Of a DNA stretch of 51,751 nt, positions 1-51,751 are shown one piece after another. The position numbers and the translations under genes are program-made. Under the pieces are notes generated by a model, which was given only the letters and a program-made list of their open reading frames with translations, was not told the DNA's origin and did not search any database. Position 1 is the stretch's first letter, and each line of letters opens with the position of its first letter. Location: positions 2,196-53,946 of the forward strand of contig CAZVZC010000009.1 of the NCBI GenBank assembly GCA_964631415.1. The letters run 5' to 3'. This DNA is from an uncultured archaeon. GTDB lineage: Archaea > Asgardarchaeota > Thorarchaeia > Thorarchaeales > Thorarchaeaceae.

Positions 1-1565
1 ACGAGATAGACCCTGCCACCGTAATCTGCGAGGTGGTATTCACCGATTCTTCCGGCTATCTGGAGGTATCTTGACCTGCTGTTCACATAGCCCATTGAGT
101 TGTCGTACAGGATAACGATGCAATCGAACGGGAAGCTTATACCTGCAGTAATGCCTGTAGTCGAAACAACTGTCTTGATATCACCACTCTTTACAGCTTT
201 CTCAAGTCTTCCAAGTAGGGCAGAGTCCAGTCCGGCGTGATGGAAAGCAACACCGGACTGCAGAGTCTTTCGTAGGCGTCGGGCTGCAGGCATGTCATCG
301 CTTGGGCTGACAATCTGGTCCACGAGTGCGCTGTTCACAGACTGCAAGTGTCTACTTGCGACGTACTCCGCCACTGACTCGGTTCGAGATCTCGAACCTG
401 TGACTATGAGTAGTGCCTTGTTCTGGTTGCTGCCGATATGTTCTAGCACCGCGCCAATCACGTCATCGCCGGATGCCTGATAGTCCGCAGTGCCATCACT
501 ACTGCGTATGTCGACTGTGTCAATGTTTCTGGTCACGATGAACTCGTCCGGGATGAGGGTGACACTGGGTCTGAAGACTCTCGCCTTCAACCACCTTGTC
601 ACGTTCTGAGTCCCACCAAACCGCGATGAGAGCGTGATCACCTTTGCCTGCCGCTTGAGGAGTGTAATAAGACAGTCTAGCCTAGCACTCCTGTCACTTC
701 CCAACTCTTGGGAGTCGAGTTCGGTGGCTTCATCCACTATTACTAACCCGATGTTCTGAATCCATGATTTCCTCTGCAGGATTGCCAAGAATGCAGACTC
801 GTATACTGATACAACCAAGTCGGCTCTTTCAAGGTCTTCGTCTATTCCTCTGACTTGCCCATCATGTCTGACAACTGAAAGCCCCAGATCATGCAACAGG
901 ACTCCGTATTCATCGATTATCTGGCGGTTCAAGGACATGTATGGGCTGATGTAAAGGCATTTCACCTTTCTTTCAACACTAGTCAGAATGCCGATGATTC
1001 CCAGGAAGGTCTTCCCTGACCCCGGCGGCATCTGGATTATGAGGTTGTCATCAATCTTATCGATTTCCCTGAGGAACTTCTCCTGTGCCGGAAGCAGACG
1101 AACGAAGTTCTTGTGTTTCAGCAGCAGCTTTGCGGCTCGCTGCACGTCGGTGTCAGTGGAGGCTGGTCCTCTCATACCCCTGACTGCTTCAAGTGCGATT
1201 CGCCCCTCATGGGTCGCAGTGAACCTTCGCTGTTTCTTTCCCTTGCCGCCTGCCGGCTGGACGAATCCCGCCTGAATCAGCTTATTCATACTCTCATAGA
1301 GAGTACCTCCAGAAGCGAACCGTCTTCGTAGTTTCTCGTATTTCGCGTAATCATTCGTTCTCTCATCATCAGGACCATGCAATGGCTTAGAAACACCCAT
1401 CAGAGTCAGTATTCCTTCGACTATGGCATCCCATCCTAGAGCGGGAACCACATCTCCTGTCTTGGGACACAGAACCTCAAGTATCTCCAATGAGTAACGG
1501 TTGCCGAGGGTCTTCAGGTTCTCTCTCAGCCCAGCCGTCTCTGAGTCCTCCCTCGGTTCCGACAT
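1..1565 (-). CDS. Ski2/Hel308-like SF2 helicase with N-terminal winged-helix (PadR/ArsR-like) domain; 3' end runs off the window
   Basis: Not in the ORF track; translated by hand from ATG at 1565 (MSEPREDSETAGLRENLKTLGNRYSLEILEVL...GGTLYESMNKLIQAGFV...). Shows Q-motif LLPAQE, Walker A MPPGSGKT, motif II IVDEAT, GVAFHHAGL and YLQIAGRIG. The frame stays open to the window edge. Confidence 0.85.
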   Translation of the reverse strand, partial: MSEPREDSETAGLRENLKTLGNRYSLEILEVLCPKTGDVVPALGWDAIVEGILTLMGVSKPLHGPDDERTNDYAKYEKLRRRFASGGTLYESMNKLIQAGFVQPAGGKGKKQRRFTATHEGRIALEAVRGMRGPASTDTDVQRAAKLLLKHKNFVRLLPAQEKFLREIDKIDDNLIIQMPPGSGKTFLGIIGILTSVERKVKCLYISPYMSLNRQIIDEYGVLLHDLGLSVVRHDGQVRGIDEDLERADLVVSVYESAFLAILQRKSWIQNIGLVIVDEATELDSQELGSDRSARLDCLITLLKRQAKVITLSSRFGGTQNVTRWLKARVFRPSVTLIPDEFIVTRNIDTVDIRSSDGTADYQASGDDVIGAVLEHIGSNQNKALLIVTGSRSRTESVAEYVASRHLQSVNSALVDQIVSPSDDMPAARRLRKTLQSGVAFHHAGLDSALLGRLEKAVKSGDIKTVVSTTGITAGISFPFDCIVILYDNSMGYVNSRSRYLQIAGRIGEYHLADYGGRVYL

Positions 1566-1680
1566 CGCAATCATTTCTCACTCTGTGAGGCATCGTAAAA
1601 AGATTGCTTTCATTCTGCAGATAATACTCGGCCTTTTGTTCAATGCCCTGATTGCTATCCACGAACCTGAGGTGAAATGG

Positions 1681-2079
1681 GTGCGTATCTTTCGACGCAA
1701 GGACGGTAAGGACGGTCCTCCTGCTGGTGCGACATCTGAGAAGGCTCGCGCGTATCTCGGTCTGTTCTCACCCACACCTGAAACTTCGGAGCTGGAGGTT
1801 TCCCACGATTGCAGGAGGCTCTCTGAACTGGAGTCTGTCTTCATCAGGTCGAAGCGACTAGAATCATTGGAGGATGTTTCCTTCGTCGCGAATGAAATCC
1901 GCGACGGCTGTATTGTCCTGTTGGACATATCTAGGCTCAACGATGGAAAGGAGCAGAACCACCTCGAACTGAAGCGCATAATCGAGAGGATTCGCGGTGA
2001 AACTCGCGGTTATGGCGCAGACATTGCTCTTGTCAACGAGAACTGTGTAATCGTGACTCCATCCTTCGTCAGGTTTTGA
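1681..2079 (+). CDS. sepF: Cell division protein SepF (archaeal type)
   Basis: C-terminal LESLEDVSFVANEIRDGCIVLLDIS...LKRIIERIR...GADIALVNENCVIVTPSFVRF fits the SepF core. GTG at 1681 follows GAGGTGA; the track's start at 1501 overlaps the helicase gene. Confidence 0.8.
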   Translation: MRIFRRKDGKDGPPAGATSEKARAYLGLFSPTPETSELEVSHDCRRLSELESVFIRSKRLESLEDVSFVANEIRDGCIVLLDISRLNDGKEQNHLELKRIIERIRGETRGYGADIALVNENCVIVTPSFVRF

Positions 2080-2156
2080 CAGAAGTCGTAGCAGGACGAA
2101 TAGCGACCGAAACTCACTGAGAACGGTCGGCATTTCGTTGTCTGTGTTCTTGGGCA

Positions 2157-4076
2157 CTACCTGAGTTTGGCACTTTCAGTGACAGTCATTGCTTTAGTTT
2201 CGATGTTCAATGCCTTGTGGATGGTTGAGGCCAAGTTCATACACTTGGTCGCCTCGCCGTGGCACGTGAGTATCATCTCAGGCACAGGACTTACGCGCTT
2301 GACGAAGTTGAGAATCTGCTTTCGGTCTGAGTGGCCAGAGAACCCCTCAACTGTTTCAACCTGAAGGTTGATGGGAACCACCGTCACATTTCCCTCACGG
2401 TTGCGCATCTGAGTTTCCTTCCAACCCTTCTGTACTCTGCGTCCTAACGTTCCCTCGCCTTGATAGCTAACAAAGACCACAGCATTGTTGGTATCTGGAG
2501 CCAGCAGTCTGAAGTAGTCCACGCTGGGGCCACCAGCGAGCATTCCGGATGTTGCCATAATGATACAGGGCTCTGCTGATACTATCTGCTCACGCTGGTC
2601 CGGGTTGTCGACCTGAGTGAATATCTCATTCAGGAACGGGTTGACTCCTTGATGAAATATCATCTCACGTATCTTCTTGCTGAGTGCCTCTGGGTGCGTC
2701 GTGTGAATCGCCGTCGCCTGGGCAATCATGCCTTCGATGTAGACGGGAACCTTCGGTATGCGCTTCTTTGACACGAGATCCTCCAGAACGAGCATTATCT
2801 CTTGTGCACGTCCCACAGCTAGAACCGGTATGAGTACCTTGCCGCCCCTCTCGATAGTCCTTCTTATCACAGAGGCGAACTTACGTTCAACTTCCTGTCT
2901 TGGAGGCATCTTGTCCGTGGGATGGCCGTAGGTGCTTTCTATGATGAGGGTTTCAAGCCTTGGGAATGTGAATGTTGCAGGCTCAAGGAGTCTGGTCCTA
3001 CCAAACTTGAAGTCGCCCGTGTATGCCAAGTTGTACTGCCCATCACCTATGTGAAGATGGACAATCGCCGAACCCAGTATGTGCCCGGCATTGTGAAGTG
3101 TGAGCCGCACATCAGGTGCGATGTCTGTGACCTCGCCGTAGTTCAGCGGTATAGTGTGGAGGATTGCCTCCTTGACATCTCTGTCTCGGTATGGTCTGAG
3201 CTTTCCCTCTCGCTCAGCGACCTCCAAGTAGTCCAACTGGAGCAGGGTCGAGAGGTTTAATGTTGGCGCAGTCATGTAGACTGGACCGCGGTATCCGTAC
3301 TTGAAGAGAAATGGAACCATGCCGCAGTGATCAAGGTGGGCATGAGTCACTATGACAGCATCCAGCTTGTCTATGTCTAGCTCGGGCATGTCAAGGCGTG
3401 GGAATGCTCTACTGGGAGCACCGACGTTGACGCCGCACTCAAGCAGGACATTCGTTTCGGATGTCTGTAGAAGCATACACTGTCTTCCGACCTCGCGGAA
3501 GCCACCCAGTGCTGTCAGTCTGATCCACCCATTATCGATGAGTATGGGGCGATGAATCCTTCTGCCAATCTCTCGGAAGACCCTGTTGCGATTTGCTGCC
3601 TCGGACTGGATAATGTAGCGTATCTGCTTAATCAGCTTACTCTCCATGGGGGGTGTTCGCATCACATTTGGCCGCCAGAATGTCTGCCGTGTGATTTCCC
3701 GGAGTGTGGTCCCACTCCTACCAATGACGAGGCCTGGTTTCTGTGCCTCGATCACGACTTCGCCGCGGGAGTCGTCGAAGTCGATTGATGTGATCTCAGC
3801 CTCTGCAGGCACGAGCTCACGCACTGCCTTCTCAGCCTCTTCATGTGGCAGCCTGATCTCGGGTGCAGATCTGACGACGATGCGCTTTCTCATCTTACGT
3901 GCAAGCGCTTTGATCTTGTCCCCGTCATCGAGCAGAATCTTGGGTGCCTTTGAGTAGATGGCTATCTCCGGTCCCTCATACTCGACAGAACTGATGGCTG
4001 CTGAGCGAGGTAAAGCCTTCATGATTGCCTCTCGGACATCAGTTATCTCCCTGTCCTCTTCATTCTCAGAATTCAT
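2157..4076 (-). CDS. fttA: KH-domain beta-CASP ribonuclease aCPSF1 / transcription termination factor FttA
   Basis: 639 aa with N-terminal KH region (KPGLVIGRSG), HAHLDH, NAGHILG, YTGD and FSGHSD motifs; adjacent to psmB as is usual in archaea. Confidence 0.95.
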   Translation of the reverse strand: MNSENEEDREITDVREAIMKALPRSAAISSVEYEGPEIAIYSKAPKILLDDGDKIKALARKMRKRIVVRSAPEIRLPHEEAEKAVRELVPAEAEITSIDFDDSRGEVVIEAQKPGLVIGRSGTTLREITRQTFWRPNVMRTPPMESKLIKQIRYIIQSEAANRNRVFREIGRRIHRPILIDNGWIRLTALGGFREVGRQCMLLQTSETNVLLECGVNVGAPSRAFPRLDMPELDIDKLDAVIVTHAHLDHCGMVPFLFKYGYRGPVYMTAPTLNLSTLLQLDYLEVAEREGKLRPYRDRDVKEAILHTIPLNYGEVTDIAPDVRLTLHNAGHILGSAIVHLHIGDGQYNLAYTGDFKFGRTRLLEPATFTFPRLETLIIESTYGHPTDKMPPRQEVERKFASVIRRTIERGGKVLIPVLAVGRAQEIMLVLEDLVSKKRIPKVPVYIEGMIAQATAIHTTHPEALSKKIREMIFHQGVNPFLNEIFTQVDNPDQREQIVSAEPCIIMATSGMLAGGPSVDYFRLLAPDTNNAVVFVSYQGEGTLGRRVQKGWKETQMRNREGNVTVVPINLQVETVEGFSGHSDRKQILNFVKRVSPVPEMILTCHGEATKCMNLASTIHKALNIETKAMTVTESAKLR

Positions 4077-4199
4077 CTAGAGTCACATCTCAGTTGTGGG
4101 TCTGTCACGTCACAGGTCTGCCACTCGGTTCGTCCATGTCCTCGGAGGATAGGACTCATGTGTAGTGTGTTTCGCTGACCACCAGCAGGGCCAAGCCCA

Positions 4200-4838
4200 T
4201 CATGGCTTCTTCCAGATCTTCAGTATCTCTTCCTTGGGCACTTCCTGATACCCGTCTTTGTCAATAACACTCACAAGGATTGAGTTACCCGTGGCGGCAT
4301 CTCTCTCGATCGCAGCCGCAATAGCCCTTATGGCGAGCTCGATAGCCTTCTTCTTGGGAAGGTTCTCCTCATACTCTGCCTCTAGGACACCGAGTGCAAC
4401 GGGCGACCCTGATCCGGTCGCTGTGAACTTGTCTGGCAAGACGGACCCAATGAAGTCGGTATAGAAGACTTGGGGGCCCTCGTCGTCGAATCCTCCTACA
4501 AGGCTCTGCAATAGGTAGGTTCCCCGCGATTGGAACATTATATTGCTTAGAAGGCGCGTCAAGGCCTTCACTCGCATTGGTCTGCCTCTCTGAATCTCAA
4601 ACAGCTTCGATTCAGCTCTGAGAAGCTCCATGATAGACTGTGCGTCTGCCACAGAGCCTGCAATGGTTGCTCCTATACGGTTAGTGATCTTGTATATCTT
4701 CTGAGCAGCCTTGTTGGCAATCAGATAGCCCATTGTTGCTCTCTGGTCGCTGGCCAAGACAACGCAGTCCTTTGCGATTAGGCCGAGAGTTGTTGTTCCC
4801 GTCTTTAGCTCAGCCGGGGGTTCCATCTGATGTTCCAT
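4200..4838 (-). CDS. psmB: Proteasome beta subunit
   Basis: Short propeptide then KTGTTTLG; GSVADAQ; ATGSGS; RDAATG. Confidence 0.97.
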   Translation of the reverse strand: MEHQMEPPAELKTGTTTLGLIAKDCVVLASDQRATMGYLIANKAAQKIYKITNRIGATIAGSVADAQSIMELLRAESKLFEIQRGRPMRVKALTRLLSNIMFQSRGTYLLQSLVGGFDDEGPQVFYTDFIGSVLPDKFTATGSGSPVALGVLEAEYEENLPKKKAIELAIRAIAAAIERDAATGNSILVSVIDKDGYQEVPKEEILKIWKKP

Positions 4839-4967
4839 CGTCGAATAACTCCCTGTAGGCGAGATTAGGCCTTGTAGAACTAGCGACGAACGGCCCTTCC
4901 TCCAATCCTATTAAAAGGTTTGGATGAGAAACATCTGTCATTTTTGGCGGGAACAATCACCCGCCCC

Positions 4968-5735
4968 CTACTCAGTCGTGTTCTCTTTCGGACGGTCGTA
5001 GGTGACGATGAACTTCACCTGCTTCAGATCCTTGTTGAGTCTTAGCACATCCGCCGCTATGCCAATCTCAGCATATTGAACCCCTTCGATATAACGGGTT
5101 TCCTTTGGCATCTCTATGGTGATGACCTCCTTGTCAGCCTGCACTGTATACTTGTCAGTTGGAAAAGCAGGTATCCTCCTCTTGACAATGGCCAAGATCT
5201 TCTCAGCCTGTTCATGAAGGATCTCTTTCACTGTGACATCGAACAAGAGGGTTCTTCCTGCGAGAGGAGGATTGAAGTCAACCCTCATTTGGCGTCCTAG
5301 GTCTGCAGTGATGATGCCCTGTTCATTACCAAGCTTCACCTTCTCGCCTTTCATCGGGCGCACGCCCTGCTTCACGACCTTGGCTCTAGGCACCAGTTTG
5401 ACCTTCTTTGGGTCTCTGCTGCCAGCTGCTTTCTCCGGGGGAATCTCGACGGCCTTACTCTCTCCGACCTTCATCCCAACGAGCTGTTCCTCTAGAGCAG
5501 GGAGTAACCATTTCCACCCCACTGCAACGAGCATGGGCTCATAGCGGTCGTTTTCCTTGAACAGGCCTTCTTTCTTCGCTACTTCCTCGATAGTGAGGTC
5601 GAAGATCTTTCCGTCGTCCTTGGTCTTGGCAACATAGTCAACGTAGACTAGGCTGCCATCGCTGGCCACTGCTTCACCTGTATCGGTCGCGCTAGGGATT
5701 GGTGCTTGCTTTTCCTTGCCTGTTTCTTCTGGCAT
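4968..5735 (-). CDS. Long-type FKBP peptidyl-prolyl isomerase (SlyD-like)
   Basis: VYVDY...GKIFD; GMKVGE; EIPPEKAAG; VDFNPPLAGRTLLFDV; archaeal C-terminal extension. Confidence 0.92.
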   Translation of the reverse strand: MPEETGKEKQAPIPSATDTGEAVASDGSLVYVDYVAKTKDDGKIFDLTIEEVAKKEGLFKENDRYEPMLVAVGWKWLLPALEEQLVGMKVGESKAVEIPPEKAAGSRDPKKVKLVPRAKVVKQGVRPMKGEKVKLGNEQGIITADLGRQMRVDFNPPLAGRTLLFDVTVKEILHEQAEKILAIVKRRIPAFPTDKYTVQADKEVITIEMPKETRYIEGVQYAEIGIAADVLRLNKDLKQVKFIVTYDRPKENTTE

Positions 5736-5782
5736 TTCGGACTCCCTCTAGGGCTCCAGGTTTGAGGTTTGGCCCTCTCAGT

Positions 5783-6397
5783 TCAGTCATCATAAAATGG
5801 TTTCCGTTGAGGCTCAAGCATGCCTTTCAGCACTTGGATTTCCTCGAAGAACAGCGCTTTCCGGGCGACACTTCTAACAGTCAAGCCGCACCGCTTCATG
5901 ACGGACTTGACCTGTTCAATGTTGGCAAGAGAGGACGCTACGGCATATAGGACCCCTGCTCTCGTAAGATGCCTAGCTGCTTGTTCGACGAACCTGACAG
6001 TCAGTTCTGTGCCATCTGCTCCTCCCAAGATGGCGTGGTCAATGTCAGTCCTCAAGCCATCATCTGGCAGGTAGGGCGGGTTGAACACAATGACAGAGAA
6101 GCGGGCAGACGTGTTTACTGCAGACAGAAGGTCAGACTGGATGATATTGCACCCATGCTCTAGTCCGTTCCGTCTTGCATTCTGCATGGCATTGCGTACT
6201 GCTTCGGTGGACGAGTCCGTCCCAATGACGAGCTTGGCAATCATCGCCGCGGTGAGAGTGATCAGTCCGGCACCACATCCGACCTCAAGGAAAGTGTCAC
6301 TGGGAAGGAGGACTATGGCATCAAGCAAGAGATATGTGTCCTCAGAGGGAGGATAAACACCAGGGTTGACAACAATGTCGAGTGGCTGGTTCCTCAT
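5783..6397 (-). CDS. HemK2/MTQ2-family protein (release factor) glutamine methyltransferase
   Basis: VYPPSEDTYLL, LEVGCGAG and FNPPYL motifs; directly downstream of rsmA. Confidence 0.92.
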   Translation of the reverse strand: MRNQPLDIVVNPGVYPPSEDTYLLLDAIVLLPSDTFLEVGCGAGLITLTAAMIAKLVIGTDSSTEAVRNAMQNARRNGLEHGCNIIQSDLLSAVNTSARFSVIVFNPPYLPDDGLRTDIDHAILGGADGTELTVRFVEQAARHLTRAGVLYAVASSLANIEQVKSVMKRCGLTVRSVARKALFFEEIQVLKGMLEPQRKPFYDD

Positions 6398-7272
6398 TTT
6401 GGTCCACGTCTCTCATCGGGCACCAAGCCATCGTCAATCATTCCCAGTACGTGGTCTGAGAGCCTCACAAGCATATCCAGGTCAAGGTCTCGCAGGCGTT
6501 CAGAGCCAATGAATTCTCCTGAACATCTCTGAACGAATGCTTCGAGGACTGATTCCTCACAGGATAGGTTTCTGAACCAGATTCCGAACGCCTTTCGTAT
6601 CTGTTTGTTGGGGTACGAGTAGACTCCGCGGACCATCCAGTGAAACACCTCTTCGTTTTGTGCCACAGGTCCGGATTCCCGATGTGTCACCCTCACCACA
6701 GTTGAATCGACCCTTGGTATTGGATAGAACTCTCGGGCCATGACGTGCATGATCATCTCTACATTAGCGCGATAGTTGATCTCGATTGTCAGACGGGAGT
6801 ATTCGGGAGTCCCCGGCTTTGATAGTAGTCGTTGGGCGAACTCCTTCTGATACATGAGTACTGCCTGCTGGAAGTCGACACCCTCCAAGAGCCGAAACGT
6901 GACGGGCGAGGCGATGCTATAGGGTAGGTTCGCGACGACCTTGTTGGCTTTTGGCAGTTCAATCTCAAGCGCGTCCCCCTCTATCACTTCTAGGTTGTCT
7001 TTCTCTGTAAACAGATTTCGTAGAGCGTTCGCAAGACCCGGGTCCTTCTCCACAACAAACACCTTACGGGCAGACTCCACCAACCATCTTGTCAGTACAC
7101 CAAGGCCTCCTCCCACCTCCAACACGTCGTCGTTTTTCGTGAGACTTGCTGCCTTCACAATCTCTCGTGCTATTGAGGAGTTGATGAGGAAGCTCTGTCC
7201 AAGTTTCTTCCTAGGTGTGACGCCGTACTTTCTGAGTGACGACCTTATCTCATCTGACAATGGGGTCACCAA
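6394..7272 (-). CDS. rsmA: 16S rRNA dimethyladenosine transferase KsgA/Dim1
   Basis: KKLGQSFL, VLEVGGGLG, ANLPYSI, QKEFAQRL, FYPIPRVDS. Confidence 0.95.
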   Translation of the reverse strand: MVTPLSDEIRSSLRKYGVTPRKKLGQSFLINSSIAREIVKAASLTKNDDVLEVGGGLGVLTRWLVESARKVFVVEKDPGLANALRNLFTEKDNLEVIEGDALEIELPKANKVVANLPYSIASPVTFRLLEGVDFQQAVLMYQKEFAQRLLSKPGTPEYSRLTIEINYRANVEMIMHVMAREFYPIPRVDSTVVRVTHRESGPVAQNEEVFHWMVRGVYSYPNKQIRKAFGIWFRNLSCEESVLEAFVQRCSGEFIGSERLRDLDLDMLVRLSDHVLGMIDDGLVPDERRGPK

Positions 7273-7284
7273 CAGTTACGCCTA

Positions 7285-7881
7285 CTACTTCTTGGCCCTC
7301 TCATCATCGTTTCGCGGAGGTGGCCTGACGAAGAGCCATCGCTTGACGTCATCGCTCAACTCAGCGATGATCCTCGCAGTGACCATCTTCTTCGGATTCT
7401 GCAGCTTTGTCCGCGCAGATATGTCCTCGAAGCTCTTGAATGGTTCTCTCTTTCTCTCCTCGAGTATTGCCCACATAAGGGTCTGTCCAATCCCTGGTAG
7501 CAGCTGCAGGGAGTGCATTCTCGTAGTCATTGGCGGAGCCTGATTGAAGAACTGAACGAAATTGTGCTCATGCTTCGTGACAATGATCTCCACCACAAAC
7601 GGAAGCTCGGTGGCGCTCTCAGGCACAAGGTCTTCATAGGCAATGCGGCGCTTGGCGTGGTCTATCTTCCCTTTTGAGTTCCTCTCAAGAGAAACTCGTT
7701 CCTGGGAACTGATCTTGGCGCCTCTAGATGGCGCAAGCTCCAGTAGTGTGAAGTGTGACTCTCCAATGGCCTGTACTACCGTTTCACCCTGAGGACGAGA
7801 AGAGCGGAGATGCAGCTTCGGTAGGACAACTGCCAAGACATATGCATGGGTCTCTGACAGTCTGCCTTGTGATTCTTCCAT
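7285..7881 (-). CDS. DUF655 family predicted RNA-binding protein
   Basis: QAIGESHFTLLEL; FFNQAPPMTTRMHSLQLLPGIG (HhH); conserved position between rpo4 and rsmA. Confidence 0.9.
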   Translation of the reverse strand: MEESQGRLSETHAYVLAVVLPKLHLRSSRPQGETVVQAIGESHFTLLELAPSRGAKISSQERVSLERNSKGKIDHAKRRIAYEDLVPESATELPFVVEIIVTKHEHNFVQFFNQAPPMTTRMHSLQLLPGIGQTLMWAILEERKREPFKSFEDISARTKLQNPKKMVTARIIAELSDDVKRWLFVRPPPRNDDERAKK

Positions 7882-8003
7882 CTCTTCTCACTCCTGGCGA
7901 ACTTGGGCCGCATCGCTGAGAGCATGTGCAAGTCGCGATAAAAATCAATCGGGCGCTCGATGTCTGCCTCAGGTCTAGTTGACCATGGACCAGAAGTTCT
8001 ATC

Positions 8004-8342
8004 TCACTCGGCCCTGCTCTTCGTCACGAATTCCACGATCTCTGCAATCTGTTCCTGTGTAACGCTGGTTGAGCGTGCATCCAGAATCGTTCGCATTTCC
8101 TCCGGGCTGGTCGGAGCAATGTTCACCACTTGAACAGCGAGAGATCTGCTTATGTTGTAGGTCTTCATGAGCTTCTCGACCACCTTGACGGCGACCGCCG
8201 GTGCCATCTTCGAGAAGGTTGATGCATGCTCGAGTGTGATTGTCTGCTGAAAAGACAGTTCTCCCTCTTTTGCGCGCTTGGCGAGAACCTTCTTGACCTG
8301 CGGGAGAGTGATCTCCTCCTCACTCACAATCTCCTTAGGCAT
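8004..8342 (-). CDS. rpo4: RNA polymerase subunit Rpo4 (F)
   Basis: EITLPQVKKVL...ELSFQQTITLEHASTFSK...VNIAPTSPEEMRTIL; follows rpl21e. Confidence 0.9.
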   Translation of the reverse strand: MPKEIVSEEEITLPQVKKVLAKRAKEGELSFQQTITLEHASTFSKMAPAVAVKVVEKLMKTYNISRSLAVQVVNIAPTSPEEMRTILDARSTSVTQEQIAEIVEFVTKSRAE

Positions 8343-8348
8343 CTTCTT

Positions 8349-8645
8349 TCAGCCTCTGCTTGGTCGGAGATGCTCGGGTCTGACTATGATGGTCCTCACA
8401 GCTTTTCCTTGAGTGACATCAACGAGGATTCCTCTACCTCTCTTGTCACTGACTACACCTGTCCTGCCTTGGTACCTGCGATGAGGCATGCCCTTGTGGA
8501 CGCTTGAGTTAATGACTATGTCAACGTGTTGACCGACTTCATAATCTATGAGAATGCTGCTGAGGGGCGTGATACCACGTGTTCGGACCTTCTTACTCAT
8601 GAGGGCGCGTGTCCGAGCACGAAAACCATGACTCTTTTTGACCAT
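8349..8645 (-). CDS. rpl21e: 50S ribosomal protein eL21
   Basis: KSHGFRARTR; HKGMPHRRYQGRTG; VRPEHL. Confidence 0.97.
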   Translation of the reverse strand: MVKKSHGFRARTRALMSKKVRTRGITPLSSILIDYEVGQHVDIVINSSVHKGMPHRRYQGRTGVVSDKRGRGILVDVTQGKAVRTIIVRPEHLRPSRG

Positions 8646-8737
8646 GGGGCATCATCTCACTCATCATGGTACCTCAGCTTGCCAGAAGTCTATGATACGG
8701 CATACCCGAGGTCCAGCAAACGCCCTTTGGCGAACAC

Positions 8738-10114
8738 TTAAGCGTTATGGTCTGTTTCGGCAGAACGAACGGACAATACCACAAGTTCTTGGCAGACACA
8801 TTCGACGTTGAGGATTCCGGACAGCGACGGTCTTGTCCTACCGTCGTCCCCCGATATCAGTTCCTTCACATAAGTCCCTCCTTGCACTATGAAGTTTCCG
8901 TCCAGAAGGCCATCTTCCCTAGGACTCAGTTTCACTTCGTACACGCGTTTCCTTCTGAGCAAGTCCTTCCTACGGTGTGATACTCGAGTCGGGGTCCTCT
9001 GTTCAATCTCTATTCCTGAAAGCTCCCGCTCAGCTCTTCTCAATTCCTGCTCTTCTAGGTGGCTTGCTGACTTTATGATGGCTGAGTACTCCTTGACATT
9101 CCTCGATGACTCGTGCTTGAGGAACTGCGCGCGTTCTCTCTGTGAAGCTTGAAGCTCAGCCACCTCAACTCTTCCCTGAGCGCCCTCATTAATGGCTTGA
9201 GTCAGTTCCTGAAAATCCAAGGTCCTCACGCGTGGTCTAGAGATTTCTACGACAAATGGCCGGCCTGAACCAAGCATGAGTGCATCGATGTCTTCTCGGC
9301 CGGCTCCGTGGAACTTGAAACCCGTTCCTTGGGATAATGTCTGAACAGGAATGCCTACATACTCGGCTATGGAGTCGGGATATCTCCTGCCCGTGCCTCC
9401 ACACGATTCGCATCCTCTCCCTCCGCAAGCCGTGCAGTCCCATCTGCTCTGAGGGATTCCCCTTACGAGTTTTCGATATCTCCCATAGATGAAGATTGGG
9501 TTGATTTGAAGGTCTAGGGTGTCACGAATCATATCGTACACAATCACGATGTCGGAACGCTCGAAGTTGGCCTCCTTTTCCAGTGCTCTCTGAACCTGTT
9601 TCCCGAGTTCTCTGTTGAAATCAGACTTCAGGGGTTCACCCCGAAGAAGGCTGAAACGCGCTCTGAGCTCTTCTTCGCGTTCCGCAAGAGCCGGCACTGG
9701 AATACAACCGATCAAGAAAGTGTTGAATTCAATGTTCTTGGTGGTTTCTATGACCCTCCCAGCGATTTCTGATGCTCTCCCAAAGACACTCCCTCCTTCT
9801 AATGAGCACAGATGACATTCTCTGGCCGAGGGTGGGTCTATTCCATTCTTCTTGATGAGCGTCCCTGCCGGCCCAAAGGATCCATTACCAGCAAGTTCGG
9901 TAAGAATCTTCAATCCTCCTGCTCTATCGCCCGACTTGATTTGCTCGTCGGCCTGCATTGAGAGAAGCAGTTTCATGGAGCGTCCTCTCTCTTGATTTGA
10001 CGTGTCAGTGCTGAGCCATGCAAACTGACGTCCAAGACACTGGTCGCATAGAGGATACTGACTCAGCATCTGTTCGGCGATGTCCAAGAGGTTTCTCTTG
10101 TCCGTATTTCCCAA
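8738..10114 (-). CDS. pus10: tRNA pseudouridine(54/55) synthase Pus10
   Basis: LCDQCLGRQFA; GRYRKLVRGIPQSRW; FHGAGREDIDALMLG; GGTYVKELISGD. Start uncertain: TTG 10114 has a GGAG upstream; the ORF extends to 10156. Confidence 0.93.
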   Translation of the reverse strand: MGNTDKRNLLDIAEQMLSQYPLCDQCLGRQFAWLSTDTSNQERGRSMKLLLSMQADEQIKSGDRAGGLKILTELAGNGSFGPAGTLIKKNGIDPPSARECHLCSLEGGSVFGRASEIAGRVIETTKNIEFNTFLIGCIPVPALAEREEELRARFSLLRGEPLKSDFNRELGKQVQRALEKEANFERSDIVIVYDMIRDTLDLQINPIFIYGRYRKLVRGIPQSRWDCTACGGRGCESCGGTGRRYPDSIAEYVGIPVQTLSQGTGFKFHGAGREDIDALMLGSGRPFVVEISRPRVRTLDFQELTQAINEGAQGRVEVAELQASQRERAQFLKHESSRNVKEYSAIIKSASHLEEQELRRAERELSGIEIEQRTPTRVSHRRKDLLRRKRVYEVKLSPREDGLLDGNFIVQGGTYVKELISGDDGRTRPSLSGILNVECVCQELVVLSVRSAETDHNA

Positions 10115-10168
10115 TTGGAGGAGCTCCTTTTTGACAGCAGCCCGGGCTGACCACATAAAGATGTTCTT

Positions 10169-11383
10169 CTACAACCGGGGACTGATGTACCGTGCAACTC
10201 TTAGCAATGCAATCATTGTACGAGGGTTGGCCAAGAGATCAGCAATAGTTGCGCCCTGCATGTCCATGTCTCCTCCTCTCTTCACGATGTCAGTAAGACT
10301 CAGTTCGTCTGCATTCTTCACAAGCGAATCTAGTCCCCGGTCCGAGAGAGAAGATATCGCCCGTTGAGCGAGATACATTGTCCTCAGTTGTCCCAGTAGA
10401 AGAGAGCGCCAGCTTGTTTCGTAGCGCCCCATAGAACTTGCAGAAGCATCCCTCTCGGAAATGGCAAGCGAAACTGTCTTGCCTGCAATCTTGCCACTGA
10501 TACCCCCGAATATTACGCCTCCGCCGGTCGTTGCCTTTACCATTCCGGCTGCGTCTCCAACAACGACAAGACCGGGCATGAACGTCTTCTTCGCAGGCAG
10601 ACCGACGAGGACTGTTCCCCCGATTCTTCGCAGTACGGATGCTCTCGCCAGCTTCCTACTGATAATGGGATGATGACGCACGACTGCCTCCAGTCGGGGC
10701 TTCGACTTGTAGTCAGATGCAAGACCGACTCTTACTCGGCCGTCGCCTAACGGGATGATCCAAGCGAAGAAACCAGGTGCCGTTTGTCTGCCGTAGTACA
10801 TCTCGACTATATCATCATCAACATCGGCTCCCTGAACCTCGTACTGGAATGCAGGATATTTGCTGTTCTTACGAATCGCTGGCAGCCCGACTGACGCTGA
10901 AAGTCTGCCCTGTGCTCCCTCAGCATTGACTGTCACGATTGCTGTCCGCTGTATCGCTACACCATCTTCGAGAGTTTCCACACCGACAACAGTGTCGTCA
11001 TGAGTCTTCAGTGCGCGCACCTTGGCTCCTGTGATGATAGATGCGTGTGCCTGTGCTGCTCGTTCGGCGAGCCACGCATCAAACTTGCGCCTGTCGACGA
11101 CGACTGCCTCATGACGACCACGTTCAACTAAGAGCGATCTGCCCGATGGAGCATAGATTCTCGCTGCATGTACAGTGTTTTGAATCACATTCTGGGGAGG
11201 TTTTAGCCCCAGACGCCTGAGCCCCGATAGACTGAGGAGCCCTGCACAGTGATCTGGCTCACCTACCTTTGGATGCTCTTCAAGCACAACCACGTCATGC
11301 CCATGAGCTGCGATTGTCGATGCTGTCAGCAGCCCTGCTGGCCCGGCGCCAATCACAATTGCATCGTGGTCGAGAGTCTTCAT
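10169..11383 (-). CDS. Geranylgeranyl reductase family FAD-dependent oxidoreductase
   Basis: GAGPAG; HCAGLLS; DRRKFDAWL; APGFFAWIIP; VGDAAGMVKATTGGG. Confidence 0.88.
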   Translation of the reverse strand: MKTLDHDAIVIGAGPAGLLTASTIAAHGHDVVVLEEHPKVGEPDHCAGLLSLSGLRRLGLKPPQNVIQNTVHAARIYAPSGRSLLVERGRHEAVVVDRRKFDAWLAERAAQAHASIITGAKVRALKTHDDTVVGVETLEDGVAIQRTAIVTVNAEGAQGRLSASVGLPAIRKNSKYPAFQYEVQGADVDDDIVEMYYGRQTAPGFFAWIIPLGDGRVRVGLASDYKSKPRLEAVVRHHPIISRKLARASVLRRIGGTVLVGLPAKKTFMPGLVVVGDAAGMVKATTGGGVIFGGISGKIAGKTVSLAISERDASASSMGRYETSWRSLLLGQLRTMYLAQRAISSLSDRGLDSLVKNADELSLTDIVKRGGDMDMQGATIADLLANPRTMIALLRVARYISPRL

Positions 11384-11449
11384 CCGTCTAGACGAGTGAA
11401 CTGCCACCTTTTTATCTGTCGTTTCACCTGACTGGCTTGTGACTACTGG

Positions 11450-11830
11450 ATGGCGGCCAGCACAGATCAGAGATCATTCAAGTACAAGCAAGTCATCGCG
11501 GTGCGAACCGACCTTGACATGAGTAGGGGCAAGATTGCAGTGCAGGTGGCACATGGTGCTGTGAGTGCTGCGGAACGCGCAAGGATGGTTCGCCATGAGA
11601 TATGGAAAGCATGGCTGGACGAGGGGCAGAAGAAGGTGGCTGTCAAGGTCGGATCTGAGAATGAGCTTCTTGAGCTAAGGCGATTGGCTGTTGCCAACAG
11701 GCTTCCAAATGCTCTGATTCGTGATGCTGGGATGACTGAGCTGCCCCCTGGCACAGTCACAGTGTTGGGGATAGGTCCCGGACCAGCGGTCGAAGTTGAT
11801 AAGGTGACTGGCAGTCTGAAACTGCTGTGA
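11450..11830 (+). CDS. pth2: Peptidyl-tRNA hydrolase Pth2
   Basis: KQVIAVRTDLDMSRGKIAVQVAHG; DAGMTELPPGTVTVLGIGP. Confidence 0.96.
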   Translation: MAASTDQRSFKYKQVIAVRTDLDMSRGKIAVQVAHGAVSAAERARMVRHEIWKAWLDEGQKKVAVKVGSENELLELRRLAVANRLPNALIRDAGMTELPPGTVTVLGIGPGPAVEVDKVTGSLKLL

Positions 11831-11840
11831 GGGACTCTGA

Positions 11841-13193
11841 ATGCTGCCCGCACATCCACTTGAACAGCAGGTGGGTATGGAGTTCTATTGCACTGATTCG
11901 CCCGGACTTGGAGGAAGACTCAGAGCAAGGTTCGAGGATTTCATCGTTGAAGAGATAACACCTGAAGGATCTGTCCTATCGCTGGGAAACTGGTCCAACG
12001 AAACGCTCTCAGAAGCACATTTGGCTGCCTCTGGAGCAGGCGAGCGTTCCAAGTACGTCAGGTTCACACTCCAAAAGATGGGGCTATCCACGCTTGATGC
12101 CGCAGGCATCATTGCCGCTGCTCTCAAGATTCCCAGATATCTCGTCACTTACGCTGGTCTGAAGGATAAGCGCGCCATGACAGTGCAAGCGATGTCGGTG
12201 CCAAAACAGGCGTCTGTAGCTCTGGGTGGTCTTCGCCTCTCAAGAATCGTGCTGAGAGATCCACAGTATGTCCGGCGTCCTGTACAAGTGGGTGACCTGT
12301 GGGGCAATCGTTTCACTGTGTTGTTGAAGGATATGACAGTTGATTGCAGCACAGGACGTGAGATGGCAGAGTCGCTCAAGGGGCGCCCGATATTGAACTA
12401 CTTCGGCATACAGCGTTTTGGTGTGACCCAGCCGTCCACACTCTTAGTTGGCAAGGCGCTCATAAAGAGGGACTATGAAGGCGCTGTTCGATCGATACTG
12501 GCAGCAGCAAGTGTCTTTGAGGACCACGAGTTCGCTGACCTAGGTGGAGAGTCGAGTCCAGATATAGAGATCACAGAGAGCATCCTTGACCGGGTTCCCA
12601 ATGGCTCAAGATACGAACGAAGCGTCATGCAGCATCTCGTCAAACACCCGGGCGACTATCAGAAAGCAATGACCAGAATTCCGCCACGCATCCTCACGAT
12701 CCTGGTTCACTCATATCAGAGCTACTTGTTCAATCGACTAATCAGTGAACGCGTGAAATCCGGTTTCTCGGTGGATCAGCCCGACATTGGGGATTTCATA
12801 ATCCAGTTGGACCAGACTCACTCAGGAAGAGACTCATGGCTGTATACGACTGAGAGGACTCTTGAGGAACGGCGGGCAATGGTACGTTCAGGCCGCTATG
12901 GCCTTGCAGCGCCGGTACCCGGATACTCTACGAAGCTGCCACCATCGAAGCAATCAGACTCCCTCAGGAGCATACTGAGTGATGAAGGGGTGGCTCCTGT
13001 GGACTTCAGAAACCCGGAGTCGAGAACACTGGACTCGCCCGGTGGCCTTCATCTTGTTTCAATCGAGCCCCTGAATCTCTGTACAGAGTGCACAGGCGAT
13101 GGTCTCAGGCTGCAGTTCAGCCTCAGAAAGGGCTCATATGCCACTGTCCTTCTCCGCGAGCTGATGAAGGGTGATCCCAAAGACTTGATCTAG
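11841..13193 (+). CDS. truD: tRNA pseudouridine(13) synthase TruD/Pus7
   Basis: EDFIVEEI; YAGLKDKRAMTVQ; GDLWGNRF; NYFGIQRFG; FSLRKGSYAT. Confidence 0.95.
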   Translation: MLPAHPLEQQVGMEFYCTDSPGLGGRLRARFEDFIVEEITPEGSVLSLGNWSNETLSEAHLAASGAGERSKYVRFTLQKMGLSTLDAAGIIAAALKIPRYLVTYAGLKDKRAMTVQAMSVPKQASVALGGLRLSRIVLRDPQYVRRPVQVGDLWGNRFTVLLKDMTVDCSTGREMAESLKGRPILNYFGIQRFGVTQPSTLLVGKALIKRDYEGAVRSILAAASVFEDHEFADLGGESSPDIEITESILDRVPNGSRYERSVMQHLVKHPGDYQKAMTRIPPRILTILVHSYQSYLFNRLISERVKSGFSVDQPDIGDFIIQLDQTHSGRDSWLYTTERTLEERRAMVRSGRYGLAAPVPGYSTKLPPSKQSDSLRSILSDEGVAPVDFRNPESRTLDSPGGLHLVSIEPLNLCTECTGDGLRLQFSLRKGSYATVLLRELMKGDPKDLI

Positions 13194-13774
13194 CGTTTCG
13201 GCTGCTTCTGCGTGAAGCTCTTCATTCTCTCCTCGAAGACATCAGATGGCTTCTTCTCTGTCTTCTTGGGCTCCTCCTGATACTGGAACAAAACCGATTC
13301 TCCCACTGCTGCTGACACTATTTGTCTGAGATCTTCAAGAGAGTATGGAATCTTAGACCTGTCCTCTGATCGCAGCACGACTATGTTCTCTCTGGTCCTG
13401 TCGGGCAGGAAGAGATTGTTGATACCAAGTTCGATTGCAGGGTGTATCAGTTCTTTGACTACGCTGCGTAGACTCACTGGGCCCTCGATTATCAGGACGC
13501 TTCCAAACGTCTTGCTCATCTCGTCTATCAGCTCCTTCTCAGAGAGCAGAAGGTTTCTCCCCTTCTTTTTGACAATTAGAACGAGTCTGTCTGCCACATT
13601 CAGTGCCCGCAAAAGGCTGAGGTCCCCGATAGCTGGGAACTGCTTCTGACGTTCTAAGAGCCACTTGCAGAAGTCCACATCGAACTGTGTTATCTCGCCC
13701 TTGTCCAGCTTCTCTTGGCAACTAGGACAGAGCATGTCAGACTCGATGTCGAATACACAAACCGGCAGACGCAT
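13190..13774 (-). CDS. Archaeal NusA-like protein with N-terminal Zn-binding motif
   Basis: MRLPVCVFDIESDMLCPSCQEKLDKGEITQFDVD resembles the archaeal NusA-paralog family usually found near truD/alba. Confidence 0.7.
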   Translation of the reverse strand: MRLPVCVFDIESDMLCPSCQEKLDKGEITQFDVDFCKWLLERQKQFPAIGDLSLLRALNVADRLVLIVKKKGRNLLLSEKELIDEMSKTFGSVLIIEGPVSLRSVVKELIHPAIELGINNLFLPDRTRENIVVLRSEDRSKIPYSLEDLRQIVSAAVGESVLFQYQEEPKKTEKKPSDVFEERMKSFTQKQPKR

Positions 13775-13849
13775 CCATGCAATCCCTCGCCTCTAGAGCG
13801 CTAGTGATGGCCAAGCTCCGGGCGAGATTGCATATCAAAGCATACACGA

Positions 13850-14170
13850 TTATCGCGCGAGAGTTATGTCTATTGTGGACACATTCAGGTCGCTACCCTT
13901 GTCTGTTTGGACTGCGGTAGTCCCAATCGTGATGTTCTTGACGTGAACATCGGGGATGAACCTGTGACGCGTTATCTCTGCGACGTCCACAGCCCTGCTG
14001 ATCAGTCGTCCCCTTGCTTTAATCACAACCTCTGACGCTCCTTTGTTGAAGAGGGTAACGCAGGCCAAGACATAGCTCATGACGTTTTTCGCACCAACCA
14101 GTATGGTTGATTCGGGCTTGCCCTTGGTAACTGACCTGCTATCTACCTTCTCCTCTGCCACCCGAAGCAT
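13850..14170 (-). CDS. albA: DNA/RNA-binding protein Alba
   Basis: [14 protein letters not shown]; [18 protein letters not shown]; NVSTIDITL. Start may be GTG 14161. Confidence 0.95.
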
Positions 14171-14491
14171 CTCCACCAGCTGTCACTCGTTCAGGCATAG
14201 GCACGAAGCCAAGTGCTTCTAATATTGGTTTCGATTGTCATCGGAGCCTGCACGAGGAAATCTCCCATCCACAGACCAGGGCTGTTCCTTTGTCTGATTC
14301 TACGGATATTGGAGGCTTGACAGAGAACAAAGACTGTGCGGCAACAACGCATGCCCAATCTGCCAGTACCATGGTAGATGGTTGCCCGGTAAGGCCCCAC
14401 AGCTGCCCTTCCAATCACCTTCGATAATCAAGCTGTCCTTTAGCAAGGCTTTTCTTCAACACCTCGGGCCCTGATGTGGAAGTTCTATGCC

Positions 14492-15757
14492 ATGGCGAAA
14501 CTGACCTTTCTCGGCTCTTGCAGGGAAATAGGGCGTTCAGGTTTCTGTCTAGAGGAGCACGGTGAGAGCGTTCTGGTGGATCATGGTGTCAAGTTCCTCG
14601 ACAACCCTGTGTTTCCACAACGCATTCCAACAGCTGGGCTTCAGGGGGTCGCTCTCACTCATGCGCATCTAGATCACTCTGGTGGAATACCACTGATTCT
14701 CGGACGGGACGACGTTTCACTGTTCTGCACTCCGGCCACGCGTGACCTGAGCACTCTACTGATTGAAGACATGTTCCAAATCGCCAAGGCCCGGCTTCCC
14801 TTTGCTCACAGGGACATAGCCCTTGTTCATCGTCGGTGTCAATCAACATCATACGAAGAAACAATCCCTCTGGGCCGCCAGTTCGAACTCACACTATTCA
14901 ATGCGGGTCACATTCCCGGTAGCGCAATGGTTTCAGTCAGAGCAAATGGCAAGAGGATACTCTTCACAGGCGACTTCAACTCCATTGAAACGCAGCTGAA
15001 CGCCGGGGCGAGGAAGAACCTGCCAAAGCATGACATTGTCGTGACCGAGAGCACATATTCTCAGCGACTCAATGCAAAGAGAGAGGAGATTGAGGCCGAG
15101 TTCATCCAGTCGGTCCTCGAAACCTTGGAACGCGGAGGAACCGTTCTCATACCTGCGTTCGCTGTAGGACGTAGCCAAGAGATCATGTGCATATTCGAGA
15201 AGTGTAACCTGCCTCAGAAGTACGCAGTTTATGTCGACGGATTGGCCAGAATGGTGAATGAGGTCGTAGTCAAGCACCCTGGATACATAGCTTCACCCCA
15301 GTCATTTGAGAGGGCAGTCAAGAGGACACAGAGCATAGTCAGTGACAAGGATCGCCTACGGGCTGTCAAGGACGGTGGTGTAATCATATCGCCCGCAGGG
15401 ATGCTCAAAGGTGGCCCCTCTCATATGTACTTCAAGATGCTGCATGATGACAGCAAGAACTCAATAGTCTTGGTGAGCTTCCAGATACCCGGCACTCCCG
15501 GCGCAGAATTGCTTGCAAAGAAGAAAATGACAGTAGGCAACAGAACATTCGACGTGGCAGCAGATGTCAGATTTCACCACTTGAGCAGTCATTCAGACTC
15601 CGCAGGACTGATGGACGTGCTCGAGAAGATTCCTGGTGACCCACAGTTCTACTGTGTCCATGGTGAATCAGACTCATGTGACGCTCTGGCCAAGAAACTT
15701 AGCGACATTGGCAGACAAGCACATGTCCCTGAGCTGAATGAATCAATTGAGTTCTAG
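14492..15757 (+). CDS. Beta-CASP metallo-beta-lactamase ribonuclease lacking KH domains (aCPSF2-like)
   Basis: FLGSCREIGRS; THAHLDHSG; NAGHIPGS; FTGD; TESTY; PAFAVGRSQE; SSHSD; VHGE. Confidence 0.88.
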   Translation: MAKLTFLGSCREIGRSGFCLEEHGESVLVDHGVKFLDNPVFPQRIPTAGLQGVALTHAHLDHSGGIPLILGRDDVSLFCTPATRDLSTLLIEDMFQIAKARLPFAHRDIALVHRRCQSTSYEETIPLGRQFELTLFNAGHIPGSAMVSVRANGKRILFTGDFNSIETQLNAGARKNLPKHDIVVTESTYSQRLNAKREEIEAEFIQSVLETLERGGTVLIPAFAVGRSQEIMCIFEKCNLPQKYAVYVDGLARMVNEVVVKHPGYIASPQSFERAVKRTQSIVSDKDRLRAVKDGGVIISPAGMLKGGPSHMYFKMLHDDSKNSIVLVSFQIPGTPGAELLAKKKMTVGNRTFDVAADVRFHHLSSHSDSAGLMDVLEKIPGDPQFYCVHGESDSCDALAKKLSDIGRQAHVPELNESIEF

Positions 15758-15763
15758 TAGACA

Positions 15764-15976
15764 CTACTCTTCTGCCTTGGGCTTTGCCTCAACAACTTGG
15801 CACTTCACCTGTTGGAGGATAGTTTCGGCCTGCTGTGGCTCAACAATCAGTGTGTACAGGTATCTCCCCGTCCGGAGCTTCAGCTTGACCTGATCACTGC
15901 TCCTCTTCACGCGACACTCGGTCGCGCTCTCGGTCATCTCAAGGAACTTCGCCACATCAGTTATCTGTTTCGGCAT
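15764..15976 (-). CDS. rpl38e: 50S ribosomal protein eL38
   Basis: From ATG 15976: MPKQITDVAKFLE...RVKRSSDQVKLKLRTGRYLYTL matches the eL38 pattern (MPxxI...VKxKxRxxRYLYTL). Confidence 0.9.
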   Translation of the reverse strand: MPKQITDVAKFLEMTESATECRVKRSSDQVKLKLRTGRYLYTLIVEPQQAETILQQVKCQVVEAKPKAEE

Positions 15977-16302
15977 TTGTAGGCCTCTGATTGCATTCTT
16001 CTGAGCCGTGACTAGGAGCGACTCCGCTCGCTCCTCCCTTTCGGAGTTTCCCATGGCATTCACATTATAAGAATGTCGGAATGTGATGCTAGACTCATAC
16101 AGAAACCTGAGGCCTAGTACATTGTGGTAGACCTGTCAATGCTGTCAGTTGCTGTTGGAGCGATTCAGAAACGGGACGGTAACTCCGCTCCACTCGAGTT
16201 GTCAATGTGCAGGCCAATGTAGTCAGATTAGCGCAATACCATGTGCTACGTGTGTCCACGTTCTTCATCTTCTGCCGTGGTCGAACAACCAAGCAGGGTC
16301 AA

Positions 16303-16444
16303 TGGTGGGCAGGAGGGGATTTTCTACGCACAGGGTGGTCCTGCGCTGTTCTCGAACCCCCGACAAAGGCGGGCAGACCCATATGCGAGCAGCTGCCTTC
16401 CGCCGTGTGAAGGCGGTATCATAACCGGACTAGATCACCTGCCC
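16303..16444 (-). tRNA. tRNA-Val(CAC) with two non-canonical introns (33 nt at 44/45, 16366-16398; 31 nt at 59/60, 16320-16350) and encoded CCA
   Basis: Minus strand: acceptor GGGCAGG/CCTGCCC-A-CCA, anticodon arm CCGCC-TTCACAC-GGCGG, T-stem GGGGG/CCCCT. Removing the two BHB-like introns restores variable loop ATGTC and T-loop TTCGAGT, giving a 78-nt tRNA. Confidence 0.92.
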
Positions 16445-16468
16445 TTGGCCGACGGGGAGGCCTGTTAC

Positions 16469-16476
16469 ATATTTAA
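16469..16476 (-). promoter_or_regulatory. TATA box of tRNA-Val
   Basis: TTAAATAT on the minus strand, about 24 nt upstream of the tRNA 5' end. Confidence 0.6.
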
Positions 16477-16547
16477 GAATGATGGCCGGGCGACGAAGAA
16501 CCATTAGATAACCGGTTAGATTAGTGATGGCACTGCATCAGAGGAAA

Positions 16548-16706
16548 CTACTTCTTTCCACGTCTCTTGGGCCTGAGATCGTCGGACTTGCACTTCCTGC
16601 ACTTCTTGGCCTTGAGGGGGTTGGTTGCACCGCAGTAGCGGCACACAGACTTGTACAGCAGATAGTGCTGAGCCAGTCTGCGCTTCTCGATGTCAGATAT
16701 GGGCAT
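16548..16706 (-). CDS. rpl40e: 50S ribosomal protein eL40
   Basis: Below the ORF-track cutoff; hand translation MPISDIEKRRLAQHYLLYKSVCRYCGATNPLKAKKCRKCKSDDLRPKRRGKK (CxxCGAxN...CRKC...LRPK). Confidence 0.95.
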   Translation of the reverse strand: MPISDIEKRRLAQHYLLYKSVCRYCGATNPLKAKKCRKCKSDDLRPKRRGKK

Positions 16707-16808
16707 GTCAAGGTCCTCATTAAGTGCTTGACGGACTAAGGTTTCCCATGAGCCCGCTCAGGCTCCGGAGCGTGGTTGTGTTTTAAAAGTTATGCTCCAA
16801 ACACAGCA

Positions 16809-17681
16809 CTACTTCAAGGCCTTTCTGAGTAGCTCGGCGACCTGACTGGGTCTCTCTGCAACAGCGACACCTGCATCCTTCAACGCTTTGATTTTCGCTT
16901 CTGCCGTACCCGTACTTCCACTGATGATGGCTCCTGCATGACCCATCCTCTTCCCGGGAGGTGCTGTCCTACCTGCAATGAAAGCGACCACTGGCAGGTC
17001 AAACCCCTTTGAAACGTATGAAGCAGCACGTTCCTCTGCGTTTCCGCCAATCTCCCCCACTAGGACAACTGCCTTTGTTGCCCTGTCGTTCTTGAACAGC
17101 TTTAGACCTTCCGTGGGCGTCAGCCCGACACATGGGTCTCCACCCAACCCAATCGCTGTCGAGATTCCAATCCCGGCTAGTGTCATTCCGGCGGCGATCT
17201 CATAGGTCAGTGTTCCACTGCGTGACATGAGCCCCACATTGCCGGGAGAGAACACATGACCGGGCATTATCCCGACCTTCTGCTTCGCGCTTGGAGTTAT
17301 TATTCCTGGCGTATTGGGGCCAATGATGGTGATACCCTTCTGGGCTGCTACGTGGATGACCCTGATCTCATCCTTCACAGGGAGGTGCTCTGTAATCACT
17401 ACCACTGGGTTGAGGCCTTCTGATATGGCCTCAAGGGCAGCGTCAGCTGCGTAGGCAGCAGGAATGAAGATTATCGACGCTGTTGCATCATGTTCTCGCT
17501 TTGCCTCTCTCACCGTGTCGTACACGGGTACGCCGTTCACATCAGTGCCACTCTTGCCAGGCGACGTACCAGCTACAATCTTCGTCCCATACTTCAGCAT
17601 TGAAGCAGTATGAAATGTCCCCTGCGAACCAGTGATGCCCTGCACTATCACTCTCGTCTTCTTATCTACTAGGACCACCAT
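16809..17681 (-). CDS. sucD: Succinyl-CoA synthetase alpha subunit
   Basis: VQGITG; IIGPNTPG; SRSGTLTYE; GEIGG; PPGKRMGHAGAI. Confidence 0.95.
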   Translation of the reverse strand: MVVLVDKKTRVIVQGITGSQGTFHTASMLKYGTKIVAGTSPGKSGTDVNGVPVYDTVREAKREHDATASIIFIPAAYAADAALEAISEGLNPVVVITEHLPVKDEIRVIHVAAQKGITIIGPNTPGIITPSAKQKVGIMPGHVFSPGNVGLMSRSGTLTYEIAAGMTLAGIGISTAIGLGGDPCVGLTPTEGLKLFKNDRATKAVVLVGEIGGNAEERAASYVSKGFDLPVVAFIAGRTAPPGKRMGHAGAIISGSTGTAEAKIKALKDAGVAVAERPSQVAELLRKALK

Positions 17682-18827
17682 CTACGTCGCCTCCTTCGCC
17701 AACTGAACCACACGCTCAGCAGCCTCCTCCATGGTTTTCAAGAATGGAATGCCGGCCTTGTTAAGTATCTCCTGCCCCTGCTCCTCATTGGTGCCTACCA
17801 TCCTTATCACTGTGGGAACTCTCAGTCCTTTTTCTTCGCGCGCACCGACTATGCCTTTGGCGACTTCATCGCATCTTGTTATGCCGCCCATGATATTAAC
17901 GAGGACTGCCTTCACCTTGGGATACATTAGCGCAATCTCAATGCCCTTCTTGACTCGTTCAGCATCGGCTCCGCCTCCTAGATCTAGGAACGTGCTGGCC
18001 TTTCCTCCATGCAGGGCTACTGCGTCTAAGGTGGCCATGGTCAGTCCTGCACCATTGCATATACATGCTATGTCACCATCGAGTTCAACATAGGCCATGT
18101 CGTGTTCGGCCGCGAGTTTCTCTCTTGCGTTCTGCTCGATGGGTTCCCTTCTCAGTCCGTCTGTCAGCTTCTTGTGACGGTACAATGCGCTGTCGTCCAC
18201 GTTGAGTCGTGCGTCCGCAGCCAACAGTCGTCCATCCTTTGTGAGAACGAGCGGGTTAATCTCGGTCAGTTCAGCATCGTAAGAGTCTGCAACATTCCAC
18301 AGACTGAGAATCATACTCGTCAGGGTGCTCATCGTTTTGCCCTTGAAGCCCATGGCAACGGCCATCTCACGTGCCTCGTATGTCTGAAACCCTAACAGCG
18401 GGTCAACATACATCTTGATTATCTTCTCAGGGCTCTGAACGGCGAGCTCTTCGATGGACATCCCGCCAGCCGAGCTCCCGATGATCACATACTTGCGTTC
18501 GTTCCGGTCCACAGTGACTCCAAGGTAGATTTCCTGTTGGATGTCCAACTTCTCTTCCACGAGTACTGCCTCAACAGGCATGTCATTGATCCTCATAGCC
18601 AGTATCTCTCTAGCCGCGTTCTCAGCCTCGTCTGGAGTGTTGGCGAACTTTATTCCTCCTGCTTTGCCTCTCTTTCCTGCCAACACTTGTGCTTTGACCG
18701 CGACTGGCTTGCCAATCTCTCTCGCTCGTGTCTTCGCTTCTTCGGGAGTCTTAGCCACGTTTCCCGGCGGTGTTGTTAGGTTGAAGGCACGGAAAATTTC
18801 CTTTGCTTCCATTTCGAGGAGCTTCAT
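17682..18827 (-). CDS. sucC: Succinyl-CoA synthetase beta subunit
   Basis: Start MKLLEMEAK at 18827; KAQVLAGKRGKAGGI; EINPL; NGAGLTMATLD; NIMGGITRCD. Confidence 0.95.
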   Translation of the reverse strand: MKLLEMEAKEIFRAFNLTTPPGNVAKTPEEAKTRAREIGKPVAVKAQVLAGKRGKAGGIKFANTPDEAENAAREILAMRINDMPVEAVLVEEKLDIQQEIYLGVTVDRNERKYVIIGSSAGGMSIEELAVQSPEKIIKMYVDPLLGFQTYEAREMAVAMGFKGKTMSTLTSMILSLWNVADSYDAELTEINPLVLTKDGRLLAADARLNVDDSALYRHKKLTDGLRREPIEQNAREKLAAEHDMAYVELDGDIACICNGAGLTMATLDAVALHGGKASTFLDLGGGADAERVKKGIEIALMYPKVKAVLVNIMGGITRCDEVAKGIVGAREEKGLRVPTVIRMVGTNEEQGQEILNKAGIPFLKTMEEAAERVVQLAKEAT

Positions 18828-18904
18828 AGGTTCCACCACGCACTGAGAAGGTAGAACAGCCACCTTCCCGGACACCACCGGTCCAATGTCTTGGAGTAAA
18901 AAAC

Positions 18905-21124
18905 TTAGCTGCTCTCCGTGAGCATAGCTGTCAGATCACCCTGCAGTCGGTAGATCTCCTTGTACAGTCCGTCCCGTGCGTCTTCTGCCATGAGCCTCAG
19001 AAGAATGGAGTTCACATAGTGCAGTTCCTCGAGAATGTTCTCAACTATGCCTGGCATGTCCTTCTCGCATTGTATGGCCTGCTCGATACTCTCCGCCGGA
19101 ACTGAGTCAATGACCCGTTTGACCAAGTCCTCGGGCAGGTCTGTTCTGGCCACGGTCACACCTACTAGAAGGTCTCTCAGTCTGCCACTCCCTCTTGCGA
19201 CTGCCTTCATCACCTTCTTGGCGTCTCGAACAGGTACTCCTAGGACTGCCACACTGGCCCCCAAGTCGGTGCATCTGACGGCCTTTCCGTCGCGGATAAT
19301 CAGGTCATCATGCTCCATGTCATCAAGCACCCTGAGACCGCGTAGAGCCTGCCCTATTACGGATGCTGCATAAGGTCTGGTTTCATCACTCTTGAGGGCG
19401 AATGAACAGAACTTGACTAGATGCTTGCAGAGCCTGTGGTTCCTTATCCCTTGGTACTTCCAAGACTCACAGGAACAGGACACTCCCTCGGCTGGCCTGA
19501 GGGTCACATAGTGCCATAGCTCTCTTGTGCCACTATGAATCAGACCCTCAATCTTGAAGGGCGTGACAGACACAAACTTCACTCTTGAGTCTGATATCTC
19601 GTCAGCGCGCTTGACCGTAGACTTAGTGGTCCGAAGGGAGATAATATCACTGACAGCCGAATCGTCAAGGGATACCATTGATTCCTGAGTAATTCCCTTA
19701 GCCCTGTTTGTTGCAGCCCAATATGTGCGGCTGATGATCGCAAACGGGTCATCTGTCACTGCAGTCCTTCCACACAACTGGCTGATGACCAAGTCCTGTA
19801 TGTTCTCGGGGTCGTCCATGCAGCTGTCCACTTCCCCGAGCCTCGGACTGATGTTTCCATCTCTGTCTTTGGTGAAGAACTTGTCCAAGACCCGCGCACG
19901 TTCTGACTCCTTGTCAACAACCACAATCGCGAAAGCCTCGTTGTCAACCCCTGCCCTGCCTGCTGACTGCAGGACGTCATTGAGCTGCCACTCAGAAAGC
20001 ATGGTGAGGTCCTCGGTCCCTAAGACGTCTTTGTCGACATCTTTCATGAACACCCCGACCAGAAAAACCACGGTTGCTTTGATACCACTGGCGATTGCGA
20101 ATCTCGTCGGCATGACAACTACAGGCAGAAGCCCCTCCTCCCATGCAGACGATACTTGCCTCCTCTGGGCTCTGGAAACTCCCTCGTGCAGAAAGGCGAC
20201 ACCTCTTAGGATTGCGCCTGCAAGGCTAGAGGTCACTTCGCATTTTGAATACTTGTCCCTCACCTGGTTTGAGAGAATCCTGAGGTCGTCTTGGTGAGAA
20301 GGTGTCAACCTGAGGTCAAGGGGTACGGACTTGTCCACTCCAGACGTTCCTGTCAACTGAGCTGTCAATTTCTCGCAAGAGGCTATGTCAGGACATAGTA
20401 TCATTATCTGACCGCGGCGGTAATGAACGAACTCAGTTAGGTCTGCCAGCGACTCACGCACGCTACTGAATGCCTTCACGCTGAATATTCGTTTCACCTC
20501 GGGCTTCGTGTCCTCGACAATGTCAGCATGTAGCCAGAGACTCAGGTCCTTGAGATCTGCGACAGGCGGGCATGTGGCTATGTACTGTATCGCTTGACCG
20601 TGGCCCATCAGATTCACAAGCGTCGTTTCGAGTGTCGCACCAATATCTGGCTGCCCAATCAAGTCGAGACGCTCGACGATGACACATTGGAGACTCTCTA
20701 GCGACTCAGGATGAACTCTCAGTGCTATGTCCAATGAACCATAGGTCCCAACCACGACACGCCCGCTCTTCCACTCCTGACTAATGGCAGTACGCCTACG
20801 TATGGCGTCGGCCCCCTCGATTCCAAGGCGCCTGCACTTCTGTATCAAAGAGGAATATCTCTTCTCAGCTTGGTGTGCATTTGGACAGAGAACCAATGCT
20901 CTCGCCTTGTAGTCAGTTAACAGCCTGTTCAGAGCTGCGATCTCTGCTATCTGGTATGCCTCATCATAATCGTACGTGACAAGCAGCTGGCTTGCACCCC
21001 TGAGTACACCCTTTTCCAGTGCAGCAGTCTGAAATCCTGACAGTTTGACAAGACCCTGTTTCCTGAGAAGCTCCAGCAGACGCGGCGAAGTTTGCTCAAG
21101 CTCGAGCTCTCTCAATGTGCTCAA
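18905..21124 (-). CDS. Inactivated Hel308/Ski2-like helicase with SWIM zinc finger
   Basis: Hel308-like scaffold (GLVKLSGFQ, LVLCP, GVAFLHEG, SAGRAG) with Walker A and B replaced; SWIM motif CSC-x13-CKH. Start uncertain (TTG 21124 or ATG 21175). Confidence 0.75.
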   Translation of the reverse strand: MSTLRELELEQTSPRLLELLRKQGLVKLSGFQTAALEKGVLRGASQLLVTYDYDEAYQIAEIAALNRLLTDYKARALVLCPNAHQAEKRYSSLIQKCRRLGIEGADAIRRRTAISQEWKSGRVVVGTYGSLDIALRVHPESLESLQCVIVERLDLIGQPDIGATLETTLVNLMGHGQAIQYIATCPPVADLKDLSLWLHADIVEDTKPEVKRIFSVKAFSSVRESLADLTEFVHYRRGQIMILCPDIASCEKLTAQLTGTSGVDKSVPLDLRLTPSHQDDLRILSNQVRDKYSKCEVTSSLAGAILRGVAFLHEGVSRAQRRQVSSAWEEGLLPVVVMPTRFAIASGIKATVVFLVGVFMKDVDKDVLGTEDLTMLSEWQLNDVLQSAGRAGVDNEAFAIVVVDKESERARVLDKFFTKDRDGNISPRLGEVDSCMDDPENIQDLVISQLCGRTAVTDDPFAIISRTYWAATNRAKGITQESMVSLDDSAVSDIISLRTTKSTVKRADEISDSRVKFVSVTPFKIEGLIHSGTRELWHYVTLRPAEGVSCSCESWKYQGIRNHRLCKHLVKFCSFALKSDETRPYAASVIGQALRGLRVLDDMEHDDLIIRDGKAVRCTDLGASVAVLGVPVRDAKKVMKAVARGSGRLRDLLVGVTVARTDLPEDLVKRVIDSVPAESIEQAIQCEKDMPGIVENILEELHYVNSILLRLMAEDARDGLYKEIYRLQGDLTAMLTESS

Positions 21125-21322
21125 TTGGTCTAAGCCCCAAGCAGTCAGATGCGCAACGAGATGAGAAGTTATCATATCCTATTATCTTTTTGCAAAACAC
21201 TCAGAAACCTGCTTCAGCAGACTTCAAAGAGCACTGCAAGGTGTCGCGTGGTTGCGAAGCCTTTCCCAGAACAACAAACGTTTAATCCGGGTTCCATCCA
21301 TGGTGGCACGGCAGTGGTTGTT

Positions 21323-21988
21323 ATGGAGATTGCCAGATCTGTCAAGTGCAAGGAACTGAAGAAGGTTGATGTCGTAGACTCAACCGGTCGCAAGGTCGGT
21401 CACATCGGTGATCTAACCTTTGGGTTTGATGGAACACTGAAACTGTCACAGTTCATACTTGCAGGTCCCGCATGGGAGGAGTTCTTGGAGTCAATCAAGG
21501 TCCGACCAGACCGCGACCCTGTCTTTGACGCGTCAATAATCAAGAAGCTGGGTGACAAGGTCTATCTCGACACGACAGCAAACAGTCTGAAGACGACACT
21601 CGACAAGGGTGCGATTGGTCCGGGTGAGCTCCGGTTCTCTAAGCTGGAGAAGATGGACATAGTTGACAAGGACGGTGTGAAGGTGGGCCGGGCAATTGAT
21701 GTCCATTTCGAGAAGGATGGGTCCTGTTCTCTGATAGTTGGAGGTGGATTCATCGAGGAAAAGCTCGAAGCTGCGGGGATCAAGGAAGATGTCGACATAA
21801 TAGTCCCGGGAGAGGCAATATCGACGATAGGTGACAAGGTGAGACTGCTGGTTTCCAAAGACACCCTTGGAACCACGATGGATGATGCTCTGAAGAAAAG
21901 GAAACCAGAAACCAAGAAGGCAAAGGATTCCAGGACCGTACAACGCGATGTGACCAAGGTTCAGCTGTTCACGCAACGGCCGTTCTAG
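21323..21988 (+). CDS. Tandem PRC-barrel domain protein
   Basis: Two repeats: LKKVDVVDSTGRKVGHIGDLTF...IKKLGDKVYL and LEKMDIVDKDGVKVGRAIDVHF...ISTIGDKVRL. Confidence 0.85.
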   Translation: MEIARSVKCKELKKVDVVDSTGRKVGHIGDLTFGFDGTLKLSQFILAGPAWEEFLESIKVRPDRDPVFDASIIKKLGDKVYLDTTANSLKTTLDKGAIGPGELRFSKLEKMDIVDKDGVKVGRAIDVHFEKDGSCSLIVGGGFIEEKLEAAGIKEDVDIIVPGEAISTIGDKVRLLVSKDTLGTTMDDALKKRKPETKKAKDSRTVQRDVTKVQLFTQRPF

Positions 21989-22209
21989 TGCATGACGCTA
22001 TATGTCGTTGTATTGTCTGATAGTATAGTTTCATCCTCGTCGAGCCTTGGCTACCATGCCGGCGCGAGGCCGGCAGGACTCTAATAGGTGGACGGAACAT
22101 ACCGGGATATTGCGCTCCTAAGACATACAGATAAAAGGAGTATCAAGGGTAGCACCGCGAGTGACTCAACTGAAGGGCGTCACAATATCCGCTCCCCGAT
22201 GACTGAGGC

Positions 22210-22959
22210 ATGGAATGGATGGCATTCGTAGCAACTAGAGAGTCCGTCTTTGAGATAATACTGAAGGATGGCTTCAAAATCGAACCCGGGTCTACATTTG
22301 TCTGTGGCTTTCATGGACTTGGCGAGGTGGGTTTCCTCAGTACAGCTCATCTCACACGAACTCTGAATGCCGAACGGGTGGGCTTCATCAAGAGTGACAT
22401 GCTTCCCCTGTTTGTGTCCATGGAGAATGATCGCCTAGTTCTACCCTTTGAGATATACTCCTATGCTGAGAAGAACATGATCTTCTTTGTTCCACGTTTC
22501 CAGCCGCATCAGTCTGAGCAGTGGTCATGGATAGACAGGCTGGCTAAGTGGATTATCGATTGCAGATTCTCAGAGATACTCCTACTTGGAGGTCTAGATT
22601 CAAGCTTCAAGGAAGACAATGAAGACATGCGGTGCGTTCCCACCACCGCCTATAGACCGATGCTGGACAAGTGGTCAGTACCACTCTTGGAGGAGGGTCT
22701 CTTCGTAGCAGGCCCGTTGGCACTTCTTCTTGCAGAACTTGAAATGCGGGATGTGCCTGCAATAGGTCTCCTCACCTATGCCACACGCGGACGACCTGAC
22801 CCAAGGTCTGCAGCGACCATGCTGGAGAGAATCAACCAAGTCTATGGCATCAAGGCTGACGTGGACCAGCTTCTTGAGGAGAGCAAGGAAATCGAGCGAC
22901 TGGAAAAGATGCGCAAGAGCATCGAGTCTGACGATAGGTCATCTGATATGTTTGTCTAG
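22210..22959 (+). CDS. PAC2-family proteasome assembly chaperone (PbaA/PbaB-like)
   Basis: GFHGLGEVGFLS; LLLGG; GPLALLL; RPDPRSAA. Confidence 0.88.
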   Translation: MEWMAFVATRESVFEIILKDGFKIEPGSTFVCGFHGLGEVGFLSTAHLTRTLNAERVGFIKSDMLPLFVSMENDRLVLPFEIYSYAEKNMIFFVPRFQPHQSEQWSWIDRLAKWIIDCRFSEILLLGGLDSSFKEDNEDMRCVPTTAYRPMLDKWSVPLLEEGLFVAGPLALLLAELEMRDVPAIGLLTYATRGRPDPRSAATMLERINQVYGIKADVDQLLEESKEIERLEKMRKSIESDDRSSDMFV

Positions 22960-23540
22960 CTGAACCGTCTGATGTACCAGCCAACGTCCATCACGTTCTT
23001 GGCAACGAGCTCTTTTGGACTCAACCTGTGCAGCTTTTCCGTGTCAACAGACAATACTGCAAGTCCAAGACACTCTCCGTTTTCGTTCATCACAAGCACA
23101 TATTGTCCTCTCTTCAGGTCTTGTCCTGTTTCCATGACAGAGTGCTTCAAGATGCTCCTGCCATATGTCAACGCCTCTGCTCCCTGCCTCGAAACGACAA
23201 TCAAGTTCTTGGTCAGACCCACCAGTCTGTCTAAGATTGAGATCGCGAAAGTAAACCTGCTAGGAGAGAGGTCACCAACCCATATCCCTAGCGATTGTGG
23301 CGTGAAAGGTCCGAGATCATTCTCAAAGTGGTCCATCCAATCCCTTGGCACTAGGTAGAAGGACCTCGACGTTTCATGCTTCAGAGTAACAGGCAGTAGA
23401 CCACTAACAAGCTTGTCCGTGACCCCTTCGCCGAAGCCACCATCGATCTGTTGTTTGACAAAACCCCAGTCATGATCGTCTGCCAGCTCGGGCTTCAATA
23501 TTGTTTCATCTCCATCCAATGTATGCTTCGGGGGAACCAT
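22956..23540 (-). CDS. NIP7-like PUA-domain ribosome biogenesis protein
   Basis: SLGIWVG; GAEALTYGRSI; VLVMNENGECLG; KNVMDVGWYIRR; next to an NSUN-type methylase. Confidence 0.8.
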   Translation of the reverse strand: MVPPKHTLDGDETILKPELADDHDWGFVKQQIDGGFGEGVTDKLVSGLLPVTLKHETSRSFYLVPRDWMDHFENDLGPFTPQSLGIWVGDLSPSRFTFAISILDRLVGLTKNLIVVSRQGAEALTYGRSILKHSVMETGQDLKRGQYVLVMNENGECLGLAVLSVDTEKLHRLSPKELVAKNVMDVGWYIRRFS

Positions 23541-23583
23541 TCTGTGGACTGGCAGTTGAGGCTGTCTTTGGGCACCGCCATAC

Positions 23584-24489
23584 TCAGTCCTCCTTTGTCA
23601 TCCTGCATATGAAGAAGCCCTCTGTCTTATGCTCATGCGGGAGGAGTCTTCTAGCCCGCGCCAAGGAGCTGTCAAGCTGAATGCCGAATGGTCGAACATA
23701 GCCTTGGCTCCCGAAGTCCATGGCAATGTTCTCAATCTTCATCTCTGGTTGCTTCTTGAGGAAGTCATCAATGACAAACTCATTCTCTTCAGGGGCAATC
23801 GAGCATGTGGAATAGACAAGTGTTCCTCCTGCAGCAAGAACCTTGGCAACAGAACCGAGCATATCTTGCTGTTTCTCGGCGCAGTACCTGATGTCCGCCA
23901 TGCTCCTACTTGTCTTTCTGCTTGGGTCCAATGGAATGAGTCCTTCTCCAGAACACGGTGCATCAAGCAGCACTCGATCTGGGTGGAACGGGAGCTGCTC
24001 CAGCTTTCTGGCATCTCCTCTCAAGACGAGAGTGTTGTTGACTCCACATCTGAGGACATTGCCTTGGAGGCTCCTGATTCGCACTCTGTCCTCATCGACA
24101 GAGATGATCATGCCTGAGTTCTCCATCATCTGTGCCATGTGCGTAGTCTTTCCGCCTGGGGCAGCAGCGATGTCCATGACCGTTTCCCCCGGCCGTGGAT
24201 CGAGCACCCTACTGACGGTCATCGATGGCACTCCTTGTATGTAGTATAGACCCAGCATATGCTCAAAGAGAGAACCGGGAGAAATGGAACCGAAGTCTGC
24301 GTAGTATCCCTCTGCAAGCCAAGGGACCTGCTCCAGCCCGACACCCTTTGAATGAAGACGTTTCACAAGCGAATCGATTGGAGTCTTCAGAGTGTTGACT
24401 CTAATGGAAGTCCTGATCGGGCGCTCACAGGCCTCAAGGAATTGAAGCGTTTCGGTTTCACCCCATAGGGCCAAGTAGCGTTCAATCAT
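23584..24489 (-). CDS. RsmB/NOP2/NSUN-family RNA m5C methyltransferase
   Basis: IRVNTLK; DIAAAPGGKT; LLDAPCSG; VYSTCS; EENE; EGFFIC. The true start may lie upstream (see findings). Confidence 0.92.
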   Translation of the reverse strand: MIERYLALWGETETLQFLEACERPIRTSIRVNTLKTPIDSLVKRLHSKGVGLEQVPWLAEGYYADFGSISPGSLFEHMLGLYYIQGVPSMTVSRVLDPRPGETVMDIAAAPGGKTTHMAQMMENSGMIISVDEDRVRIRSLQGNVLRCGVNNTLVLRGDARKLEQLPFHPDRVLLDAPCSGEGLIPLDPSRKTSRSMADIRYCAEKQQDMLGSVAKVLAAGGTLVYSTCSIAPEENEFVIDDFLKKQPEMKIENIAMDFGSQGYVRPFGIQLDSSLARARRLLPHEHKTEGFFICRMTKED

Positions 24490-24600
24490 ATACTGCTGAT
24501 ACCCGAAACTTGCGGCTAGTTCCTTCGCCCTCAGCCGGAGGTCTCTCGTTGTCGTAGTCCGCTAGCCCTCCAACTTGCCGTAGGTGCTACTGATCAAGAG

Positions 24601-25875
24601 CTACACACCCTCAGTCCGCTTCTTGAGCAAAGCCTTCAGTTCCTGCAAATCAGGTCCGATGACGTGAGGACCGGGTGTCAACCGGTCTGCCGTACCCAAA
24701 TCCTTGAAACCCGAACCGGTGATGGGCACAACGACCGTGTCAGACCTGTCAATCAGTCCCTCTTCAAGCAGGGGTCGCAATCCTGCTAACGCTGCAACGC
24801 CGCTAGGCTCAGCGAACACTCCTTCCGTTTTTGCCAGCGTCACAAGACTATCTTCTATGGACTTGTCAGACACCTCCACTGCTGTGCCTTTTGCGAGTTT
24901 CAAGTACCGGAGCGCAGCATCGCCATCCCAGGGATATGGATCGGCGAGGCCGCCTGCGACAGTGTCGTTAGAGTCCCAAGGTCTGATATGCAGGGGATCG
25001 CTGTCTTCACGAAATGCTCTGACTATCGGCGCACAACCCTCAGGCTGAACGACCACAGGCTTTGGCAAGTAGTCTATCAATCCAAGCTCCTGAAACTCCC
25101 ACAAGCCTTTCATGGTTCCTGCCATCAATCCCCCGCTTCCTGTGGGGAACAGTATCCAGTCAGGCACTCTCCAGTGCATCTGTTCAGCAATCTCATAGCC
25201 GAGTGTCTTCGTCCCCTCAAACTGGAAGCAGTTGAACGGACCGAACGAGGGGACTGGGGTCCATCCCAACTCCTTGCACGCTGTACGCAAAAGGGTCGTC
25301 GTCGGGTCGACCCCGGTCTCCACCTTGCGGACTCTGAACACTCGTGCTCCCAGCGTCCTAAGATGCACGAGCTTCGCGGTGGGTGCAGACTCGGGAACAA
25401 ACACGACTGCCTGAAGTCCTGCCCTAGCAGCGTAGGTAGACATGGAAGCCGCGGCATTCCCTGATGATGCTGCAGCTACAGTTTCTGCCCCATCCTCCTT
25501 CGCGCGGCTTATGCCAACAGATATGGGCCGGTCCTTGAAAGAGCCCGAGGGGTTGGTTGTTTCGATCTTCAAGAGGAGGTTTTCGAGTCCTGTCTTGGGA
25601 CCCAATCTCTCACTCTTCACCAGAGGTGTGCATCCCTCACCAAGAGTAATGATGCTGCGCTTGTTTCTCACAGGCAGGAGTTCAAAGTACTTCCATGCTC
25701 TTCCTTTCCGACGCCCGATGCTTGTCCTAGTGATTGACTCCTTCAAACCTTCTAGGTCGAATGCTATGTCAATCCTGCCGCCGCAGCCGTCATTTGGGGG
25801 TACACTCTCGTTCGTGTATGATTTTCCACATCTTGCGCAAGTGAACTGCATGTCCTTGTTCAAGCCTATGACCAT
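24601..25875 (-). CDS. thrC: Threonine synthase (PLP, fold type II)
   Basis: LGEGCTPL; NPSGSFKDR; ASSGNAAAS; EGTKT; PTGSGG; FAEP; ITGSGFK. Confidence 0.85.
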   Translation of the reverse strand: MVIGLNKDMQFTCARCGKSYTNESVPPNDGCGGRIDIAFDLEGLKESITRTSIGRRKGRAWKYFELLPVRNKRSIITLGEGCTPLVKSERLGPKTGLENLLLKIETTNPSGSFKDRPISVGISRAKEDGAETVAAASSGNAAASMSTYAARAGLQAVVFVPESAPTAKLVHLRTLGARVFRVRKVETGVDPTTTLLRTACKELGWTPVPSFGPFNCFQFEGTKTLGYEIAEQMHWRVPDWILFPTGSGGLMAGTMKGLWEFQELGLIDYLPKPVVVQPEGCAPIVRAFREDSDPLHIRPWDSNDTVAGGLADPYPWDGDAALRYLKLAKGTAVEVSDKSIEDSLVTLAKTEGVFAEPSGVAALAGLRPLLEEGLIDRSDTVVVPITGSGFKDLGTADRLTPGPHVIGPDLQELKALLKKRTEGV

Positions 25876-26027
25876 CTGAGATGTTCGCTACATCAGTTAT
25901 CTGAGTTGTGGCGAGCATGTTTCAGGAATAGGGAAACGATGGAATCGGTGGCAATGACGCAGGGGAAACATCTAACTCTCCCCAGACGACGTCCAAGCAC
26001 AGTCCCTTTGATGGGGAGCTGGCCGAA

Positions 26028-26630
26028 TTGACTGTCGAAGGCTATGAGGTCGAACTGAAGGTCCCCCTGAAGGACATCAAGCAGCTTGAGAGGACACTGA
26101 TGGGGCTCGGAGCAGTGAAACTCAATGCTGAAACACAACACGACGAATACTACGATCATCCGTGCAAGTCATTTCGAAAGACAGACGAGGCGGTTCGTAT
26201 TAGAAGCCGTATCCCGACTGGCGTGCTTGAGGAACCGCACGGTGACTCTCATCGACCGGTGTTGGAGTTGACCTACAAGGGACCTAGGGTTGACCCGAAG
26301 TCAAAGACACGAGTGGAAGTCACTCTCGGAGTAAGCGAGCTTGGGTCCACAAGGTCATTTCTAGAGCACATCGGATTCAAGTACGTAGCCACAGTGACCA
26401 AGAATCGTGTGTTCTACAATGTTGGAGCAGTCACCGTGAGCATTGACGAGGTTGAGGGAGTGGGTCTATTTGTTGAGTTCGAGCAAATCGTTGAGTCCAG
26501 AAACCGTGTAGAGCCTGTGCGCGACATGTTGCTCAGTCTGACTCAGAAGCTTGGTTTGGACCCGAAGCAGTCTATTCGTGAGTCATACCTTGAGCTGTTC
26601 CTGCGCAAACATCCTGCTCATTCTGTCTGA
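26028..26630 (+). CDS. CYTH-domain protein (class IV adenylate cyclase CyaB-like / triphosphate tunnel enzyme)
   Basis: EVELK; DEYY; DEAVRIR; LTYKGP; KTRVE; DEVEGVGLFVEFE; SYLEL. Confidence 0.9.
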   Translation: MTVEGYEVELKVPLKDIKQLERTLMGLGAVKLNAETQHDEYYDHPCKSFRKTDEAVRIRSRIPTGVLEEPHGDSHRPVLELTYKGPRVDPKSKTRVEVTLGVSELGSTRSFLEHIGFKYVATVTKNRVFYNVGAVTVSIDEVEGVGLFVEFEQIVESRNRVEPVRDMLLSLTQKLGLDPKQSIRESYLELFLRKHPAHSV

Positions 26631-27250
26631 TAGCTTGACTCCTCGCGAAGTCTGTTGACAAACTCTTGGAGAAAGGCATTCCGTTGCTTTGCCAGTGCTC
26701 TCCCTCTTCTAGTGTACATGAGCTGATGTAGCTTCAAGAGCTTCTCGTCTGCATGCCTGAGGAACCCGTCTATTCCTCGGTCTTCTGTTGCTGCCTGTGA
26801 TACCGCCCTGAATACACCAATCGCACCAATTGCATCCAGCTTGTCTGCATCACTGAGTACTTCACCTTCCTTCGATGTTGGAGTCAGGCCCTCGCTGAAA
26901 CGGTGCGTCCTGATTGCATCATCAATCTGCTCAATCTCATCTTGGGTGTAGCCAGCTGCAATGAGGACATCTCTGCTCATTTCGCCTGAAAGAATCGAGT
27001 GTGAAACCCCTGTTTCGGTTTCTCTGGGGCGGCCCACATCATGCAAGAGCGCCGCAGCACCTAGAACCCTCATATCAGCGCCCATGGTTGTCCCAATCAT
27101 CTTTGCCAAGAGATAGACGCGCCTTATGTGGTCATATGTGTGAGCCCCGGCAACGTTCACGGCCAAGCTCCGTTTCACGAACTCATCGAGTTTCTCTTCA
27201 GAAGAGGACATCATTGTGAGCACCACTGTATGTACGTTGAATCTGGACAT
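26618..27250 (-). CDS. HD-domain metal-dependent phosphohydrolase
   Basis: AHTYDHIRRV; AALLHDVGR; HS; HRF; DADKLDAIGA. Confidence 0.9.
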   Translation of the reverse strand: MSRFNVHTVVLTMMSSSEEKLDEFVKRSLAVNVAGAHTYDHIRRVYLLAKMIGTTMGADMRVLGAAALLHDVGRPRETETGVSHSILSGEMSRDVLIAAGYTQDEIEQIDDAIRTHRFSEGLTPTSKEGEVLSDADKLDAIGAIGVFRAVSQAATEDRGIDGFLRHADEKLLKLHQLMYTRRGRALAKQRNAFLQEFVNRLREESSYQTE

Positions 27251-27434
27251 GCAACGGCTCTTGTCTATGCCTTCAGCAACATATTAGGTCTTGACAACAG
27301 CGTATCGAGACGTATCCGAGAAATGCTTTAATTGCTTGCTCCGGAAGTCAACGTGGTAATTGGAAATAGCCGCTTTGATTGAGCATTCAATGCCATAGTA
27401 CGCCCGCTGCCGAGTCATCAAGAGGGACTGCCAA

Positions 27435-30400
27435 GTGAGTGCCACTGCCAAGACCGCCAAACGCAGAATGGGTTTCTTGACACTACTTAGTTCCATAATC
27501 CTCTTGATGACCCTCCTCTGGACCACCTACAATTTCGTTTTTATCCAGTTTGGCCTGATGCGAGCAGAGATTCCTCATGAAGACTACTCGACGGTTGAAC
27601 CTTGGCCCTATGACATAAACTGGGCTGGTGGAAGGAGTTCTTGGTTTGAGAACGTCAATTACACAGATCTGCCAATGGATCTGCCGCCTCCTGATGATGT
27701 TCTCCAGCAACTGGAGAATGTGATTTTCTATGCGGCACCCTCAGACCCACCCCAGTTATGGCGCAGTACGTCATACGATCGTTACGATGGAAGCGGATGG
27801 ACCAAGTCGCTCGGTGATACCCGAAGGTCTGCCACAACCGAAGTGATCACCCGAAGTCAAGCTTGGGACCAAGGCAACCAGATCTACAGTATCTACCTTA
27901 ATGTGACTGCAGGGCCAAACGTTGGCAGCATAGACTTGCCCGCACTCTTTCCTACTATACAAGTGATCGCTGACTCTTTCGAAACAGGTCGCATAGTGTC
28001 CGGGTCTTATCAGCCTGACAGTCCATCCCGACTCTTGGACTACACACTCAGAACGGATGACTATGGCACGTTGCTCTTCGAGCCCCTTCTTGAGGGGGAG
28101 AGTGGCACCAGTGTTCTCGTCAGATACGAAGTGACTTTCCAGAATCAAGACTTGGCAAATGTGGCGGCCAACGCCCGTGAGGGGGTATTCGCCCCGTCTC
28201 AGATTGCAGACGTATACAGCACTCTTGCAGGTGTGGTCCTTACCCAGAGAGTCCGAGACAGCATTGCACCGTTTGACAATACAGGGAAGAATGCCTACGA
28301 AACCGCTCTTGCTGTCAGTCTCCATTTTCAAACCAGCTACAGTCTAATGATGGATCCGGGTGAGTATTTGGAGCGCCCGGCGTCGGGTCAGGAAGTGACT
28401 GATTGGTTCATTCGACGCGGGGGTGGGCTGCCGATGGACTTTGCCACAGCCTACTGCGTTTTCATGCGGCAGCTTGACATTCCGGCTAGGATTGTGATGG
28501 GTTATGCAGTGGGTGATGACAGTGGCTCATATCGTACTCTGAGAGTACGCCACATGGTGTTCTGGGCAGAGGTCTTCGTACCCATGTTCCCGACTGGAGG
28601 CGAGTGGATACAAGTCATTCCCATCCCATTGCCGGGCAACATGGGCGGTGGAGAGATACCTGAAAACACGGGTCAAGGTAGTGTGCAGCTCTATGTCTTC
28701 CCCCCGCAGTGGGCAATGATAGGTGCAGATTTCAATCTGAGTGCTCTTCTGCTGTATGAAGGAATACCTGTCACAACTCCAGAGATCATCTACTTTCGCG
28801 ACGAAACATCTGGTCTTTACATGGGCAACTCCACGATAGAGATGGGTTCCTCCTTGCCCTTAGCCAACATGACCTACGCCTTCCCCGATGGCTCAGTGAC
28901 AGGGCTCCATACTGTCTCTGCAACATGGATTGGACCGGACTTTGCCGTTTCGAACTACACTTCTGTCTACGCCGTTGCCGTGCCGACCCCCTCGACTTCG
29001 TACCAGAAAGGAGTCCTCTCGGACTTCGTTCCAAGTGAGACAATCGATTTGGACATGAAACTTGGTCTTGACAACTACACTACACACTGGCAGGACACTC
29101 TCCATGTCCATGGAGTGATGACGGTTGGAGGGAGTCCAGTCAATGGGACCAAACTGAACAACGATCAGATGCAGATAATGTGGGACGAAGGGTGGATTGG
29201 GAACGCCACCATTGGGGCTGACGGCCACTACAATCTCAATATTACCGTCGACCCGCTCGACCTCGTGAGAATGACCACTGGGAACCACAAGATATGGTGC
29301 CAGTATGCAGGGGATTGGGATAATGGGTTTCCAGTCCTGCTACCGGCGCGATCAGCAGACAACTCCACTGTGACCGTGTGGGGTACAGTAGGGTTCACAC
29401 TGACCGTCTATCCAACTGTTGCATATCGTGGTTGGACCATCACGTATGATGGTGTGGCTCGGTTGCTCAACGGCACATTGCTCCCCGGTGAAACCATCGG
29501 TGTGTTTCTTAACGGTACTCTCGTGAACACCACAGGAACCAACTCCACTGGCGGCTTTCACAGCACCTACTCTATCCCCGACGATTATCCACCCGGTGTC
29601 GCCTATGCTCAAGTCAACTGGACGTCAGCTATGGCTTTGGTGTCCGGGAACTGGAGTCAAGCCGTGCCAATCACGATACGGACTGGGCAAACATCATTGA
29701 GTATTGACTCCTCACCCAAGGCGCCTGGTGTTGTGCACATACTCCAAGACATTCTCATCAGTGGATATCTGGTTGACACCGCAAACATCTCCGGGATTGC
29801 TGACCAGACGATAGACATCTGGTGGTACAACGGCATCTCTGCGGTATTGATAGGGAGTGACATCACAGAATCGGATGGTTACTACGAGTTTGTATATACC
29901 GTGCCTGTGGGGTTTGAGGGCGTGGTCACCTACTGGGCCGAGTTCGACTCATTCTCCCCGAGTTACGCCAGTTCTCAATCGGCGAACATGACTATCATGG
30001 TGCAGCGTTGGATTGTTGAGGTATCGATTCAGGTGACTCCCAACCCAGTGCATCTGCTGGAGTCCCTGACCATTTCAGGCACTGTTTCGTTGCCTGAGTT
30101 GAGTTTGAGTCTGAATGATACTCCCGTCACGGTTTGGTGGGGAAACAGCACAGGACCACATAACCTCAGTGTCGTCATGACCAGTCCAGCGACCTTTCTC
30201 TACGAGTACAGTATGATCATACCCTTTGGGCACGAGCTGGGTAGTGTCCCAGTGTGGACGGAATTCGTTTCCACTAATCCAGCACTTGCCAGCAACGTGT
30301 CCGTCCAACTGATCGTTCAAGTCATCAACTACAATACGACTCTCACTGTCTTCTCCAATGACACAAACTTCTATCTGAATGAAACAGTCCACATCTGGGG

Positions 30401-33400
30401 CCGTCTACAGTTTGAGAATGCGAGTCCTTGGCCTGATCGCTTGGTCTATTTGTACTGGGCCAATGGCACTTTTCCTGTGCCCACATTCAATGTGACAACG
30501 AACTCCACTGGTTGGTATAGCTTCTACTACGACTGCTCGCTGCTCTCTGACGCTATAGGTACTGTTGATGTCCAAGTCGCCTTCACGTCTCCTACGCGGC
30601 TTTATGATAATGCGACCGCAGGCCTCACGCCATCATTGACACTCCAGATTTACCAAGTCATACTCTTAGCCACGACCGATGCATCAGAGTATCACTTGGA
30701 CGAGGTAATAGTGTTCTCTGGGATTCTCTACTTCGAGGATGGCACAATCCCAATCACACAGACCGAGGTCATTGTGGCCTATAGGAACAGCACGAGCACC
30801 TATTTCTATCCCAAGACAACAGACAGTGGGGGCGTGTTCGTTTTCCAGTACAATTGCTCAATGAGGGATGCACTGGGAGCCGTCTATCTATGGGCGAGCT
30901 ACACCAGTTCGAATCCTCTCTGGAGCGACGCAGAATCTGCGAATAGGACCGCCACGCTCATACTCTACCAGTTCATTCTTACAACAGCTACAGACCGCAG
31001 TACGTACCATCTCAATGATACCGTTCACGTTTGGGGGCGTCTGACATATCAGAACAATGGCACTCCCCTGGTGGGACAAGGGGTTTCTGTAAGTTGGGAC
31101 TGGAATAATGGGACCATCGATGTGTTCGGTGTTTACCTCACGAACGCATCTGGCTACTTCGATTTCTACTACGTCTGTTCGGTGGACAAAGACAGAGTAG
31201 CCAACATCACCGTCTGGGCCGAGTTCATCAACAGTGTGCCGCTCTGGAGTAACGCGACTTCCGCGCCCGGCGTTGAGATTGACTTGGCCTTCTACACGAC
31301 CGAATTCACCATGTACTATCCATCTTCAGTATACCTTGACGAGAGCATCCCTATAGAGGGTATTCTCGCTTATAGTGGCGGATCGCCTGTCATTGGCGGG
31401 GGGACTGTGAGAATCTATCGGCAGGTGGGTCTGGCTTGGAGTTTCATAGACAGCATTGTGACGAATTCAACTGGAGGTTTCAGTTACGTTTACTGGCTGA
31501 CTGTTCCGCCTGACAATGCTGGCACTTACTGGTTCAAGTGCAACTACACGACGCTTGACCCACTGAGTGGCAACGCAAGCATCATGTTCTTCATCTCTGT
31601 GCAGAGATATCCGGTTGACCTTGTTGTCACAGTCAGCCCCAACTTGGTCTATCTGAACGAAACTGTCATGATCTACGTAACGCTCTCGTTCGGTCACAAT
31701 TCCTCAGCCGTGACTGGCGTTCAGGTTTCAATCTGGTGGTTCAACGGCTCCGACTTTATGGTTACGACCGTAACGACAAACTCCACAGGTGGTGCCGTTT
31801 ATGCCTACTCCGACATGTCTGGGGACAGTATCTGGACTGGAATCGAGGTGTATGGCATCTACTCTGGCTCTCTTCTCATTGTCAGTGCGGAGTCCGTGCA
31901 TCAGATGCTCACACTGCAGCAGTGGATCACAGTAATCGTCGGATTCAGCACAGGTGGAGTGACCAACTGCAGTATCGGTCAGACTATCACCCTCACAGGT
32001 GTCTTGTACTACGATCTCACTGGTCCCGATGTGCCTCTCGTTGGAGCATGGGTTGACATCCTGGTGGATGGCTATCCTGTAGGTTCTGCACAGACCACCT
32101 CCGATGGTTCATTTGTCTACAACTGGACTGTTCCTCAATCAACGACGATTGGCGACCATGACGTCGTGGTATCCTATGCATCTGTAGTCAACTGGATTGC
32201 AGACTTTACCACGACTCCTTTCACTATCAGCATCAGTGGGCTATCGCTTGTCTGGTCATCATTTGACGTCACACCCAGCGTACTCTATATCAAAGGTATC
32301 ATAACAGTCACTGGCACATTGACGCTGGACAACGGCTCTCCATATGCGGGAGCTCCCGTGTTTCTCTGGGCTCGGCACAGCCTCGACATGGTGACTTTCT
32401 TAGTATATCCCTATCCCATTTTGACAGATGACACAGGTTGGTTTGGGGTGGGAGTGGAATTGACTGCTCCCGTGGGTGTCCTCGAGTTCTGGGCCAACTG
32501 CACGCCATCTGACCCGTCCATATCACCGGGCCAATCCGTAACAAGAACTGTGGACATCAGGTTCATACCGGTTTCACTTTCCGCGATTGGTGACGTTTCG
32601 GTAGTCTACCTGGGCGATGGCATCACTATTTCTGGCAACCTGACTTTCGGAAATGGCACTGGTATGGATGGCTATAATGTGATAATCATCTGGGATGGGG
32701 GTTCTCTGGTCAACCTGACCATCACAAATCCGGCAGGCAGCTTCCAGTATGTCTACACAGTCCCTTGGACGCAGCGCCTAGGCACCGTATCCTACTATGT
32801 GGCATTCTACGCCCCTTCTGAAGCGTTCGAAAACACAGTGTCAAGTCAACAGCAGGTGGCGGTGTTCGACCGAGTGACACTCCACTTGGACCCTCAGGCA
32901 GTGGTCATCGTGACAATAGGCAGCTACCTGACAGTGAGCGGCTATGTCACCCACGGTGGCGGGAACGCAACAGGAGTGCCTTTGGCGATAACTGTCGACC
33001 CGACGGGGACTTGGGATACCGTTTCCACAGGATCGGATGGCAGGTTCTCTGTCAGTCTCGAAGTCCCCTCGAGTTGGTCGTTGGGGCAACACATACTGAC
33101 GCTTGCGATTGATTATGGCAACTATGTTATTCAAGGGGCGTCCGACTCTTGGACGATTGAAGTTCACTTAGGGACGCGTGTTCTGGTTCAGGTCACTCCA
33201 CAGGGTGACATCATGCCCGGAGAAACCTTCACTGTGTTCATTCTGCTTGAAGACACTGAGGGAGGAGCACTCATCGGGTCAGTGGTCCTCAGCCTCGGAG
33301 GTGTGGATATCGATACACTACTCGTGACTTCACCTGATGGAAACACGTTCCAAAGAGGAATTCCACTCGGTTGGAGCTTAGGCAGCGGTCTGTTCACGCT

Positions 33401-33950
33401 TTCCGTTTCGTATGGGGGTTCCGGCTATGTCGATGGTTCTACTCGAGATGTAGCCAGTTCCATTCATGTGTTTGCGGATGTCGTGTTCAACCCCGGGACT
33501 CCAACGCGCATAAACCCCGGGAGTTCACTGACCATCAGCTGCACACTGACTGATGATTCGGCGAGTCACTATCCTATTGTGGGTCGTGACGTGATCATTC
33601 ATCTGAATGGCACTTCGACCGAAACTCGCATTACCGATGCCGAAGGCCGTATCACATACACAGCTCTGGTGTCCGCCCCTGAGGGGTTCTACGAGTACTA
33701 TTTCACGCTTGTTTCATACGAGGTTTCCAGTATCGAGTCGAGCAGATTCACGGTTGCTATACAGATGGCGACTGGGCCCTCTCTCAGCTTGATTCTGATT
33801 ATTGTATGGGCAGGTGCAATCGTGGCTGAGGCGGTCATAGGTATCATAGTCATACGACGATACAGGCCGCATAGTGGAAGTACCTCAAGGTGGTCTAGAT
33901 TTCACTTGAGAATCAGAATATCATACTCTCATGTTACTAACAGGTGGTGA
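27435..33950 (+). CDS. Giant membrane-anchored surface protein: triad-less transglutaminase-like (TgpA-type) domain plus about 16 Ig/MG2-like repeats
   Basis: N-terminal TM/signal; LWRSTSYDRYDGSGW; DFATAYCVFMRQLDIPARIVMGY...WAEVF; repeats of about 100-110 aa (G-x-L...G.P...T.S.G.F); many N-x-S/T sequons; C-terminal TM followed by basic residues. Confidence 0.85.
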   Translation: MSATAKTAKRRMGFLTLLSSIILLMTLLWTTYNFVFIQFGLMRAEIPHEDYSTVEPWPYDINWAGGRSSWFENVNYTDLPMDLPPPDDVLQQLENVIFYAAPSDPPQLWRSTSYDRYDGSGWTKSLGDTRRSATTEVITRSQAWDQGNQIYSIYLNVTAGPNVGSIDLPALFPTIQVIADSFETGRIVSGSYQPDSPSRLLDYTLRTDDYGTLLFEPLLEGESGTSVLVRYEVTFQNQDLANVAANAREGVFAPSQIADVYSTLAGVVLTQRVRDSIAPFDNTGKNAYETALAVSLHFQTSYSLMMDPGEYLERPASGQEVTDWFIRRGGGLPMDFATAYCVFMRQLDIPARIVMGYAVGDDSGSYRTLRVRHMVFWAEVFVPMFPTGGEWIQVIPIPLPGNMGGGEIPENTGQGSVQLYVFPPQWAMIGADFNLSALLLYEGIPVTTPEIIYFRDETSGLYMGNSTIEMGSSLPLANMTYAFPDGSVTGLHTVSATWIGPDFAVSNYTSVYAVAVPTPSTSYQKGVLSDFVPSETIDLDMKLGLDNYTTHWQDTLHVHGVMTVGGSPVNGTKLNNDQMQIMWDEGWIGNATIGADGHYNLNITVDPLDLVRMTTGNHKIWCQYAGDWDNGFPVLLPARSADNSTVTVWGTVGFTLTVYPTVAYRGWTITYDGVARLLNGTLLPGETIGVFLNGTLVNTTGTNSTGGFHSTYSIPDDYPPGVAYAQVNWTSAMALVSGNWSQAVPITIRTGQTSLSIDSSPKAPGVVHILQDILISGYLVDTANISGIADQTIDIWWYNGISAVLIGSDITESDGYYEFVYTVPVGFEGVVTYWAEFDSFSPSYASSQSANMTIMVQRWIVEVSIQVTPNPVHLLESLTISGTVSLPELSLSLNDTPVTVWWGNSTGPHNLSVVMTSPATFLYEYSMIIPFGHELGSVPVWTEFVSTNPALASNVSVQLIVQVINYNTTLTVFSNDTNFYLNETVHIWGRLQFENASPWPDRLVYLYWANGTFPVPTFNVTTNSTGWYSFYYDCSLLSDAIGTVDVQVAFTSPTRLYDNATAGLTPSLTLQIYQVILLATTDASEYHLDEVIVFSGILYFEDGTIPITQTEVIVAYRNSTSTYFYPKTTDSGGVFVFQYNCSMRDALGAVYLWASYTSSNPLWSDAESANRTATLILYQFILTTATDRSTYHLNDTVHVWGRLTYQNNGTPLVGQGVSVSWDWNNGTIDVFGVYLTNASGYFDFYYVCSVDKDRVANITVWAEFINSVPLWSNATSAPGVEIDLAFYTTEFTMYYPSSVYLDESIPIEGILAYSGGSPVIGGGTVRIYRQVGLAWSFIDSIVTNSTGGFSYVYWLTVPPDNAGTYWFKCNYTTLDPLSGNASIMFFISVQRYPVDLVVTVSPNLVYLNETVMIYVTLSFGHNSSAVTGVQVSIWWFNGSDFMVTTVTTNSTGGAVYAYSDMSGDSIWTGIEVYGIYSGSLLIVSAESVHQMLTLQQWITVIVGFSTGGVTNCSIGQTITLTGVLYYDLTGPDVPLVGAWVDILVDGYPVGSAQTTSDGSFVYNWTVPQSTTIGDHDVVVSYASVVNWIADFTTTPFTISISGLSLVWSSFDVTPSVLYIKGIITVTGTLTLDNGSPYAGAPVFLWARHSLDMVTFLVYPYPILTDDTGWFGVGVELTAPVGVLEFWANCTPSDPSISPGQSVTRTVDIRFIPVSLSAIGDVSVVYLGDGITISGNLTFGNGTGMDGYNVIIIWDGGSLVNLTITNPAGSFQYVYTVPWTQRLGTVSYYVAFYAPSEAFENTVSSQQQVAVFDRVTLHLDPQAVVIVTIGSYLTVSGYVTHGGGNATGVPLAITVDPTGTWDTVSTGSDGRFSVSLEVPSSWSLGQHILTLAIDYGNYVIQGASDSWTIEVHLGTRVLVQVTPQGDIMPGETFTVFILLEDTEGGALIGSVVLSLGGVDIDTLLVTSPDGNTFQRGIPLGWSLGSGLFTLSVSYGGSGYVDGSTRDVASSIHVFADVVFNPGTPTRINPGSSLTISCTLTDDSASHYPIVGRDVIIHLNGTSTETRITDAEGRITYTALVSAPEGFYEYYFTLVSYEVSSIESSRFTVAIQMATGPSLSLILIIVWAGAIVAEAVIGIIVIRRYRPHSGSTSRWSRFHLRIRISYSHVTNRW
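28680..33770 (+). repeat. Tandem protein-level Ig-like repeats (about 16 x ~105 aa) inside the giant CDS
   Basis: Recurring units such as YLNETVHIWGRL, YHLDEVIVFSGIL, YHLNDTVHVWGRL, YLDESIPIEGIL, plus recurring TNSTGG/TDSGG/TNASG. Count made by eye. Confidence 0.75.
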
Positions 33951-33953
33951 CCA

Positions 33954-34409
33954 ATGCAAGGACTGATTGACATCATTCTACCGGGTGTCGCGCTGGCAGG
34001 CGCGATCATTGTCGTGTTCCTGTACCTCTATCTAGTAAAGGGCAGATTCCGGCGTCCGGAGGGAACAACAGCAGTTGACATTCCCAGCAAGCTGCGTAAC
34101 ATAAAGAAGCTGGCTGATGCAGGCAAATATGCTGCCGCTATCACCCTTGCTTATCGCACATTTGAGCAGATGTGTGGTTCGAAGACAGGCTCTGAACGTC
34201 TAGTGTCAGAAACTGCACGCGAGTATCTTGAGCGGGTTCTCAAGATAATGCCTCTGGACAGTACTGCCGCGGAGGAATTCTCGACCATCTACGAGGAGGC
34301 ACGGTTCTCGAAACACGAAATGACACGCGAGCGCTATGAGTCTGCAATCAGAGTCTTCACAGACCTTTACCCCAAGATTGAGGGCAGTCCAATCACAACG
34401 GCTGTCTAG
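33954..34409 (+). CDS. DUF4129-domain membrane-anchored protein
   Basis: N-terminal TM; AITLAY; SETAREYL; YEEARFS. Confidence 0.8.
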   Translation: MQGLIDIILPGVALAGAIIVVFLYLYLVKGRFRRPEGTTAVDIPSKLRNIKKLADAGKYAAAITLAYRTFEQMCGSKTGSERLVSETAREYLERVLKIMPLDSTAAEEFSTIYEEARFSKHEMTRERYESAIRVFTDLYPKIEGSPITTAV

Positions 34410-34434
34410 GCGCAAGCACAAAGGTGGAACTAAG

Positions 34435-35841
34435 ATGGGCTGGAAGGAATGGGCTCAACTCCTATTATTCTTCGCAAGCTGGTTTCCAGTCGCGATTCTG
34501 GCGGGCAGCACAGTCTTCGCTGTGAACGAAACCTACACGCAGGATTTCAGCATCTACAATGAGCAATGGAACGGGCTGAGCGACTTCCGGCTCGAAATCG
34601 AGAACATTGGATACACGACTCTGGCCATCCAGTCGTCCATGAGCGTCATATCGAGGTACGAAGGCGCTGCGATCCTAGTAATCATGGGTCCGGTCAGCTA
34701 CTTCACATTAGATGCAGTACTCACCGTGTTCGACCACCTGAGGGCAGGGGGAGGGGTTCTCATTGCCGATGACTTTGGTACGGCCAACACCTCTTTCCAA
34801 ATGCTGAACACACTCATCAGTGGCTCTTGGTCCGGCGGCCAGATTCCGGTCCAAGGATTCCTTTCTTTTACGGGCGGCGTCATCCTCGACTTGGACTCAT
34901 ATGCTAAGAGCCCAAAGCTGCCCGTGATCAGGAGAGCAAACGGGGGTTTCAGAGCTGGTCTCGATGGGGGCGCACTGACTGCCGGAGTGAACGAGCTCTA
35001 CATGAACTGGGCGACTGCGATTAACCCCTTCTGCGTCCTTGGCCAGGCTGGCGTGGCTTGGACCACAACCCGGTCTTGGTGTGAAACGAACATAACGGAT
35101 CCAAACCCCTACCCGGATGGCAACGAGTGGAATGGCTCTATGCCAGTCGTTGGAGCGCTAGACCTGTCCTTCGGTGGACCGGGTTCTCCGACCGGAAGAC
35201 TGGTCGCGATGAGCGATCCAAGTGTTCTTGTCAACACCATGTTCTCCCTCGGCGAAAACCGCCAGTTCGGCAGCAATGTGATCAACTGGCTGGCCAGATA
35301 CAATACATCATGGCCCATCGTCTTCTGCGAGAACCTGCTCGCAGTGCCTTGGCAATCACCAGAGTTCTTCTATGGGTTCTACCTAGGACGCGCCTTGTGG
35401 CTTAGCACGATGCCCCTCTTTGCTCCGTTGTATCCCTTGATGACTGTTGTGGGCCTTAAGAAGTACCTTCCAGACATGAAGAAGCCAGAGGTCAGGAGCG
35501 TGTCTGAAGTATTCCTTAGGCGCGGACAGACATACTTCAGTGAGCGCATGACTTACTATCGGACAGAAGGCAACTACGCACGTGTGGTGAAGATGCTATA
35601 CAGGAAGCTAAAGCGCGATCTGAAACGCAAACACATGTGGTCAGAGTACGATGCAAGGAAGCTGTGGGAACTCATGCGCTACAAGGATCCGAGCCTAGAT
35701 GAGGCCAAGTTCTTCAAGACGATTGAGAGGATAGAGGAGATATCCTCCAAACCCAAGATGAAGATCAGAGAGAGCGAGCTGATGACGCTCTTCTTCTGGA
35801 TGCATAACATATCATCGCTCTTAGTTGAATCAAGAAGGTGA
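34435..35841 (+). CDS. DUF4350-family (GIFT/GATase-like fold) membrane protein with C-terminal helical domain
   Basis: DFSIYNEQWNGLSDF; GGGVLIADDFG; GRLVAMSDPSVLVNTM...NRQF; ATG 34435 after GGTGG. Confidence 0.75.
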   Translation: MGWKEWAQLLLFFASWFPVAILAGSTVFAVNETYTQDFSIYNEQWNGLSDFRLEIENIGYTTLAIQSSMSVISRYEGAAILVIMGPVSYFTLDAVLTVFDHLRAGGGVLIADDFGTANTSFQMLNTLISGSWSGGQIPVQGFLSFTGGVILDLDSYAKSPKLPVIRRANGGFRAGLDGGALTAGVNELYMNWATAINPFCVLGQAGVAWTTTRSWCETNITDPNPYPDGNEWNGSMPVVGALDLSFGGPGSPTGRLVAMSDPSVLVNTMFSLGENRQFGSNVINWLARYNTSWPIVFCENLLAVPWQSPEFFYGFYLGRALWLSTMPLFAPLYPLMTVVGLKKYLPDMKKPEVRSVSEVFLRRGQTYFSERMTYYRTEGNYARVVKMLYRKLKRDLKRKHMWSEYDARKLWELMRYKDPSLDEAKFFKTIERIEEISSKPKMKIRESELMTLFFWMHNISSLLVESRR

Positions 35842-35851
35842 GATAGAAGTA

Positions 35852-36841
35852 ATGACTGTAGAAGAAACAACGGAAGTGAGCCAGGTCGACACTTCTCAGA
35901 CCATGAGCATAGCAGAGGTTCACGACCTGACTTCAGAGATAATACGCGAGTGTCAGAGAGTCATTGTTGGCAAGATCGACATCCTACGAGACACGATGAT
36001 TGCATTTCTCTCCAACGGACATGTCGTGTTGGAAGGCGTCCCAGGCCTTGCGAAGACCTATATGGCTCGTACTTTCGCATCGATTCTGGGCTGTGCCTTT
36101 AAGCGGATTCAGTTGACTGTTGATACTCTCCCGAGCGACATTCTGGGAAGCAACGTCTTCAACCAGAAGAGTGGAGAGTTCTGGTTCCGCAAGGGTCCTG
36201 TCTTTGCCAACCTCGTGCTGGCTGACGAAATCAACCGGTGTCCCCCCAAGTCTCAGAGCGCATTGTTGGAGGTCATGGAGGAACGGCAGGTTTCCACTGA
36301 GGGTGTGACAAGGAAACTCCCCCTGCCGTTTCTTATAATTGCAACCCAAAACCCGGTTGAACAGGAGGGCACCTATCCTCTGCCAGAGGCACAGCTGGAC
36401 CGCTTCATGTTCCGACTGGTATTGGACTATCCGACGCCCAGTGAGGAGGCTGAGGTGATTCGGAGGAAGCATCAAGGCGAGGCGACAGACCTGAGAGTGC
36501 TTGGTGACCCTTCAGCCATCGTCCGGATGCAGAATGCATGCAAAACGGTGTACCTAGACGAGGATCTGATCAACTACATCCGTGACATTGTGGTCCGTAC
36601 CCGTAATGATCCTCAGATACTTCTTGGCGGCTCTCCTCGTGCTTCTCTTGTTCTTATGAGTGGGTCGAAGACAAGAGCGGCAATGCTTGGGCGTGACTAT
36701 GTCATTCCAGAGGACGTGCGGAAGCTCTGTGTCCAAGCCCTTAATCACAGGCTCGTCATGAAGCCAGAGGCCGAGCTTGAGGGGCTCAGTGTGGACCGTA
36801 TTGTTTCGAGAATACTCGGAGAAGTGGACTGTCCGAAATAG
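35852..36841 (+). CDS. moxR: MoxR-family AAA+ ATPase
   Basis: GHVVLEGVPGLAKT; FKRIQ; LADEINR; QSALLEVM; ATQNPVEQEGTYPLPEAQLDRF; GGSPRA. Confidence 0.95.
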   Translation: MTVEETTEVSQVDTSQTMSIAEVHDLTSEIIRECQRVIVGKIDILRDTMIAFLSNGHVVLEGVPGLAKTYMARTFASILGCAFKRIQLTVDTLPSDILGSNVFNQKSGEFWFRKGPVFANLVLADEINRCPPKSQSALLEVMEERQVSTEGVTRKLPLPFLIIATQNPVEQEGTYPLPEAQLDRFMFRLVLDYPTPSEEAEVIRRKHQGEATDLRVLGDPSAIVRMQNACKTVYLDEDLINYIRDIVVRTRNDPQILLGGSPRASLVLMSGSKTRAAMLGRDYVIPEDVRKLCVQALNHRLVMKPEAELEGLSVDRIVSRILGEVDCPK

Positions 36842-36878
36842 ACAGATCTGAAAAGAACAACACTGGAGAAGACTGGGA

Positions 36879-38201
36879 TTGATAACTCAGAGAGGCTTTA
36901 CAGTCCTATTCTCAGGAATACTGTTTCTGACAAGTGGATTCTCCTTTTTCAACTTCTATCTCATTCTTCTTGGCGTGTATCTGATAGTAGGTCTAGTGGT
37001 CACACTTCCCCTATTTGCAGTGACTGCCAACCTCTCTGGCGTCGAAGTCGATCGAAAGATTGACAAGACCAAGGTCTTCTCTGGTGACTTCCTCCGGGTG
37101 CGTGTGACGATTCGCAATAGCTCACGCCGCCACTTCGACTTCATCGAAGTCTGGGATCAGTACCCCGAAACATGGATACTGGCTATAGGCGAGAATTTCA
37201 TGGCCTCTCGTATAGAAGCCGGCAGCAGCATCACCTTCTCTTACATCTTGCAGGCCCGGATGCGAGGCCGCTACTATCTCGGTCCTACAGAGGTCATCAT
37301 GCGTGACCGGCTTGGGCTCCACTACTACAAGCGGACAGTGAAGGCTAGGACGGAGATCCTAGTCTATCCGACGTGGAAGGATGTGCGCCGCCTGGAAACC
37401 ATCGGCAGGCAACGCCAGCTCGGGCTCATGTTCGGCTCTCACAAGACAAAGGTTGTCGGAATGGGTACTGAGTTCGCTGGGTTCAGAGAGTACGTGCCCG
37501 GTGACCCATTCAAGCTCATAGACTGGAAGACGACTGCGAAGCGAGGAGAGATGACGATCAAGCAGTATGAGGAAGAGAAGAATGTCCAGTTCATCTGCAT
37601 GGTCGACACATCTGGCAGCATGGGCAACGGCTACCCCGAGAACACCAAGCTCGAGTACGGCATCAGGGCAGCGGTCCTACTCACATACATGGCACTTGAG
37701 AGGAAGGACTTCGTGGGTGTGTGTGTGTTCTCAGACGTTGTTCATAACTACGTCCCGCCAAGCACAAAGCCTAACCACATGTACGACGTGCTTGACGCTC
37801 TCGCGATGGCAGAGCCAATTGGTTGGAGCGACTATGAAACAGCAGTATCACACGTGACCAGTCAGACCAGGAAACGATCCCTCTTCTTCTTCCTTACAGA
37901 CCTAGAGGAATCGCCGGGCCCCCTGCTGAATGCGATGAAGGCAGTCGTGGCAAACGGACACAGGGCTATCGTCATCAGTCCATTTGGTCCTTGGTTTGAA
38001 GTACCAGTAGGTCAGTTTGGACCAGTTGAGAGAGTCCTCTCAGAGGCCGTTTCGGAGGAGCTCTGGGAGCGGCGTGTGAAGATTTCTCGGGCATTATCAC
38101 GGTTTGGCATCGAAGTCGTCAACGTGGGCCCAGAAGACTTCCTTCCGACGGTAATCCGTCAGTACAATGCTGCGAAGCAGAGGGGTGTGGCGCTTCATTG
38201 A
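36879..38201 (+). CDS. DUF58 / vWA-domain protein
   Basis: N-terminal TM pair; RGRY; EFAGFREYVPGDPFKLIDWKTTAK; MIDAS DTSGSM and LTD. Confidence 0.9.
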   Translation: MITQRGFTVLFSGILFLTSGFSFFNFYLILLGVYLIVGLVVTLPLFAVTANLSGVEVDRKIDKTKVFSGDFLRVRVTIRNSSRRHFDFIEVWDQYPETWILAIGENFMASRIEAGSSITFSYILQARMRGRYYLGPTEVIMRDRLGLHYYKRTVKARTEILVYPTWKDVRRLETIGRQRQLGLMFGSHKTKVVGMGTEFAGFREYVPGDPFKLIDWKTTAKRGEMTIKQYEEEKNVQFICMVDTSGSMGNGYPENTKLEYGIRAAVLLTYMALERKDFVGVCVFSDVVHNYVPPSTKPNHMYDVLDALAMAEPIGWSDYETAVSHVTSQTRKRSLFFFLTDLEESPGPLLNAMKAVVANGHRAIVISPFGPWFEVPVGQFGPVERVLSEAVSEELWERRVKISRALSRFGIEVVNVGPEDFLPTVIRQYNAAKQRGVALH

Positions 38202-39580
38202 GAGTCGTCACTTGGATTTTACGTATTGTTTCTGTAGCGACCTTCGTATACCTGTCGTACACAGTCTACAGCATAATGTCCGGTAGATGGGACTGGAGCA
38301 TACCTTACGTGTACATAGTGACAGTGTTCAGGCTTCTTTCGCTGATCATGTTCTTCCTGGCGATCATGATTGTGAATGGCGTCGCGTCCCCTTTTGTTGG
38401 CGGCCAGGCCCTGGACAATCTTGTAGGGGGACTGTACAACACACTCATTCTTCGTTTCTGGTACATGCAACCTTACGGTGTTTCAGGCCCCATGATGAAT
38501 GTGCAACAGGTGTTTGCATCATTCATGAATGACCTCTATGGGATACTAATGACTCTCTGGAACCAGACTTTCACGTTTCTCTATTTCCTGTGTGCCACAG
38601 TAGGTGTAGCCCTATTCCTGCAGTCGCTTGTCCGGATGGACCACAAGTACGTGGCTGGTGCTTTCATATCTATTCAGTTGATACTGGTCCTCGCTGCATT
38701 CAGGGACGTAGCGATTCCCAACTATGAGGTTTTTCCAGCCGATTTCTACGAGTTCCTCGTCAGCAGGGTGCAGATACTCGCGCTTGTTTCGTTCGCCTAT
38801 CTCGAATCGAGCTACCAGATGATATACAGCTATTCTGTCGGTAAGCCTGTGGAGGAGAGAGAGGAGACTCTGAAGAAACAGCTCTTGGCGCTGCGCATGG
38901 CCACCCGCAAGCAAGACGGGATGGAGCGGGGCGAGAAGGTCAGCACAACCGCCATGAGCCGGTCCTCTGGAGCAACAGCCTTCTCGTTTCTACGTGAAGC
39001 GATTGAAAGAAAGGTCGTCGGCAGCAAAGATGCTCTTGAGAATCTGGATGCTGTAGCAGATGTGCGACGCCTACAGCATTTCGTTGATGAACTGCTTCGC
39101 AATGACCCTGCAGCCAAGGATGAACTGACAGCTCGGGCGGCTGCCCCGTCTGAGAGCTACGTCATCAGATCGGCCGTAGTCGGTTCGGCAGTCCGTCTTC
39201 TGGCAGTAGTTGGTGTTTCCTTCCTTCTGATGAACCCTTGGTTCTTTGTGGCGCTACTGAACCTTCCTACGGGGATAGCCAATAGTGTGGAGCTCATGCA
39301 GCCGGAGTTCATGCTTCTGTTCTTGGTTCCCGTAGTGTTCCTGTTTCCTTTCGCTGCGATGCTAATTGGCACCATTGTGAAGAGAGAAGTCGAAGTAGAG
39401 GGGAAGCTGACTAAGGAGCAGAAACAGGAGCTGAAGCGGGAAAGGCGAGAGATGAAGCAGAAGAAGAAGGAAGCAGAGAGAGGGAGAAGGGAACGGACGC
39501 ATGCCCGTAGGAAGCGTCGCGTAGAATCCGAAGAGAAGGACGAATGGGACCGGGTCATCGAAGACGTCGCCAAGGAGTGA
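38198..39580 (+). CDS. Uncharacterised polytopic membrane protein with cytoplasmic helical insert and charged coiled-coil tail
   Basis: Several hydrophobic segments, a soluble stretch of about 110 aa and a K/R/E-rich C-terminus; TTG start overlaps the DUF58 stop. Confidence 0.7.
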   Translation: MRVVTWILRIVSVATFVYLSYTVYSIMSGRWDWSIPYVYIVTVFRLLSLIMFFLAIMIVNGVASPFVGGQALDNLVGGLYNTLILRFWYMQPYGVSGPMMNVQQVFASFMNDLYGILMTLWNQTFTFLYFLCATVGVALFLQSLVRMDHKYVAGAFISIQLILVLAAFRDVAIPNYEVFPADFYEFLVSRVQILALVSFAYLESSYQMIYSYSVGKPVEEREETLKKQLLALRMATRKQDGMERGEKVSTTAMSRSSGATAFSFLREAIERKVVGSKDALENLDAVADVRRLQHFVDELLRNDPAAKDELTARAAAPSESYVIRSAVVGSAVRLLAVVGVSFLLMNPWFFVALLNLPTGIANSVELMQPEFMLLFLVPVVFLFPFAAMLIGTIVKREVEVEGKLTKEQKQELKRERREMKQKKKEAERGRRERTHARRKRRVESEEKDEWDRVIEDVAKE

Positions 39581-39672
39581 CAAATCCAATAGGCAGTCCG
39601 TTCACCCGAATAGGCGGGCGGCATGGATCCTAAGTTCTTGCGGAAACTGGCCCAGTATATTGGACAGTCATA

Positions 39673-41931
39673 CTAGATGAACAAAAGCATGGCGCTGCTC
39701 AGCGCCCAGACTGCTATCACTATCGCCTCGCCGGACACGACACCGCTCAGTAGGCGAGACGTCTTGTCGTACTCAGGGCTCTGAGTTGTCATCTGCATCG
39801 CGTCTGCTTTTCCGGATTCCTGTTGGCGCTTCTTGGCTTTGTAGTCAATCAAAGCACCAATCATCATCGTTGCAGTTGTAGCTGGGGGAATCAGGAGGCC
39901 CACTGCAAGAGTAATGGGACTTAGTCCAACCTTCAAGAGCTGCCTGCTCAGAAGGTATCCAAACATGGCGAAGACCAACACGTAGATGAAGGCCAGCACG
40001 GGATTTGCCAAGGCAGGGTGCAATTGCACAAGCCTGTCAACGTATGGGAGCTGAAGATTGCCCAGACCCATCAAGCTTGTTACAAGTATGACGAACAATT
40101 GCGCTATTGGACATGGGAATTCAGTGCCGCCAAAACCATAGATCTTGTAGACTCCAAAGATGATGAAGGAACCGACCGATGTCCCGAGTATGGCAGCCAC
40201 AGATATGGCCTTGAATATATCCCTACCTCTCACGCCGGTGAAAGTCCCTAACTTGAGGTGAACAAGAAATGCTATGGCCGCGTCCTGAAACGCACCTATC
40301 ATTGTCATGAAGGTTGTGATAGCCGCGAATGATACTCGAAAGAAGAGAATCGCAGGTATTGCCATCACATCAGATATGTAGCCGGCCAACATTCCGGTTT
40401 CACTGATGGCCCTTGCCGTGAAATAGACGGAGAGTAGGGCCACTGGCGGACCAAGCATGGTGAGAGCCCAATGGATCTGAAGTCCTGCGAAGGGAGTGAT
40501 GACCCAGAAGAACACGATGCCGACTGCCATGAACATAAGCATCGAAACCACTGCAATCCATGGAGGTACTTGTCCTCGTCTGCTCTTCAAGAACCCCTGC
40601 GGATCTGCGGCTATCTCTCTAATGTCTTGTAGAATCGTATCCACAGACATGAGCTCTTTCTTCAGACGCACGAGCTTCGGCACTTCAACGGGCTTTGATG
40701 GAGTTTCTGTCGGCATTTCCTCTGATACGGTTCTTGTTTCGCTTGCCTGTCCATCTTTGACGGTTGATCTTGGTTCCTGAGTAGCTGTCTTCTTCTGCCT
40801 GGCTGATGTGATTCCGGAAACGATGACTGCCGCGAACACGCCGAACACTAGGTACAGAATCTCAGGGCGCTGCAGGTGTGCGCCGATGCCTTCATACGGG
40901 GCGAATTCCAAGACTAGCCAGATTGTGAGCGAGATTGTGCTGCCAAGGAGGAGGACAAGTGCTCGTTTCCAGCCCACGAAGAACCCAATGGCAGCGATGA
41001 GCGGTGAGTTACTCAAGCCAATCCAGTCAGGGATTGACCCCGTGGCCGGGACAAGGACCTTGAACGCACTTGGAACCGATCCCAGAGCCGCTCCTGTAGC
41101 CTGTTCTACAATCTTTGTCGCCCCTACATACGAAGCAGAACCTCCTAGACCAACCAATACGTCCTTTTTTGCAGTCTTATTAGCTCCCATTGAGATTATG
41201 ATCTCTGCCTGTGGTCTGAGCTGAGGCCAAGGTTGTTTCTCGAAGTGACTCTTGAATGGCACTAGAAGCATGATGCCGAAGAGCGCACTTGTGCCTATGA
41301 GAAAGGCGATGAACGGAAGTGTGAGGAGAGCGGGAGCGATGGACGGTTCGAGTGGGGGCTTGAACTGGGTTTCGTAGATGACTAACGCGGGCAGCGTGAT
41401 GAGAATCCCTGCGCATATCATTGAGGAACCATTGGCAATTGCGACGACGATTGTGTTCTCTTCCTTCGTGTATTTTCCACGTGTGCTGAGAATGATTGCT
41501 CCCATCATCTCTGCACCTATGAAATAGACCACGCCAAGCTTGAGCATCAGGTACACACCGAGAAAGGTCATGATTACTCCGACGACAATCCCCGTGGCCA
41601 ATGCTCGCTTGGTGAGGGGAAACTTCGACTCACTCATCGCCATGAGATAGATGACAATCTCTGCTGCCGCTATCAGGACCACCTCTGACAGTGACCCGAG
41701 GATGAATGCAACAAGGAAAAAGGCAAGCCCCACTACGGCCAGCGATATCAGTACCTTGCTGGTCGGGGGTCCTATGAAAAGGGACAGGCAAACAAGCAGC
41801 AATCCCACGACTATCGAAGCGCCAATCCCTATATCGAAACGACCGCTGGAAATGACTAGTCCACAGTGGAACAGCCCTGCAGAGAAAAGGGCCGTGAGAA
41901 GCATTCTCGTGTTTCTGTGGTCTGCGATCAA
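39673..41931 (-). CDS. OPT/YSL-family oligopeptide transporter
   Basis: PLTKRALATG...YLMLKLG; EENTIV; TLPAL; FPCPIAQ; AVGLLIP; SGVVSGEA. GGAGG precedes TTG 41931; alternative start near 41637. Confidence 0.8.
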   Translation of the reverse strand: MIADHRNTRMLLTALFSAGLFHCGLVISSGRFDIGIGASIVVGLLLVCLSLFIGPPTSKVLISLAVVGLAFFLVAFILGSLSEVVLIAAAEIVIYLMAMSESKFPLTKRALATGIVVGVIMTFLGVYLMLKLGVVYFIGAEMMGAIILSTRGKYTKEENTIVVAIANGSSMICAGILITLPALVIYETQFKPPLEPSIAPALLTLPFIAFLIGTSALFGIMLLVPFKSHFEKQPWPQLRPQAEIIISMGANKTAKKDVLVGLGGSASYVGATKIVEQATGAALGSVPSAFKVLVPATGSIPDWIGLSNSPLIAAIGFFVGWKRALVLLLGSTISLTIWLVLEFAPYEGIGAHLQRPEILYLVFGVFAAVIVSGITSARQKKTATQEPRSTVKDGQASETRTVSEEMPTETPSKPVEVPKLVRLKKELMSVDTILQDIREIAADPQGFLKSRRGQVPPWIAVVSMLMFMAVGIVFFWVITPFAGLQIHWALTMLGPPVALLSVYFTARAISETGMLAGYISDVMAIPAILFFRVSFAAITTFMTMIGAFQDAAIAFLVHLKLGTFTGVRGRDIFKAISVAAILGTSVGSFIIFGVYKIYGFGGTEFPCPIAQLFVILVTSLMGLGNLQLPYVDRLVQLHPALANPVLAFIYVLVFAMFGYLLSRQLLKVGLSPITLAVGLLIPPATTATMMIGALIDYKAKKRQQESGKADAMQMTTQSPEYDKTSRLLSGVVSGEAIVIAVWALSSAMLLFI

Positions 41932-42029
41932 GGCTTGGCCTCCGAGGTCAATCCGGCATAATCGGGCACAAAAAGTAGTGTGATATGGATGTCGGAATAG
42001 TCCGGACTGCAGGTATCACCTTTCATGGT

Positions 42030-42362
42030 TCACGCACTTGTCGTGGCCTTGACTATAAGCTCTCGCACGAATGTCTGGCTTTGTCCTCTAACACACAGAA
42101 TCTTCTCTCTTGTTCCGTATCCGGCAACGATGGCAACATCACTGGACGAAACACTCAGCACCTTGGCAAGCCGTTTGACAAGCTCAGAATTGGCCTTGCC
42201 CTCTCTCGCAGGTTCTTTCAGGTTCACAAGCACCCCGTCTTCGCCAATCTCTTCAATGAGTCTACTGGACCTGCTTCTGGGCCTGACAAGCACTCTGATC
42301 ATGATGCCTTCACTGGTTTCCCAGATTGCCTTGTCGGTCACAATGTGGGGTTGTGTTTTCAT
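42030..42362 (-). CDS. DUF167 (UPF0235/YggU) family protein
   Basis: IRVLVRPRS; EPAREGKANSELVKRLAK; IVAGYGTREK. Confidence 0.88.
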   Translation of the reverse strand: MKTQPHIVTDKAIWETSEGIMIRVLVRPRSRSSRLIEEIGEDGVLVNLKEPAREGKANSELVKRLAKVLSVSSSDVAIVAGYGTREKILCVRGQSQTFVRELIVKATTSA

Positions 42363-42473
42363 GCATAAGAGCATGCTCCAATGGCTCTGTTGAGGACCAT
42401 CAAGATTATCTTAAATCAGGTATCTTGTTAACTGCTTCACATAACATACGAGTCTAACGGGGATGATTGCAGA

Positions 42474-42866
42474 GTGTCATATAACCAAGCCGTGATGGAA
42501 GCCTACACCCGGGCCTATAATGACTCAGGACACATGATCCAAGCCTTTGGTGTGGTCAATGCTAATGGACAGGTCCTCTGGCAGACAAACAACTGGGACC
42601 TGAGCAAGGACGCTAAGGGTCTCGTTTCAGCTGTGGCCCAGAAGGCGGCGAGCGTGGTTCAGAATCAGGTCAAGTACAGCACATTGAGGTCGAACCCGGA
42701 CAGTCTTGTCGCAAGAAGTGCTGCAGGCAACGGTACTCTTGTACTCGTTAGGGTTGAAGGCGATAAGTGGGTCATCGCTTGGGCCAACGCGAGCGCCACT
42801 CCTGACGGAATCTACGTCGACGTGGACCGCTCGGCGAAGTTCCTGAAAGGCAAGATCCGAGTGTGA
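42474..42866 (+). CDS. Asgard profilin-like protein 1
   Basis: 130 aa; AFGVVNANGQVLWQTNNWDL, QVKYSTL, SLVARS, GNGTLVL resemble Asgard profilins (QTxNWD and GxKY pattern). Confidence 0.75.
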   Translation: MSYNQAVMEAYTRAYNDSGHMIQAFGVVNANGQVLWQTNNWDLSKDAKGLVSAVAQKAASVVQNQVKYSTLRSNPDSLVARSAAGNGTLVLVRVEGDKWVIAWANASATPDGIYVDVDRSAKFLKGKIRV

Positions 42867-42919
42867 ACGAGCGGCAGGCACTGCTACCTCTGTTTGGCTA
42901 GCTCTGAGGCGGCCTCATT

Positions 42920-43294
42920 ATGTCACCGGTCATTGATGAAGAATGGAAGAGCCTGTTTCAAAACAACCCAAAGATTCAGGCGTTCGCAGTGTGCAAAGAC
43001 GACACCATACTGTGGCAGACAGACAACTGGTCGCTGGTTGAAGAAGGACATGAACTCACGACGGCGGCCGAAACCGCGGCAGCCTCTATCCATGCCAATG
43101 GTGTGAAGTACAATAGGATTGCGTCTAGTCCGGGGTCCTATGTAGCGACCTCAGAGAAGAACCATGGACATTTTCTCATGGCACTAGTTGAGGGGAAGAC
43201 ATGGGTGATGGCATGGGCTACCGCCGATTCCGTTCCTGAGCTCGCTGCCATTGACGTTTCCAGGACCGCGGTCAAACTCATCGGTCGACTCTGA
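42920..43294 (+). CDS. Asgard profilin-like protein 2
   Basis: 124 aa; AFAVC...LWQTDNW, NGVKY, YVATS, HGHFLMA, EGKTWVMAWA; clear paralog of the upstream gene. Confidence 0.72.
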   Translation: MSPVIDEEWKSLFQNNPKIQAFAVCKDDTILWQTDNWSLVEEGHELTTAAETAAASIHANGVKYNRIASSPGSYVATSEKNHGHFLMALVEGKTWVMAWATADSVPELAAIDVSRTAVKLIGRL

Positions 43295-43467
43295 GCAAGG
43301 AGGCAGTCCTCCAGTATGGCACGGTCGAACTCACAGGAGTACTTGACGATGAGGAAGAAATCGCCTCGAGCTTCAGAGCCGCCACTCATGATGGACGGCC
43401 GCGACTGCTGCCAGCTATAAACGTATTGAGGTCTTGTGGTGCGGGTTCACTTCAAGTGATTGTGCCG

Positions 43468-44205
43468 TCAATCCGCGGGAAACAGTATCTCGCGAATCTT
43501 GCGCTTCAGACCTGTGTACTCATCTGAGCTTTCACCGTATATGTCCAGGAGCCAGTCATACATGCCGATAATGTCAGGATCAGCGATGTCCTCTCTCACG
43601 AGCTTGCCTACCTTTGCGCGCCACGATGTTTCCATGATTGCCAGACGCGTCACAAGCTCAATCAGTTCCTGTTTGCGGTCATCTGTTACATTCAGTTGGA
43701 ATGCGCTCAATGTCCTCTCCATCTTCTCAGACATGTCTTTTCGAACCGCCTTCTCGTCCTTTGTAGCCGGCTTGATGGCTATTACGAACGCCTTGGCTGT
43801 CCTACGGTAGTAGTCTGTAGTTCGCTTGCCAGTGGTGACTGTGCCATACTTGATGACAGACCCGGCCTCAATCAATGTTGGTAGGTGGTGGTAGACCTGG
43901 TTCTTTGTGAATCCATCAGCATTCTTGTCGCCGGTCGATGCCTTCACGATCTCAACAACTGACATCGCATAGCGTTTCACGGTCCTCTTGCGGATGATTC
44001 TCTCATTCGTTTCCTTGTTGAACTCCTCTGTAGTCACTTCATCATCGATGCCGTCCCTGAGGACCTTTACTATCTGACGCCGAACGGGTTCAAAGAGCAC
44101 GCTGGCTCTCCTCTCATCTGCCACGAATTCCAGTTCCTTCTGAGGCTTCTTGCCTTCTGGTGTCACTTCGATTCCGGTCAGTGTGTCGGTCAGTTCCTCG
44201 GACAT
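43468..44205 (-). CDS. ArsR-like winged-helix transcriptional regulator
   Basis: ATG 44205 (MSEELTDTL); LFEPVRRQIVKVL; MSVVEI; TKNQVYHHLPTLIEAG; DYYRRTAK. Confidence 0.8.
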   Translation of the reverse strand: MSEELTDTLTGIEVTPEGKKPQKELEFVADERRASVLFEPVRRQIVKVLRDGIDDEVTTEEFNKETNERIIRKRTVKRYAMSVVEIVKASTGDKNADGFTKNQVYHHLPTLIEAGSVIKYGTVTTGKRTTDYYRRTAKAFVIAIKPATKDEKAVRKDMSEKMERTLSAFQLNVTDDRKQELIELVTRLAIMETSWRAKVGKLVREDIADPDIIGMYDWLLDIYGESSDEYTGLKRKIREILFPAD

Positions 44206-44270
44206 TCTCGAATCACCAAGTCCTGCTTCAAGGGATTTCCTACTCCCACAGACGGATTTGACAGTTTGTA

Positions 44271-44348
44271 TATTAAAGTTTTGTTCTCCGAACCATTTAG
44301 CATGGACATAATATACGTGATAAGGGTTTGGTGACCCAACCTTTATAT
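44271..44348. promoter_or_regulatory. Divergent promoter region with candidate operator
   Basis: Minus-strand TTTAATAT (44278-44271) and plus-strand CTTTATAT (44341-44348). Imperfect palindrome AAGGGTTTGG-TGA-CCCAACCTTT (44322-44344) abuts the plus-strand TATA. Confidence 0.5.
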
Positions 44349-44409
44349 GCTGCTGACTACACACCAAAACCATAGAATAGTTTGCGACACAAACCAATGG
44401 TGAACGACT

Positions 44410-44517
44410 ATGGCACACGAAACCGATTCTCAGAAGCCGAACACGACTGCCAGCAAGCACCCTCGAACTGTGATTAGCGCAAGTGCTCTCTACTATGCCT
44501 ATGCTTACAGGAGATAG
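44410..44517 (+). CDS. Putative 35-aa small protein MAHETDSQKPNTTASKHPRTVISASALYYAYAYRR
   Basis: TATA-like box upstream, GGTGA Shine-Dalgarno-like motif at 44399-44403, and hairpin plus T-tract downstream. No family recognised. Confidence 0.45.
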   Translation: MAHETDSQKPNTTASKHPRTVISASALYYAYAYRR

Positions 44518-44647
44518 GGAAGGGCGAGCCATGCAAAACCAGTGGATCCGCCAAGTAGTTCGCAGGAAGAGAGCCTCTCTACATAGGACCAGGTGCGCTG
44601 ACGAGAGCAATCAGAATAACACGCATCGCTCCTTGATGCTGGAGGAT

Positions 44648-44688
44648 GTGCTTAGGTGGGAAGCCACGTAAGCACCATTCTGTTTTTT
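44648..44688 (+). terminator. Hairpin plus T6 tract, candidate terminator
   Basis: GTGCTTA-G-GTGG-GAAG-CCAC-G-TAAGCAC followed by CATTCTGTTTTTT. Confidence 0.45.
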
Positions 44689-44765
44689 AGTTGGGTTGCA
44701 GACGGCGAGTTTCTTCCACTGCTTTCTCATGATTCCGGGGTATCATCCCAATTCTGAAATCCGGA

Positions 44766-45605
44766 TCATTTGCCGAAGGCCATCTGATAGAAAGTCCCAT
44801 TCATGACGTAGGTGACTTCGAGGTTCCGTGCCCCTGGCGGGACATACTGCAGCGGTGGTTTTGACCCGAATAGTGCGTTGGTCTTGAGTATCTCTCTTCC
44901 TCTCTCCGAGCCTCTCACCTCCGGAGACAGGCCTTCATCAGTGACCAAGACGACGCCACCTCGTTTCGTCACACGCCACATCTCCTCGAGTGCGCGGCCC
45001 TTGTCCGAAAACGTGTTGATGCCTCCGCTATGGAGTACTAGGCTGAAGTGGTCATCTTGGAAGGGCGTGTTGAACACACTGGCGTGGACGAGGCCGACTG
45101 TGACATTGAGTTCGCTGAACTTCCTCTTCGCAACTCTCAGCATCCCACGCGACAGGTCGAGACCATAGAAGTCGAACCTGCCCATCTCGTTCCTGAACGC
45201 GTTGGACAGAGCAACGAAGTTCGCGCCTGTCCCTACGCTGATGTCAAGTACCTTGACAGGCCCCTCCATTGTCACATAGAGGCCTGCCCTCTCCCTCTCT
45301 TTCATCATGTCGATGCCAAGCCATTGATTATATGACTTCAAGACTTCATCATAGTTCTCGGCCATTTCGTCGTATTGCCTAATCCAAGCCTCGTCCTTCT
45401 CGCTCACCTTGGGGTAGATCATCGTTGGGATGCCGTCGTCTATAGACCATCTATGCCCTTTCTCACACACAATCTTTCCACTCTCAATCTCCTCACCTTC
45501 CGAATACCTCTCGGAAAGGCGAAGTACCCTGCGACACGAGGGGCATCTCATGGCTTTCAGGTGGAACTCCTTCAAACCCGACTGTGCTCCTGAGAGCCTA
45601 TTCAC
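44766..45605 (-). CDS. Class I SAM methyltransferase (UbiE-like) with N-terminal Trm112-like Zn-binding domain
   Basis: MRCPSCRRVL...IESGKIVCEKGHRWSIDDGIPTMI; VLDISVGTG; GLDLSRGML; EMWRVTKRGG. Confidence 0.85.
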   Translation of the reverse strand: MNRLSGAQSGLKEFHLKAMRCPSCRRVLRLSERYSEGEEIESGKIVCEKGHRWSIDDGIPTMIYPKVSEKDEAWIRQYDEMAENYDEVLKSYNQWLGIDMMKERERAGLYVTMEGPVKVLDISVGTGANFVALSNAFRNEMGRFDFYGLDLSRGMLRVAKRKFSELNVTVGLVHASVFNTPFQDDHFSLVLHSGGINTFSDKGRALEEMWRVTKRGGVVLVTDEGLSPEVRGSERGREILKTNALFGSKPPLQYVPPGARNLEVTYVMNGTFYQMAFGK

Positions 45606-45713
45606 AGGCTCCCTTGACCCGGCGATTCTCCCGCCCGAATATCAATCTGTCCCCTATGAGCTAGTGGTAGGTACTTCACTTCACCATCCATTTCGGACCT
45701 GACAGGATTCCGT

Positions 45714-46541
45714 TTACTTTCCTGATAGCAGACGCTCGACTGCTCCAAGGAGCGCAACGATCACTTGTCGCTGGAAGATTGCTATGAGTGGACTCCTTAC
45801 GTGCAGGCACCATGGCCGTGCTGAATCCTGCAAGGGCTTGAAGACGGCAACACTCTCTGAGTTGTCAATCAGAACCATAGAGATCTGATTCGGGTTCCAT
45901 CCCGCGGTTTCAATTGTCTGGTCAGCGAGGACCATCTGAAGCTGGTCCGTGAGAACTCGAGAGCTCAATTCCGTCACATCGACGATGCTTGCGTAATGCT
46001 TGAACTCCTCCAAATCCTCATCGCTAAGTCCCCCTGATACCAGCTTTGTTTCGACTCCTCTCTTCTTCGCATCCGCCAACGCAGGCCTCAGCGCACTCAG
46101 AAAGACTTGGTCCCTTGTTGCGATGAAGACCTCCTTTGTCGCCCTCGCGATGGCTGCCCTTGTACCCAGCTTGATCTGATCGCTGCCCGCCTCAGTCCAC
46201 ACGAACTCCTCTGACACAGCTTTCTTTTGCATGGCAAGATTCTCAAGCCCAGCTAAAGCAGACTGGCCTGAGTTCTGCAGTTTCTCCATCAGATACGGTA
46301 TCGCGTCGCGCGGTTCGTATGCTCTGAACTCGATGGGACTCGTGCCAACTGCTCTCCTGACAAGGCCTCTCTGTTCAAGAGAATAGAGGACTTCGTAGAC
46401 CTTGCTCCTCGGCACTCCTGAAGAATCTGCGACAGCACGCGCCGTAGCTTGGCCAACAGAAGCCAGCACCTTGTAGGCCCTTGCCTCACTCCTGTTGAGA
46501 CCTAGGTGCATCAGCTCGGATACAACATCATCACTACTCAT
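45714..46541 (-). CDS. TrmB-family transcriptional regulator
   Basis: LGLNRSEARAY; SGVPRSKVYEVLYSLEQRGLV; C-terminal effector-type domain (ATKEVFIA, AKKRGV). Confidence 0.92.
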   Translation of the reverse strand: MSSDDVVSELMHLGLNRSEARAYKVLASVGQATARAVADSSGVPRSKVYEVLYSLEQRGLVRRAVGTSPIEFRAYEPRDAIPYLMEKLQNSGQSALAGLENLAMQKKAVSEEFVWTEAGSDQIKLGTRAAIARATKEVFIATRDQVFLSALRPALADAKKRGVETKLVSGGLSDEDLEEFKHYASIVDVTELSSRVLTDQLQMVLADQTIETAGWNPNQISMVLIDNSESVAVFKPLQDSARPWCLHVRSPLIAIFQRQVIVALLGAVERLLSGK

Positions 46542-46849
46542 CTGATCACTTCGGGCTGACTAACAGTACACGTGGATACTCTTCAAGCTCTTGTCACTTT
46601 TGGGGTAACAGCAGCCGACGGCGCACCCACGGTTGACAGGACAGAATGTGGCCACGGCCACGATGGAGTGCTCCCCCAAGCCACGCCATTGTGATGGACG
46701 TCTAGGCTCTTCAGGTCCATAGAGCTGACTTTCGTAGTAACCTCTAGAGTAACACCACTCCTTTATCATCTCGACGAGCCATAGACAGCAGCAATGGTCC
46801 AGACCCCATTTGGAAGAGGACGAGGAAAGCTCTGGTGGCGATATGAGCG

Positions 46850-47767
46850 TTGATTAGGGCTGCGGATGTTTCCAAGCGTTTCGGTGATGTCTTGGCTGTG
46901 GACGATGTTAGTCTTGAGATTCCACCCGGGACCATCCTTGGTATGATTGGCCCGAATGGGGCAGGCAAGACGACACTGGTGCGAATGATGGTTGGCATAC
47001 TCAAGCCTACCTCAGGTGCGTGCTACATCTCGGACAAAAGATCGGACTTGCTTTCTCCTGAAGAGCGGGCCAAGGTCGGGTACATGACCCAGCAGAAGGC
47101 TCTCTATCCTGATCTGACTGCACGGGAGAACCTTGAGTTCTTTGCTGATGCATATGGTGTGTCGGATTTGCACAAGAGGAGCGAGGCCGTGGCCAGAGTG
47201 GCAGAGCTCACTCGCATCACGGAGTACCTTGATCGTCCCGTTGAGGTCTTGAGTGGGGGCACTGTGCAAAGGCTCAGCTTAGCCTGCACGATTGTCCATG
47301 ATCCCGAGTTAATCTTCCTCGACGAGCCCACAGTTGGCATCAGTCCCCATCTGCGTGCTGAGTTCTGGGACTACTTTCAAGGGCTCGCCCGTCAGGGACG
47401 GACGATTATCATGACAACTCACTACCTTGAGGAGGCCTCTCGATGCGACACCGTGGCCATGATACTTCAAGGCCGATTGATAGGACTTGGGTCTCCGAAT
47501 GAACTCACCTCTTCTCTACCGCTTGAGCGCACCATTTCCGGTGAGGTGAACCCCGAAGACTCGCCTCGCCTCAAGCAGGCTCTAGATGGGATCGCAGCGA
47601 GTGAGGTCACAGGGATCCACTTCAGAATCAGAACGGAGAGCGATGAAATGCTTCTCCGTGCCTTTGGAGTCATATCCGCGTCAGGGGTGCACGCCCGAAA
47701 GATAATGGTTCAGCAGCCGGGTCTGGAGGAGGCGTTCTCATATCTTGCGGGGAGGGAGGGCCAATGA
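46850..47767 (+). CDS. ABC-2 type exporter ATP-binding subunit
   Basis: GPNGAGKT; LSGG; IFLDEPT; TTHYLEEA; C-terminal PGLEEAF. Confidence 0.93.
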   Translation: MIRAADVSKRFGDVLAVDDVSLEIPPGTILGMIGPNGAGKTTLVRMMVGILKPTSGACYISDKRSDLLSPEERAKVGYMTQQKALYPDLTARENLEFFADAYGVSDLHKRSEAVARVAELTRITEYLDRPVEVLSGGTVQRLSLACTIVHDPELIFLDEPTVGISPHLRAEFWDYFQGLARQGRTIIMTTHYLEEASRCDTVAMILQGRLIGLGSPNELTSSLPLERTISGEVNPEDSPRLKQALDGIAASEVTGIHFRIRTESDEMLLRAFGVISASGVHARKIMVQQPGLEEAFSYLAGREGQ

Positions 47768-49248
47768 GTAGAAGTCTCGACGCGCACAGGGTTCGCACTA
47801 TGGTGCAACGGATTGCTCGTCAGATACGGCGAGACCGGCGTACTCTGGGGTTGATGATAATTGCCCCTCTCATTGTCACTTTCATCTTTGCCCTCATGTT
47901 CACTGGCAAGGTGACAAATGTGCCCACAGCAGCATGCATACTGGACCAGCCATGGGGGACAACACTGGGGGATACTATCACTGCACAGCTAGATGAGAAT
48001 CAGAACGTGTCAGTCATCCAGAGATCCAGGGCCAATGCTTTCGATGGCTTCGGTGAGGACGTGCAGGCCGTCTTGATAATGCCGCCTACTCTCACAGCTG
48101 CCTTCATCACGGGTGAGAATGTTAGTCTAAGCCTACACATCAATGTCACTATCCAACCTCAGGCCACCTTCATAATGGGTGTGGTGGCCAACGCAACTAC
48201 TGACGGACTGTCCCAACTCCTCGGCAGGAGCGGTCTCACGATTGATCGTAATGTCACTGTCCAGTTTCCTTCACCACCCATTGGTGGCGATCTCTCCTTC
48301 AATATCTCACTCGTAAATGAAGACGAAGGTTTCACCACCGTGATTGGGTCACTGGTCGAAGAGAACCTGGCGGATGATGGAAACGTGTCACTGATTTCCT
48401 GCGCAAGTCGTGAAGCGATAATTGAGTCGATTCGCCAAGAAAGAAGCGTTGGAGGTGTTTACGTTGCTGAGGACTTCACCACCATGATACTCACTGGTGG
48501 AGAGCCGACCATTGAGGTCTTTGTAAACGGGATTGAGAGCACAGAAGCAAGCATCGCTCTGTCGGCTATTCAAAAGGCTCTTGCAGATGCCACCAAGTCT
48601 GCAGTTGGCAAGGGCACTGAAGTCACCGTCACCTATGTGTATGGCAGTGCCGGAATGTCCATGATTGAGCTGGCGGGGCCGTCGGTTATTGGCTTCTTCG
48701 CCCTCTTCTTTGGCTTCATCATCTCTGGAGTCTTCTTCTTGCGAGAGAGGCAACAGGGCACTCTCGAGAGAATGCGTGCTTCACCTCTTAATGAAACTGA
48801 GATAGTGATAGGCTATGTCATCGCGTTTATCGCCGTTTCTATTGTTCAAACAACAATCATCAGCGTCGTCATAGTCTACTTCTCACCAAACATGTTGTCT
48901 GCGATGGGGCTCCTCATCCCATTGGTGCTCTTGTTGGTCATGGGGTCTGTAACATTGGCAATCGCGGCATCTTACAGGATGAGGACTGAGCTCCAGGTCA
49001 TACAGATGATACCAATCTACATTATTCCTCAGATATTCCTCTGTGGGATTTTCTTCCCGGCTTCTCTACTGCCTTCCTACCTTGGCTTCCTGCCGTATCT
49101 GTTTCCACTGACATACTACGTGATGGCAGTCAAGGCCGTGGTGTTCTTTGGCGCAACACTCATCGACATAGCGATTCCAATCGGGGTTTTGACGCTGTTC
49201 GCTATCTTGGGACTCGGACTGGCTGTGGCTCGTCGCCCAGAGAGATGA
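47764..49248 (+). CDS. ABC-2 exporter permease with duplicated extracytoplasmic domain
   Basis: RQIRRDRRTL; RERQQGTLERMRASP; PQIFLCGIFFP; PLTYY; ATGA overlap with the ATPase. Confidence 0.9.
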   Translation: MSRSLDAHRVRTMVQRIARQIRRDRRTLGLMIIAPLIVTFIFALMFTGKVTNVPTAACILDQPWGTTLGDTITAQLDENQNVSVIQRSRANAFDGFGEDVQAVLIMPPTLTAAFITGENVSLSLHINVTIQPQATFIMGVVANATTDGLSQLLGRSGLTIDRNVTVQFPSPPIGGDLSFNISLVNEDEGFTTVIGSLVEENLADDGNVSLISCASREAIIESIRQERSVGGVYVAEDFTTMILTGGEPTIEVFVNGIESTEASIALSAIQKALADATKSAVGKGTEVTVTYVYGSAGMSMIELAGPSVIGFFALFFGFIISGVFFLRERQQGTLERMRASPLNETEIVIGYVIAFIAVSIVQTTIISVVIVYFSPNMLSAMGLLIPLVLLLVMGSVTLAIAASYRMRTELQVIQMIPIYIIPQIFLCGIFFPASLLPSYLGFLPYLFPLTYYVMAVKAVVFFGATLIDIAIPIGVLTLFAILGLGLAVARRPER

Positions 49249-49304
49249 TATTGCACTGGATGCCAATGTAGGAAGACATGGTTGAAGCGCAGAGGAACGC
49301 TGAT

Positions 49305-50144
49305 CTAGCCCTTTGCAGGTGAACCTATGGCACGGATCCCCCGTGCGGGCCCAGCAACCTCTGGGTCTCCCTGAACCATGCGGTATGAAGAAGACACCTC
49401 CTCAAAGCCGAGTTCGTTCAGCAACTCAACAGTCGTCGAGTCCCGCTCGAGAACTCCCATTCTGAGGGCCTTTCCACCCGATTGAGCTGCCAGCTCTCCC
49501 AATAGATCTTCTCCCCGATGAGCACCTTCGTTCACAATCCAAGGTGCGACTCTTACGAAGTCGTTCCTCGGACTACCCATCACGTATCCTTGGATAGTCT
49601 TGCCGACGTGAAGCGTCTTGCAGAACTCCGGGAATAGGCTCCATGTCCGCTTGAGGAAGTGTGATCGATCAGCACCAAAGTGCGCTCGGTCAATCGCCAA
49701 GACAGTAGACAGGTCTCTTTTGGTCCCCGACCGCACATTATCTGTCCTCCTTGCTTCGACCACCCCCTTCATCCTGAGTGAACGGCAGACAGTGCTGAAA
49801 CCGAGTCTCCTATACACTGGAATAGCTGCTTCGACAGCATCCAGCATCAGTGTCTTGACTCCCAGCCCCCGAAGGTGTCCGATTGCGTGCTTCATGAGAT
49901 TTGTGCCATGGCCCTTGTTCCTACAGTCCCTGACAACAATGAGAGAGCCGATGAAACCGAGCTTACCGTAAGAAACCGCACTGACCATCCCGACTCTTCT
50001 GCCATCCTCCTCGCCTACAAACGCTGCAGTTGGCGAGTATGAAATCAAGCTCTCAAAATCGCTCCTGATGTCGGACCATCCTTCTCCTGAGGTCAGGCTC
50101 AGGGCGAAGTCGGTGTCGTCAATGCTCATTTTCCTGACAATCAT
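49305..50144 (-). CDS. Tandem GNAT acetyltransferase (YitH-like)
   Basis: FIGSLIV...RNKGHG; LDA; YRRLGF; DRAHFGADRS; VAPW. Confidence 0.85.
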   Translation of the reverse strand: MIVRKMSIDDTDFALSLTSGEGWSDIRSDFESLISYSPTAAFVGEEDGRRVGMVSAVSYGKLGFIGSLIVVRDCRNKGHGTNLMKHAIGHLRGLGVKTLMLDAVEAAIPVYRRLGFSTVCRSLRMKGVVEARRTDNVRSGTKRDLSTVLAIDRAHFGADRSHFLKRTWSLFPEFCKTLHVGKTIQGYVMGSPRNDFVRVAPWIVNEGAHRGEDLLGELAAQSGGKALRMGVLERDSTTVELLNELGFEEVSSSYRMVQGDPEVAGPARGIRAIGSPAKG

Positions 50145-50249
50145 TGCTGCCAGTCCCAGCTGTTCTTGTACTCAAGGTTTATCCGCAGTGTTAATAGCGG
50201 CTCTCGAGCTTAGTAGACTCTCGGTCATTACGTTGCTGGTGACACTGTA

Positions 50250-51751
50250 TTGGACAAATCAACCACACGTTTTCAGCAGTCATTCATGCGCCTGTTCGAG
50301 CGTGAGAGAACTGGTTCCACTGCTCATTCATCTTGCCTTAATGAGTCAAGGCACAGTCTGCTTCGCAGACTTCTTGCAGAGGATTTGCCGAGTATAGTGT
50401 CCAATGCGTTCGCTTCGTGTCCATCTCTCTCCACTGAGCTCAGCGATGCGATTCTCAACGATGTCCTCAGATTCTTCTCACTCTTCTATCGTGATGGCGT
50501 TCTTGTTCCTCCAATGGAACCGGAATCAGTCAGCACCCACGCAGACAGCGAAGGTGTCAGATTCACCTGGCGTGACAGGGACCAGTACTACGTTGATGAT
50601 GCGACAGACTCAATGATTCACAAATGCTTGAAGGCGGCTCTTCTTCGGGAGCTAGACGTCTTCATTGGAAAGGATCTCTCAAGTCTCGGAAGCCAAGCGG
50701 ATTCCTCTGTGCCTCTCGTGGATGCTCTCGGTCGCTGCGGGATTGCTCGGGATATATGCTCAAGAATAATCGACCGTGTGGCCCAAGTCGAAGAACTGTA
50801 CAAGACTCTTTTTGAGAAGAAGAAACTCGTACTCAGAACAGAATACTGCGTCACAACAAACTGGATTCCCGAGCAAATGTGGGACGAGGTCCTTGGCAAC
50901 GCTTCTCAGATTGAGGAGTGGCGTCGCCTGTACATGCTTGAGGATCTTCTGAGTGACGGGGTCACTCTGAATCATGATTTTCTGCGTCGCAATGGCTCCC
51001 TCGTCGTTGACACGAGACATTTCCCAGAGGACTTCAAGAGCAGGCTGCTGAACTTGCTTGATGACCTGGACGAGCACATCGATGGTGTTGTGGTCAAGAG
51101 CGAGAACCTACAAGCTCTCAACACTCTCTTAGAGAAATATCGTGGGCGTGTGAAATGCATCTACATCGATCCCCCCTACAATACTCGCAGCAAGAGCTTC
51201 GTCTACAAGGACAGATACGAGCCATCCCACTGGTTGTCAATGATGGCCGATAGGTTGCGCTTGGCCCGAGAGTGGTTGGCGGAAGACGGTCTTATCTTCG
51301 TGAGTATCGATGACAACCAGCTCTTTCACCTGAAGTTGCTGATGGATATGGTGTTTGGACCCGAGAACAGCGTTTCGATGATATGTCACCAGCATCGGAA
51401 GTCTGTTTCGAATGACCTCATCATTTCACCCAACCACAATGCGATACTCCTCTACGCAAAGAACAAACAATCCGTCTTTGAGAAGAGATTCTCCTTCAGG
51501 GTGCCTATCGATGACGTTGCAGCGGCCGAGTTCAAGAATGACGATGGTGACGGCAGAGGCCCCTACAAGTGGGTTCCCACAGACGGTCCCGGCGGCGCGC
51601 GCAAAGGCAATCCCTACTATGAGTTCATGGGCGCGGCCGGTCACTTCCGCTATTCCAAGGAAACTATGCAGAAACTCCGAGACAAAGGAGAGCTCAAGGT
51701 CACTGGCGGAAACATTCAACGGAAGCACTACCTCAAAGATGCCAGAGGCCG
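50250..51751 (+). CDS. mod: Type III R-M Mod-like adenine DNA methyltransferase, 3' end off window
   Basis: Not in the ORF track; hand translation from TTG 50250 (after GGTGA): ...VDTRHF...KSENLQAL...VKCIYIDPPYNT...YKD...WLSMMADRL...IFVSIDDN. The frame stays open to the edge. Confidence 0.88.
   Translation, partial: MDKSTTRFQQSFMRLFERERTGSTAHSSCLNESRHSLLRRLLAEDLPSIVSNAFASCPSLSTELSDAILNDVLRFFSLFYRDGVLVPPMEPESVSTHADSEGVRFTWRDRDQYYVDDATDSMIHKCLKAALLRELDVFIGKDLSSLGSQADSSVPLVDALGRCGIARDICSRIIDRVAQVEELYKTLFEKKKLVLRTEYCVTTNWIPEQMWDEVLGNASQIEEWRRLYMLEDLLSDGVTLNHDFLRRNGSLVVDTRHFPEDFKSRLLNLLDDLDEHIDGVVVKSENLQALNTLLEKYRGRVKCIYIDPPYNTRSKSFVYKDRYEPSHWLSMMADRLRLAREWLAEDGLIFVSIDDNQLFHLKLLMDMVFGPENSVSMICHQHRKSVSNDLIISPNHNAILLYAKNKQSVFEKRFSFRVPIDDVAAAEFKNDDGDGRGPYKWVPTDGPGGARKGNPYYEFMGAAGHFRYSKETMQKLRDKGELKVTGGNIQRKHYLKDARG

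Follow-up and report, generated by a model that had tools for sequence, protein, structure and literature searches.

A conserved Hel308-like protein of Thorarchaeia with replaced ATPase motifs and a SWIM module in its winged helix, a probable motor-less scaffold

The minus strand of the analysed window, a 51,751-nucleotide stretch of DNA from an uncultured archaeon of the Thorarchaeia, encodes a Hel308-like protein of 739 residues in which the ATPase motifs have been replaced by other, equally conserved residues, while the four-domain ring of the helicase is kept and a SWIM module, the best conserved part of the protein, interrupts the winged helix. The gene is not a pseudogene, given that its dN/dS is 0.07 and that it is nearly universal in one Thorarchaeia family. 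The reading that we favour, with somewhat better than even confidence, is that selection maintains the product (hereafter the dead protein) as a motor-less scaffold or adaptor whose SWIM module would dock a partner. The features on which the argument relies are the following.

18905..21124, minus strand: whole gene, 739 codons plus stop, from the ORF list and translation.
20510..21124, minus strand: RecA1-like domain, residues 1-205, from the AF2 model against domain 1 of Hjm/Hel308; ATP site replaced; dN/dS 0.061.
20954..20977, minus strand: former Walker A (motif I), where P-T-x-S-G-K-T has become TYDYDEAY, from the alignment to Hjm and 40 active relatives.
20663..20674, minus strand: former motif II, where DE(I/V)H has become ERLD; an invariant Arg stands for the catalytic Glu.
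20564..20572, minus strand: former motif III, where SAT has become CPP, with two invariant prolines.
19850..20509, minus strand: RecA2-like domain, residues 206-425, from the AF2 model; acidified; dN/dS 0.10.
19949..19969, minus strand: altered motif VI, QSAGRAG; first Arg of GRAGR lost, second (R390) invariant.
19715..19849, minus strand: N-terminal part of the winged helix, residues 426-470, from the model and the alignment to Hel308 domain 3.
19595..19714, minus strand: helical linker of variable sequence that opens the insert, residues 471-510, from pLDDT and secondary structure; low confidence at 474-485; 2% invariant columns.
19385..19594, minus strand: SWIM module, residues 511-580, from the models; four strands followed by helices; 40% invariant columns.
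19421..19477, minus strand: SWIM zinc-ligand core, C550-x-C552 ... C566-x-H568 in the 739-aa numbering.
19235..19384, minus strand: post-SWIM helix and C-terminal winged helix including the CTDLG wing, residues 581-630, from the model.
18908..19234, minus strand: ratchet-like helical domain 4, residues 631-739; the model to residue 738 aligns with Hjm 1-640/655 of 720.
18898..18903, minus strand: T6 run, 1 base past the stop codon, read from the sequence.

The longest open reading frame extends to 21175 (18905..21175, minus strand), and the accepted start is the TTG at 21122-21124, where the orthologs (733-739 aa) begin with MSTLRELE; any extension upstream of this codon meets stop codons in many relatives, and the gene limits proposed by the initial annotation thus agree with the ortholog starts. 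At the other end, the T6 run is likely to act as an archaeal transcription stop. The sequencing runs listed for positions 16809-21200 are DNA runs, with no RNA run among them. The labels of these DNA runs are wetland and sediment metagenomes.

Homology to Hel308 is clear at the level of both sequence and fold. The NCBIfam Hel308 models match the protein at E 3e-27 and the Hjm structure 2zj2 at E 5e-19, with sequence homology covering residues 30-430, and the scores against NF040935 and related Hel308 equivalogs (81-95 bits) lie below the curated cut-offs of 887-1216. The full-length AF2 model (pLDDT 85.9, pTM 0.86) matches Hjm, Hel308 and the helicase domain of Pol theta over about 570 residues with Z scores of 29-31; specifically, the values against 2zj5, 9b15 and 2p6r are Z 29.7-31.0 over 559-574 residues, with an rmsd of 3.2-3.6. 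The ring formed by RecA1, RecA2, the winged helix and the ratchet (Hel308 domains 1-4) is present in the model, and T619 and G622, in the region of the CTDLG wing, are conserved throughout the family. Hel308 domain 5, the C-terminal helix-hairpin-helix, is absent, as the model stops opposite Hjm 640-655 of 720; the dead protein has no Pfam HHH match, and the relative P0150 has one.

The initial annotation had described Walker A and motifs II, III and VI as altered, and this description is borne out by 22 orthologs (54-71% identity), none of which restores a normal Walker motif and in which the replacements are themselves nearly invariant. Motif I reads T(Y/H)DY(D/E)EAY, with D52 and E55 invariant and Y53, A56 and Y57 conserved in at least 90%, motif II reads (D/E)RLDLIG, motif III reads xPP and motif VI reads SAGR(R/A)G. 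The register of motif I had to be corrected: anchored on the downstream IAEIA, GKT corresponds to E-A-Y, so that Gly is replaced by Glu, the Walker Lys by Ala and Thr by Tyr. Moreover, of the 19 basic (K/R) columns that are conserved in the helicase core motifs, 15 have disappeared, affecting motifs Ia, Ib, IV, V and VI, and the mean net charge of RecA2 is -7.5, where active and canonical relatives have +1.7 to +6.7. The nucleic-acid-contacting segments that had been called recognisable are therefore still legible as sequence blocks, but the conserved basic residues within them have mostly been replaced. The replaced motifs and the loss of most core basic residues together make it most likely that the protein neither hydrolyses ATP nor translocates. 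Some binding of an adenine-type ligand without hydrolysis may still be possible, because the Phe-Gln of the Q-motif and the second Arg of motif VI are invariant. It is also conceivable that E55 and R152 form a salt bridge that occupies the former ATP pocket. The RecA1 domain of the dead clade has, in addition, acquired invariant arginines at positions 109, 110 and 122, which could form a new nucleic-acid surface in place of the old one.

The insert lies inside the winged-helix region, before CTDLG, and is about 120 aa long, the corresponding stretch of canonical Hel308 being about 12 aa; alignment and model thus confirm the earlier placement of a SWIM domain in front of TDLGASVA, with the same core coordinates. 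All 52 aligned sequences, distant relatives included, share its four putative zinc ligands (C550, C552, C566 and H568). The Pfam SWIM model (PF04434) scores 16.6 bits against a cut-off of 19.6, and 17 of the 22 orthologs match below threshold only; among the aligned relatives, P0150 exceeds the cut-off with 27.7 bits and P0133 with 21.5 bits. When modelled in isolation (pLDDT 84.3) and compared with 48,161 chains, the module retrieves ZSWIM8 (Z 7.5, 95 residues, rmsd 3.3) and Shu2 (Z 4.2) as its top two matches, the next having a Z of 3.8, and it is predicted to adopt the SWIM fold; since the Z of 7.5 is moderate, this assignment depends on both top matches being SWIM proteins. A Foldseek search of the isolated module against the PDB returned nothing at E <= 0.001 (best match ZSWIM8, E 0.31), and a search of the ESM Atlas with the module gave no usable match. 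The insert, including the SWIM module, is basic, with a net charge of +3.2.

The SWIM insert is not special to the dead protein, being inherited from a group of paralogs spread across the Asgard archaea. A CxC...CxH signature at the same winged-helix position occurs in nearly all of about 35 Asgard Hel308-like paralogs inspected, which carry the annotation "DEAD/DEAH box helicase" in MAGs of Loki-, Hod-, Odin-, Baldr-, Hermod- and Thorarchaeia, and the 11 active-type SWIM-bearing paralogs that were aligned retain GKT, DExH/Q, SAT and GRAGR intact. These paralogs and the dead clade share the SWIM position, the alignment columns and a similar length, and form one clade against canonical Hel308 (SH-aLRT 99-100), within which the stem of the dead clade is very long (1.65-1.7 substitutions/site). 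Tree and alignment show the dead clade to be derived from the Asgard SWIM-Hel308 family along a long branch. Its identity to the nearest branches, the Hod, Ran and Odin forms, is 20-26%; in these forms degeneration is no more than partial and affects motifs II, III and VI. An AU test (25-row tree, LG+G4) favours orthology of the dead clade to these partly degenerate forms over its origin as a Thorarchaeia-specific duplicate (p 0.033). Neither the SWIM-Hel308 family nor its dead branch is described in the literature searched.

Among the genomes searched, the dead protein is confined to one Thorarchaeia family (f1), where orthologs occur in about 58 of 59 genomes, in all 24 of high quality and in 16 genera. 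The whole gene has a dN/dS of 0.069 at a dS of 0.41, with every domain at or below 0.14 there, and the values across comparisons are 0.07-0.13. The constraint is unevenly distributed: the insert (residues 471-590) has a dN/dS of 0.023, the twelve most conserved windows of 15 residues all fall within residues 546-572, and invariant columns make up 40% of the SWIM module, 16-18% of the RecA domains and 7% of the ratchet domain 4, which is the least conserved part (dN/dS 0.14-0.23). That the gene could be a decaying pseudogene or a functionless accident of the lineage, as the disappearance of all catalytic motifs and the long stem branch might suggest, is hardly credible against a frame intact in 16 genera, the low dN/dS and replacement residues that are themselves invariant.

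The gene lies between the genes for succinyl-CoA synthetase and PAC2/PUA/RsmB in 16 of 16 genera, inside a 14-kb housekeeping block that is syntenic in the same 16 genera, and the adjacency to succinyl-CoA synthetase therefore carries no functional signal. An operon with the latter, suggested by listed ORFs only 26 bp apart, was also rejected in view of the T6 run after the stop codon and of a likely sucC ATG about 50 nt further on. The neighbouring PRC-barrel gene was rejected as a partner, being divergently oriented and detected in only 7 of the 16 genera. A reading as a defence system was likewise discarded: PADLOC has no match for the dead protein, and where its HamB and BrxH models match relatives, whether active or partly degenerate, they do so only through the generic helicase core.

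Other helicases and a recombinase paralog of the same genomes are candidate partners. Canonical Hel308 is encoded elsewhere in the genome, adjoining MCM. The active SWIM-Hel308 paralog of Thorarchaeia lies in an operon with a Rad51-fold gene, whereas the dead gene lacks this operon of Rad51-fold and other recombination-type genes and has no chromosomal link to any recombinase gene in its neighbourhood across 16 genera; moreover, the SWIM loop sequences of the two proteins differ strongly. An obligate link to this active paralog is not supported, since 13 of the 59 genomes of the family, including 3 of the 24 high-quality ones, keep the dead protein and yielded no such paralog; in a congener (G028), the paralog is split into two adjacent pieces, one with an internal stop, and looks broken. 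Similarly, the wHTH-helicase at positions 1-1565 of the window, proposed by the initial annotation as a possible partner, was found at a threshold of E 1e-60 in 0 of 3 congeners and in neither G005 nor G007 (91-96% complete), all of which keep the dead protein, so that an obligate link is not supported here either. The same Thorarchaeia family keeps both the dead SWIM-Hel308 and a Walker-A-less Rad51-fold (RadB-like) paralog with a conserved non-P-loop sequence. Six genomes that retain the dead helicase, G002 (95% complete) and G043 (99%) among them, yielded no such paralog, and a complex prediction of the two proteins with Zn scored 0.00 in both runs, a result that, without controls, speaks neither for nor against binding.

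Among known systems, archaeal Hel308/Hjm (2zj2/2zj5/2zj8, 2va8, 2p6r; NF040935) is the closest, with the same order and fold of domains 1-4 and the Phe-Gln of the Q-motif; unlike it, the dead protein lacks Walker A, the catalytic Glu, SAT, the first Arg of motif VI and domain 5, and has the SWIM-finger insert of about 120 aa in the winged helix. The C-terminal cassette of Brr2 and the N-terminal cassette of ASCC3 are likewise non-unwinding Ski2-like cassettes that serve as regulatory or binding platforms (fold match Z ~29), but they are fused to an active cassette and have Sec63-type domains without SWIM, whereas the dead protein is stand-alone and has SWIM. The inactive Brr2 cassette is a known regulator that keeps its nucleotide-binding pocket (PMC8220420), while the P-loop of the dead protein is erased. 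In Mtr4 and Ski2, an arch is inserted in the winged-helix domain (PMC10946056). The arch/KOW and the SWIM insert are topologically alike, as accessory modules in the winged helix of a Ski2-like helicase, with no homology implied: the former is a stalk with a KOW barrel on an active host, the latter a zinc finger on a motor-dead one. The arch/KOW insertion works as an adaptor-docking platform. The CxC...CxH zinc module is shared with Shu2/SWS1 (ZSWIM7) and ZSWIM8, where it is not borne by a helicase. In eukaryotes, SWIM marks partners of Rad51 paralogs, as in Shu2/SWS1, and ZSWIM8 partners a CUL3 ligase with Argonaute. The functional likening of the dead protein to the inactive Brr2 cassette, like the comparison with Shu/SWS1, is drawn as an analogy only.

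The erased ATP site, the loss of most DNA-gripping residues, the strong selection and the SWIM module as the best conserved part make a passive binding adaptor the most likely function. Specifically, the four-domain ring of Hel308 would serve as a rigid frame in which other, equally conserved residues have taken over from the P-loop, the catalytic Glu, motif III and the first motif VI Arg, and the SWIM zinc module, held on this helicase-shaped body, would dock its partner non-enzymatically. A static clamp or sensor, whose ring would bind ssDNA, RNA or a branched structure without moving and mark it for other factors, with SWIM aiding nucleic-acid recognition rather than protein docking, is unlikely; it is compatible with the retained ring, the basic insert and the new RecA1 arginines, and SWIM was reportedly first proposed, by Makarova et al. 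in 2002, as a DNA- or protein-binding module, but it must accommodate the lost basic columns of the helicase motifs, a RecA2 acidified by about 10 charges, a ratchet domain that is the least constrained part and the absence of domain 5. The lost basic columns and the acidic RecA2 also make doubtful the nucleic-acid-binding scaffold that had been proposed for this protein.

Two further readings assign the dead protein a partner within the cell. As a regulatory cassette acting in trans, it would modulate one of the cell's active Ski2-like helicases, namely canonical Hel308, the active SWIM-Hel308 or the wHTH-helicase, as in Brr2, the C-terminal cassette of which matches the model with a Z of 29; we regard this as improbable, considering that the dead protein persists where the latter two helicases are not found and that, in contrast to the dead cassette of Brr2, it has no P-loop left, canonical Hel308 being a possible partner. 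A mediator of the Shu/SWS1 type, in which SWIM would bind RadA-family paralogs such as the RadB-like protein and control RadA filaments, appears slightly less probable still. It draws on Shu2 as the second-best fold match of the module (a weak one), on the operon of the active paralog with a Rad51-fold gene and on the retained RadB-like paralog, but is opposed by the housekeeping setting of the dead gene, by the genomes in which the paralog is not found and by the divergent SWIM loop. More remote again is its more specific version, in which the dead SWIM-Hel308 and the Walker-A-less RadB-like paralog would jointly mediate recombination without ATP. Such a pair would have arisen from a functional operon of helicase and recombinase, and would correspond in archaea to two kinds of eukaryotic module, HELQ-BCDX2 and the SWIM protein with its Rad51 paralog (Shu/SWS1-SWSAP1).

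To our knowledge, most of the known pseudo-enzymes with a helicase fold come from eukaryotes, among them the inactive Brr2 and ASCC3 cassettes. Under the preferred reading of a motor-less adaptor, the SWIM module is the surface singled out for the probing of partners, and the active, partly degenerate and fully dead forms of the Asgard SWIM-Hel308 family would constitute a natural experiment in the conversion of a motor protein into a scaffold.

The gene of the motor-dead Hel308-like protein lies within a long minus-strand ORF (18905..21175). Its orthologs are 733-739 aa long and begin with MSTLRELE; a TTG at 21122-21124 is followed by codons for STLRELE, and the 17 codons 5' of this TTG contain stop codons in many relatives, so that the gene spans 18905-21124 (739 codons), exactly as the initial annotation had placed it. 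The features of the window discussed here are the following:

18905-21124, minus strand: motor-dead helicase gene, TTG start
21180-21190, minus strand: A/T-rich AAAAGATAATA, 56-66 nt upstream of the TTG start
17682-18878, minus strand: sucC ORF as listed, GTG start 26 nt past the helicase stop
3-1574, minus strand: wHTH-helicase (the helicase at 1-1565), a second Hel308-like gene running past the window end

The element AAAAGATAATA is a candidate TATA box for the helicase gene, and a T6 run lies one base past its stop codon. The true sucC start looks like an internal ATG 17 codons later (MKLLEMEAKEIF), which would leave an intergenic gap of ~77 nt with the T6 run inside.

Pfam reports no helicase domain in the protein and a SWIM match below threshold (16.6 bits, cut-off 19.6). 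Residues 29-434 match the NCBIfam Hel308 models (E 3e-27, far under the model cut-offs), and Hjm (PDB 2zj2) is matched with an E of 5e-19 by the single sequence and of 1e-26 by the ortholog profile. A 52-row alignment gave a confident AlphaFold2 model (pLDDT 85.9, pTM 0.86), whose top Foldseek matches are Hjm, Hel308, the Pol theta helicase domain, and Brr2 (E down to 5e-27). VIA-align gives Z 29.7-31.0 and rmsd 3.2-3.6 over 559-574 residues; since model residues 2-738 cover Hjm 1-640/655 of 720, Hel308 domains 1-4 are retained and domain 5 is missing, and the ~165 unaligned residues are mostly the insert.

The loss of the ATPase motifs proposed from the single sequence extends to 22 orthologs of 54-71% identity, in which the replacements are themselves conserved. 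Specifically, motif I reads T(Y/H)DY(D/E)EAY with invariant D52 and E55, and E-A-Y takes the place of GKT in a register anchored on the downstream IAEIA; motif II reads (D/E)RLDLIG (R152 and D154 invariant), motif III xPP (both prolines invariant), and motif VI SAGR(R/A)G. The Phe-Gln of the Q-motif and the second arginine of motif VI are still invariant. As read from the alignment, the dead motifs have been conserved in their altered form and are not a sign of decay. Moreover, the view that the gene is not a pseudogene holds: the unsaturated pair G000-G029 (the window's genome and a relative; dS 0.41) has a Nei-Gojobori dN/dS of 0.069 and a second pair (G005-G051) one of 0.13, and, in a sample of 61 genomes of the class from 17 genera, orthologs (47-94% identity) occur in ~58/59 genomes of family f1, including 24/24 of high quality. 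Split by domain, the ratio falls from 0.14 for the ratchet and 0.10 for RecA2 to 0.061 for RecA1, and is lowest, at 0.023, for the SWIM-bearing insert. In the single f2 genome, the only counterpart is a SWIM form of 22% identity whose Walker A is intact and which reads DEIQ. Among 1.84 billion representative proteins, the full-length dead clade forms one 50% cluster, and the nearest relatives outside it share 21-26% identity.

The four SWIM ligands, whose conservation was in question, are invariant across the 52-row alignment. A CxC...CxH occupies the same site (~residues 515-590) in nearly all of ~35 inspected distant full-length relatives from Loki-, Hod-, Odin-, Baldr-, Hermod-, Ran-, and Asgardarchaeia, and 11 aligned active-type relatives keep (S/A)P(S/T)xxGKT, DE(I/V)(H/Q), SAT, and GRAGRP intact. 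One distant relative, P0150, combines DEAD, Helicase_C, SWIM (27.7 bits), archaeal helicase domain 4, and HHH in Pfam. These comparisons indicate that the SWIM insert was inherited by the dead protein. When the isolated module (AF2 pLDDT 84.3) was compared with 48,161 chains without the Foldseek prefilter, ZSWIM8 came first (Z 7.5, 95 residues, rmsd 3.3), followed by Shu2 from the Shu1:Shu2 complex (Z 4.2), all other chains scoring at most 3.8. A survey of archaeal Ski2-like helicases that covered 27 genomes of Thorarchaeota reports Hel308, ASH-Ski2, and Brr2-like groups (PMC10946056); the passages of this survey and of a 2026 Hel308/HELQ review (PMC13623763) retrieved by term search mention neither a SWIM-bearing nor an inactive form, and a further literature search, on archaeal helicases with SWIM zinc fingers, returned nothing relevant. 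The Asgard SWIM-Hel308 paralog family is thus undescribed in the literature searched. An ASH-Ski2-like helicase of the window's genome (L002, G000:C23:16296-20087) has a cysteine-rich N-terminal region, SSTTSGKT, DEIQ, and a C-terminal CRCRDFPECDH akin to a short CxC...CxH finger.

The SWIM-bearing proteins form a single clade against canonical Hel308 (SH-aLRT 99-100), in which the dead clade (support 100), on a stem 1.65-1.7 substitutions per site long, branches together with the Hod, Ran, and Odin forms (SH-aLRT 97-99). The latter keep Walker A and have drifted in motif II (DETY, DDAQ, or EECD), in motif III (SSN, SGK, or SAN), and at the second arginine of motif VI (GK or GN); no other SWIM form turned up in the searched genomes of Hod and Odin. 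On Hodarchaeota MAG contigs (L046-L048), the partly degenerate form with DETY follows co-oriented PALP-family and ThiN genes, outside any recombination-type operon. Forcing the dead clade together with the active Thorarchaeia paralogs lowers the log-likelihood by 32.7 units (AU p 0.033; LG+G4, 25 rows), a borderline value for a group chosen after the tree was viewed and at risk of long-branch attraction; a step-by-step loss of the motor motifs within the Hod/Ran/Odin and dead sub-branch is therefore the favoured, still tentative reading.

The order sucD-sucC-gene-(PRC barrel)-PAC2-PUA-RsmB-PALP is kept in 16/16 genera and is uninformative on function because the entire 14-kb block is syntenic. 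The active SWIM-Hel308 of Thorarchaeia, with intact ATPase motifs, lies in a separate co-directional operon with a conserved row (L040, G029:C50:42036-55295; also L038, L039, L041-L043, and L045): upstream, a ~780-aa protein without Pfam match; downstream, a ~550-aa protein, a weak PhoH-like P-loop protein, a ~320-aa protein, and a Rad51-fold protein. It was found in 46/59 f1 genomes (21/24 of high quality) and not in G017 (93% complete) or the assembly of the window (85%); in congener G028 it looks broken, in two adjoining pieces with a stop within one. The wHTH-helicase was found in 52/59 f1 genomes and in none of three congeners. Given the genomes in which each was not found, the dead protein is independent of both, and the suggested partnership with the helicase at 1-1565 does not stand as a dependence. 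The wHTH-helicase itself has an N-terminal wHTH, DEAT as motif II, and LSS as motif III, shares a contig with the dead helicase at a distance of ~17-20 kb (52/59 family genomes), and has relatives with open frames of ~900 aa, the copy in the window's genome being partly masked letters. A canonical SWIM-less Hel308 with intact motifs adjoins MCM in the window's genome, and canonical Hel308 is a conceivable partner. Outside the window, a 254-aa RadB-like Rad51-fold paralog (G000:C2:25926-26687; L054:1438-2199:+; PF08423 E 7e-17) carries a conserved HLFYGxRxL in place of Walker A, and its orthologs (46-97% identity) occur in ~53/59 f1 genomes and were not found in the one f2 genome; it is a second conserved pseudo-ATPase of recombination type.

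Nineteen alignment columns have K or R in 70% or more of 40 active or canonical rows. The dead clade has kept 4 of them and lost 15, among these the conserved basic residue (Arg or Lys) in motifs Ia, Ib, IV, V, and VI; the partly degenerate forms retain most. RecA2 has a mean net charge of -7.5 in the dead clade, the other groups ranging from +1.7 to +6.7, and RecA1 has gained new invariant arginines. Invariant columns are most frequent in the SWIM module (40%) and least in the ratchet (7%), and the twelve 15-residue windows of highest conservation fall without exception within residues 546-572, a pattern that fits a scaffold body with the SWIM module as working surface. The protein is genuine and conserved, a motor-dead derivative of the Asgard SWIM-Hel308 paralogs, and would most likely act as a non-enzymatic adaptor centred on the SWIM module, docking a putative partner.
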